Source: Octopus vulgaris
Lineage: Eukaryota
Direction of reading: 5' to 3'
Assembly: GCA_951406725.2 (NCBI GenBank)
Contig: OX597815.1
Span: 119,164,001 to 119,228,000, forward strand
Length of the DNA stretch: 64,000 nucleotides
The position numbers were made by a program, and so were the translations under genes. Below, piece by piece: positions 1 to 64,000 of this stretch. Every line of letters starts with the position of its first letter. Position 1 is the first letter of the stretch. The notes beneath the pieces were generated by a model. That model made no database searches and was not told the origin of the DNA. It worked only from the letters and a program-made list of their open reading frames with translations.

Positions 1-411
1 TGATCTCATATCAAGATTAACAGAGCATGACCTTGCAGCTAGAATTTTCTTCAGATTGAGTAGCCCATCCTGCTCAAAAGGTCCCTGAATAAGAGTTGTT
101 TAAGGATGTTGAACGAAACACCCCTGTTTCCAAAGGTGAATTATCCAAACCCCAAAGAATTCCTCTCAACACATAGCTATGATGTTCCCCTACTACATCT
201 GCTTGTGAGCAGAGATGCACATATTGTTGGCCACTAAGGGACATGCTCAACTGGTTAAGGTCAAACAACTGACAAGCAAATCTGTGGTATTGAGCAGAAT
301 ATTTGCTGTAGCCCATCTTTTATACCAAGACAAAACAATGTACATGATAACACTTCCAATCAGTTAAGATCAGAAGCCATGAGAACCGCCATCTGGTATT
401 GCATCAGGGCA
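1..411. repeat. Unclassified interspersed-repeat-like segment abutting an (ATT)n tract
   Basis: Higher complexity than the flanks, ends at (ATT)n 411-433; no recognisable protein motif. Confidence 0.3.
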
Positions 412-880
412 TTATTATTATTATTATTATTATCATTTTCATCAACTTTCAATTGTTTCCATTTCTTGCCGAGTGTCTTCTTGACACCTAGAGCAGAGAA
501 ATGTACTGTATACGTTGGCAGGCCGTTAAAACATGCACACCAGATTGTTCATTCACAGAGTCATGTGATAGAGAAAAAGGGAAAGACAGAGAGAAAAAGG
601 AAAAAATAAAAAGTAGATAAATAAACATTAAATAAAGGGGGAAAAGGAAAGAAAATTTACAGTGACAAGCTCTCTTTAATATGTGTGACATACCAGTTAA
701 GACAGTGTTTTGCACTTCCTGCCTGGCTAGTAAGCTAGGGATCATTTAAAAATAATTTTCAGTTCCTTTTTTGATCATTCCGAGTGCTCCTACAATCACT
801 GGTATTGTAACTGTCTTGAGATGCTACATCTTTTCAATTTTATTAGCAGATCTTTATATTTTCTGAGCTTATCAAATTTT
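412..880 (-). mobile_element. R4/Dong-clade (RLE) non-LTR retrotransposon 3' fragment with (TAA)n tail
   Basis: Minus strand reads DKLRKYKDLLI/IEKM*HLKTVTIPVIVGALGMIKKG then QEVQNTVLTGMSHILKRA, matching the RLE C-terminal K..KY.DL...W....V.PV.VGALG motif; one frameshift and one stop. Confidence 0.8.
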
Positions 881-896
881 ATTATTTATTGTTATT

Positions 897-1370
897 CATC
901 ATCATCATCATCATCATCCTTTAACGTCCGCTTTCCATGCTGGCATGGGTTAGACAATTTGACTGAGGACTGACAAACCAGATGGCTACACCAGGCTCCA
1001 ATCTTATCTGGCAGAGTTTCTACAGATGGATGCCCTTCCTAATGCCAACCACTCCGAGAGTGTAGTGGGTGCTTTTACGTGCCACCGGCATGAGGGCCAG
1101 TCAGGTGGTACTGACAACGACCACACTCAAATGATGTTCTTTACGTGCCTCCTGCACAGGAGCCAGTTCAGCGGCACTGGCAACAACCTCACTGTTTTTT
1201 CACGTACCACTTGCACAAGTGCCAGTAAGGCTATGCTGATAACGATCACGCTTGAATGGTGCTTTTTACGTGCCACCGGTACAGAAGCCAGTCAGCTGCT
1301 CTGGCAACGATCATGCTCAGATGGTGCTCTTAGAGCTCCACTGGCACAGGTGCCAGTCATCAAATTTGAT
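897..1370 (-). mobile_element. GAT-tailed SINE (family A) with internal ~55-bp monomers
   Basis: Reverse complement of ...GAGTGGTTGGCATTAGGAAGGGCATCC...AACCCATGCCAGCATGGAAAGCGGACGTTAAA(GAT)n. Other copies near 4826-5075(-), 7110-7355(+), 8302-8530(-), 9196-9466(+), 20843-21006(-), 22760-22950(+), 30740-30968(+), 36474-36626(-), 42992-43220(-), 53380-53578(+), 60210-60420(-). Confidence 0.85.
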
Positions 1371-1491
1371 TTCTCTACAAATTGTGTCTGTTTCATGCAA
1401 GCATGAAAGAGTAGGCATCAAAATAATGCTGATAAAAGAATGGTGCATATATATGGGTGTGTTTATATGTACATCTGTATATATGTGCAAA

Positions 1492-1542
<51 letters not shown>

Positions 1543-1757
1543 ATACAGTCATTAACCTCTATACATGGTTGGTGTGAATAAATGTTTATTATGTGAATTT
1601 AAATAGATATTTCACATGCGATTCCTATTTGGTCAAGTAGTTCAGATATTGTTTTCTATAACTTATGTATTTATATACATATCCTTACAACAAATGGTCA
1701 TATCTATTTGACAGTGTAAATTTGAAGGCAAGTGCAGCTATAAATATTATATATATA

Positions 1758-1789
<32 letters not shown>

Positions 1790-1846
1790 CACACACAAAT
1801 ATAGAATGGAAGGTGGATGTTAAATGATGATGCTGACATACGCATA

Positions 1847-1894
<48 letters not shown>

Positions 1895-3922
1895 CATACG
1901 TATATACATTTTGTGGGGAGAGAGGCAGCATGAGACATTAGGTTTATATCAGTACGCAGATAGATAAATAGATAGATTAGTTAAATTAAATTAGTAGTTA
2001 CATTAGATAATGTCTAGATAACATAATATTTATTGATGTGTAAAGATATAGGAGTCTGTAGAGAGACATCAGAGATTTAGACATTCTGTATAATTAGATA
2101 TTTGGTATAATTAACTAGCTATAGTTTTTGATAGCAGAGTTTATTTTAAAGGTTTCACATTGATTGCCAATATAGAAATATACATCTGAGTATACGTATA
2201 TCTATGTACTCTGTTGAGTAGTTGGTGAATGGAAGGGTTTCCTGCCATAGAAACCAAACCCAAAACAGAATGAGCAGTATGTAGTCTGTGACTTATCTAG
2301 GAGGGCATTCAGAGGGCAGTAACACTACATAAAAACTAACTAGGACCATGATAATGATGATTGTGGGATTAAGAAGTTTGCTTCCAGACCACATGGTTTC
2401 AGGTTCAATCACACTACATTGTACCTTAGGCTAGTGTCTTCTATTATAACCTGAGATCAACCAGATTCATGGAAACTGAAAGCCTTATTGTACATACATA
2501 GGTATGTGAATGTTTTTGTCTCCTTGTCTCGACATGGTGGGGTTGTTGTAAATGAATGTCATTCATTCTCCAATGTTCTGTGGAAAACTTCTCTACTCAT
2601 AGGGAAACATTATTTCCTTGGAAACAAGTAAGAGTTGATGACAGGAAGGACATCTGGCTCTAAACATTTTCCTTGATAAACTCCATCCAACCCATGCCAG
2701 TAGGCATTAAAACAAAGATGTGTATGTATGTGTGTATATGTATGTATGGATGTATATATAAATATGCACGCATGTGTGTGTGTGTTGGATATAATAAAGA
2801 GATTGCATTTTAAAGTGGAACTTGTCTTTAATGCCAACTAGTGAAGTAACAGACATCTTTCAGTCTTAGATCTCTTTGACAAACCACATTCACTGCAGTT
2901 GGCTAAGTTTAGAAGTGGTCAAACATGTACAGAAACAGAGGGGAAATAGTGTAGATGATTATACACATCAATAATAGGGCTGATAGAAACACCATTGGAT
3001 TTATTTTGCATGGTATATATATATATCATCTGGCCTCAGTTAAAGCTGGGCGTGAAAATCGGACCACCTTCCGAACACGCACAGGCTTACCGTCCGATGT
3101 ACGTCCGAAGCTACATGTAGCGGCTTCCCTGAACTGGAACTCAGCTCTACAAGAAAGCTTCAGTCTTTGGGAAGTAAGTATATACTTACTATATATACTT
3201 ACTATACTTACTATATATACTTACTATATATATCATGGTAGTGTCAGACAAACTCTTAGCTATCAGAGCCAGGCATATTAAATTTTGATTCATTTCACCA
3301 TGTGTTTTTGCATTTTTTTATTGACTAGTCTGGCAACATCTACAACTTGTGCTCCTGAATGCACTGAATGCAGGTTTGTCCTTGCACATATGTATTTATA
3401 TACTATATACATGTTTAAATATATATATATACAGAGAGAGGGGCAAATGCAAAATTAAAAAAAAGACAAGATAAAACTGCAAAAGCCAATTCATCATACA
3501 CAGTGAATATATTAGATTAACTCTCAGTGAAAGTTTTTAGATGAGAAAATAGGAGTGGAGAGGAAGTTTTGAACATGGCTCTCTGTCAGGTAGGGGTAAA
3601 AGTCCAGAGAGGAAAGAAAAGAAAGAAAGACTCGATGCTCCAGAGAAAAGTACATATGTCATTACATGGCTGAAAAATAACTGACTGGAATTTGGAGAGA
3701 GATAGAGAATGTGGGTTTTTTGAAGGTAGGAGAGTGCAAAAATGGCTATCATGTCTGTGAAAGAGATACTCATGTGTGTAGTGTGTATATGTGTATATAT
3801 GTTCTCTTTATAAGTATGTGCATGGGTGCAGGGGTAGCATGTTTGTATATTAGGGTGTGCTGTGTGGGATGGTAGCACTAACAGCCTATCTTAAAGGTAA
3901 CATTTTCGGACTGAAATGGTCT

Positions 3923-3964
<42 letters not shown>

Positions 3965-4403
3965 TTTAGTGTATATATTATTGTCTACTTTCATTTCCAG
4001 CTTCTCATCTTCAGTTATGTTCTGGTTTCCTCATTGTTTCATTCTAGGTAGTTCGTATTTGGTTATATTCTTGTTTGTTGATCATTGATTACATTCTAGT
4101 TCATTTAACTTTGGTTATGTTGATGGTTCTTTATCTTTGTTGAAGCCTAATGGTTCTTTATGTTTGGTTATATTCTTGTCTCATCATCTTCAGTTATATC
4201 GTTGGTTTTTCCATTTTGTTGATTTTATATTTATAGTTAGTTCTTCTGCTATGATTATACTTTTCATTGTATGTTTGCACATGCATGCATGCATACATAC
4301 ATACATACATGTTCTTTTATATTGTTAAGCAAGATATATATTTAGTTTCTTATATTTCATATATGGTTCTATGTATATACTCTTATATATATATGTATAT
4401 ATG

Positions 4404-4448
<45 letters not shown>

Positions 4449-4459
4449 ACACACACACT

Positions 4460-4532
<73 letters not shown>

Positions 4533-5749
4533 ATATTTTTATACATATGTATATGTTTTTACGTTTTACAAAGCTGTACAGTTGATTGTGTCAGCCCCCA
4601 TACTTACTTCATCTGTGTCAAAACCATTCTTAGTTATAGCATATAACTGAAGAGTCATCAATATTGCCAAATGCCATTGTTGGCATGAAACCATCAGCAA
4701 CATTCTGACTAGTTAAATGTTATAACCTGGAATATCCTGCTAAACAATATGACAGTTTAACCCCCTCAATTTCTCTGTTAGACTATGCTTTTTTTCTGAC
4801 TTATGGACAACTGTTCAATAACTATATCATCATCATCATGTAATATCTGTTTTCCATGCCGGCATGGGTTGGATGGTTTGACAAGAACTGGCAAACTGGA
4901 GAGCTGCACCAGGCTCCAGTTCTTTGTTTTGTCTTGGCTTCTATGATTGGATGCCCTTCTTAATGCTACGTGGCACCAGCACTGGTACTTTTTATGTGGC
5001 ACTGGCATAGGTGTTTTTTCATGGCACAGGTGCTTCTTACATGGCACCAGCATGAGCAGGGTTACCAAGTAACTTGCAAGACAAAGATCTCTTTGTTGAG
5101 AGAGTGAATAGAGCTGAAAGAAGTAGCTGTGTGTCAGGTGGGAGGTTGGAGTATGATAGAGGGACAAAAATAGTTGTCTTACTATATGGAGATATTTAGC
5201 TACCCCAATATATATATATATATTTATTTATTTACAAACGTATAAACACACACACACACACATACACGCGCGCACGCACACACACACGTGCAATCATACA
5301 CACACAAACACACACATGTGCACACACACACACACACATATATACCTTCAATTATATCATATATTTATTTGTTTTATCATTCATTTAAGCAATTATTCTT
5401 TTGAGAATTCACAATTTTTCTTACAAATGGAATCCATTAAGTTTTTACAAATAAATAGCCAAAAAAAAAAAAAAAAGAACATGTGCACAAACAACTCAGA
5501 TTTTTTAAATATCAATAATTCTAACTTTGAGATAAATTGTGAGAATGTATATTTGTATTAAAATAAATGAATAAACAAAGAAACAAAAGTAGATAGACTG
5601 AAATGTCAAACATAATCTTTTCATTAAGTTTCTATATTGTTTTAAATAATTCAAAGTTAACTTTTCATTTAATCTCTCTATCCCCCACTCTCTCTCATAC
5701 ACACACACAACTGCTAATTCCAGCACATTAGTCAACTGACTGTGTATAG

Positions 5750-6029
5750 TAATGGTTCTCAACCATTTTTATTTTACTTATGACCCTTTTTGATTCCTAT
5801 TTTATTCAGGTGGACCCTCATAGCCATTTGATGTTTAAAAAAATTGTTTTATCATCATCAGCATCATTTATATTTTTATAATTAAAAATTATAAGAAATT
5901 GTTCAAAAAAAGAATGCCAAAATATCTTGTCAATCACATAATTATAACCAATTGATTACACGTAAGTTTTAATAACAAGGCCTTATGTGGACCCCCAAGG
6001 ATCATGTAGACCCTGATTAAGAACTACTA
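5750..6029. mobile_element. hAT-like MITE
   Basis: Termini TAATGGTTCTCAAC / GATTAAGAACTACTA; 8-bp TSD GTGTATAG (5742-5749) / GTGTAGAG (6030-6037); same family as 46541-47201 in opposite orientation. Confidence 0.75.
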
Positions 6030-6509
6030 GTGTAGAGGTTTGCTTAGTTATTGTTTAGGCCCCTTGTTAGCTCTGATCTAATTAATAAGTGATAAAGGAA
6101 GACATTGCAGTTGTGAGCATTCTACCACTTTGGACCACATTGACAAATCTGTTCTTTCTTCTTCTAAGACTTCTTACTAGTCATTCATCTACATCTGGTT
6201 TTCTTTGCAACACCTAGGCTATACAATTGTGGTACCCTGTCAGAAGTCTTCTCCACATTAACAAATGCCAGATATAGTAGCTTACTCTTAGCTAAAAACT
6301 TCTCTTGGTGTTATTTTCAGTGTGATTTTGTCCCTTCAGTGAAAGATACCACATTGATCATTTGGAGCTAGTCAGGAACTGTTCCTACATAGAAAACAGC
6401 AAAAAAAAAAAAAAAAGTTTGCTGGTGGGCGCAAGGCTTGCCAACTGGGAATTCATTCAGTATAAGCACACACACGAAGTATAGAGTGTTTTAATAAGAA
6501 TGTTCTTAT

Positions 6510-6880
6510 CTTTTATCGTGTTTCAGTCATTAGACTGTTACCATGCTGGGGCACCACCTTGAAGAATTTTAGTCAAAAAAATCAACCCCATTACTTTTTT
6601 TACTTATTCTATCAGTCTCTTATGCCAAACTACTAAGTTATGGGGATGTAAACACACCAGCACTGGTTGTCAATTGGTGGTGGGATACACACACACACAC
6701 TCATGCGCACGCACACACACACACACACACACACTGGGCTTATTTTCACTTTTCATCTATCAAATCTATGGACAAAGCTTTGGTCAGCTTGGAGCAGAAG
6801 ACACTTGCCCAAGGTGGCATGCAGTAGGACTGAACTTGGAGCCATGTGCTTGGGAGGCAAATTCCTTACTACACAGTCAT
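6510..6880 (-). mobile_element. tRNA-headed CORE-like SINE (family B)
   Basis: Reverse complement of the ...CCACCTTGGGCAAGTGTCTTCT... core and the ...CAGCATGG...TGACTGAAAC 3' part; (CA)n in the middle. Confidence 0.75.
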
Positions 6881-7809
6881 ACCAGCATCTACATAAATTC
6901 TTTTATTCTTTTATTTGTTTCAGTCATTTGACTGCTGCCATGCTGGAGCACTGCCTTTAGTTGAACAAATTGACCCCAGGACTTATTCTTTGTAAGCTTA
7001 GTACTTATTCCATCTGTCCCTTTTGCCAAATTGCTAAGTTACAGGGATGTAAACATGCCAGAATTGGTTGTCAAGTGATGGTGGGGAACAAACACATACA
7101 TATATGCTGCCTGGTGCCACGTAAAAAGCACCATTCGTGCATAGTCGATGCCAGTGCCACCTGACTGGCCCCATGCTGGTGGCATGTAAAATCACCCACT
7201 ACACACTCAGAATGGCTGGTGTTAGGAAGGGAATCCAGCTGTAGAAACCTTGCCGGATCAGATTGGAGCCTGATGCAGCCTCCTGGCTTGCCAGTCCACA
7301 GTCAAACCGTCCAACTCATGCCAGCATGGAAAGCAGATGTTAAACAATGATGATGATATGAATATGACAGCCTTCTTTCAGTTTCCATCTACCAAATCCA
7401 CTCACTAGGCTTGTGAGTGGATTTAGTAGAAGACACTCGCCCAAGGTGTCACATTGTTTGTTGTTGCAATGTATGCTCTCAGTTTTGTGAATACTTGTAC
7501 ACATTACTGCATATACACACAGCAATGTGATGTTCATAGAAACTGACTCATTCATTTATGCATACATGTCTGTATATACAGATTATAAGCTTACATGTTC
7601 ACATATGCACAGTCATATATGAGAATACATATATATTTATATGTGCACACCAGTATATGCATACACACACACATACACAGTGTATGAAATTTTCCATAAT
7701 TCATTATAACATGTATTAACAAAACAAAAGTAGAAAACTTTTACAAATACCATAATTTTTATTAAATGAAATCTTCAAAACTTCCTGTATTAAAATCATA
7801 TGGACAAAA

Positions 7810-8260
7810 TGTGTTCCTACTGTTAAATCTTTTGAGTACTGATTGGCAAGCTTCAAGGCATAAATCTGTTGTCATGTTAGTAAATTCATCAATAATTTCA
7901 GCATCTAAGTCTTGAAAGATGCTGTTGTTGCTTTGACAGACGTTCTTAAAATATCCTCACATGAAGAAATTAGGAACTGTCATATCAGGAGATCTTGGAT
8001 GCTATTTAGAAAATGTCTCTTAGCATCTTGTCCATTGGTTAAGTAAATGTTTATTTAATCTTGCTGTTGTTTCGTTTGCACAATGATGGCCCCCATCTTG
8101 CTGAAATATTTATGAATTACTGTCAAACAAAATGAGAAAAACAGGCCAGTTAATATCTAGGCATAATGATCAGCACTGCATGTATCATCAAAAATGAAAT
8201 GTCCTGTTACACAGGAACTGTGAATTGTTGCTGCTAAAACATACAATCCAGCTCTAGTCA
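7810..8260 (-). mobile_element. Tc1/mariner-superfamily transposase C-terminal remnant
   Basis: Minus strand: FQQDGA...*HPRSPDMTVPNFFM*GYFK...DLDAEI, a decayed WPPRSPDLTP.DFFLWGYLK motif. Confidence 0.7.
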
Positions 8261-8649
8261 CACTCTTTGTAACTGCATCATGAGGTTATCTGCAGTACTA
8301 AACATCATCAGTTTAATGTCTACTTTTCCTTGCTGGAATGGATCAGATGGAATTCATTCAAGCAAATTTTCTATGGTCAGAAGCCCTTCCTATCACCAAC
8401 CTTCACATGTTTCCAAGCAAGATAATATTTCTCCATGGTTGACAGGTTTTTATAGGAGACTGGAAACAAGGGAACACTTTGTATGACAATGAGGTTCATT
8501 TATAACTATCACATGTCAAGACAAGGTGTCACTAACACTTATACATACTCAAACACACTCGTGATGGGCTTCTTTCAGTTTCCATCTACCAAATCTACTC
8601 ACAAGACTTTGGTTGGCCCACGGATTATAGTAGTTATGATCTAGAGAAC

Positions 8650-8790
8650 AGTAAAAAAACAGTAGGGATCTGAGAATGTAACTATAAGATACACCAACCT
8701 GCATGTAAAATTTTTTACAGACCTCATTGCTAGCTTTTACCTTGTGAATAACATCTCTGTATATGGCATACTTGACTCTCACAGGCCACT
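8650..8790 (-). mobile_element. RTE-clade LINE reverse transcriptase fragment
   Basis: IYRDVIHKVKASNEVCKKFYMQVGVSYSYILRSLLFF resembles the RT segment MY....S.V.......F.V.VGVHQGSVLSPLLF. Confidence 0.65.
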
Positions 8791-9556
8791 CAATTATATA
8801 GATTTAGTTTTCTGTGTTTTATATGTTCTATGTATATACTTTTATATATTTGTATAAATTTTTATATGTATGTATACATATATGTGTATTATACATATTT
8901 ATACAGTTGATTGCATCAGCCCCACTACTTATTTCATCTGTCTTGAAATATCTGATTTGTGTGTGTGTGTGCGTGGGTGCGTGCGTGTGTAACTTTATCA
9001 AAACTGAAGATTAGAGTGTGCCTCATAAATCAAGTTTCACCCACTGCAATCTTCAGGCCAGTTTCACCTGAAGAACTCAGTGGCATGAAACTTGAGACAC
9101 ACGCAGACCTTAAGCTTCAGTTTCAACAAAAGACATATCCTCAACCCTATGTACTGAGGTTGAACACTCACTTTCTCATTCAATTGACATAAAACAATGT
9201 GCCTGGCTCCCGTACCGGTGGCACGCAAAAACCACTATCCAAACATGGTCGATGCCAGGGCCGCTCGACTGGCTCTTGTGCCGATGGCACGTAAAAAGTA
9301 CCCACTACACTCTCAGAGTGGTTGGTGTTAAAAAGGGTGTCCAGCTGTAGAAACATTGCCAGATCAGATTGGAGCTTAGTGCAGCTGCTGGCTTTCCAGA
9401 TTTCAGTCAAATTGTCCAACCCATGCTAGCATGGACAACGGACGTTAAACAATGATGATGATGATTGATATATATGTGTGTGTGTGTTTTAAATAAAATG
9501 AGACAACAAAGCCAAGGCTGTGCAGAATTTATAGAACATTTATAAAGAGAAAAGTA

Positions 9557-9604
9557 GTCTTAAAGCTGTTTCAGGGATATTAGGCGTATCCCTTGATCAA
9601 AGAC
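9557..9604 (-). ncRNA. Degenerate type I hammerhead ribozyme in a Penelope pLTR-like segment
   Basis: Minus: GTCT-TTGATCA-AGGGATA cgcctaa TATCCCT-GAAA-CAGCT-TTA-AGAC; stems I and II intact, core mutated from CUGAUGA. Confidence 0.55.
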
Positions 9605-9749
9605 ATTATGAAAGAGTTAACTAGAGGGGAAATAGTTGAGTTTGATATAAGGAGTTAATTTGAAAAAAGATGGATATAGGAAGTATAAAGGGAAATAAGA
9701 GAATAGAAATAAAAGTAAAAATATATGTAGAATGTTACAGTTGCAGTTC

Positions 9750-9769
9750 CATATATATGTGTGTGTGTG

Positions 9770-9837
<68 letters not shown>

Positions 9838-9953
9838 TATATGTATGTATATATATATGTATGTATATATATATGTATGTATATATATATGTATGTATAT
9901 ATATATGTATGTATATATATATGTATGTATGTATATATATATGTATGTATATA

Positions 9954-10040
<87 letters not shown>

Positions 10041-10103
10041 GTATATATATATATGTATATATATATATGTATATGTATACTCTCAAGTAAAAGAGTATAT
10101 ATT

Positions 10104-10134
<31 letters not shown>

Positions 10135-10269
10135 ATATTTATATATATATATATATATATGTATGTATATATTTATATATATATATATATATGTATGTAT
10201 ATATTTATATATATATATATATATGTATGTATATATTTATATATATATATATATATGTATGTATATATT

Positions 10270-10300
<31 letters not shown>

Positions 10301-10325
10301 ATATTTATATATATATATATGTATG

Positions 10326-10378
<53 letters not shown>

Positions 10379-10814
10379 ATATATCCTTGTGATATGTGTT
10401 TTCACTATATATTTGGGGATATTCATCAAATATTCATTCTGTAGATGGTCAGGTGTTCAGATTTCCAGCTCACTCAAGTGAAGCAACATCCATCAGAAAC
10501 TCCACACTCCATTATGCACACACTACTAGTCCCATCGTACACTAAATTCCTCACCAACTGCACGTCTTTCCATTGATAAATGTCAAAGTAATCTAGGTAA
10601 TAAACTACATACACTAACAGTTGGACACATGCACTCACACAACAATAAAATGTTTGTGGCTGCATGTGTATACATTTCTATGTGTGTGTTTGTGTGTATA
10701 CATATATACATATATATATACATACATACATACATACATACATACATGTGCGTGTGCATGTCTGTGTGTGTATATATATGTATATGTGTGTGTGTATATA
10801 TATATATGTATATA

Positions 10815-10856
<42 letters not shown>

Positions 10857-11050
10857 TATGTGTGTGTGTGTATGTATACATGTGTATATATATATGTGTG
10901 TGTGTATGTATACATGTGTATATATATATGTGTGTGTGTATGTATACATGTGTATATATATATGTGTGTGTGTGTATGTATACATGTGTATATATATGTG
11001 TATATATGTATGCATATATATATATATCTTTTTATATATATGCATGTGTA
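9750..11050. repeat. Compound (TA)n/(TATG)n/(TG)n microsatellite fields
   Basis: Directly visible at 9750-10385 and 10680-11050; source of the YIYI ORFs. Confidence 0.95.
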
Positions 11051-13678
11051 TATTTTATGTTCTACATTTGTTCACTCAGTTGAGAACACATTTGCTGTAT
11101 AAATAGACTTACGTAAAAATAGTTTTAACACATGCATTTGTATATGCATGTGCAGTCATATGCGCGCGCACAAACATCCACACTCACACAGACTCAGCGA
11201 GAACAAAAAGAAGATTTGGAGACTTAGTCATGTCTCAACTGGCTTCAGAAAAACAAAAATAAAACTTAACTCATTCTTGCATACACACTCTTGCTTGCAC
11301 ACACAAGCATATACATGACATGTACGTAGCCTCACATATTCATACACACTTATAAAAGTAGGCATTTTCACTTTGACACAAACATTCTATATTATGCATA
11401 ATTACATTGCAATTTACATATATGTCTTAGCTCTCATACACACATTCACTTTATCTATCTGTCTATTTCTCTCTCTTTCTTTCCTTCTTTCTCTCCCTTA
11501 TTATTACTCTATTTCTCTTTCACACACGTAACCCCAACCCATAGAATCATGGGAAGATTAGTCTAGGAGTGAGAAGGGAAAAGTTGGTTAGATTCTATAG
11601 ACAGAAATGCTGAAAACTCTCCTTTTATTCTTTCTTTTTCTTTTATATATTCTTTACTATTCTTCTTCTGTCATCTTCTCTGCTGCTGCTGCTGCCACCA
11701 TTCTTTCTGCTGATGTTGTTGTTATTGTCTGCGCAGAATTTGTGTCAGTACTCTATCTTACTGCCACTAACTTCCCATACAGCTGCACAGATATTTCAAA
11801 GTGTGTGTGTGTGCATGAGCATGTGTGCATGTACACATGCTTGCATTTGTATGTGTGCAAGAATTATGAGGAAGAAATAAAGTAAGCATTAGATGGATCA
11901 CGAACCTACATTGCTTGTCTAAATGCCCAACTATGTTTATCAGTTTAACAACCAGCTTTCTTCTATATTTGACTGTAATTTTCTTTTATGAGCAACTCTT
12001 TCACCTTTTATTTCTTGTTTTTTCATTATAGCTTCATTAATCCAATATGCCATCCCTTGTATGATGGCTCAACCATTTTTCATGTTTTTGGCTTAATTAA
12101 AAGGGTAGCATATACAACCTTTTGCAAGGCATCTGAGATTGAAGTGCAAAAGTAAGAAAGAAACTATAAACCATAAAATGCTTCAGAAGGAAGCTGTGAA
12201 TCAAATTATCTACATACCCACAGAATACTGACTGCAGAGGGGTTTCTAATACAATATATTCCTGTGTCCACAGGGCTGGAATATATTATGTCTACCACCC
12301 AAGAACATGTACAATCCATATGACAAGCTTCCACCATTTTTCATATCTGCTCAATTCCAATCATAAGACTTATGTTGATCTGAGTTTAAAAAAGACACTT
12401 GGTCAAGGTTCCATGCAGTGGGATTGAGCCAGGAACCACATGATTACAAAGCAAACATGTTAAGAGTATAGCCATCACCACCACCACCATCATCATCATC
12501 ATCACAAGGAGAAGGAAAAGGAAACAAAGAAAGAGATATAGCATAAGCCTGCATCAAACTTTATTAGCTTTTTCTCTCTTCTTTCTACTTTTCATTGAAA
12601 GAGTGTATAAAAACCTAAACTGTCATATCATCAGTAGTTTTGAGGTAATGTTGGGGAATAAGCAAGATTGAGATATATATATATGTGGAGAGAAACATAA
12701 CATTTGCAATAACTGGAGAGTGAATTGGTAGAAAAATATCAAGGAGGAATCATAAAGGAAAAAATTGGGAAAAACAAAAGATGGTTAAAGAAGAAAATTT
12801 TGATAAGAAAATGTAGAAAAAAAGTAGGAATAGGAATAACCTCAGAGATATGTTAAATTGTAGTAGAGAAAAAGAAAGTTTTGTAGATATGATGTCAGGA
12901 AGTGGGAATGGTATGCGTGTAAATCTAGTAGATATGTAAATGAAAAATATTTAGAGTAAAAGATATAAAGTAAGGCAAAAAACTATATAATTGTGGTCCT
13001 ATTTCCTATCTCAAAGTGTTGATCCAAATAAAAGACTGTCGTTTGATGTACTTCTTTGTAATTATGATGTCAGACTGATCATGCTGAAATAATAAGCTCA
13101 AAACATGCATAGATAAGACAATTAAAACCTTCTTTATAGGTTGGTTACTTGACAATTTTTTGGAGAATCCTTTTGACTTAGATTTGATGTAAAAGTGACT
13201 TATTTGCTTTTATTGTTGTTGTTGTTGTTGTCGTCGTCATCATCATCATTATTACTATTATTATTATCATTATCATCATCATTATTATTATTATTACCAT
13301 TGCTGCTGCTGCTGCTACTACTACTACTACTTGTAATCAGCCAAATGTTCTTTTCTTTTCTCTCTCTTTCGAATGAGCTCTACAATGAGCATGTAGCAGC
13401 AGCAGTGCAATCATAGACATATAAGCAATACTCTAATGTAGGCTACTTTGTACAGGGTTCAGAAACTAATCACAGTGAAGTATAGTCTGGCCCAAAAGTG
13501 GAAACCTAGTCTTTGGAAAGTAGTTTTGGCAGTTTTATAGACAAGAAGTTTCCATGGGAAATAATCAGAGACTGTGAGATATTTGTTGCGATGTTGAAGA
13601 TTTTAGCTGTATGTTATGATATATAGTGCATAATGGTCTATAATGATGATATAATGAAGACTGCTTCTTCAATATGTA

Positions 13679-13898
13679 AGAGTGGGTGCTGGAAAGTTCC
13701 TGGTTTTAAGGGTATCACAGAATGCCTTATTGGAGGCCCAATCTTCAGAGTTCTTTTACAGGGCCTAGAAAAACTGAAGGACTGCTGCAATAAGTGTGTA
13801 AATCTGAGAGGGGGATATGTTGAATAAAATCATAATTAACTGATCCTCCTGTACTTTTTATTTTACCCAAAGCCAGGAACTTTTTCAGCACTGGCTTG
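13679..13898 (+). mobile_element. Miniature mariner deletion derivative (MITE)
   Basis: TIR GTGCTGGAAAGTTCCTGGTTT / AGCCAGGAACTTTTTCAGCAC with TA flanks; retains the transposase C-terminus LQGLEKLKDCCNKCVNLRGGYVE*. Confidence 0.8.
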
Positions 13899-14249
13899 TA
13901 TGTAATGAGTGTGTATTGGTGCTGTTGAAAAAGACTAACTAGTTTGTCATATCTTTATTGGTGAATCTTTTCAGGATTTCGGTTTGAGGAAACACTGCAT
14001 GATTGATATGGAGTGCATAACTTGCATATTGACTCATAAAGACATTAAATGGGTAACTTAGCAACAGGGTTTAGATGCCAGACTTTGTCAAAGTCAACAG
14101 CATTATGTATGACAACGAAAATGGTGATCACTGAAGAGAGAAAGTGACACAAAGTGATAAAAGAAGTCATTGATTTCAAATGTTTCCATCAATAGTCTCC
14201 AGCAAAGTAATTTCAACTGTGTTCTCATTCCAAGAAAACAGTCTTATAC

Positions 14250-14810
14250 TCCTACCTTCCCTGAAACCTTAAAACTCACTACAAATTCTAGGCCTCACAA
14301 CTGCTAAGGATCTCTTCTGGAAGGCTAACCTCCACAACTGGGTAAAAACTGCATCACAGAGACTGACCTTCCTCTTCAGAATCAGAATATGCAATTGTTA
14401 ACTCTCTACAAAACTCAAGTGAGACCCACAATGGTATACTGCTCCTACATATTCAGTGGTATTGCTACTATTCCACCTTATTGATCAGCATGGAGTTCCT
14501 CACCAGCACATTTCAACATCTGGCCCACAGACTTGCTATCTCCTCACTCTACCTTCTACCACTATCACCATTACAGTGGCCTCTGCTCCTTTAAGCTGCC
14601 TGGACTTTGTGTTCATCTCAACTCAGGTTCACCCAATTCATTTGTCTCTCTTCTTGTTGCCTATATTATGTGTACATTCCCAAGACCCACACTAATACCG
14701 CTTCTCTAATCCTTCTTCCCCAGAATGTCAACTTGGAATTCTTTCTCTGCCCAGGCTTTTCCTCAGACACTGACTTCTGTTTCACAAAAACATTGACCAT
14801 GTCTTTCTTT
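14250..14810 (+). mobile_element. CR1/L2-group LINE 3' fragment
   Basis: LLTLYKTQVRPTMVYCSYIFSG (cf. LYKAQVRP.MEYCSH.W.G) followed by AISSLYL..YSGLCSFKL; frameshifted. Confidence 0.65.
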
Positions 14811-15430
14811 TGGTAATGGTGATGGGGGCTTGTAATGGGCACAATTCAATCCCTTCTTCTAGACCAAATGATTTTTTTTTAAATATGAAACTCTGCAAGC
14901 ATAGCTGTATGATGAAGAATTTTACTTCACAGCCTTACATTTTCAGGATTAGCTCCATTGTAGGGCACCTTCAGCAAATAGTCCTGAGCTGATGATTTCC
15001 TTGTAAGGAAACTTTGTAGATGGAAACTGTGGAAGCCTATCTCATATATGTATGTGTATTTATTTGTGTTTATGTTTGCTTCTAATTGCTTGACAAATGA
15101 TGTTGGTTTGTTTACATTCCTACAACATAGCAGTTTGACAAAAAGAGGACTATTAATATATTGGAGCTGATTTGATCAACTGGATGCTTCAAGGCAGTGC
15201 TCCAGCATGCCAGCAGTCCAATGGCTGAAACAAGTCAGAGAATAAAAAAAACTTTGAGATATTAACAATTGGATGGTTGTTGATGTGATCAGAAAAGTCA
15301 TTCTTCTTGGCATTGTGACACAGTTGTAATTTTTCTGGAGAATTAAGACTTTTTAAAATGTGCAAATTTGTATATTTTTATATGTATCTTTAAACAAGTA
15401 CTCTTCATATAATATATATATATATATATG

Positions 15431-15470
<40 letters not shown>

Positions 15471-15472
<2 letters not shown>

Positions 15473-16300
15473 TGATGAACATTAATGGAATTGTATCTTG
15501 TGGTAAAATTAGTGCCGGTGGCACGCAAGAAAACCATCCGAACGTGGCCGTAGCCAGTACCGCACCGACTGGCCTCCGTGCTGTGGGCACGTAACAAACA
15601 CCATCCGTTCGTGGCCGTTTGCCAGCCTCATCTGGCACCTGTGTCGGTGGCACATAAAAACACCATCCGAAGACCCGGCAAGACTAGTCGGGCCATAACC
15701 TGTGGCCCCTACCTGGGACGTAGTCAGTCCACCTGTGCATACCTTCCTTCTTGTGACACTTGTGAAGACCTGTTGAGGCAAGTGAAAATCAAATCAAATC
15801 AAAACAAATCAAAATAGATGAACATCAATGGAATTTGTATCTTTGTGGTAGTGCCAGTGGCACGTGGCACACAAGAAAACCATCCGAACGTGGCCGTAGC
15901 CAGTACCGCATCGACTGGCCTCCGTGCTGTGGGCACGTAACAAACACCATCCGATCGTGGCCGTTTGCCAGCCTCATCTGGCACCTGTGTCGGTGGCACA
16001 TAAAAACACCATCCGAGCGTGGCCGTCTGCCAGCCTCGTCTGGCACCTGTGTCGGTGGCACATAAAAAACACCATCCGAGCGTGGCCGTTTGCCAGCCTC
16101 GTCTGGCACCTGTGTCGGTGGCACATAAAATCACCCACTACACTCTCGGAGTGGTTGGCATTAGGAAGGGCATCCAGCTGTAGAAACACTGCCAGATCTG
16201 ACTGGACTGGTGCAGCTTTCGGGCTCCCCAGACCCCAGTTGAACCGTCCAACCCATGCTAGCATGGAAAGCGGACGTTAAATGATGATGATGATGATGAT
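15471..16300 (+). mobile_element. Young, CpG-rich family A SINE with duplicated 5' block and tandem ~54-55-bp monomers
   Basis: Block 15474-15670 repeated from 15818; three near-identical monomers ~15950-16135; canonical 3' end and (GAT)n tail. Confidence 0.9.
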
Positions 16301-16302
16301 GA

Positions 16303-16805
<503 letters not shown>

Positions 16806-19276
16806 TTTCTGTAGTTCTATTCACTCATTAGGAAAGACTAAAATTTTTGAGAAGTGTTTAGTATATAAAAATTGTAAAATCTATATTGTCTTTGAAATTA
16901 TTATGCTATATCATAAAATATTTAAAACATGCCAGAATAGTACAAAATAATTAATTCACAAAACGTGTTTCATTCTTGTAAATTAATGACTGTTTAACTA
17001 CTATAATCACTCTTATAGATATGAAGAAACTGTAATTAAAGTTTTCTAATTAGTTTTAATTACATTTATTAGATTGTAAAGTTCTCATAACTCTATCCAC
17101 ACCAAGAGAGTATAAGCAGAAAAATATACATGCGACCATGTTTTGTAGAAGCACATTATATTGAGTATGATTAAGCAAATTAGAGGAATCTCACAGGTAA
17201 CATTCTCAGACTGTGTAGTGTCATTTCCCTATAAACAGGTGAATCAAGGCACTGGAAATTAAATCCTAACCAAAGTTCTGCTTGAGATTGGAATTCAATT
17301 CTTGAGCTTTTAGTAATATTTTGTCCATTTGGCCATTTCGTCACTTATGAAATAAAGAACAACAAATGCTATGGCATTGAGGTAGATCCGGCCACCCCTG
17401 TTAAAGGGGACAAAACCTGGATTTAAAATACTGGATGATGATGATGATGAAACTAAATTTTGAAAGCATAGGCAAGAAGCTTGCTTCCTAACCCTGTACT
17501 CTCAAGTTCAAGCCCACCTTTGACAAGTTCTTTCTGTTATAGTCCTTGGCTAGTCAGAACTTTGTGAGTAGATTTGGTAGACAGAAACTGAAATAAGCCT
17601 GCTGTATGTGTGTGAGTGTGTGTGTGCGTGCGTGCACGTGTGTGTGTTTGTGTGTGTGTGTAATGTATGGAAGTGTGTGTGTGAACTCTTTCTTTGGCAT
17701 CATATGATGGTTGTAAACAAGCATCACGAAAAAAATCTACCTTAACAAATTCCACCTGACTCATGTAAAGCTTGGAAAAATAGATGTTAATTGATGAAGA
17801 TGATGGTGGTGGCAGCAGCAATGATGATGACGAAGAAGAAGAAGAAGAATATGATGGTGGTGGTGGTGGTGGTGATGATGATGATTATGATGATCCAAAA
17901 TCCAAGATTGCTATTGATAATATTGAAAATGTTAATACCTAATAATGTCAGAGTTGAAGCATGTGAGATTTTAATGTGGTAACCTTTGAAACAGTGCAAA
18001 TGTTATCCAACAGAGAAGTCTCCACTAAAGTCACCCAAGGCCCAGGTGATGGTATTAAACCAGATTAGTTCTGCCACTGAAGACCACCTATTTAATAAAC
18101 TTTCTTCCTCCAGAGTTTCTTTCTTCCCGCTTTCATTCACAAAGCTTGATTCAACATGTGGCAGTAAAAAGTATAGTTAAACTGATTTGGCATGTTTTTA
18201 AGTATGATTAAAAAGCTTGCTTCCCTAACCACATGCTTTCAGGTTCAATCTCACTGTACAACACCTTGGGCAAATTTCTTCTACTATATAGCCTTGGGCT
18301 AACCAAAGCCTTGTGAGTAGATTTGGTTGATGGAAACTGAAAGAAGCCTGTTGTATATGTATGTAATGTATGTAAGGATGTGAATGCTTCTGTGAACTCT
18401 CGCAGATAATCCTACGCACACACACCTACTTTACCATATTCTACGCACATAAAAGCAACAAGGTCTCAGACTGACTCACGTGGCCTCCGTAACGGACTAT
18501 GAAGGAAGTCACTGTACAAGTTGCAAATAGCAACAAAAGGACTTTGACAAAAAAAAAAAGAAAGAAAAAAAACCAAGCAAATGACTGATTGTTTAACCAA
18601 CAAATTAAACAAATGATCAGTTAGACAGATATTAAACCAATTGGTGAATAATAAAGGAGTGGAATTGAACCAGTGTGTGTGTTATTAATATCAGCATAAA
18701 TCTTTCCTTTGGTACAACAAAAGTATGTGTATGTATATGTGTGTAACTCTGCCTAGACATTATGTGATGGCTGTAAGTGAGTGTCGTCATCATACAAGCA
18801 AGGTTATTCATTTCTACTCATCCATGTTTAGCTATGGGAAAATATTATTTTGCTTGGAAGCATGTGATGGTCGATGACAGAAATGGCCGCTGGCTGATTA
18901 AAATCTGCTTCTCCAAATTCCACCTGACCCTTACAAGCATGGAAAAGTGGATGTTAAATGGTCGTGATGATGATGATGATACATGGGTATTTCTAACTGG
19001 GCAAGTGTCTTCTACGGTAGTCTCATGTCGACTTACAATTTGTGAGTGAAACTGAGTTGGAAGGATGTCTATTCAAAAGGTGGTCTTGGGTGGTGATGTA
19101 AGTCATGGTTTATACAGTCTCCTGGCCCTTTGGCAACTTTAGTGGAGACCACTCTGTTGGATAACATTGTGTCTTGATGAGATGCTGTCCACTATGGAAA
19201 TCCATAAGTCATGGGTTCGATTTCTTTTTCCCCCTTTAACTAGTCTTGGAGGTCCAACAAAGAGGTTATGGGTGTT

Positions 19277-19364
19277 GTCCTTCCTCTGATCAAGTCTTTC
19301 CTTTGATCAAGTCTTTCCTCTGATGAACTCCTTTCTCTGATCAAGTCCTTCCTCTGATCAAGTC
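19277..19364. repeat. 17-bp minisatellite, about 5 copies
   Basis: Unit GTCYTTCCTCTGATCAA repeated in tandem. Confidence 0.85.
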
Positions 19365-19408
19365 TAAAAAATACAAACTGGCAAAGATAATTAAGAGCAC
19401 TGCATTAA

Positions 19409-19626
19409 CCCTTTAGCATTCAGATTACTCTGTCAAATATAATGCATCTTTATTCACATTGTTTTGAATTAATCATGCATTATCTCATAGCTTTAAAATT
19501 TTGATGATATAATAGCTATTTTTGAATGACATTGTAGTGCAGGTGTGAGAGACTGGATCTGACTGGTTTCAACATCAAACATGTTGAATATTTGGGCCAG
19601 ATATGGCCAGTTTAAATGCCAAAGGG
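19409..19626. mobile_element. piggyBac-like MITE
   Basis: TTAA on both sides (19405-19408, 19627-19630); TIR CCCTTTAGCATT / AATGCCAAAGGG. Confidence 0.85.
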
Positions 19627-19902
19627 TTAACTTACAGCTGAAACAAAATAAATATTTCTCTACAGTTATTTTAGGTCTACATATCCATGTTATGATTTGA
19701 ACATCACCTAAGCTAACTCACTCAGTTATACACTAACACTATGCAGGTATGACTGTGTAGTTAAGAAGTTTGCTTTCCAACCTCATGGTTTCACGTTCAG
19801 TCCCACTGTGTAGCACCTTGGGCAAGTATCCTCTACTGTACTTCTGAGCCAACCAAAGCCTTGTGAGTGGATTTGGTTAATAGAAACTGAAAAAATCCCA
19901 TC

Positions 19903-19955
<53 letters not shown>

Positions 19956-19959
19956 TATA

Positions 19960-20827
19960 CAGGGTGGGTGAACAGTAAATAGGTATTAAATGTTGGTAAA
20001 AAAATCTATATTCCTTTTACAAATTTATTGAAACAAATGATACATGTTCTTTATTACATGGAAAAAATGAAAGTAAAACTTTAGCACCTGTGGCATCAAC
20101 CAGTTTCCTCAAACCTCTAGGGATGGAATAAACATCCTTCCGAGGGACATCATCTGGGATATCATTGAGAACCTCCTGAATCCGTGTCTCTAAGTCCTAC
20201 AGTGTGTGAGGTTTTGTCTTGTACACCTCCTCTTTTGTGTAACCCCACAGGTAAAAATCACAATGAGTGAAATCTAGACTTCTTGGGGTTCTGGACTTCT
20301 GCAGTCACAGTCTTCAGGTTTTGGTTCCTGCATGCAATGGGTTTTCCACAGACGAAAATTCAATTCTTTATGCAACACTGTATGTATTGTGTGTCTTGTT
20401 AGTCCACTTTCACGAGTTGCTTGACGTGTTGATTTTTGCAGGTTGCAATTAAACATTTCCTGCACTGTCGCCACATACTCTGCTGATTGGGATGTGGTTG
20501 GACAGCCACTTCTTCTTGCATCATTCACAGAGCCCATGGTCATCAGCTTTGCATGACACTTTTTCTTGTCTCCAGACATAGTGTTGCATGCACGCCACCA
20601 TCTCTGAACCAAAACAATGGAATTCCACACTACATAGCATGCTGCTATCTTAGCTTGCTTCTGAACAGTCAAGCAACTGGCCATCTGGAAAACAAGAAAT
20701 ATAACAATAAGAAAATAAGAAATCCCCATTAGTGTTGTCTGTTTAAAAAATGTTTCTGTCATGATTTCAGTGATACTAAATATTCTATAAGCAATTTCTA
20801 ATGCCTAGTTACTTTCTACCTACCCTG
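19960..20827 (-). mobile_element. Internally deleted Tc1/mariner element
   Basis: TIRs CAGGGTGGGTGAACAGTAAATAGGTATTA versus rc CAGGGTAGGTAGAAAGTAACTAGGCATTA; minus ORF 20274-20762 has an HTH-like N-terminus (GSVNDARRSGCPTT...KSTRQATRESG) fused to a C-terminal CDFYLWGYTKEEVY segment. Confidence 0.85.
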
Positions 20828-21005
20828 TGTATATGTATATGATCATCATCGTTTAATGTCCGCTTTCCATGGTGGCATGGGTTGGATGGTTTGACTGAGG
20901 GCTGGCGAACCAGAAGGCTACACCAGGCTCCAGTCTGATCTGGCAAAGTTTCTACAGCTGGATGCCCTTCCTAATGCTAACCACTCTAAGAGTGTAGTGG
21001 GTGCT

Positions 21006-21067
<62 letters not shown>

Positions 21068-21068
<1 letters not shown>

Positions 21069-21300
21069 AGGGTTGGCCAAAAATCACCCGACAGGAAATC
21101 ATAATTCCATAAATACTCTCTGTAATTCTGTATTGACTTGAATGGAAAAATGTGTCACTCAAGAAGGACTTCAGTTTGAACAATTTTCATGATGTTTCAT
21201 ATTTAAATGCTTTTATTAAATTCAATCAGTTGTTAAACATAATTAAATCTTGAAATTAAATGGTTTTGGTTTACTGTCAAGTGACTTTTGGCTAACCCTG
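21068..21300. mobile_element. Tc1/mariner-type MITE
   Basis: TA TSD; 27-bp TIR CAGGGTTGGCCAAAAATCACCCGACAG versus rc CAGGGTTAGCCAAAAGTCACTTGACAG. Confidence 0.9.
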
Positions 21301-21799
21301 TATACATATATGACAAGCTATAAATAATGATCATTACATATTTTTCCCTTATTAGAGCGTTGTTTCCAGTTGTCATTATAGATACATTACTGATGTGTGT
21401 GTGTGTGTGTGTGTCTTCTTGTCTTGACTTGATGTGGTTGTTGTAAATGATTGTCACTCATTTCCAATATACTGTGGAAAGTTCTTTGGTCATGGGAAAA
21501 TATTACCTCCTTGAGGAACAAATAAGGACTGGCAACAAGAAGGGTTATCTGGCCATAGAAAATCTATCTTAAAATTGTCCAACCCATGCAAGCATGGAAA
21601 AGTGGACATTAAAATAATGATGTTGATGATGATGATGACCCAAGTTAAATAAAATTTTAAAGAATGTTGTTTCTGTGTTGTAAGGATGGTTTATTGCAGG
21701 AACAGGAAACCAAAAGCTGTAAGAATTCATTCAACCCTTAGGTGCAGCCTTCTGGGAGAAATCTAGATTTTGAATAAAAAATACAATCTTACTAATTAT

Positions 21800-22160
21800 A
21801 TTGTATTATATTTATTACTTGTGTTTCAAGTGAGGGTGGATGAGTATATACTTATAGGCGCATGTACGTGGGTGTGCAGGCACTGCATGTGTAGGTATGG
21901 ACATGTGCGCTTATGCGAATACTATGAACATTTTTACTCCCTTACCTTTACTCTCTCCCTCACTTAACGGTCATTCTAATACCTCTTTTATCTTAATAAC
22001 AGTCAATCACACAGTAATTTCCCTTTGTTTAACGGTCATTTTCATAGCATTTTTTTGATGACCGGATAACTGAAGAGATGTTGGCGTGGGTTTCCGCCCC
22101 CACATCTGAAACTCTGAGTTTTATCATGGCTACCGAATAACTGTCACATATTATATTTAC
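21800..22160 (+). mobile_element. Probable Penelope-like pseudo-LTR / retrozyme fragment
   Basis: Non-coding, contains the hammerhead at 22065-22125 and ends at a (TA)n tract; family assignment is inference. Confidence 0.45.
22065..22125 (+). ncRNA. Type I hammerhead ribozyme motif
   Basis: Stem I GATAA/TTATC; core CTGAAGA 22070-22076; stem II 22077-22106; extra T; GAAA 22108-22111; near-palindromic stem III ACTC-T-GAGT; GUU triplet. Confidence 0.7.
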
Positions 22161-22199
<39 letters not shown>

Positions 22200-25100
22200 T
22201 ATGTATGTGTGTATATATGTTTGTGTGTGTGTTTGACCCCCATCATCGCTTGACAACTGATGCTGGTGTGTTTACGGCCCCATAACTTAGCAGTTTGGTA
22301 AAAGAGACCCATAAAATAAGTACTGGGCTTAGGAAGAATAAGTCCTGGGGTCGATTTGCTCGACTAAAGGCAGTGCTCCAGCATGGCCACAGTCAGATGA
22401 CTGAAACAAATGAAGAAAAGGAATAAAGAAATGTGTGTATAAGTGGACAAATGAAAGAAAGTGGTATTCAACACATTGATTCAACTCCATTCAAACGAAC
22501 CTATTTCCTCAGGCTTATAGAATCTAGTTTCCACAAACCTGATGAAATAGTTTAAGTAAAAACCAATTAATCATTACACACACACACACACATATATAAG
22601 CGCAGGTGTGACTGTATGGTAAGAAGCTTGCTTTCCAACCATGTACTTCTGGGTTCAGTCCCACTGTGTGGCACCTTGAGCAAGTGTCTTCTACTATAGT
22701 CCCAGGCTTGTGAGTGGATTTTGTAGACAGAAACTGAAAGAAGCCCGTCATGTATATATATGCTGGTGGCACATAAAAAGCACCCACTACACTCTTGGAG
22801 TGGTTGGCGTTACGAAGGGCATCCAACTGTAAAAAATCTGCCAGACCAGATTGGGGCCTGGTGCAGCTGCTGGCTCTCCAGATCTCAGTCAAATCGTCCA
22901 GCCCATGCCAGCATGGAAAACGGACGTTAATCAGTGATGATGATGATGATGGTGGTGGTATATATATATCTGTGTGCCTATGCGTATATGTTTGTCCCCC
23001 CACCCACACCGCTTAACCAGTGGTGGTGTATTTATATCCCCATAATTTAGTGGTGAAGCAAAAAGGACTGATAGAATAAGCACTAGGCTTACAAAGAATA
23101 AGTCCTAGGCTCAATTTCTTTGACTAAAACCCTTTAAGGCAGTGCTCCAGCATGACCACAGTCAGATGGCTGAAACACATAAAATAATAAAAGAATATAT
23201 GCACACACAACCATACAATGCCAAAGGTTGCCACTTTGCATGTATGATAACATCTATATTTCTACATGTGGGCATTCAGATTCCTTGTAATTTTTTTTTT
23301 TTTGCTATATTTGTACACACATTGCAGAACTAGTTAAATTAACTGAAGAATCCATAGAAGAGAAAGGAACTGGAAATAATCTGTAAGAAATTGATAGAAT
23401 TCCAGAGCTGAACAAAGAATAAGTTTCTTTGTGAAATAAATAAATATTTAAGTATCTATATATGTAATATAAATCTATAGATACATGCCTGAAACATTTG
23501 ATATTTTTTTTTTTAATCATGGTTATGCACAGCTATTGGCGCGATATCCTGGCAATTCTTGTTTGTTTTTACTGTAAATTTTCTGTATTTGTGTTCCAAA
23601 GTGTTCTACTATGAGGACAATGATTAACACAAACACACACATTCACATAGATATATTTATGTGTGTATATGTATTGTGTGTGTATATATATAGGTAGATA
23701 GGTAGGTAGGTAGGCAGGCAGGCAAATTTATACAAATAAGTATATGTTCTGTTCAGTTATATGGAAAGTGACATATATTCTTGAGGCTGCTGTGGGCTAG
23801 AAATAGAAAATACCACTGTGTTTGTGTATTTACATGTTTGTGCAATGTCTGTTTGTGTGTGTGTGTGTGTGTATGTTTGTGTTTGTAGTTTAACATTCCA
23901 TCGTATATTTGCACGCGCACAACACTCACCCTAGACACATGCATCCAAGCTCACCTCAAATAGTGCTACCAGTAAACAACCAGCTCATGTTTTTCATGAC
24001 ATCCAGTACTTGCTTGTGCTACGGTGAACAGTCTATCTACTCACCACTTTATATTAAACAACAGTCATAGAGTACTGTGGAACAATGCATTAGTATCTTT
24101 GAAAGTATGTGTGTGTGTGTAATGAAACAAAGAAACCTCATTGAGTCTTCTTGTACTAGAACTGTGAAGCTGGGCCAGACAACAGAAAAGTGTGTTTATC
24201 AATATCTCAAATACTAGGCCAGAAAAGTGTGTTCGCACTGAGTGCCTCTACATAGTTGCTTAACCTACTCGCAATAGCAGCTAAATCATACGCCACCATC
24301 TTAGTAAAAAAATGACTTATTGGACCATGTGATAATTGCATTATATTTTGGAAAACAAAGTAGTGGTCATTGCTGGAATGCCATTTGGTCATAGGTCAGC
24401 TTAAACAAGGCTTACCTGTTGGTGAAAAGAAAAGAAAAAGAAAACAATATTTAATTTGTTTCATATTCTATAAATATACTGAGACAATCTTACATGTACC
24501 ACGGTGTGTTTATCCAGTCTATGTTACAGATAGGTTATAGCAAATCCTTAATTATACGGTGCACTGATCAAAGTCTGTTTATCACTAGCTGTAGCATACA
24601 GTACATGCTACGGAAACAGTTTCATATACCATACAGTATATAATGTAAGACAGTGTCATGCTGTTATTCAGAGACACCGTGTTACAGAGAACACCATAAG
24701 TTAGGCTGTGTGTCATACACAGTATTATATAATGTATTGGAGAATATACACAGCAACAAGTAGAAATAGCAAACCATTCATGACTTGTTTATCATGTGTA
24801 GATGATATTGCAGAAATACAATGTATCATTGTACTTCTGTAATATTGTCATTGACACTACTGTTTTTGCAAGTCAAATATATATTCTAAGTGTATCAACA
24901 TGAATTATTACTTGTTTATCAATCATATTAACAACAGTATTGCTCACATCACCCATGTCAACATGTCTATATTAACTAATTATTAATGAAATCAACACTG
25001 ATGCCAGGCATTATCATCAGTATTAGTCATTGTTAACCACATTAACATCATCCATCTTCATTATTATCTTTGTTAATGATGATAAGCATCCCAATCAGCA

Positions 25101-26038
25101 TCACATTTTTAATGTCTAATTATCCGTGCTATTTGTTGACAAGTTAGAAATACAGCATTTCTTCGTGTTGTCTCATGCATCATCTGAACTGTAAGATGTA
25201 ATGTTCTAAGAACCACTTTGTCTTTCTTCCCAGTTCTTCATTCTACTACAGGTTCTTTTCACCTCATATCATGGTGCTCTTTCACTTGATATGTGTAAGT
25301 TGTCAGTTCTCTATAAATCTCTTGGTACATTTTATGCCTAATTACTTTTTCAACTCATTTATACTCAGTCTTTCCGTATTAACATTATGTATCTCAATGG
25401 ACTAAACTCAACATATTTTTCGCTCATTGCTGTATATCCTTTGCATTTTGTTACCCACAAAAATACTCATTAGAATTTAAAGAGATTTAAGAAAAGACAG
25501 AGACAGACAGACAAACAAATAGAGAGGGAGAGAGTAGGGGTACCCATTGTTACTGACAGAAATAGTTCTTTTATCCAATATCTAAAGTTATCGCTAGCTT
25601 CACCTCTAGTATAGAATATGTCATTTTGCTAACATAGCTTATCTACTGCAACCAGTGAGTCATCCAAGTAATCTGGATTCTTTATTACATGGCTGCTTAT
25701 GTTGTTATTAATTTCTATGCAACTAAAGTTCTGTTTCCCTGTTAGTCTACCAAATATCCCCCACTGCACATTGTGTGCACTTGCAGTTTGTGCTAAATCT
25801 CAATTTCCTTTCTACTTCTTCGCTGTGTGTTATACAAAGATATATTCATTGTTATCCTCACTCATTTTGATATCAACCCTGGCAATCATTTATTAATTAT
25901 ATCTTAGAAATGCCCTTATTTCTTTTACCTTTTAATTTAGTTTATGTTTAAAGACATTCTATGTTTTTAAGCACATATTTAGTACCACTGGTAACAGATA
26001 GATAAAACTGTATGTTGTTAGTTACACATGTAAATACA

Positions 26039-27227
26039 TGAGGGTTCTATCAAAAATAATACAAGTGTGGGCATAACTTCTTTATTAATTGATATAGGTC
26101 ATTCAAATTGCACATGTTGGTAGAATAACTCTTGTCTTTCTTCATAGTAGGCAAATAATGGGTTCCAAGCAGAAGCAATGTGATGTCGAGTTCTTGAATG
26201 AGAAATATAGGCTGTCCTACATTCACAAATGCTATAGGTTGTTTGTGAAGGTGACACATTCGACAAAAGTAATATTCACAGATGGATGAAGAAGTTTGAA
26301 GAAAGGGAAACCAGCATTGAAGACAAACAAGACAGTGGAAGACCATCAGCTGAGACTACTTTTTTGAATTGAAATGAGTGGACGAGTTGATTTGCATGGT
26401 CAGATGAGTCACAACCCATGAGCTTACTGCACAACCAGACTGTGATCACAATGCATTCCAGAAGGTAGTGGTAGGCATTGGTTATAAGAAAGTGTGTACA
26501 AAGTGAATACCTCAGCAATTGATGCATAATTTGAAGGTGAAAAGGGTGGGATTCCACTCTGATCTACTGGAAGCATTTGATGTCAATGAAGACACATTTT
26601 TTTTTCTGATTTGGTAACAGGAAATGAATCATGGAAATATCTTTATGATTCAGAAACAAAAGCCCAGTCCATGGAATAACATTACACCTCTTCTCCAAGG
26701 CCTAAGAAACCTAAGAGAAGTGATCAACGTAGAAAGTCATGACAACTGTTTTGGGGGGTGATAATGGCATCATTCTACTTGATTTTTTAAAAATATAGCT
26801 GTACAGCAAACAGTGAGTGGTACATCAAGTCACCTAAAGTGCTTAGAGAAACCATTAGGAGAAAGAAACTGAATAAGAATCTAAAATTTATATTCACCAT
26901 GGCAACACATCACCACACATATCTTTGGCAGGCCAACAGCCACCTGTTTGGACCAATGAAGTACAGTCCTAGGGGACAATGTGTTAATGATGCAAGATGA
27001 AAATAGCTGTGGAGAAATGAGTATAAGAGTGCACACCTGAATTTTTTGTTAGAGGATTCAAGGGATGGGTTCAGCAATGATGCAAATGCATCGGTTATAA
27101 TGGAGACTATGTTGCGTTGTAATTTTGTATAGAGGAAGAGTTACTCTATTAAAATTAGCACTTTGAATGATCTTTGTCAGTTAAAAAAGTTATGTCGATT
27201 TTTGCATTATTTTCAGTACAACCCTCA
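26039..27227 (+). mobile_element. Degenerate full-length mariner transposon
   Basis: TIR TGAGGGTTCTATCAAAAATAATACAA versus rc TGAGGGTTGTACTGAAAATAATGCAA; motifs IHRWMKKFEERETSIEDKQDSGRPS, KVCTK*IPQQL, LVTGNESW, HLFGPMK, CKCIGYNGDYV; many stops and frameshifts. Confidence 0.9.
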
Positions 27228-27460
27228 TAGTTTATCATAAAACTACAGTAGTAATTAAATAATATTCTTAAGGCCACAATTTACTCACACGCAGCATCTT
27301 CCAAAGCTTGTCACTAATTCAGTACTTAACCAAATGGAAAACCATTAACATTTTTGAAAGGGACTGCTCCCTAGCTACATTTTTGGTATAAAAAATATTG
27401 AGATTTGGTCCAGTAGAAAAATATTTACACCAAAATTTGTAGCGACATTGTAGGAGAGTA

Positions 27461-27770
27461 AGTTTAGATCTAAATAACATTTTTATTTTAAAAGCAAAAT
27501 ATATTTATCTTAGCTTCAATGATAGAAGAAAGCATGAAGAATTTCATAGTTTTGATCCCATGCAACAAAAATTTCTATCAAAAAAGTTGTGAGGTAAAAA
27601 TATCATGAAAAAAATATAAGTAAGGCAAAAAATTAGATTTAAGTATAATTAACTTTTTTATTTTGAAAACAAACTATATTTTAATTAAACTTTAAAAATA
27701 GAGCTCAATTCGAGGAATTTCCTGGTATCAATCTCATGCAAGGAAGTTTTAAAAGAAAAACATTATGAGC
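27461..27770. repeat. Diverged ~170-bp direct duplication, possibly DNA-transposon subterminal repeats
   Basis: 27461-27593 aligns loosely with 27631-27770 (TTAGAT...TTTTATTTT.AAA.CAAA.TATATTT...GAATTTC...ATC.CATGCAA...T.TGAG). Confidence 0.45.
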
Positions 27771-27955
27771 GTTTGTTTCTCAAATTTCAGAGAGATAATA
27801 TAGTTCTATACTTTTTTATGAATATAGTTCTACAGGACTTTTAATGTGTATCTCCGGCATCATTGAGGTAAGGAAAAAATTATCAACGACACCACTAATT
27901 GACACATTTGACATATTATTAATTAGCATAATAGCATAGCCTGGAAGAAACATGG

Positions 27956-28756
27956 ATTACATGGAAAAATGCAAGCAAGAGAAATAATATTCTGTACTGG
28001 GAAAGTACAAGACAAGTTATTATACTTGGAAAAGTTCAGGATAAGTTATTACATCTAGTAAAATACAGAACAAGGAAATTTTTACGTAAAATATTGCAGC
28101 TAAGGATCAAAATAAATATAAGAGAGTGGTCACTATATTGATCACTCTAGCACCAGTTAATCCAAAAGGTTTCAACCACGAAAAATACATGTTTCCCATG
28201 AAAGCCGGTACGACTGTTAGCTCACACGGACAGGGCAAATAAAAAATAACAAAAATACAGATTATTTTGGGACAATTGTTTCGCTATTAATGAATTAAAT
28301 GTAATATTACTTACAGTAATCCATTTGTAGCTCTGCAGCCAAGACTATCTGGATGAAATCCACTCAATCACACGCCAGATTTTACCATAACGATAAATAC
28401 GCGTGCGGTTCAATTGATTACATCGGACGTTATAATTCGGCGCGCAGCTAAGGATCAAATATTTTAATTGAGTTATTTTATATTTTTGATAGAAGTCACA
28501 AGTAATAACAAATAGAAGTGATAACTTGTAATAACATTTTTAACTTTAATAAAAGCTAATATTTTCTAAATCTAAATATCTTATTTGAAATTTTATCCTT
28601 AGCTGCAATATTTTAAGTATAAATTTTCTTGTTCTGTACTTTAACAGATGTAATAACTTGTCCCGAACTTTTCCAATTGTAATAACTTGTCCTGTACTTT
28701 TCCATATTTATAATCTTAAGAATATTATTTCTCTTGCTTGCATTTTTTCATATAAT
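27956..28756. mobile_element. Foldback-type non-autonomous element with ~155-bp TIRs
   Basis: 27956-28113 is the reverse complement of 28588-28756 (ATGGAAAAATGCAAGCAAGAGAAATAATATTCT...AAAATATTGCAGCTAAGGAT). Confidence 0.8.
28267..28342 (-). ncRNA. Type I hammerhead ribozyme motif (A6C core variant)
   Basis: Minus: TTGG-CTGCAGA-GCTA..long stem II..TAGC-GAA-ACAATTGT-C-CCAA; stem I TTGG/CCAA, palindromic stem III, GUC cleavage triplet. Confidence 0.75.
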
Positions 28757-31243
28757 TAACACTATTACACTGTAGAGATGTTCTGGAAAAGTATGAATTT
28801 AACTCTTCAGAAATCTTATTGATCCTGATACTAAGAATATTTTAGTTGAATAGTTGAATCAAAAACTTTTTTCAATTTACATCTTACAAAACATGTTAGT
28901 TTAATATTTTTGAACATATGAAATTTCCATTCTAACACTATATGTTATTGATTTATATATATATAGTGTATGTGTTTGTATGTATATATTTATAGACACA
29001 CATATGCACATACACATACATATGCACATACGCATATATATGCACATACATACACACATATATGTATTCCATTATATCAGATTATATTACATGAATAAGA
29101 AAAAAAGCAAACTATTCTTTAGGTAAATATGCAAATTGGATTAACCCAAAATCACAATAGTTAGCAAATATAAAAGTGACATTGCTATACTTTTGTTGGA
29201 TTAATTAATGATCTCTTTGTTTACCTGATGCTTTTGTGCTTTTGTTAAAAAAATATACCAGTCAAGTACTGGGATCAATGCAATTGACTACTCCTCACAC
29301 TCACTCTCTCTTTCTCTCTTTCTCTCATCTCAAAATCGTTGGCCTTCTGCCTATATTAAAAACAGTATTATTGTTGATTTAATGTTTTAGCAATTTATTT
29401 TTGTTGAGTATCTAAATGTTACAAATAAGTAAATTATATAACTTTAATGCATATAATATGCTTGCTTTCTCTGTGATATATGCATCTTACGAACATTTTG
29501 TTATATATGGAATGTAATTACGGCTTTGAGAAAAAGCGACTAAGGTTGTTATGCATATGTCACATGGAATTTGATATAATCTGCTGTGTGTGAGTGTAAA
29601 ACTATTTAGTCTTGCTGTGTAGATTGTTTTGATGTGATCAGTAACGGGACTATCACAATATCCTTTCTCTTTAGACTCACTTTAGGCCCAGTATACACAA
29701 GTTACATGATCTCTGGTTGTCTCCTGAAGAGAGTTACATACTTTCTCTCTTCCCATGTTGTAAACATTCTATTGTTCTTGTATAGACCCCCTGGCCAGTC
29801 TTGATCGAACGAACCAATGATCAAAGGTATTCCAGCTGTGGCTGTCCCACTCTTGTTAAGATATTGTGTATTGGAGACTATAATACCCAAAGTGTATTGC
29901 TTTTATTTTATTTTCTGATTTCATTTTAATTATTTATTTACTTATTTTTTTTAACTGGTAGGGTATGATCTGAAGTGGATTTGACTGCTATTTCCTGCAG
30001 GCCAAGTGTATACACAGATGATTCTGCTTTGTCTCTGTAAGATTCTGTTATGGACACATGTTGCGTAAACGTGAAATTAACCATAATTGCTTTTGAGTCA
30101 ATGCAGCAATATATTCTGTCATTAACACAAAGCTATGTTGAACCTGAATAAAATGTAAGGAAAATTGAAATCATAATTCCATTGCTGATCACATGATCTT
30201 AATAATGTGGGTTTTAACATAAAACAAGTTTTTAGAGAGAGAGAGACTATGTTTGAATTTTATTTTACTATGAGTAACAAAGGTTCATCAGGCTGCCTTT
30301 TTCTTTTAGGTCAAGATTCATTACTGTTGAGAGGTAATGAGTAAAGTTTTGCCCAGACAGACAGACTGGGTTTAATCTATTATTCATTTATTCTTTTATT
30401 TGTTTCAGTCATTTGATTGCGGCCATGCTGGAGCGCTGCTTTTAGTCGAACAAATCAACCACAGGGCTTATTCTTTGTAAGCCTAGTACTTATTCTATCA
30501 GTCTCTTTTGCCAAACTTCTAAGTTATAGGGATGTAAACATATCAATATTAGTTGTCAAGTGATGGTAGGGGACAAACAGAAATACACACACATACATAT
30601 ACACACACACACACACACACAAGGCTTTGGTTGGACTAGGCTATTGTAGAAGACACTTGCCCAAGTTGCCACACAGTGAGATGAGAACCTGGAACCATGT
30701 GGTTGGTAAGCAAGCTACTTACCACACAGCCACTCCTTCACCATTCCAGCATAGTCAATTCTAGTACCACCTGACTAGCTCTCATACCGGTGGCACAAAA
30801 AAAACAGTCACTAAGTGGTTGGTGTTAGGAAGGGCATCCACCTGTAGAAACTTTTGCCAGATCAGATTGGAGCCTGGTGCAACCTTTTGGCTTGCCAGCC
30901 CAGTCAAACCGTCCAACCCATGCCAGCATGAAAAGTGGATGGTAAATGATGATGATAATGATGATGATAAGAAGGACTTAAAAGTTGGGAAAAGGGTTTT
31001 GTAAGGGATTATAATACTTTCCATGTATAAGAAATTCCTTTTTTCTTTTTAAACCTAATTTTTGACAAAAATAGGTTCCTTATACACGTTAAAACACAGT
31101 ATTTTATCGTCCCTCAAAAGGATGAACAGCAAAGTTGATCTTTGCAGAATTTGAACTCAGACTGCAAAGGTGGGTGAAATATTGCTAAACATGTGGTGTG
31201 CTAATGTTTATGCCAGCTCACTGCCTTACGCTTTGTCAAGAAT

Positions 31244-31461
31244 ATCCTTTTCTACTCTAGGTACAAGACCTAAAATTTTGGGGGAGGAGGTCAGTTGATT
31301 AGATCAATCCCATTACGCAACTAGTACTTAATTTATCGACCCCGAAAAGATGAAAAGCAAAGTCAACCTCAGGGGAATTTGAACTCAGAACGTAAAGACA
31401 GACGAAATACCGCTAAGCATTTTGCCTGGTGTGCTAATGTTTCTGCCAGCTCACCACCTTT
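31244..31461 (-). mobile_element. SINE family D with Meta-like central domain
   Basis: Rc of GGTGAGCTGGCAGAAAC...TTCTGAGTTCAAATTCC...TTTCATCTTTTCGGGGTCGATAAATTAAGTAC. Other copies 31105-31230(-), 33182-33390, 44711-44930, 51300-51465, 54710-55155, 59065-59168, 59925-60127 (the last with a 15-bp TSD ATTAATATCAGATAT). Confidence 0.8.
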
Positions 31462-33919
31462 AACACAGTAAATATTAACACCTCTATGTGCAAAAAGTTC
31501 ATTTCACAACCACATGGATTTAGGTTCATTTCTACTGTGTGACACCTTGGGCAAATGTATGCTCCTGTTTCCTCTTGAGTGTGAAATTTGTAGAGAGAAA
31601 TATATATGTATTTGTGTTTTAGTATGTGTATTTTTGTGTAAGTAGTCATTTCTGCTTCTTACATGGTATCATCTGAAAGAAAGAAATTATATCATGTTTA
31701 CATCTCTAGTGAACATTATGTTCTATAGTTTTGTGCCCTTGAAAGAGTGAAATAAAACCAAACTTACTTATAAACAGAAAAGGGTTGGCAACAAGACGGG
31801 TATCCAGATGTAAAAATAAAATGAGTGTGTCCAGTCTATGCCAATATAAGAAAATCAATGTAAAACAAAGGAATAAATGATTAGTGACTTAATGGTCCAA
31901 TACTGTCTTCTTTTGGTACTTTCACCTCTACAGTTTGCTATAAATAACATTGCTATGTTTGGCTTTTAAAATTTCAACTTCTTATATGAAAGAATAACCT
32001 TTCTACATCCTTGTAAAACATTACTAGTTATTAGTTATTTCATTTAAGATAGCTCACAACAGTGACCTGATCTGTTTTAATAGTATTTTAAGTCCCAGGA
32101 CAGAGTAAAGCATTGGGAGCCTCTACATATACAACCACAGTATACATGAATTAGTATTGGGCCCCAAAATATGTAGGACCATTGGTCAACTTCCCAGCAT
32201 GCTCCAGTTTAGCAACAATGAATCCATCTTTCTATAAAATATTTGTGTTTCTTAATTATATAAATATACAAATTTATATAAAGATCTAACCAATTTTGCC
32301 AATGATAAAAAAATGTTAATTTTTCTCTTCAGAATAGGATGTTTGTGTGTGTGTACACACGTGCATGCATGCATATGCCAATAATAAATTAGTGTCATAA
32401 AAATCAAACCAGCTATTAGAAATTGTCTGCTGCTAACTAGAATTGAACCTTGTATCCTTTCTTTTACTATTTTTTGGAGTCAAACATTTTTCTGTTGTAA
32501 AAGATAGTGTTCTTGTTAACAGTACAAATAGTAAAAGTCTTGTTCTAGGATGAAATCAATTCCATGTAATGGTTTGTACAGCTATGTTTAAAGAAATATT
32601 TTGTCTTATAATCCCTATACTTTATAAATCTATGCTTTATAATTTATATTTTATAAATTTTTACTTTATATTTTATACTTTATAAATTTATACTAATATG
32701 CTCTGCAAATCCCCAATCCTTGTTTTATTTTCTCCAATCTAAGAAGAGCTTAAAATGTATAACTTCAAGTAATTTTGGTTATTTTAAATTAAAGCCAATT
32801 TGACTTTTTCACTTGTGTGTTGCAGTTAAATAGAGGTAAACTGCTATTGTTAGCATAAAGTGAACTGGCATTTGCTACTTAGAAAACTCTGAAGTGAATT
32901 GACATTTTTCTTTAATGAAACATAAATGTTGTAGGGTCTTTTTATTTATTTATTTATTATTATTGTTGTTGTTGTTGCTGTCATTTCACTTCTCAGTGCT
33001 CTCAATTTCATTTGCCCTGACTAATTCTGAAGAGCAGACAACCCCTTGTTAAGGGTCTCACAGGAGTCTTCTTCGATGATACTTAACATCCAAATACCTG
33101 TTTCAAAATCCTTTTTCTCCCCAATAAAGCAGTTTTCTGAGCATCTTCTACTATCATCATCATCATCATCCTTATTATTAAGGTGACAAACTAGCTGAAT
33201 TGTTAGCATGCCATGCAAAATGTATACTGGCATTTTGTCTATCTTTACATTCTGAGTTCAAATTTCATCAAGGTTGACTTTGCCTTTCATCCTTTCAGCG
33301 GCCAATGTAATCAACTTAGCCCCCACCTCCACTTTCTGAAATATGCTGGCCTTTTGCCAAAATTTGAAACCATTATTATTATTATTATATATATTTTTTA
33401 TTATTTCCTTTCTTTTTTGATAAATGTTTCATGACATCGGCTCTCGATTTTATTTAATTTTTTTTTAGATCAACCCTTTCATAAGTAGAAACCTTTAATT
33501 TCCTGAACTAAGTAAACCAATTCAATGTGATTTTACAGCAGTTATGGGAAGAAAGAGTACAAAATATGTTTTTTACCTTTTATTCATGCAAATCAGTTTT
33601 GTTCACACTTGCTTTTCTTAATTAATTAATAGCTGTAATGTCTTAGCTCTTTCCCAAATGAAGATAGGAGTGTCAGTGTTTAAGAACCATCATGTAAGGA
33701 AAATTATCAATCCTTGTGTCTGAGTAGGCAAACCAACATACATCTCAGTGTTGTTAGTCCAATTTGTTGACAGATAAGCTAAATAATAGCTTCTGTTGTC
33801 AATAAGAATTCAGTCAGCTCACTGCTGGATACGTTCTCTTACTGAGCATTTCATCATCAGTATTTTGGAATGTTCAATAACTTCAGTTCAAAACATGTAT
33901 TATCACAACCTTATAAATA

Positions 33920-34303
33920 TTGTGGCACTCCGTCGGTTACAACGAGGAGGGTTCCAGTTGATCTGATCAACAGAACAGCTTGCTTGTGAAATTAACATGC
34001 AAGGGGCTGAGCGCTTCAGAGACATGTGTACCCTTAATGTAGTTCTCGGGGAGATTCTGCATGACACAGAGTGTGACAAGGCTGGCCCTTTGAAATACAG
34101 GTACAACAGAAACAGGAAGAAAGAGTGAAAGAAAGTTGTAGTGAAAGAGTACAGCAGGGTTCGTCACCACCCCCTGCCGGAGCTTCATTGAGCGTTAGAT
34201 GTTTTCACTCAATAAACACTCACAACACCTGGTCTGAGAATTGAAACCGCAATCCTATGACCACGAGTCCGCTGCCCTAACCACTGGGCCATTGTGCCTC
34301 CAC
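33920..34303 (-). mobile_element. tRNA-headed SINE family E
   Basis: Rc head GTGGAGGCACAATGGCCCAGTGGTTAGGGCAGCGG...GGTTTCAATTC with A/B-box-like motifs; related copy 47880-48137(-). Confidence 0.75.
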
Positions 34304-36743
34304 CTTATAAATATAATAAAATTAGAAAACTGAAATAAAATGAAGAAAACTGAAATAAAATGATGAAACATGTGCATCATTAGTCATTGATTGAAGCAAG
34401 TTCTGTATGTTGTTTGTATAAAGTGTGTTGATTATCAAAACAGAAAAAATATATAAATCTGGTTTGTGTTGGTCTGAATCTCTGTTTATATTTTCCACCA
34501 ATTCCAAAAGTTGTGTCACAATTCTCACTTATATTTCTCTGTGACTTTGTTTCAAAAAGTGATCCACAATCTTTATATGTATGCATATGTGCGTGTGTGT
34601 GTCTGTCTGTTTGTTTGCTGATTTAGTTTGTATGTAAGTGTGACATGAAATAAGATTGCAAGCGGATATTCAAACATGAAGCTATTCCGTCTTACACATT
34701 CTGTGACTGGAGGCAAGGCTAAGATAAGAAATATCTTCTGTTTATTATATGAATTATTCAAATTATTATTGTTAGATATGTTTTATCAGTTTTTGCTTGT
34801 TTTTTAACCTGCAACACTTCAAGCTTAGGCCTAATTCAAACACATCTTTCATCCTGCGGCTTCTTTCTGTCTTTTATGGTACAACAAAAAGAAAGAAAGA
34901 AAAATTACTGTTTCATATATTATTAGAACTCCCTTCAAAGTAAAATTTAGAAATTGACCTCTCTAATAAAAACAAAAAGTAATACCATTCTACAATTGAA
35001 GAAATCATCAGCATCATTATTCAATGCCCATTTTCCATCATACATTAAGTCTTAAAGTATGAGAAATTTGATAATTGCTTCTTATTATATTTCAGTTGGT
35101 AAAATGTATACCAGTCAACTACAAGGGGATGGGGATTAAATCGATTTTAGCCTCACCAAAATTTGTTTCAGTCATTTAAGATAAACTGAATGTTTCTTAT
35201 AGAGAGAACTATTTCAATTATCATTGGTATCACAATTGCTTCCTTCATTCTTAATAATTCATGATCTCTAGATAAGTACCTGTCAGTTTTCTGGAATCCT
35301 TATGGCAATTATTTTAATTATCAGGTATACCAGTGTCAATTATGAAATATTCATTAACTTCATTGTCTAAACCACAGTGTCAATACTTCAATGTTCTGTA
35401 CAACACCATCCTGTTGAAATGTCAAAATTTCTTCAATTTTTTTTAATACTTTGCAGTGATTGAAATTTAAGGTTCAGTTTGGATCAGTTTAAAATTGATA
35501 AAACTTGAATGTTGTTTTTGAATTGAAATAGTTGAAAATTTGAAACTAGAATTTACACTCTAATCAAAATCCAATAAATAGCAAATTTGAGAATGAATCA
35601 ATAACATTTTTTTTCTTTTAATTGAAATTTGATTTGAGTTCAAGTTTAAATGTCACATTTTCACATCCTCATTCACTTGATTGCAGTTTAGAAAAGTACT
35701 TCAGTTTATTAATTTCAAATTTTAAACAAGAAAAACAAAATTTTAAATAAAATTTCCCCTACCTAATTTCCCAGATCCTATTCATCTTTTTCAGATTTGA
35801 AGTTAACACTACTTAATAGAAAGTTGGACTCTTTAGAAAAGCATAAATGCTATAAATTTTCACTTTTTCTGCTATAAATATCAGGTTTTGAGTATATCTA
35901 ATAAATATATCATTATGAATACTAAGGATGAGATGAGAGGGTAAATAACTAAATTTAAAATATTTAGCTTCTGAGTTCAAATTTCTCTCTAGTGTTGATA
36001 AATATGTACATGTATGTACATATTTATAACTCCAACTTTTCTTATTAATTTTTGATATTGTGTCAATGTAAAAAAAAAAGTCTTTAATTATACTTAAATA
36101 TTTTAGTACAAAGTTTTTTAATTGTTTATGATTCAAGTATATAAATATACCACATATTCAAAGGAAAAAAAAATGCTTGCAATTACTTACAACATTAATA
36201 GCACACACTGATAATAAAGAACAAAGAGCAAAATGATCCACAAATATTTTTAAGATAACCCAGACCCAAACAAGGTACAATACTAGTGTAAAAACAATAT
36301 TCATCATAGAATATACCAATACTTCCTGGACATCTGCTTATCTTTTCAGAAATAAATCTCACTGAACTAAACATGAACATTTCATTGTCTCACACTGAGC
36401 AGAGACCATCTGCAAAAAGAAGTCCTCAAGATAAAAGACATAGTGGGTGGGTGCTATTGATTCTATGGGAAACTCATCATCATCGTTGTCATTATTGTCT
36501 AACATCCATTTTCTGTGCTGACATTGGTTGGACAGTTTGACAGAAGCTGTCAAGCTGAAGAGCTGCACCAGGCTCTAATTTGACATGGTTTCTGTGGTTA
36601 GATGCCCATTCTAATGCCAACCACTCAATTACCTATATTCCTTGTCATTACACATTTAGTACATCTCTATACTGTACCGCAACAGAATAACGAATACTAC
36701 CCCACCTATTCAGTCTACATATACAAAATACAAAAAACATATA

Positions 36744-36933
36744 CCATATTTGAGGCATAAGAGATGCATGGGCATCTTAGACACACCCCAATGTCACCAG
36801 TGCATATTCAGGAAAATAGGTTTTTAGTACATTAAAGCATGTAATATAGGCCCAGTTACACGTATAGGACCGGAGGTCATTTTTTAAGATATATTTTTTG
36901 AAAAATATGTGTCTTATGTGCTATCAAATGCAG
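36744..36933. mobile_element. Tigger/pogo-like ~190-200-bp MITE
   Basis: Termini resemble CYRTATTTGATGG / CCATCAAATACAG; sister copies 44163-44352 (TA TSD), 49393-49596 (inverted) and 55708-55905 (TA TSD). Confidence 0.75.
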
Positions 36934-38199
36934 TGCATACAAAAATAGCCACAGTATCATTAATCATATTAAAATCAAACAAAAACTGTGCTGAAATGAA
37001 TACCATCAGAGGTAGGTGCAAAAGAATATCAACTATTGCACTCAGACCATGTATACCCTTTCCTCCACCTTTGTAGCCTCTGTCTAAACTTATATGTTGG
37101 ATTGTGGAGGAAATATGTGTTGGGAGTATCGTTCTCAATTAAACAGATTTTTGGTGTCTCTGAAGTGCAAGATCTATAGATTGCATACTGTTCTTTCACC
37201 AGCTACCTCAATGGTTTTGGTATATTCAATCAGAGCTAACCAGGCCTTAACAGCCACATTAACTAAGGAAAAATAGGTCATCGTTTAACAGAACTAAAAT
37301 TGACCCTCAAGCCAAATATTTTCCTTGAAGCCATATCTGTCAGTCCTTTGAATGGTAAAGTGAAAGTAAATATAAAAAAGATCCTCTGTTTTTAAGCTAT
37401 ATCAAATTCTTTGAAGAAATGAATCAACTTTTTGCTTTGTTTCTTTGTTTTTTGTTAATTTGTTTTGTTTTGTTTTTTTCACCAAAGATCTTCTGGACGA
37501 TCTCTATGCCAAAACCCCAAGATTGAACTGGCTTAATATTATTAAAAACAAAAATAAAACTTTTGGTGCATTGAAGTATGCTTAACTGAACTTTTATAAG
37601 CATGTATAAAACATTGAGAAGTGTGTGGATACTTTTTTTTTTCCTATCTGCAATCATTGGTGTGCAACAATAACTATTTAAATATGCACCTTCCAAGAAT
37701 GACCTCACACACTACTTTGGTTGCTTCTCACTAACTACACATCATTACTGGCATACACACTTTTTGAAGCGAGATGCACATGCATGCACCAATATGCACA
37801 CACTTTTAATATCATAAGCAGCTAGTTATGCATTTCTCATTCTCCTTCTCTCTCTGTTTCTTTCTCTTTCTTTCTTTCTCTCACAAGCATACACATATAC
37901 CCATATGCACATGCATATGTACATACATACATACATACACATTGATCTGATGGTCAGAATTTATACAACAACAACCAGATACGTTCATATACGCGTGAGC
38001 ACAGGTGCACATGCCTACTGACAAATCTTGACAATGCAAAAACTGTGCATAAACCATCGTAATGAAGGAAAATCAATAACATCCATTCTATGTTCTATAC
38101 CAGCATACAATCGATATACACCCACCGCCACCACCAATTCTACACACAGTCTTGTAGCAATGTAAAATCAATAGACTTATTTTGTTACACAAATACACG

Positions 38200-38800
38200 A
38201 TGTCCACAATACTACTACCACTACCACCACTGTTGTTGCTGCTGCTGCTACTACTACAACTACTACTACTACTACAACAACAACAACAACTACTACTACT
38301 ACTACTACTACAGTTATGACCACTACTATTGCCAATATCACTACTACAATGCTTATTATCTCTACCACCCTGATAACATTGGCAAATATTACCACCACTA
38401 CCACTGCTTCAAGAATAACAACAAGAATGATATAATAATAAAAATAATAACAATAATAATAATAATAATAATAATAATGTTATTACCCTTAATATTATAG
38501 CTATAACCTTTACTCTTGCCATTATCACTACCACAATGCTTATTACAGCTACCACCATCTCTATCACCACTGCTACTACTGCTGCTTCTACTACTACTAC
38601 TACTACTACTATTACTACTACTACTACAATGACTACTACTACTACTACTACTATCTTTCACTGCTGTTACCCTTACTACTATATCTACAGCCACTGCCAT
38701 GATCATTGTTACAGCAGTTATCTCTTCTGCTGTCTCATACCTACCACAGTGGCAAATATTGCTACCACTTACCACCACTACGCTTCCTGTTAGCCCACGT
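38200..38800. repeat. Mixed trinucleotide microsatellite (ACT/AAC/AAT/GCT)
   Basis: Directly visible. Confidence 0.9.
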
Positions 38801-38939
38801 AATAGTTGCTATAACTACCTCTAATTTCATCACTCCTGCCGCTACAGCAATAGTAATCAGTGTTAACAGAATTATAACATACCTCTGTGACTACCACCTT
38901 AACCACTGAGCACCATTATCTTACCACTGCTGCTGTTGC

Positions 38940-41620
38940 CAATACCACTGTTGCTTATACTAAGACATATGTTATCCCAAGAGACAAATAGCTTCCACCT
39001 AAGTACTTCTACTAAGTTAGATGTTACCCCACCTCTACTGCCATTGTTTCTACTGAAATGTATGTTAGCCCTCCACTACATTTGTTATTTCTACAGAGGC
39101 ATGTAACCCCTCTAATGATGTTATTCTATTGACATATATGTTATCCCTCCATATTATTTCTATTACTATTGTTGCTACATGAGCAAATTTTATCCCCACA
39201 GAAACTGATATTCAGCTGAGAGAAATACTATCCTACTACTATTATTAATGCTTCTACTGAGACATGTTACCCCACCACTGTTACTCTTGCTTCTACTAAT
39301 ACATGTTACCCCATTATTTTAGCTTGTGCTTAGTCAAATATTTCCCCACAACTTCTTTACTACTATTGTTTCTGCTAAGACTTGTGTTACTCCTCCCCTA
39401 AAACTGTTATTTCTACAGACGCATGATACTCCCACTAGTGCTATCATCATACCATTGTTGTTTCTAGTGAGGCACATGTTACCCCTTCGCTATTATTTCT
39501 ATGACTATTGTGTCTACATGAGGCAAATATTACCCCACACACACCCACACAACTTGTTATTCAATTGAAAACCATTACTATGATTATTTTTACTAAGACA
39601 TGTTACCCCACTACTACCACTGTTGCTTCTACAGAAGCATTGTTATCCCATCATTAGTTTTCCTTGCACTGAATTAAATATTTTTACCTGCCACTATCAC
39701 TGTTGTTTCTATTGAGACATATGTTACTCCTCAACTATAATTGTTATTTCTATAGAGGTATGTTACCCCTACCAGTAACACCATTGTCTTTGTTGAGATG
39801 TTACTCTACTACTACTACTACTATAACAAATGCTATACCCACTACAATTTGTCATTCTGTTGAGAGAAATGTTATCCCACTACTTCTGCAATTATTTCCA
39901 TAGAAGCATGTTACCCCATGTCAGCCATTGTAATTTTTGCTTGTACTGAGTCAAATATTCCTCCACAACTCTACCTCTGTTGCTTTTACTGAGACATATG
40001 TTATTTCTCCTCCACAACTGTTATTTCCTACAGAGGTATATTACCCCCACTATTGCTTTTATTACACCTACTTACATCAATTTTACCTCCACCACTACCA
40101 CTGTTGTCTCTACTGAGACATATGTTACCCCTCCCCTACTAGTTTAGTTTCTAGTGAGATGAATGTTACTTTACTACTACTACTGAGACAAATGTTACCC
40201 CACCACAATTTGTTATCCTACTGAGAGAAATATTACTCCACCACTATTGCAGTTACTTCAGATGAAACTTAACCCCACCATTATTTTTGCTTCTATTGAG
40301 TCAAATGTTAACCCTTCATTACTACTATTGTTTTGACTGAGACAGATATTACCCTACCACTACTACACTGCTGCAACAAATGTTACTCCATTTCAACTAC
40401 TCTACTACTGAGATAAATGTTAGCCCACCTCTGTTACTGTTACTTCCACTGTTGCATATGTTACCCCATCAGCATTACTTTTAGCTTAATTAAGGCTAAT
40501 TTTACCCATCACTACTATTAAAGCCTGTACTGAGACATGTTATCCCATTCCAACCACAATCATCTTTGTTGCTTCTTTGGAGGCAAAGGTTACCCTCTCA
40601 CTGCTACTTTTTCTACTGAGTGGTGTATCAGGTTATCCTATCTCTGCTATTTTTGATTTCTCATGAGGCAAATGTTACCCTGCCACAACTACTACTGTTA
40701 TGTATGCAGAGATATGTACCCCACCAATATGACTGTTGTTCTACTGAGACATGTTACACAATCACTACTGTTACTAGTTCTATTGAGACAAATGTTACCC
40801 CACCACTGCCACTGATTGAGTAGATCTACAACCAAAGGCGTTCCATCTGTGACTGTCCCATTTTTTCCCTATGTGCAGGGATCCCAAAACCACATTACAC
40901 CATGTGTCCTTTTGCAAGGCAGTACAGAATAATTCAACGATTTGAATGGTATTTCTAGCAAGTCAGACAGCCACTTAAAGGTTTCTTTGTTTTCTCAATA
41001 TTACTAAAGTACTTTCTGGAAATAAATATACCATGGAACTGAAATAATAGTATTGGAATAATAGTATTAGAAATAAATGCAGCAGCACTCTGGTAGACAT
41101 TAAACAGAAATTCTATATTGGTACTGTGCTACAGTTCCATATGGTAGTGACTTTAATAGTAATGTTTACGTCAAGTAATAACAATAGCATTGTAGACATG
41201 CAAATGAAGGCCCCTTTACAGGGACAGTCAAACTGTTTGAAATAGCAACCACGTCTCTTTTAAATCAGACCCTGCTATCTAAAATTGAGAAAGGACACTT
41301 TAGATAATATAGTCCTAGATAAACTGTTTGAATAAAATACAGGATGGTCATGACTGGAATTCTTTTGGTCACAAATCTTCTGTTCTCTGGTTAAACAACA
41401 ACAACAGTCAAAGTACTGAGACATTTTACCCCAACACTACTACTGTTACTTCTACTGAGACATGTTATCCCACTACTGCTATTGTTTCTATTCAGAAATG
41501 TTATCCCACTACTACTATTGCTTCTACTCAGACATGTTACCCCACCACTAATATTGCTTTTAGTGAGACATGTTACCCCATCACTACAACTGTTGCTTCT
41601 GCTGTGATGTTGCCCCACCC
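38940..41620. repeat. Degenerate minisatellite, ~36-45-bp monomer with core TTCTACTGAGACATGTTACCCC
   Basis: Dozens of monomers at 38940-40820, resuming at 41415-41620. Confidence 0.85.
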
Positions 41621-42507
41621 TAGATATATTATCCCTCCAATATTGATGTTAATTCTATTGAGGCAGATATTCCCTTGCCACCACCACCACCACCACTACC
41701 TTTACCCCTTACAATACTTTGACTGTTGTTATTTAATACCAGATGAGCCCTGATTTAGAAGATTTATTTTCAAAAGCACTCCAGTCATGACCAACCTGTA
41801 TTTTATTCAAACAGTTTATCTCAAACTATATTATCTAATATGTCCTTTCTCATTTTAAGATAGTGAGGTGTGATTTAAAAGAAACATGACTGCTATTCCA
41901 AGCAGTTTGAGTGTCCCTGTAGAGGGTTCTTCATTTGCTTGTCTACAATACTTTTGTTATTGCTTGACATAAGCGTTACTGTTAAAGTCACTACCATATG
42001 GAACTGTAACACAGTACCAATATAGTATTTCTGTTTAATGTCTACCTTGGTGCTGCTGCATTTCTTTGTCTCAGTATTATTTCAATACCATTTTGCAGTT
42101 CTGTGTTGCATTTATTTTCAGAATATACTTTAGCTATATTGAGCAAACAAAGAAACTACTGTGGAGTCCTTTGACTTACTAAGAGTGACTCTGTACATAT
42201 TATGTATGTCGCCTCATTTAACACTATACCTGGTACCTTACATACCCTTAGCAGAGTCCACTCTATTGCAAGTATTGGGGTCAGTTCTCCATTTTTAGGG
42301 CACATTCCTTCTATCAGTCTCGGAGGCCCTGTAAAGGGTTGTGATAACTGCTCACCCTCCTGATTTAGTGTAATACATTCAATCTTCCATCAAATCATCC
42401 CTTATTGTCTTGCAAAAGGATCCAGGGTATAATGTGATCTTTGAGGTCTTTGCACATTGGAAAAAAAATAGGATGGTCACTGCTGGAATGCTTTTGGTTA
42501 TAGGTCT
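40822..42507. repeat. Long inverted duplication (arms 40822-41415 and 41715-42507)
   Basis: Arms align as reverse complements, e.g. GGTAGACATTAAACAGAAATTCTATATTGGTACTGTGCTACAGTTCCATATGGTAGTGACTTTAA versus rc of ~41982-42046; the right arm has an extra ~220 bp. Confidence 0.9.
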
Positions 42508-43464
42508 GTTAGATTAAGGCTGACCTGGAGCTAAACAGCAACGACAACATTAGCTGTAGGAATAATATGATGATTATTAAATACTAATATAACAGAGATG
42601 AATTAATTGTCAAAGGGCTAGTCCGGGTGTTATGCATCAGGGTTCAATTTCTGCTTCAGTCAGCTGTTATTATCATTTTTCCAGTTAATAAACTACATAC
42701 CAGTATTGAACTAAAGTCAATTCAAATGATTATATACTCAACCCTAACAAAATTGACCCTGCGTTTAGTCAAAAGAAATTCTAATAATAATTTTTGTATT
42801 GATATCCATGTAAAAATGACCACTACTGTGAATATTGCAAATGGGGCTGCTCATTACCACATCTACTGTTCATATCTATAGCCCATTACCTACACACTTT
42901 TATTTTCATTAAACTAATGTATGTTTATAGAATCTCGTCTTGTGCTTATGACATCACCTCTATTGTTTCAAAATTTACCTTGCATTATTTATCATCATCG
43001 GCATATGTCCACTTTTCCATGCTTGCGTGGGTCAAATAGAATTCATTGGGGAAGATTTTCTATGGCCAGATACCCTTCTTGTCACCAACCCTCACCTGTT
43101 TCCAAACAAGATAATTTTTCCTCATGGCTGGACATGTTTTCACAGAAGATTGGTAACAAAGGACACCTCGGGTAATGCTGGCATTTGCTTACATCTACTA
43201 CATCATATCATGACAAGGAGACACACTTTCACACACATTATATATCTGTGTGTTTATATATGTATGTATTTATACAATGGGCTTCTTTTAGTTTCCATCT
43301 ACCAAGTCCACTTGCTAGGCTTTTGTCTACTTAGAGCTCTAGTAGGTGCCACACAATAGGACTGATCCTAAAACCATGTAGTTGGGAAGTAAACTTAACT
43401 ACATAGCTATGCATGTGTCTATTATTCTGTTATCTCAATATCTACACTTTTTTTTACTTGACCC

Positions 43465-43652
43465 TGTGAAGTTGCCCAGCCTACAAGAAATAGCAGCCAA
43501 ATTTCCTTCCATCTCCAGACAGGAAGGACAAATTGGATAAGGTTGTTCCTGGAGACATTTATGTGAGAGTTTAAGATGGAAAGCATGTGGCTGGAATGTC
43601 TTTGATTGTAGGTCTGCTCATTCAGAGCTGACCTGGGACTAAACAGCAATAA
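43465..43652 (+). mobile_element. SINE-like family C with (AAC)n tail
   Basis: GAAATAGCAGCCAAAT...GGCTGGAATG.CTTTGAT..TAGGTCTGCTC....AGCTGACCTGGG.CTAAACA.CAA; copies near 6040, 24230, 29780, 41210, 41720, 42400, 46200, 47700, 50736, 51590, 53210, 54490, 55340, 56100. Confidence 0.75.
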
Positions 43653-43669
43653 GAATCCTACTACCTTAA

Positions 43670-43888
43670 CCCTTTTGTTATCATTTTACTATTAAAATGC
43701 ACTGTCTTTGTTCCAGTTAATTTTGAAAGTAACTAAAAATTCAGTAAAATAACTTTGTCATTATTAATTTGGTGTTAGGAACATAAATTAACATCAAATT
43801 TTGACAGGTTTTAATTTAAATCATTTTAAAACAAGAAGTTTATATCATAAAACCAAGGGTGGTCTCAGGCAGATTGGTATCAAAAGGG
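43670..43888. mobile_element. piggyBac-like MITE (second family)
   Basis: TTAA TSD (43666-43669, 43889-43892); TIR CCCTTTTGTTATCA versus rc CCCTTTTGATACCA. Confidence 0.85.
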
Positions 43889-44389
43889 TTAATATCTGCC
43901 CACCTCTACCTGTCCACTTACCTGATCCCTATTTACCTCACTATTTACATAAATGCCTACTCTTACTCTCTACTGATTCTCAGTTATCTATATCTCGCTT
44001 TTAATATGACAATTTCCCCCTAACAGTAATAACTGTTACTAGCTCATTACCATTCTGTTGTACCAATAACACACTTATTACCTCAGTATTTACCCACCAC
44101 ACTGTTGATAGCTAGAGCATTAGTTAATACTTACACTTTATTAGATATTATCTAAAAATTTACTATGTTTGATGCCATAAAAGCTGCTCAGGTATGTCAG
44201 ACGCTCCCCAGTTTCAGAACTACATATTCAGGAAAGAAATATTTACTGTATTAAAACTTATGGTAGGACCCACTTTGCAAATAAGACCTGAGGTGATCTG
44301 TAAGAGACATTTTGCGGGGTAAGAGGCGTGTCTTAGATACCATCAAATACAGTACCCGCCATTTTGCACTTTAGTCTATTGATGCCCAT

Positions 44390-44680
44390 TGTTATTAATG
44401 TTATTTTGATTTGGCTCAAGTTTGGTTGTATGTGGGCAGCTGGTTACTATCTGTAACCTTATGTATTCCCAAGTTTTCAGTAGTCTTTCTAGTGCTTAGA
44501 ACCCTCCTAATAATCCTTACTGTCTCTAAGAGATAAACTTTCTACCGGGTATTCTATCCCAATCTCCTTCAGTCATTTGTCTATATCTTTGCTTACTGTT
44601 CCCAATGCACCAATCATTATAGGCATGACCTTTACTGTTCTCATGCACCAAATTCTTCCTATTTCAAATTTTAAAGGATT
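44390..44680 (-). mobile_element. R4/Dong-clade LINE 3' fragment
   Basis: Minus: LKFEIGRIWCMRTVKVMPIMIGALGTVSKDIDK*LKEIGI...LETVRIIRRVL; a related 3' UTR piece lies at 51460-51572. Confidence 0.8.
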
Positions 44681-46070
44681 GTGAAGTAAGTAAAAGGATT
44701 CTTATTGCTCAGCAAGTTGGCAGAATCGTTATCATGATGGGCAAAATGCGTAGCGACATTTCGTCCATCTGCACATTCTGAGTTCAAATTCCGCCAAGGT
44801 TGACTTTGCTTTTCATCTTTTTGGGGTTAATAAATTAAGTACCAGTGAAAAATAGGGGTCGATGTAATCGACTGGTCCCTTCTCCGGGAATTTCAGGCCT
44901 TGTGTCTTTAGCAGAAAGGATTATTATCATTATTGTTATTATCATAATGATTTATGCACCTCTATACTATTACTACAAGTTTTACTATGACTGAATATAT
45001 CACCATAATAGTCACTGCAGCTACCAAGACACTCCTACACATTTACCAATACAATCGTTAATAATATTACTATGATCGTCTATGTATTACCACTACAGTT
45101 GCAGTGCCTGTACAAACAACGCTCTAGACATAATTATGATTGTGACCAAAACACCACCACTGTAGTTATTTCTGTGACTGCAATCACATCACTTCTATAG
45201 TCACTACCTCTACCACAGTACTATCATCATGAGACATGGCTATCACTACTATAGATATTACTATGATTATCATTACTGTAGTTCTATTTTTACCATAATA
45301 TTATAACCATCGTAAACATTACTGTAATTGTGACCACATCACCACTATAATCACTGTATTTCTATTATAATGCTGTTATTATTATAGACGATACCATGAC
45401 TGACCATGTCATCCTTACAGATGACTACATTTATCACAATACTATCACGACTGTAGACATTGCTATGATATGGTTCCAAGTTCAATCTCACTACATGTTA
45501 CATTGGGCAAATGTTTTCTCTCCATAACCTTGGTTCAACATAATCCCTATAAGTGAATTGGGCTGATGAAAACTGTGTGAAAGCTTGCCAGGTGTTCTTT
45601 GGTGGAGGACTCGATCTATTGTCTTGTTGAATAATCTGTTGCCTTGGTGGGTGTCTTTATCAGAGTCTTTTCTATTTCAAGTATTTGGACCAGTATTCAG
45701 GAATTTAGAACAAGTATTTGTCTGAAGATAATCCATAAGTTGTGTCTTCCTTCACCCCTACCAGCTTTGAAAAGCCCCCACAAAAGGTTATGAACACTGC
45801 CCTTCTTTCAGTGATTAAGTCATAATGATTTTAATAAATTTAATTATAGTTGTTATCTCTTCCTCCATATTTCCATATTAGCACCATAGACCACATTACT
45901 ATGGCTAAGAATATTTCACCACTGCAGATCCTGTTTTATTACTACTACATTTTCTGTATTTTCAATAAACATTTAGTGTTCCTCTAATTATAAACTTCAA
46001 TTATATAACCACTAAATATCTTCCTCTTCTCTCTTGGCCACATAAGTTTCTCCATCTTTAGCCTATTATG

Positions 46071-46110
<40 letters not shown>

Positions 46111-46540
46111 TGATTGCTTTTCCATATCTTTTAACTATCTTCTACTTCAACGTCCTTAACAACACTACTGCTTCGCTTCAGATGAGTCAGTCTCTGTGCA
46201 GCGGCTTGACCTGAGAAAAATAGCAGTAAAATTTCCCTCAGATGACACCAAATATCTTAAAACAAAGAAGGACATATTTGATAATGTAATCTAAGATATC
46301 CCTAAAAAGACCACATGGGGACTGTCTTTGACTATTGATCTGCTCAGTCAGGATGGTCCAGGGGCTAAAGAACAGTAATCCATGTTTTCTCTTTAAGTAC
46401 ATGTTCACAAACACACATTCTGTCTCCTCTAACTTTTACTTAATTACATCTCTGGCAGAAATACCCTTTCTTCTGCCCTACCTTGTCTCTCCTAAGTCTC
46501 CTGCTGTTATAGCTGTGAGCCAGTGAGGAAACCTCTGCAT

Positions 46541-47201
46541 CTGCGGTTCTCACCCAGGGTTATATGGCCCCTGAGGTCCATGCAAGATTTTGTTGCTAAA
46601 ATTAATCTGCAATAAATTGGTTATACTTCTACAATACACAAAATATTTTAACAATTTTTTATATATAATTCCAAATATTATTTAAGAAATTACATAAAAA
46701 TAAAAATAAAAATAAAAACTCCTAATATTATTTAGCAAAGGTACATGGCTTAGTGGTTAGAGCATCGGGCTCACAATCATGAGGTAGTGAGTTCGATTCC
46801 CAGACCGATCTGTGTGTTGTGTTTTTGAGCAAGACACTTTATTTCACATTGCTCCATTTCACTCAGCTGTAGAAATGAGTTGCAATGTCACTGGTGCCAA
46901 GCTGTATCAGCCTTTGCATTTCTCTTGGATAACATTGGTGGTGAGGAGAGGGAAGGCTGGTATGCATGGGCAACTGCTGGCCTTCCACAAAAACAACTTT
47001 GCTCCCAGACTTGTTCCTTGGAGGGGAACTTGTAGGTGCAATCCCATGGTCATTCATGACCAAAGGGAGTCTTTACCTTAATGTTATTTCATTGTAAAAA
47101 TATAATAGAATTTCTTTAAACATTGAATGGCTCTGAAGGTCCATCAGAAAAAATAGAAATCAAAGGGCTCCATAGGTAAAAAAAATGGTTGAGAACCACT
47201 G
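46541..47201. mobile_element. hAT-like MITE interrupted by a tRNA-headed SINE (46740-47078, +)
   Basis: Termini CTGCGGTTCTCACC / GGTTGAGAACCACTG; degenerate 8-bp TSD CTCTGCAT/ATCGGCAT; nested SINE head ATGGCTTAGTGGTTAGAGC...GAGTTCGATTCC. Confidence 0.75.
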
Positions 47202-47265
47202 ATCGGCATGTTGTTTAACCTTCTAAGAATCCAAATCTTTACAGTCATCAAAAAAAAAATGGATA

Positions 47266-47645
47266 AGGCATAGCTCTGTGGTAAGAAGCTTGCTTCCCAA
47301 CCACATTGTTCCAAGTTCAGTCCCACTGTGTGGCACCTTAGGCTAGTGACTTCTACTATTGGGCCGATTAAAGCCTTGTGAATGGATTTTGTAGACGGAA
47401 ACTGAAAGAAGCCCATTATATATGTATATGTTTGTGTGTCTGTGTTTGTTCCTCCACTACCACCACTATCACTTGACAACCACTGTTGCTGTGTTTATAC
47501 CCTATAACTTAGCAGTTTGGCAAAAGAGACCGATAAAATAAGTACTAGGCTTACAATGAATAAGTCTTGGGGTTGATTTGTTTGACTAAAAGGTGGTGCT
47601 CCAGCATGGCCACAGTCAAGTGACTGAAACAAGTAAAAGAGTAAA
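47266..47645 (+). mobile_element. Full-length tRNA-headed CORE-like SINE (family B)
   Basis: TGTGGTAAGAAGCTTGCTTCCCAACCAC...GTTCAGTCCCACTGTGTGGCACCTT...GGAAACTGAAAGAAGCCC...GTGCTCCAGCATGGCCACAGTC..TGACTGAAACAAGTAAAAGA; copies at 2368, 12330(-), 14900, 17470, 18205, 19743, 22601, 30385(-), 49710-50100(-), 60432, 63306. Confidence 0.85.
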
Positions 47646-48147
47646 TCAAATTCTATTATCTGGAACTGGGTTTACTGTATATAGAAAAAAAAAGAGATGA
47701 ATTGATCATTGAAGGAAAGCCTTTAGTCATAGGTCTGCTCAATCAGTGGTGACCAGTGGTTAAACAACAAGAAGGCTGGGACATTTCCCTAAAAATACTA
47801 ACATCATCAGATATCTTAATGTAACATCCCCACTACCCACAACAGCTACTAAGTAAAATTAAAAAAAAGAATGGCCTGGTCAACAGAACAACTAGCACGT
47901 GGCTGAGCACTCCACAGACAAACATACTCTTAACATAGTTCTGAGGGAGATTCAGCATGATACAGAATGTGACAAGGCTAGTCCTTTTGAATTACAGGTA
48001 CAGCTTATTTTTACCAGCTGCATGAACTGGAGCAATGTGAAATCAAGTGTCTTGCTCAAGAATGTACCTCCAGTAATTGAACTCACAACCTTACAGTCAT
48101 GAGCCAAATACCCTTAACCACCAAGCCATGCACCTTCACATGTAATA

Positions 48148-49388
48148 TCAGGTCATTAAGAATGAAATGTCTGATTTTGAACTGAAAGTTTATTTTATCT
48201 CAACAGAAGCAATGCAGTTAATCAAAGCATGCACCTAATTACTAACACAACTTTACCATTTTATCAGTGGCTTATTTATGCCAGCAGCAAAGAATTCTGG
48301 AGAGCATGAGGTGATGAAATCACGAAAGGCTGTTTTTGCATCTTATTCAGATTTGAAGTTTTTTCCTTGCAAAAAGTTGTCTAATACCTGGAAAACGTGA
48401 TTGTCAGTTGATGCAAGGTCTGGTGAATATGGTGGATGACAGAGTACTTCCAAGTTCAGTTCCTGTAACTTGAGTAGCATTCTTTGTGCAACATGTGGAG
48501 AGCATTGTCTTGCAAGAGAATTGGCCTGTCTCTATTGACCAATCTCGGTTGTTTAATTGCAAGTTCACTCATAATTTCATCCAATAGGTTGATGTATACA
48601 TCCGCTGAAATTGACTTACCAGGTCTCATGAAGCTGTAGTGGATGACACCAGTGCTGGACCATCAAACAGACACCATTAGCTTTTTTTGGTGAATATTCT
48701 TTTTGGATTGCGTTTTGGCATTTTGTCTCTATCCAACTACCATGGAGAATGCTTGCTATTGTTGAAAAGAATCTATTTTTTATCATACGTAACAATACAA
48801 TGCAAAAATGGTCCACTTTTATGCCGTGACAGCAAAGAACAGCAAGTTTCAAGATGAAGTGTTATTTGATGCTCATTCAATTTGTGTGATACCCACTCGT
48901 CCAGCTTCTTTACCATGCCAATTTGTTTCAGATGGTCCAATACAGTTGGAATCAAAACATCAAACCTTGCTGCTAACCCACACATAGTTTGAGATGCATT
49001 TGCTTCCATTACAGTTTCCAGCTCATCATTATCCACCTTGGTCTCAGGTTTACCACCAGAATTTCTCAAACCATTGACATACAGTGCACCCATTCACCAC
49101 ATCTTCACCAAACACCTCATTGATGTTTCGAGCTGTCTAGGATGCATTGGTTCCATGATGGAACTCATATCCATACACAATACGAACTTTTTATCAATTC
49201 ATGGGTTCACAAAAATTGATTTACGAGAGAAAACTCACAATATAATCAGGCACCATAAATTGCATTTTGAAAAGTGATGTGACTCTTCAATGTTGTAAAA
49301 CAAAGAACTGTCAGGATAAAACATTAGAGTTAACGACTGCCAAACTTGGTGCATAAGAAAATCGGACATTTCATTCTTAATGACCTGA
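48148..49388 (-). mobile_element. Mariner transposon (Hsmar1/cecropia-like), full length, inactivated
   Basis: TA TSD; ~30-bp TIR TCAGGTCATTAAGAATGAAATGTC(T/C)GATTT; minus frame KLDEWVSHKL, CIVTYDKK*IL, LLQDNA, HPPYSPDLASTDNHVF with stops and frameshifts. Confidence 0.95.
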
Positions 49389-50244
49389 TACACCCATTTT
49401 TGATGGCATATGAGACCCCCACCTTTTTTTTTTTTTGAAAGAAAAAAATGTCTCAAAAATTTCCCCTGATCCTATATGTGAAAGTGGGCCTATTTTACAT
49501 GCTTTAATGCACTAAAAACCTGTTTCCTGAATATGTGTCCCTGAAATCAAGGTGCATCAAATATGCCCTTTGTATCTCTTATGCCATCAAATACAGACAG
49601 TAATATACCCTTCACTACTCAACTTTGAATGGTTACTCCATACACCTCCTACCAGTTCTTCCTTCACAGAACTTCGGTTCTCTGTAATTTTCTGCATTGC
49701 TCATGTTTTACTTTTTCACTTGTCTCAGTCATTTGACTGTGGCCATGCTGGATCACTGCCTTTTAGTCAAAGAAATCAACCCCCCATGTCTTATTCTTTG
49801 TAAGCCTGGTACTTATTCTATTGGGCACTTCTGCTGAACCGCTAAGTTACAGGGACATAAACACACCAACATCGGTTGTCAAGTGATTGTGGGGAGGGGA
49901 AGGGACAAAAACAGACATGTAAAAATAAACATGCATATATATTTGGGCTTCTTTTCAGTTTCCATCTGCCAAATCCACTCACATTCTTTAGTCAGACTGA
50001 GGTTATAGAAGACACTCGCCCAAGGTGCCATGCAGTGGGACTGAACCCAGAACCATGTGGTTGAAAAGCAAGCTTCTTACCACACAGCCATGACTGCGCT
50101 TGTGTTTTTTTTTTATTCTGCAGGTGCTGATGTACTAAATTTTAAGAAGAACATGAATAGCATTAATGATTGTGATCTAGGAGAGCCTCCAAAGGCCATG
50201 AACATTCCCCTTTCTCCAGACCTGGCAAATGATAAAAAAACTCA

Positions 50245-50352
<108 letters not shown>

Positions 50353-50514
50353 TTTTTGTCCATTTTAAATGCTCTCATAGTTATTCATTTGTATCATCTC
50401 CAAATATAAACTCCACTTTATTTCTTGTATTGCTGATACCTACCCCTGTGTCCAGCTTGTTGTCTTGAGCTCCCTCACCACTCAGTCATTTTTAGTCCTT
50501 GACCAATACATACA

Positions 50515-50665
50515 GGCAAACTTCTAAGTCTAGTGAGGATAATGTTATGTAAAGGTTCTCACTTTTATTTAATTTTAGTGATGATAAAATAGTGTTGAAT
50601 CTCGCAAGATATGAATGTAAGTCATCAAACATCAAACTAAATATCATTAACCACCTGGGCCAGTT
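50515..50665 (-). mobile_element. Possible Penelope-like RT remnant
   Basis: Minus VNDIF/..LHSYLARFNTILSSLKL...TLSSLDLEV resembles YVDDIF...FL..LN.I..SIKFT...LPFLDV; highly decayed. Confidence 0.35.
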
Positions 50666-50759
50666 CATGCTCTCATTAGAAGCCATTGTTGTTATGAGCC
50701 AATGATAGAGATTCCATGTGGTTGTTTCACTTGTTAGAAATAGCAGCCAAATCAATCAC

Positions 50760-51135
50760 TCTCTTCTATTCCATATCTCTCTCTATTCCATATCTCTCTC
50801 TAATCCCCTGTCTCTCTCTATCCCTGTCTCTCTCTCCCCTTCTCTCTCTCTATTCCCCTCTCTCTTTCCCCATCTCTCTCCCCCATCTCTCTCTATCCTC
50901 ATCTCTCTATCCCCACCTCTCTCTCCCCACCTCTCTCTCTTTTCCCCTTCTCTCTCTATCCCCATCTCTCTCTATCCCCTGTCTCTCTCTATCCCTTGTC
51001 TCTCTCCTCCTCTCTCTCTATCCCCCATTTCTCTCTCTCCCTATCTCTCTCTCTCCCACATCTCTCTTTCCTCTGTCTCTCTCCTCCCATCTCACTCCTC
51101 CTGTCTCTCTTTCCCCCCCTCTCTTTCTCCCTCTC
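50760..51135. repeat. Polypyrimidine complex minisatellite (CTCTCTCTATCCCC-like)
   Basis: Directly visible; splits a family C SINE. Confidence 0.9.
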
Positions 51136-52399
51136 AAAATTACACTTATTTGTCTTAAATAACATAAAATATATTATTCCTTATTTGTCTCTGGTGTAGA
51201 AAAAGACAGTATGGTCATGGTTGGAATGTTTTTGATCAAAGGTCTGATGTACCTGAGCAAACATGTAGCTAAACAACAGCAACTATTATAATTATTATTT
51301 TTGTCTGTCTTTATGTTCTGGGTTCAAATTCCACTGAGGTCGACTTTGCCTTTCATCCTCTCAGAGTTGATGAAATAAGCACTAGGATTGATATAATCAG
51401 CTATCTCCCTCCCCCAAATTTCAGGCCCTGTGCCTATAGTAGAAAGGATTATTATTATTATTATTTTGGTTTGGCTCAGGTTCAGTCTTATTCCTGGTAG
51501 GATTTTGTGAAAAGCAAGTTACCACCTGTAACTTTAGGTATCCACAAGTTTTCAGCAGTCTTTCAAGTGCAAAAAGTCTTCTTCATGGTCTCATAGCCTG
51601 CTAGCAATAACAGCCAAAGATTACCTAAAAATACATTGTAGTACTTTGATAAAGGAAAACCACTTTGAATATTATAGTCCCAGGTTATAATATATTTGTA
51701 AAAAAAGATGATGATGGTTGGACCATTTTTTACTATAGATCTACTTGATCACAGCTAACTAGAGTTAAACAACAGCAACTAATTACTGTGGTGTGTATAT
51801 TCCTTCCTCCTGTACTGGATACCAGTCTCTCACAGGGTTACTCATTTTGCTAGCTGAGTGGACTGGAGCTATGGGAAATTAAGTATTTTGCTCAACAGCA
51901 TAACACATTGCCCAGTCCATGAACTGAAATCACAGTTTTATGATGCTAACCACTTAATATCATATCTAGACATAGAAGTGTGCATGTATGTGTTGGTCAA
52001 GGAATAAAAATGATGGGGAAAGCTCGACAGCAGGCTTGTGCATACCAGTAGGCATCAATAGTACAAGGAATAAAGTGAGGTTCATATTTGGATACAATAT
52101 TAATGAATGACTGAGATGGAATGTGGCCTTATGAGTTTACATGACTTTAGATGGAGCTTTCAAACTAATTACTATGGCTTAGAACCTCATTTTTCTGAAT
52201 CCCAATGTCCCACCCTACCCCCATCAGTTGCCATTAAAATGGAAACCAGTAATACATCAGTACTCACTGAATCAACATTTCCTTTTCTCTTAAAAATTGG
52301 ATTGCAGCTACGAAAGATATCATTATATTTTAAAGTCTTTTCTTTATATTGTTATCTCTCTGACTAATTAAGATATTCTTGTCAGCAGACTAGATGCAG

Positions 52400-52810
52400 A
52401 AATGTGATACTGTATGGGAGGGAAGAATGGGCAGTGGATGGAGAACAACCAATGTAAATGGAGAAGAATTAGATGAATATGATATTTTGGAGGTGTGATG
52501 TTAACTTAGTAGAAAGACTGTGAGAAGCTAAAACCATGATTACCAAGATGTATGTTGGTGATAAAGTTACAATAGCATGGATATATATATCCAATGAAAT
52601 GAGTATACTTAATAAAGAGATATAATAAGTTGGTTTTAAGCATTCTTGTAAAAGAGGTAGGGCAAGAAGACTTGGCAGATGTTAAGGGGTTAGTTTATAA
52701 ACACTGGATCTTGTAGGTGAAATGATACTGAATCAAGATACATAGGAGGAGGTGACTACCAAACTGCAGACCTTTCTAACCCGTGCCAGAATGAAAAATT
52801 ATGATGATAG
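52400..52810 (+). mobile_element. RTE-clade LINE 3' remnant
   Basis: VILYGREEWAV (LYGSETW), EMNMIFWRCDV (EMRMLRWMCGV), KRGRA/KTW; 3' end CTAACCCGTGCCAGAATGAAAA..(ATG)n. Confidence 0.7.
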
Positions 52811-54748
52811 ACTGTTAGCATTATTGTTTTTGTTGTTATACTTTGATGCTGTTATTTCATATTAGTCTAAAAAGGTCTCTACAAAATGTGCAGCATCCAC
52901 TTATGTGCTGGAAGTGTGGGATGGGGTAATAGGACCAACTGGGCATTAAAGGTATCAGCTGATGCATGCAGGTATGATGATTATGCTGGCACCTACATGC
53001 AATATGATTGGTCAGTATCTGCTAGGGTTTAAAAAGTGTCTTACCTGACAGTGAAGTATACCAATGTTAGAAGAAGATTTGAGATATAGAGAGATCAAGT
53101 GTCAGGATGTTAGCCCTTTGAGATAAGCTATTATAGAATCATGCAGGGACACTTTTATACTAAACTGTAGTCCATAATGAAATGAAAAAAAAATGTCACT
53201 GATAGATATGATGTTGTTTAGCCCCATATCAACTCTGAATGATTAAAAGCACTCCAGCCATGACTGTCTCACCTTTTTTTTGTTCCTATACTTTTACCCC
53301 TCTACCCAGCTTTTTCCCTTCATCTAGTATAATAATGTTGCACCCTCAGGGTGTGTTGCCTTGCAAACTGCATTATGACTTCACTAGTACTGGTGTCATG
53401 AAAAAAAAGCATCCAGCACACAAACTGTAGAGTGGTTGGCATTAGAAAGGGCATTCAGCCGTAAAAGCCAAAGTAGACTCCACAGCATGATGCAGTTCTT
53501 GAGACCATCAGATCCTGTCAAATCATCCAACCCAATCCTGTTTGGAACATGGCTGTTATATGATGATGATGATGATGACAATGTACCCATGACTTCACCA
53601 CCCAATGTGTCCTTTTTTTTAAAGACAGTAGCTCGTAATTTGAGGGAGATTTAGCTACTATTTCTAGCAAGTCAAACTACTACAAAGAAGCTCTCTTGGT
53701 ATGTAATGTTGATACTGTAGTGAGGCTTGGACAGCTAAGAACATCTACCAAATATGTATATATATATATATATATACATACTACACTTCCAGCTGCTCTG
53801 TACTTTGTGTCATGCAGTGGAATATGACAGTCGGAATGTACACTTTTCGTGATCTTACTTGTTGGGTTCCAACATTGGGTGAGGCACCACCTTCATGGGT
53901 TTTAGCTAATCCTATTGACCCAATACTTGCTTCGGTCTGCTACTTATTTTATTGATTTGTATTTATTGAATGGAAAAGTTACCTTTTGACCTAAAGAGAT
54001 GCACCTCACCACATTGTCTTACAATATTATACACTGAAACACACACAGACACAGACACAAAATTTTATACATACATACATATATACATGAGCATGTGTGT
54101 GTGTGTATTCTATCTGCAAAATTCCATTCACAAAACATTGGTCAATGTTGTATTTATTTTGCTTGAGTGTTTGTTTTTGTATAAAAGATTTCTAATAGTC
54201 ACTATAGTAATGATAGACAAGATGGACTTGGTAAATGCAAATTGCTTTTGATTCCTAAGGGTTCATAACAGTCCAACACAAAGCTTAGAACTACTGTGGC
54301 TATTGATACTGTTGCTTTTGATATTTGAGTTTTGTGTTTGTTTCAGAGCAAATGGAGAGATAGCACTTTTAATTTGGTGTTGTAGTATTATTATTCTTGG
54401 CATTCTGTTAACATATCTTGGTAACTGTATTTGTATGGTGTATAATTGATGTTGTTGTTACAGGTGCAAGTAACGTGGGGGCGGAGGTAGAAGTTGTTTA
54501 GCTCCAGGTCAGTGCTGATCATGCAGACCCATGATCAAAATGCCCCATCCATAATCACCCCATCTTTTTCTTTCTTTTTTTTTAACACCTAATGTTTCCA
54601 TAATTACATTATCCAGTGTATCCTTCCTTTTTTAATAACTATAAAGTGTGGTTTTAGAGGAATTTGGCTGCTAATTCTAACAGTATTCTCCCATTTACTT
54701 GTGTAGAGTATGCAAGAAGGCTAGAGTGCCGAGTTAAATGCCTTAGAG

Positions 54749-55053
54749 TAGCAATTCCCAAATTTATTTTCTTTAGAACCCTTCTACCATTTTAAAAAGA
54801 AAATCACAGACCCTAAGTCTATATTTTACTGACAATTCCTACTGCCTTAATTAAATTTTTAAAAAACTGTTTTAGAGACAATTCTACTTCTAAAAAAAAA
54901 TAATGTAATAGTTTGTTATTTTGAAAATGGTGAATACCATTTTTTCTATAAAATAAGTTTTTATTAAATTTTATTAAAAGACATCTTATCTCATGGATCT
55001 CTGGAATATTTTTGTGGAACCCTGCAGTTATGTAGAACCTTTGCAATATCCTC
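54749..55053. mobile_element. hAT/Charlie-like MITE nested in a family D SINE
   Basis: 8-bp TSD CCTTAGAG (54741-54748) / CTTTAGAG (55054-55061); the SINE sequence resumes after it; TIRs degenerate. Confidence 0.6.
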
Positions 55054-56514
55054 CTTTAGAGCATTTATTTTTACCTGAGTTCTGAGTTCAAATTCAATGG
55101 AGTTGACTTTTCCATTCATCTCCCTTGAGATTAGTAATATAAATACCAGTAGTATACTGTGGGCTGTTTTAAAATTATACATTCTTTAGTTGACCTCGTC
55201 AGAAATTCTGAGTGGAAGAGTTGGCATTAATGTTACCAAGGCTTCTTCGCATACAGCAACCAGCACTACCAGGTTATTATTAGAGATGCTGTTACATATG
55301 TAATGCAGCTATTTCCAGCACAAGCATATGACTGGATGTGGTTTTGTAAATCTTGATCAAACAGACTTATGATCAGAAGCAGTCCTGCTCTGACCATCCA
55401 CTCTTATTGTCAAATATAGTACATTTATGACTACATTATCCAATGTATTTTTACAGAAAAGGTGAGGAAGTAATTTGAAGTAGATTTGATTACCATTTCT
55501 AACCAGTTGGGTAACCTCATAGTGGCTTTCTCATTGGCTTGATGTATTTAGATTAGAAGGAATAGGAAGCTGTGATGTTTATGCATTTCTTGAGTGATTA
55601 GTGAAATGTAATAGCTCAAACAGCAATGGTATCTTGGCTGTGAATACACCTCACTAATTAAGCTGATATCTACATCAACATGTACCACTTGTTTATAACA
55701 CCATATATCGTATTTGATGGTGTAAAAGATACAGAGAAAGAGAGATATATTAGACACACCCTAATTTCAGCAGCACATATTCATGAAAATAGTTTTTAGC
55801 GCCTTAAAGTATATGATATAGGTCCACCTTCACATAGAGCACCAAGGGGAATTTTTCGAGACTTTTTTTTTTCGAAAAATGTATGTCATCTAGCATCAAA
55901 TAGGGTATACACCCTGTAAAGTGGTTGGTGTTAAGAAGAGCATTTAACTATAGAATTTATACTCAAAAATAGAATATTCTAATGAGATTTGATCTCCTGA
56001 CCCCTCTAGAAGAGCAGTTGTTCGATGTAAGAACTGACTTGGATGACGATAATCTCTGCAACCCAATGACATCACGGAAGAGGACACAAAACGATGATAC
56101 CTCATATTATTGTTATCAAGTCGGCCATGATCAAACAGATCTGTGATCAAAGACGATCCATCTATGACCACCCTGCTTTTTTCTCTAAGCTTTGTGCCTC
56201 TAGATCTGTAAGGCATAATGGAACTTTAGTGGTTCCAACTTGGTGCTCTTTTGGTTGACAAGATACATGTTATGTTAAGTAATGGTGATCGTATTTGCTT
56301 ATTGAACCCACGTATAATAAACACAGGAACTTACCACAACACTACATACAATACCTATCAGCAACACTAAAATATAACAACAAGAGCAACCGTTATAAAT
56401 TATTAATTAATCTATTCTACTAATTAGAGGTGATAGATTTAATGCTGGTTAGTAAGTCTAATCAGCTTCTCTTTCTTCTATTACATATGCATCTCAAAAG
56501 ACTACAGCTATTCT

Positions 56515-56518
<4 letters not shown>

Positions 56519-56570
<52 letters not shown>

Positions 56571-56594
56571 CATATATACATACATATACTTATA

Positions 56595-56688
<94 letters not shown>
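56519..56688. repeat. (TA)n followed by (GATA)n microsatellite
   Basis: Directly visible. Confidence 0.95.
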
Positions 56689-57069
56689 TGCATACAAATA
56701 AATGCATGTGTTAGGATTAAATTGTATTAGTTAACACTGTTTAGGTAGTACTAGTTAACTAACTAGAACCTAGTCAAACCTACAAGTTCAGTTTAAAATA
56801 CTACTATCCCATCATCTGTTATTCACTTAGCACCAATGTCATGCTTAGTGTTCAGCCTTAAATAGTCTCTTAAAGTGGTGCACCTACTAAAAGCAGTTTC
56901 TCTGCTACAGCCGCCTATTTTGCTCTGGTGAATTTTCTCTTCTCTCACTCTCTCTCTTTCTCTCTCTCTTGTTCTCAGTCCCTCGCTCTCTGTCTTTCTC
57001 TCCCTTTCTTTCTGTTGTTTTCTCTCTCTCTCCTCTCTCTCTTACTTTGGCTGTTCATACATAAAAGAT

Positions 57070-57313
57070 ATCGCCACAACCACAACCACCACTGCCGCTG
57101 TCACCATAATCATCATCATCATCACCACTACTACTGACATAACAATCATCATCATCATCATCACCACCATCACAATCACCTTTATCATCACTACTACCAC
57201 AGCTACTAATATCATTGTTGTCATCATCATAATCGCTACCACCACTGCTGCCACCACCAGCAGCAACAGCAGCACCACCATCACTACTACTACTACTAAT
57301 AATAATAATAATG

Positions 57314-57362
<49 letters not shown>

Positions 57363-57466
57363 TAATAATAATAATAATAACAATAATAATAATAACAATA
57401 ATAATAATAATAATAACAATAATAATAATGATGAAAATAACAGCAAAAATAATAAAAACAGCAGCA

Positions 57467-57506
<40 letters not shown>

Positions 57507-57897
57507 TTGCCATCATCATTGCCACAACACACTACCACAACAGAAATATCATCATCATCATCCTCATGGCCATTGCCACCACAATCAGCATCATCTCCAC
57601 CACTACTACCGCTGACACCACCACCACCTCTACCACATTATCATCATCCTTCTACCAATACTATCATCATGATTATCATCACATCAACGCAACTATCATG
57701 ACCGCAACCACCACCATCACGACCACCACCACCACCACCACTACTGCTGCCACCTACTCATCATCATTGTCGTCATCATCATCATCATCTGAACATCATT
57801 ATCTATTATCATCATCTTTACTATCTTGCCATCATCATCATATCTAACATCACTATCATTTCTACTTATCATCATCGCTGTTGTCGTTGTCATCATC

Positions 57898-57952
<55 letters not shown>

Positions 57953-58422
57953 CCATCATCATCACCATCATCATCATCATCGTTATCACCATCATCATCT
58001 CTATAACACTTAGATTGTTTTTCTGTCATTGTCATTATCACCACCACCACCACCACCATCATCGTCGTCATCATCATCATCATCACCATCATCATCACCA
58101 TCATCATTATCGTCGTCCTCATCATCATCCTCATTATGTTCCCATTATATTGACTTGCTGCCATCGTTGTCGCCGTCACCATAATCATTACTTTGTCACC
58201 CTTTTTTCCCTAGAATCACCATCATCATCATCATCGCCATCATTGTCATCATCATCATCTTCATCACCTTTCTATTCTTCTGCATACCATCATCATTTAC
58301 AGCAGAAGGAGCCAACAACAACTGTAACAGCAACACTACTGCTATTGCTGCCATCACCACCACCAACAATAACTCCACCACCACCAACAACTTCACCACT
58401 ATCATCATCATCATCATCATCA
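57070..58422. repeat. Large mosaic trinucleotide field (CAT/CAC/AAT/ACT)
   Basis: Directly visible; source of the poly-I/H/T/D ORFs. Confidence 0.95.
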
Positions 58423-58593
58423 ATACTTAAAGGGGTTTAGCTGGTATAGTTTCTCTTAAAAACATTATTTGCATGTTTCAGAATTTACACAGACTCAACC
58501 AGCCCCCAACCCTACTCCGCCCACCAACACATGCACACATGTACATGCACATGATCACATACAAACACACACACACACACACTGACACACATT

Positions 58594-58625
<32 letters not shown>

Positions 58626-59168
58626 ATTCTATTTACTAGCAAGATTCAACTCCCTACATGTACATACAGATGTTATTTACACATTCTGTTGGCAGGATGC
58701 AAGTCCCCTTATATGCCAATCATATTTGCACACAGCATCCCTGTGTAAACACCAAAACCAACCCCACTTTTAATGCCTTCATATTTCTGCATTATAAAAT
58801 ACAATTCTCTCCAAATATATGCAGCTTGTTTAGATATTCAGAAATTTTACTTGTACACATGCAGATTATTCGTTAACGCAGACATTTCATATATTTGGTT
58901 TGCTTATTGACTTCATGATTAGGGGGACTTGTTATTAAGTAATAGGTGTACTTAGCTCCCCTACTTTTCTCTAGATAAACCGTATCTAACCCATAACTTC
59001 AATCCTGCTCTGAGTTCATTGTACAAATCATTAGTTTTTAACTATATATATATATATGCTTGTAAGGCAGCGAGCTGGCAGAATCGTTAGCACGCCAGGC
59101 AAAAGGCTTAGTATATCGTCTGCTATTACGTTCTGAGTTCAAATTCTGCCGTGGTCAACTTTGCCTTT

Positions 59169-59333
59169 TGTTGTGTGAACACCCCCAGACGATAAGTAGG
59201 CTAGTCCATTACGTATAAATAGTGGCCGTGATAGCTAGTTGTAGAAGCGTTGTGTAGAGCGAGTTGGTAGACTAGATGTCAAGTTCTGTTGAGTCGAGTC
59301 GTCGGAAGTGAGAGTTCAGTAGTTGAGTAGAGG
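59169..59333 (+). mobile_element. LTR-like fragment inserted in a SINE
   Basis: Begins TGTTGTG where a family D SINE breaks off; TATAAATA at 59214; CpG-rich; no CA end or TSD found. Confidence 0.4.
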
Positions 59334-59716
59334 TACCCACTCCATTCAAAAGTACCATTCAAACATGATCTTTACCAGCGTCACCTCACTGGTACTTGTG
59401 CCAGTGGCATGGGAAAACAACATTCGAGCTAGGTCATTTGCCAGTTCCGCTGGACTGGCTCTTGTGCAGGTGGCACATAAAAAACACCATTTGAGCATGG
59501 CCATTGCCAGTATCGCCTGACTGGCCCTCATGCCTGTGGCATGTAAAAGCACCCGTTACACTCTCGGAGTGGTTGGCATTAGGAAGGGCCTCCAATTGTA
59601 GAAACTCTGTCAGATCAGATTGGAGCCTGGTGCAGCCATCTGGCTCACCTGTCCTCAGTCAAACCGTCCAACCCATGCCAGCATGGAAAGCAGACATTAA
59701 ACGATGGTGATGATGA
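59334..59716 (+). mobile_element. Family A SINE with internal monomers
   Basis: Repeated GCCAG..CTGGC..TGC.NGTGGCA monomers, then the GAGTGGTTGGCATTAGGAAGGGC...(GAT)n tail. Confidence 0.85.
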
Positions 59717-60747
59717 TATAAATATAGAGACTTGTTTAATTGGTTTGTGTAATTGATACACTAAACATGCACAGGATGAAGGACTCAGTTTCTTTTTGTT
59801 GAGTTGATATAATATTTGATATTAATACTGGATGTTTATTTCAAAGTTTCACCATTAAAAGTGACTTCTCACTTTTAATGATGGAACTTTGGAGTAAACA
59901 GGTATTAACATTAATATCAGATATAAATGTGGCAAGCTGGCAGAATTGTTAGTATGCCGGGCGAAATGCTTAGCGGTATTTTGCCTGTCACTATGTTCTG
60001 AGTTCATATTCCATCTTTCATCCTTTCAGGGTTGATTAAATAAGTACCAGTTACACACTGGGTTCAATGTAATCGACATAATCCCTTCCTCCAAATTTGA
60101 GGCCTTGTGCTTCCAGTAGAAAGAATTATTAATATCAGATATTACAGACACACACACTCTATCTGTCTGTCTCTCTCTCTGTCATACACACACACACACA
60201 CATATGCATGATCATCGTTTAATATCTATCCCCCATGCTGGAATGGGTTGGACAGTTTGACTAGAGCTAGCAAGCTAGGGTGCTGTGACAAACTCTGTTG
60301 TCTGTTTTAGCATACTTTCTACAGCTGGATGCCCTTCCTAAAACCAACCACTTGACAGAATGCACTGGGTGCTCTCTTTCATGACACCTGCACTGGTGGG
60401 GTTACTAAGTAACTTGTTAGTCAAGAAGTGCAGATATGGATGTGTAGTTAAGTTCATTTCACAACCACATGGTCTTGGGTTCAATTCCACTACACGATGC
60501 CTCAGTTAAGAGTCTTCAACTATTGCCTCTGGCTGACCAATGTCTTGTGAGTGAATCTGGTAGACAGAAACTGTGATAATCCTATTGGGTATGTATATGT
60601 AATCCTGTCATATACATATGTGTACATGTGTGTGTGTGTGTGTGTTTGTGGAAAGACATTATTCACACCATATAGAAAAAATTGAATATACTATAAAAAA
60701 CATTATTCTAAAAATTAATAAAGTACATAAACAATAACTCATAAATT

Positions 60748-60838
60748 GACTATGCATGTTTTGTGACTATATCTTTAACTAGATAATAATAATAAAATCA
60801 ATTCGATTTAAAATTAAAATATAGTCACTCATCAGGTC
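60748..60838 (-). ncRNA. Decayed type I hammerhead ribozyme (G12A)
   Basis: Minus: GAC-CTGATGA-GTGACTATAT..ATATAGTCAC-AAA-ACATGCAT-A-GTC; perfect 10-bp stem II. Confidence 0.65.
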
Positions 60839-61547
60839 TAAAATAAAATAGTAATAATAAGAAGAAGAAGAAGACGAAGAAAAATAAGAAAATAAATGTA
60901 CGTATCTTAACTTATAATAATTAACAAATAAATATAGAAAAATGTGTTTTAACAATAAATAATCAACTAAAATTTAACAATATTACTTAAAATAAAATCA
61001 TAACTTATCTTATCGAAGAATTTCTGTTATAGATATCATCATCATCATTATTTAACTTCCGTTTTCCATCTTGGCATGGGTTGGATGGTTTGACAGGAGC
61101 TAGCCAGCTGAAGAGCTGCCAGCATGGAAAAATAGATGATAACAATGATTATGATCACGATCATGATTATGATGATACCTGTGTTTGAAAGTAGGTGTTT
61201 GTATGTTGAAATTTTGCTTATCATCATGTGAGCAGTGTTGATGTTGACATTATGACCAATTGTTCTACACTTTCAAAGACTTGTGGAATTTAAAATGTTT
61301 TTACTTGAAATTAAGCAATAAGGAAAAGGAAGAGCATCTGGCTGTAAAATCTTACTTCAGCCAACTCCCTATCTAACCCATGCAAGCATGCAAAATGGGT
61401 GTTGAAACTTATTAAAAATGAACTAATTCCTCTATATCATTTGTTCTACATCTGTTTTTCTATGGTAGCACGAGTTCGATGAATATATATTTCACCAATT
61501 ACTTCATATTCTGTCTCTGTCTGTCTGTCTCTCTGTTTCTGTCTGTT

Positions 61548-61613
<66 letters not shown>

Positions 61614-61879
61614 CCTCTCTCTCTCTCTCTCCCCCTCTCTCTCTCTCTCTCTCCTCTCCCTCTCCCTCTCTCTTGATATGTTTCTGTACAGTTTTTGTCT
61701 TGCAATTTCACTCACAAAACCAAGACTACAGTAGAAGAGACTTTGCCCAAAGTGCTGTATCATGAGAAAGAACTTAAGACCATTTAGTAACAAAGCAAAC
61801 TTTGTATTTACTCAGCCATGCATACAGACAGACAAACAGTCACACAAACACATACACACACACTTTATGAAAATGAAAG

Positions 61880-63250
61880 ATAACAAATCTAACTTTACCT
61901 GCAATGCCAAATATCAGCTGCTTGACCCTCACCTGCTTTGAGGGCCAACACCAACATAAAAAAAGAGCCTCTGGTCTCTCTGTATGACACAACACCAATG
62001 AAGTCACCACATGGTTTAAAACCATCGCTAACAGAAGTAGATCAAGGTTTACCTAATTCAGTATAAAGGACTCTTACCTATCTGCATCTTAGTTATATAG
62101 AGGGTTGAATTCCACTTGGGTCTACATCAAAATTAGTGATGAGGATGTAGACATCATTTTGAACACCAAAGAAACCGTATGTTTTGATAAGAGGCTGGAC
62201 TGACCCTGAAAGCTCCCTCAGTGTTGCACTTGAGGCATTCAACTTTACTGATATATATAATCTCATAGGCATTTTTATTTGAGATATGTTTAATTATGAC
62301 ATTCCCCCACAACTAGTTTTTGCCTCTACATGGACAATGCTTTGGCACTGTCAAAAGGGATGGGGCTCAAAGTCATCAACGAAACCAGTCTGTAGGTGGT
62401 TGATTTTCCAAATGTAATGTTAAACTTAGACACTGGTGCCTATGAACACTTTCATAAACTGAATGAGAAACTGGCAATTATTAATACAGGTTCCTGCCAT
62501 CCAGCCTTAGTGTTCAGGAACCTGGTCAAAGAGTTTAGCAAACGAATCTCCAACCAATCTTCAAATAAGGGGAGTTTCAATGTCACAGCCCTATATTACA
62601 ACAAGGTCCTAACTGCAAGTGGTTTTAATAAGGTTTGGTATATGTGTGATTCTAACTCCACCATGTGAAAATGCCACTATAAAGTCATATAGTTCACCCT
62701 CCTCCATTTTCCCTGAACATTAAACCTTGTCCAGGCAGAATTTTCTTTAGTTCAGTCAATAAGCATTTCCCCCAAACACATAGATACAGAAAAATATTTA
62801 ATAGACATATCTTGAGGATCTCTTTTAGCTGTGCTTCTAACATTAAGAAAACATCACTAAGTAGGCCCAAGCCTAAAACAGAGGCAGACTGCTCATATGG
62901 AGATAACACTGCACACCCATTTGACTGCCATTGCAGTATGAGGTAGAGTATGTGGGCATATCAGAATTTCTCTTCAGTATCACAAGCACAAGTTCTTGTT
63001 TAACATTCAAGAGAGGTGAATTGATACATCTCTAGCGAGACATAGAGGATATTGAGAGAAAATTCTATATATTATGACATTAAAGAGAGGATGCTAAAAG
63101 AGTGTAAACCTTATTTTAATAGTAAAAGGAGGTGCATGCTCTGTCAGGCTGAGAAAAGAATGATATCAAAGGACTCTCTCCGTGCATGTACCTACCTTAA
63201 CTGTAAGGTGACGTTTTTACCTCATCCAGTAGAACAAAAATGTGGTTAGT
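61880..63250 (+). mobile_element. Penelope-like retroelement remnant (RT plus GIY-YIG region)
   Basis: NTNEVTTWFKTIANRSRSRFT*FSIKDSYLS; VDFPNVMLNLDTGAYEHFHKLNEKLAIINTGSCHP..KRISNQSSN..YYNKVLTASGF; PPFSLNIK..KHFPQTHRYRKIFNR..ISFSCASNI; CKPYFNSKRRCMLCQAEKRMI; multiple stops and frameshifts. Confidence 0.85.
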
Positions 63251-64000
63251 CATATTTCATAACATTTTTTCATTAAGCATAATATCATGCATTTATAGGT
63301 ATAATATGACTATATGGTTAAGAAGTTAGGTAAATAATCATGTAGTTTGAGGTTCATTCTCACTACATGGCACCCTCGGCAAGTGTCTTCTGCTGTAGCC
63401 TCTAGTCGCCCAGTGATTTGGTAAACAGTAATTGAATGGAAATTCATATATATGTATATGTATGTACCTGTATATTTAATTCAGAATAAATTTTGGTTGG
63501 CCCCCCACTTTGTAGCAAGGTTTTGAAGGAAAGCATCAGAGCAAGTGTCTTTGACTATATCCCCAAACCAACCAAAGCCTTATAAAAGGATTGGGTGGAT
63601 GGAAATTGAAAGAAGCCTATTATACACACACATTCACACACGTGTGTGTGTGTGTGTGTTTGTGTATACCGTTGTCCTGGTATGGTTGTAAATATGAATC
63701 ACCGTCATACAAGTGAGGTTGTTCATTTCCAGACTGTCATGGAAAGCACATCTGGCTATGAGAAAACATTACCTTAGATGGAAAATTTGCTTCAATAAAT
63801 TCCATCTGGCCTATTGCAAGCATAGAAAAGTGGATCTTAAATGATGATGATAAAGCTATTCAAACCAGCCTTGTATACTCAGCTTAGTTTTTTCTTGATG
63901 CCTTAACTCACAGTTTCAGCTAAATCTCTATTATTTCTGTTTGCCTTCCATGTTAGATTTACTATAACATGGCCAACAATATAATTTTTACCACTACCCT

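What the first reader, a model, noticed from the sequence alone, without database searches (positions are those of the whole stretch)
28096..28459. Hammerhead-carrying ~330-bp insert flanked by 16-bp direct repeats, nested in the foldback element
Seen: GCAGCTAAGGATCAAA occurs at 28096-28111 and 28444-28459, bracketing a CpG-rich segment. Its minus strand folds as a complete type I hammerhead: stem I UUGG/CCAA; core CUGCAGA (C at position 6 instead of A); long stem II (GCUA/UAGC, AAUGGAUUA/UAAUUCAUU, UGUAA/UUACA); GAAA; palindromic stem III ACAAUUGU; GUC triplet with a predicted cut between 28271 and 28270. Inference: either a small retrozyme-like element inserted with a TSD, or a composite in which a DNA transposon carries a ribozyme.
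Basis: partly seen in the sequence, partly recalled or inferred. Interest (0 to 1): 0.75.

Follow-up and report, generated by a model that had tools for sequence, protein, structure and literature searches.

The report
Stump of a young hammerhead retrozyme
This 330-base insert is a real, truncated copy of an abundant non-coding repeat that carries a predicted self-cutting RNA and whose insertions have the layout of Penelope jumping genes, which likely move it; the odd core letter is a rare single-copy change, so this is a new member of a known class.

Summary
Observation confirmed. The 16-bp repeat is a true target-site duplication: both copies share a private base, an empty-site paralogue has one copy, and 0 of 29 host copies carry the insert. 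The insert is a 5'-truncated piece (330/331 identical) of a 534-bp non-coding tandem repeat with about 2,400 hammerhead matches in this genome. Its stems covary and its core is A6; the exact C6 motif occurs once against 318 A6, so it is most likely a dead-end mutation. The family fits metazoan non-LTR retrozymes. Its insertions look Penelope-made: (TA)n targets, 13-16-bp duplications and two fixed 3' ends, A and B. Of 36 inverted insertions, 35 have one A and one B end, none AA or BB, and both arms share array-specific variants. That matches the two reverse-transcription start sites shown in vitro for a Penelope protein. No helper, cleavage or RNA circle is shown. The host is not a simple foldback but a ~1.2-kb element, probably Helentron-related. 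The retrozyme-Penelope link is already proposed in print, and this scan noted similar elements on other DNA (e1-9582922, e1-9541180).

The parts
28096..28111 (+). Left copy of the 16-bp target-site duplication; its last 4 nt (CAAA) also match the repeat unit (microhomology at the inferred priming site)
28112..28438 (-). 5'-truncated copy of the 534-bp hammerhead tandem-repeat unit (unit positions about 7-333); its 3' end is the family's fixed end A
   Evidence: 330/331 identical to the unit in L003; family ends
28258..28351 (-). Type I hammerhead: extended stem I, core, long stem II, GAAA, 2-bp palindromic stem III; predicted cut between 28271 and 28270
28335..28335 (-). A6C change in the core, the only difference from the L003 unit
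28439..28443 (+). 5 extra nt (GGCGC) at the 5' junction; possibly a micro-inversion copied from unit sequence about 20 nt further upstream (inferred, weak)
   Evidence: one match in the next 100 nt of the unit; shuffle p about 0.03
28444..28459 (+). Right copy of the 16-bp target-site duplication
27233..28756 (-). Older host repeat, about 1,176 bp without the insert, about 90% identical to its best paralogues; internally deleted variant; probably HINE/DINE-1-like (inferred; strand given on that reading)
27956..28123 (.).
28579..28756 (.). Terminal arm of the host's long inverted repeat
27259..27272 (.). 14-bp subterminal inverted repeat of the host, partner at 28715-28728; a stem-loop lies just outside it (intact in L046, decayed here)
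28715..28728 (.). Partner 14-bp subterminal inverted repeat of the host

Best explanation
The insert is a 5'-truncated copy of a young 534-bp non-coding hammerhead tandem repeat (a non-LTR retrozyme) sitting in an older repeat between two copies of a 16-bp target duplication, and it was likely written there by a Penelope-like element's endonuclease and reverse transcriptase. Shown: family membership, the duplication, two fixed 3' ends, the one-A-one-B rule in inverted insertions, shared variants across arms, covarying stems. Inferred: arrays are transcribed on the hammerhead strand. The borrowed protein nicks AT-rich DNA on both strands 13-16 bp apart and starts copying inside the RNA at AU-rich site A or B. 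When both nicks prime, one uses A and the other B on the same template. Here only A primed fully and copying stopped at unit position about 332. The template is either a cleaved and ligated monomer circle copied round and round, or a uniform linear multimer; I put the circle at about 45%. With one hammerhead only and A6C, this copy would not yield a monomer and is likely a dead end.
For: 40 best genome hits at 99-100% with 534-bp spacing; 2,379 motif matches against 13 for the reversed control. All six frames of the unit carry stops. Empty site L048 and a private C in both 16-mers. Duplications of about 13-15 bp also at L040, L086 and L088. At least one TA-rich flank at 55 of 60 array loci. 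35 of 36 inverted loci are A+B, 0 AA, 0 BB; the 24 loci without a BLAST-visible inversion are 14 A and 10 B. Substitutions per kb: 2.1 within an arm, 2.8 between opposite arms, 12.7 between arrays; 25 haplotypes among 34 arrays. Hammerhead pairs: 94.4% paired, 6 of 32 with changes on both sides, 0 of 500 shuffles as high. N7 takes all four bases. Whole-unit fold has 20 of 139 pairs with double-sided changes over 7 copies down to about 70% identity. An autonomous 781-codon RT + GIY-YIG family in the same genome obeys the same rule in 3 of 3 inverted copies. In vitro, a Penelope protein nicks and extends both strands and starts at two internal sites that bound the 'tail' (PMC11167929). A6C strongly cut Mg2+-dependent cleavage in two other hammerheads (PMC7151607).
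Against: Neither young Penelope family tested shares alignable sequence with the unit, so no helper is identified. The 1,008-codon family showed no inverted arm in 20 long loci. Cleavage, ligation and circles are untested. Some long arrays carry variants that recur in only some units (L267: 4 of 12 full units; L081/L266), which a single monomer circle does not predict. In vitro, hammerhead cleavage was not needed for Penelope insertion and unprocessed RNA was the main substrate. The window's own target is not (TA)n and its second end is not B. The tail here (about 130 nt) is much longer than the 30-40 bp described for Penelope elements. The 60 loci were best hits and first-listed hits, mostly on contigs C1-C3, not a random sample. 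The covariation control ignores relatedness, and one of its five measures was not above shuffles (132 of 500).
Confidence: 0.8

Rival explanations
1. The unit is the end repeat (pseudo-LTR) of an autonomous Penelope-like element, and the insert and arrays are its truncated stumps.
For: Hammerhead, tail, inversions and (TA)n targets are all Penelope traits. Xenopus retrozymes resemble pseudo-LTRs. Earlier scan notes found this outcome for similar-looking inserts in other genomes (unchecked).
Against: 5' flanks of the first 14 share nothing beyond common repeats. Arrays are exact head-to-tail units, 12 full units in one arm of L267. No similarity to two young Penelope families. Only 60 loci out of several hundred were examined.
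Confidence: 0.08
2. Monomers or short partial tandems insert by retrotransposition, and the long arrays grow afterwards in place by unequal crossover, as proposed in the 2026 preprint; no repeated copying of one RNA is needed.
For: Variants recurring in some units of long arrays; stated model in bioRxiv 10.64898/2026.07.22.740005.
Against: Multi-unit arrays with both arms sit inside one short duplication (L040, L086). Both arms are multi-unit and share array-specific variants (L035, L042, L081, L089). L270 shows no substitution differences among its 14 listed pieces.
Confidence: 0.1
3. A DNA transposon family carries the ribozyme as a fixed passenger and the two 16-mers are internal repeats.
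For: The insert lies inside the host; L063 has two 16-mers 600 bp apart.
Against: 0 of 29 host copies hold the unit; L048 is contiguous across the site; L063's pair belongs to a duplicated left arm. The unit occurs free at 60 loci, and the insert is far younger (99.7%) than the host (about 90%).
Confidence: 0.01
4. C6 is a selected, functional variant (for example manganese-preferring) rather than decay or a sequence error.
For: A natural A6C hammerhead cleaves well in Mn2+ (PMC7151607).
Against: One exact copy against 318. Of 85 relaxed matches, only 2 read as A6C in core register on my inspection, in different subfamilies. It may also be an assembly error; this was not testable.
Confidence: 0.01

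Closest known systems
Metazoan non-LTR retrozymes (Cervera and de la Pena 2020, PMC7229834; parts 2-4 of 6 read, supplement not read)
   Same: Non-coding tandem repeats with a type I hammerhead per unit, GC under 50%, duplications longer than 4 bp, self-paired predicted RNA, weak palindromic stem III like the axolotl dimer-acting motifs, coexistence with Penelope elements.
   Different: Unit of 534 bp against 150-450 bp; very long stem II; circles and cleavage not shown here. The parts read do not describe fixed two-site ends or inversions.
Retrozymes as non-autonomous Penelope derivatives (Li, Clavereau, Pollet, bioRxiv 10.64898/2026.07.22.740005; parts 1-3 of 5 read, supplements closed)
   Same: Same proposed helper class; unit length within their 51-972 bp range.
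   Different: Their evidence is co-occurrence and pseudo-LTR homology, mainly in vertebrates, and they propose local array growth. 'Inversion', 'tail' and 'initiation' do not occur in their main text. Here no pseudo-LTR homology was found and the evidence is insertion anatomy.
Endonuclease-bearing Penelope-like elements: insertion anatomy (Craig et al. 2021, PMC8557442, passages) and mechanism (Frangieh et al. 2024, PMC11167929, main text read)
   Same: 5' truncation, tandem and inverted copies, tail at one end only, (TA)n bias, two internal start sites, both strands nicked and extended.
   Different: No coding frame; tail about 130 nt against 30-40 bp; whole-unit tandems. The in vitro work saw no difference in start site between strands, whereas inverted copies here almost always pair one site with the other.
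A6C hammerhead variants (Naghdi et al. 2020, PMC7151607, passages)
   Same: Same core change.
   Different: There it is a natural phage variant and an engineered mutant; here it is a single genomic copy in a family that keeps A6.
HINE / DINE-1 non-autonomous Helentrons, for the host (Thomas et al. 2014, PMC4067079, passages)
   Same: Non-coding, 12-15-bp subterminal inverted repeats, stem-loop near one end.
   Different: The 5' subterminal repeat lies 28 nt inside, not 2-4 nt; there is a long (about 170 bp) internal inverted copy of that end; TT target and autonomous partner were not established.

Membership tests
Type I hammerhead ribozyme | Core CUGANGA / GAAA / UH in order with three stems, stem I open | tested here: met
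   Met by family copies; the window copy meets it except A6C
Type I hammerhead ribozyme | Stems kept by compensatory change | tested here: met
   6 of 32 pairs change on both sides (5 in stem I), 0 of 500 shuffles; slid controls 30-40% paired
Type I hammerhead ribozyme | Match to an Rfam hammerhead model | tested here: not met
   No hammerhead hit up to E = 10 for the window or L003; the long stem II may be the reason (inference)
Type I hammerhead ribozyme | Self-cleavage | not testable with these tools
   Needs an in vitro assay
Non-LTR retrozyme | Tandem units of a few hundred bp, each with a type I hammerhead | tested here: met
   534-bp period; the window holds a partial monomer only
Non-LTR retrozyme | No protein coding | tested here: met
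   Stops in all six frames of the doubled unit
Non-LTR retrozyme | GC under 50% and duplications longer than 4 bp | tested here: met
   GC 0.37; 16 bp here, about 13-15 bp at L040, L086, L088
Non-LTR retrozyme | No primer-binding site or polypurine tract | not tested
   No LTR layout seen; PBS and PPT were not searched
Non-LTR retrozyme | Highly self-paired monomer | tested here: met
   Circular fold -150.7 kcal/mol without shuffle control; 20 of 139 consensus pairs with double-sided change
Non-LTR retrozyme | Expressed as linear and circular monomers | not testable with these tools
   Only assembled contigs of runs of unconfirmed type were available; they cannot show ends, strand or circles
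Autonomous Penelope-like element | RT + GIY-YIG frame joined to the repeat | tested here: not met
   0 of 53 array loci scanned
Autonomous Penelope-like element | Sequence similarity to a pseudo-LTR of a resident family | tested here: not met
   Two young families compared, best hits at chance level; other families not compared
Penelope-type integration (works like) | Inverted 5' copy, tail at one end only, (TA)n bias, 5' truncation | tested here: met
   36 of 60 loci inverted, 35 of 36 A+B, 55 of 60 with a TA-rich flank
HINE / DINE-1 (host) | 12-15-bp subterminal inverted repeats | tested here: met
   14 bp at 27259 and 28715; spacing from the 5' end differs from the paper's
HINE / DINE-1 (host) | Stem-loop near the 3' end | tested here: met
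   -11.6 kcal/mol in L046; decayed in the window
HINE / DINE-1 (host) | Insertion into TT | tested here: inconclusive
   Flanks of 10 copies printed; exact boundaries not fixed
HINE / DINE-1 (host) | Autonomous Helentron with the same ends | not tested
   No search made

The most novel reading that the evidence does not exclude
The family is a circular ribozyme RNA that a dimeric Penelope protein copies by priming the two target strands at two different fixed sites (A and B) on one and the same circle, each enzyme running round it several times. The genome would then record, in hundreds of young insertions, both the missing mobilisation step of retrozymes and the origin of the one-sided Penelope tail. 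The 781-codon family would be the first helper to test.
Probability: 0.35. Interest if true: 0.72.

Novelty: new member of a known kind. Interest (0 to 1): 0.45.

Why it matters
The window copy itself is ordinary debris. The family matters because the way retrozymes get back into DNA is stated as unresolved in both papers read. Here a young, non-coding family shows a near-strict two-site end rule and single-haplotype arms, and an intact, young Penelope family with the same rule lives in the same genome. That makes the helper hypothesis and the circle-versus-multimer question directly testable with an existing in vitro assay. I found no paper describing this end rule for retrozymes, or this family, in searches. 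The library lacks most subscription papers, and unread supplements of PMC7229834 and of the 2026 preprint could bear on this.

Tried and rejected
Rfam: no hammerhead hit. RNA evidence: no RNA holder listed. Contigs from 4 runs guessed to be RNA and 4 runs of unknown type cover 28-30 of 30 bins and show the head-to-tail joint, but a tandem in DNA gives the same joint, so this is used neither for expression nor for circles. Helper search: the 1,008-codon family shares only a short AT-rich terminal motif with end B; the 781-codon family shares the end rule but no alignable sequence and showed no hammerhead in a relaxed scan; an older GIY-YIG family was not compared; a fourth query failed on a coordinate slip and was dropped. 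Long frames near arrays (L038, L042, L087) are RT frames separated from the arrays. A variant at the cut site in two units of L033 looked like a ligation scar, but it equals that locus's inversion junction and was set aside as a likely assembly artefact. A pile-up of 5' ends at the cut site was looked at by eye only and is not claimed. Energy of the constrained hammerhead fold included a non-standard pair and was not used. Rows handled by hand in the end tally: L198 (no unit match) dropped; L266 and L268 merged with L081 and L267; L042 and L078 B ends read by eye because BLAST ran into the TA repeat; a stray downstream hit at L090 ignored; L201 is compound (a B+A pair plus an extra A arm, counted as A+B); L199 has one outer end at neither site (counted as the miss); one degraded unit of L031 and pieces under 100 nt were left out of the distances. 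Look-up of earlier scan findings by sequence returned nothing.

Full report
Observation. The two 16-mers, the CpG-rich insert (o/e 1.26 against 0.25) and the minus-strand hammerhead elements are at the stated coordinates. The strand folds better than 200 of 200 shuffles, although the minimum-energy fold does not display stem III. Rfam has no matching model hit.

What the insert is. It is 330/331 identical to part of a 534-bp unit. The 40 best genome hits are 99-100% identical and mostly spaced 534 bp apart. A gapped hammerhead motif gives 2,379 matches against 13 for the control. The unit is closed in all six frames. Older subfamilies at about 95%, 80% and 70% identity keep the core, vary N7 freely and change stems in compensating pairs. 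Contigs from runs labelled as five other organisms also hold the unit in tandem. A6C is the window's only difference from L003; the exact motif occurs once against 318 for A6, and a relaxed search gives one more A6C in another subfamily among 85 matches read by eye. In two other hammerheads A6C greatly lowered cleavage in Mg2+ but not Mn2+ (PMC7151607, passages).

The duplication is real. None of 29 host paralogues holds the unit (one spurious 33-nt hit). L048 runs straight across the site with a single 16-mer, and L050 does so with an 8-bp deletion. Paralogues that have the motif mostly read GGATAAAA; both window copies read GGATCAAA, so the change came before the duplication. The last four bases also match the unit at the junction. 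Duplications of about 13-15 bp bracket insertions at L040, L086 and L088.

The host. Homology to paralogues runs from about 27233 to 28756, so the long inverted repeat has one arm about 720 bp inside the element. It has 14-bp subterminal inverted repeats and a terminal stem-loop, features listed for HINE/DINE-1 elements (PMC4067079, passages). I rate that assignment at about 0.6 because the spacing differs and no partner was sought. At about 90% identity to its best paralogues it is older than the insert.

How the family inserts. Sixty distinct loci were read (best hits and first-listed hits, not a random sample). 55 have at least one TA-rich flank. On the hammerhead strand the 3' ends fall at two fixed sites, A (unit 2-8) and B (unit 408-416, about 130 nt further on); 5' ends vary. 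Of 24 loci with one orientation, 14 end at A and 10 at B; the window copy ends at A. Of 36 inverted loci, 35 have one A and one B end, none has AA or BB, and one (L199) has an end at neither; independent choice would give about 0.5^35 (arithmetic). Units differ by 2.1 substitutions per kb within an arm, 2.8 between opposite arms and 12.7 between arrays, with 25 haplotypes among 34 arrays and array-specific variants fixed on both arms in L035, L042, L081 and L089. Against a single uniform template, some long arrays have variants recurring in a subset of units, which may be exchange after insertion, a mixed multimer or assembly noise.

Mechanism. Inversion, one-sided tail and (TA)n bias are Penelope traits (PMC8557442, passages). 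A purified Penelope protein nicks and extends both strands of AT-rich DNA, starts at two internal RNA sites that bound the tail and is predicted to be a dimer; hammerhead cleavage was not needed in that assay (PMC11167929, main text). I infer the same chemistry here, with the two nicks using A and B on one template. In the consensus fold both sites are unpaired AU-rich stretches. Whether the template is a circle (the retrozyme model, PMC7229834) or a linear multimer is open; about 45% for the circle. The window event is the simple case: priming at A, a stop at about position 332 (three other arms, in L034, L079 and L095, also stop there), five extra bases that may be a micro-inversion (p about 0.03), and a 16-bp duplication.

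Helper. The genome holds two young families with long open frames: 1,008 codons with a minimal hammerhead-like motif (RT match weak, E 0.002) and 781 codons with RT and GIY-YIG. Both insert into (TA)n. The second has two 3' ends about 35 nt apart and pairs them in 3 of 3 inverted copies; the first showed no inverted arm in 20 long loci. Neither aligns with the unit. The labels Penelope-like and Neptune-type for them rest on domain order and recalled motifs, not on a tree.

Comparison and verdict. The family meets the testable features of non-LTR retrozymes except an Rfam match, and works like Penelope in integration, but it is not an autonomous Penelope element. The link between the two is already proposed (bioRxiv parts 1-3 of 5 read, supplements closed). 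The insertion-anatomy evidence was not found in searches. Earlier scan notes report comparable elements on other DNA (read after my reading was formed, unchecked). That the genome is an octopus is a guess from recalled repeats and those notes. New member of a known kind; interest 0.45.

Noticed in passing
L146 (G000:C2:59920500-59930499) and L147-L165: Young, high-copy Penelope-like family: 6.17-kb unit, 1,008-codon frame, partial tandem, fixed 3' end into (TA)n, minimal hammerhead-like motif whose core reads CCGACGA rather than CUGANGA.
   Followed up: partly
L257 (G000:C5:1038000-1047999) and L246-L265: Second young family: 781-codon RT + GIY-YIG frame, two 3' ends about 35 nt apart, inverted copies pair them in 3 of 3; no hammerhead found in a relaxed scan; repeated TGATGACGTC motifs downstream of the frame.
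   Followed up: partly
L032:3000-4500 and 5715-5765: About 1.5 kb of 13-24% GC DNA beside an array, with a 51-bp stretch repeated on the far side of the array; unexplained.
   Followed up: no
L191:1483-1592 (G000:C1:31817787): A solitary hammerhead with the same stem III but no similarity to the 534-bp unit; one search lists further families with this stem III and different stem II.
   Followed up: no
window 26038-27228: Inverted repeats about 1.1 kb apart around what looks like a decayed mariner-type transposase (resemblance recalled, not tested), abutting the host's left end.
   Followed up: no
L079, L082, L084, L200, L207, L210: Several insertions counted as non-inverted stop at or near site B, or show a few bases that could be a very short opposite arm, so the two-site rule may be even more general.
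   Followed up: partly
run X16: One run of another organism laid 676 contig pieces on the unit, with end B followed by TA repeats; its majority alleles largely match the older L081 haplotype.
   Followed up: no
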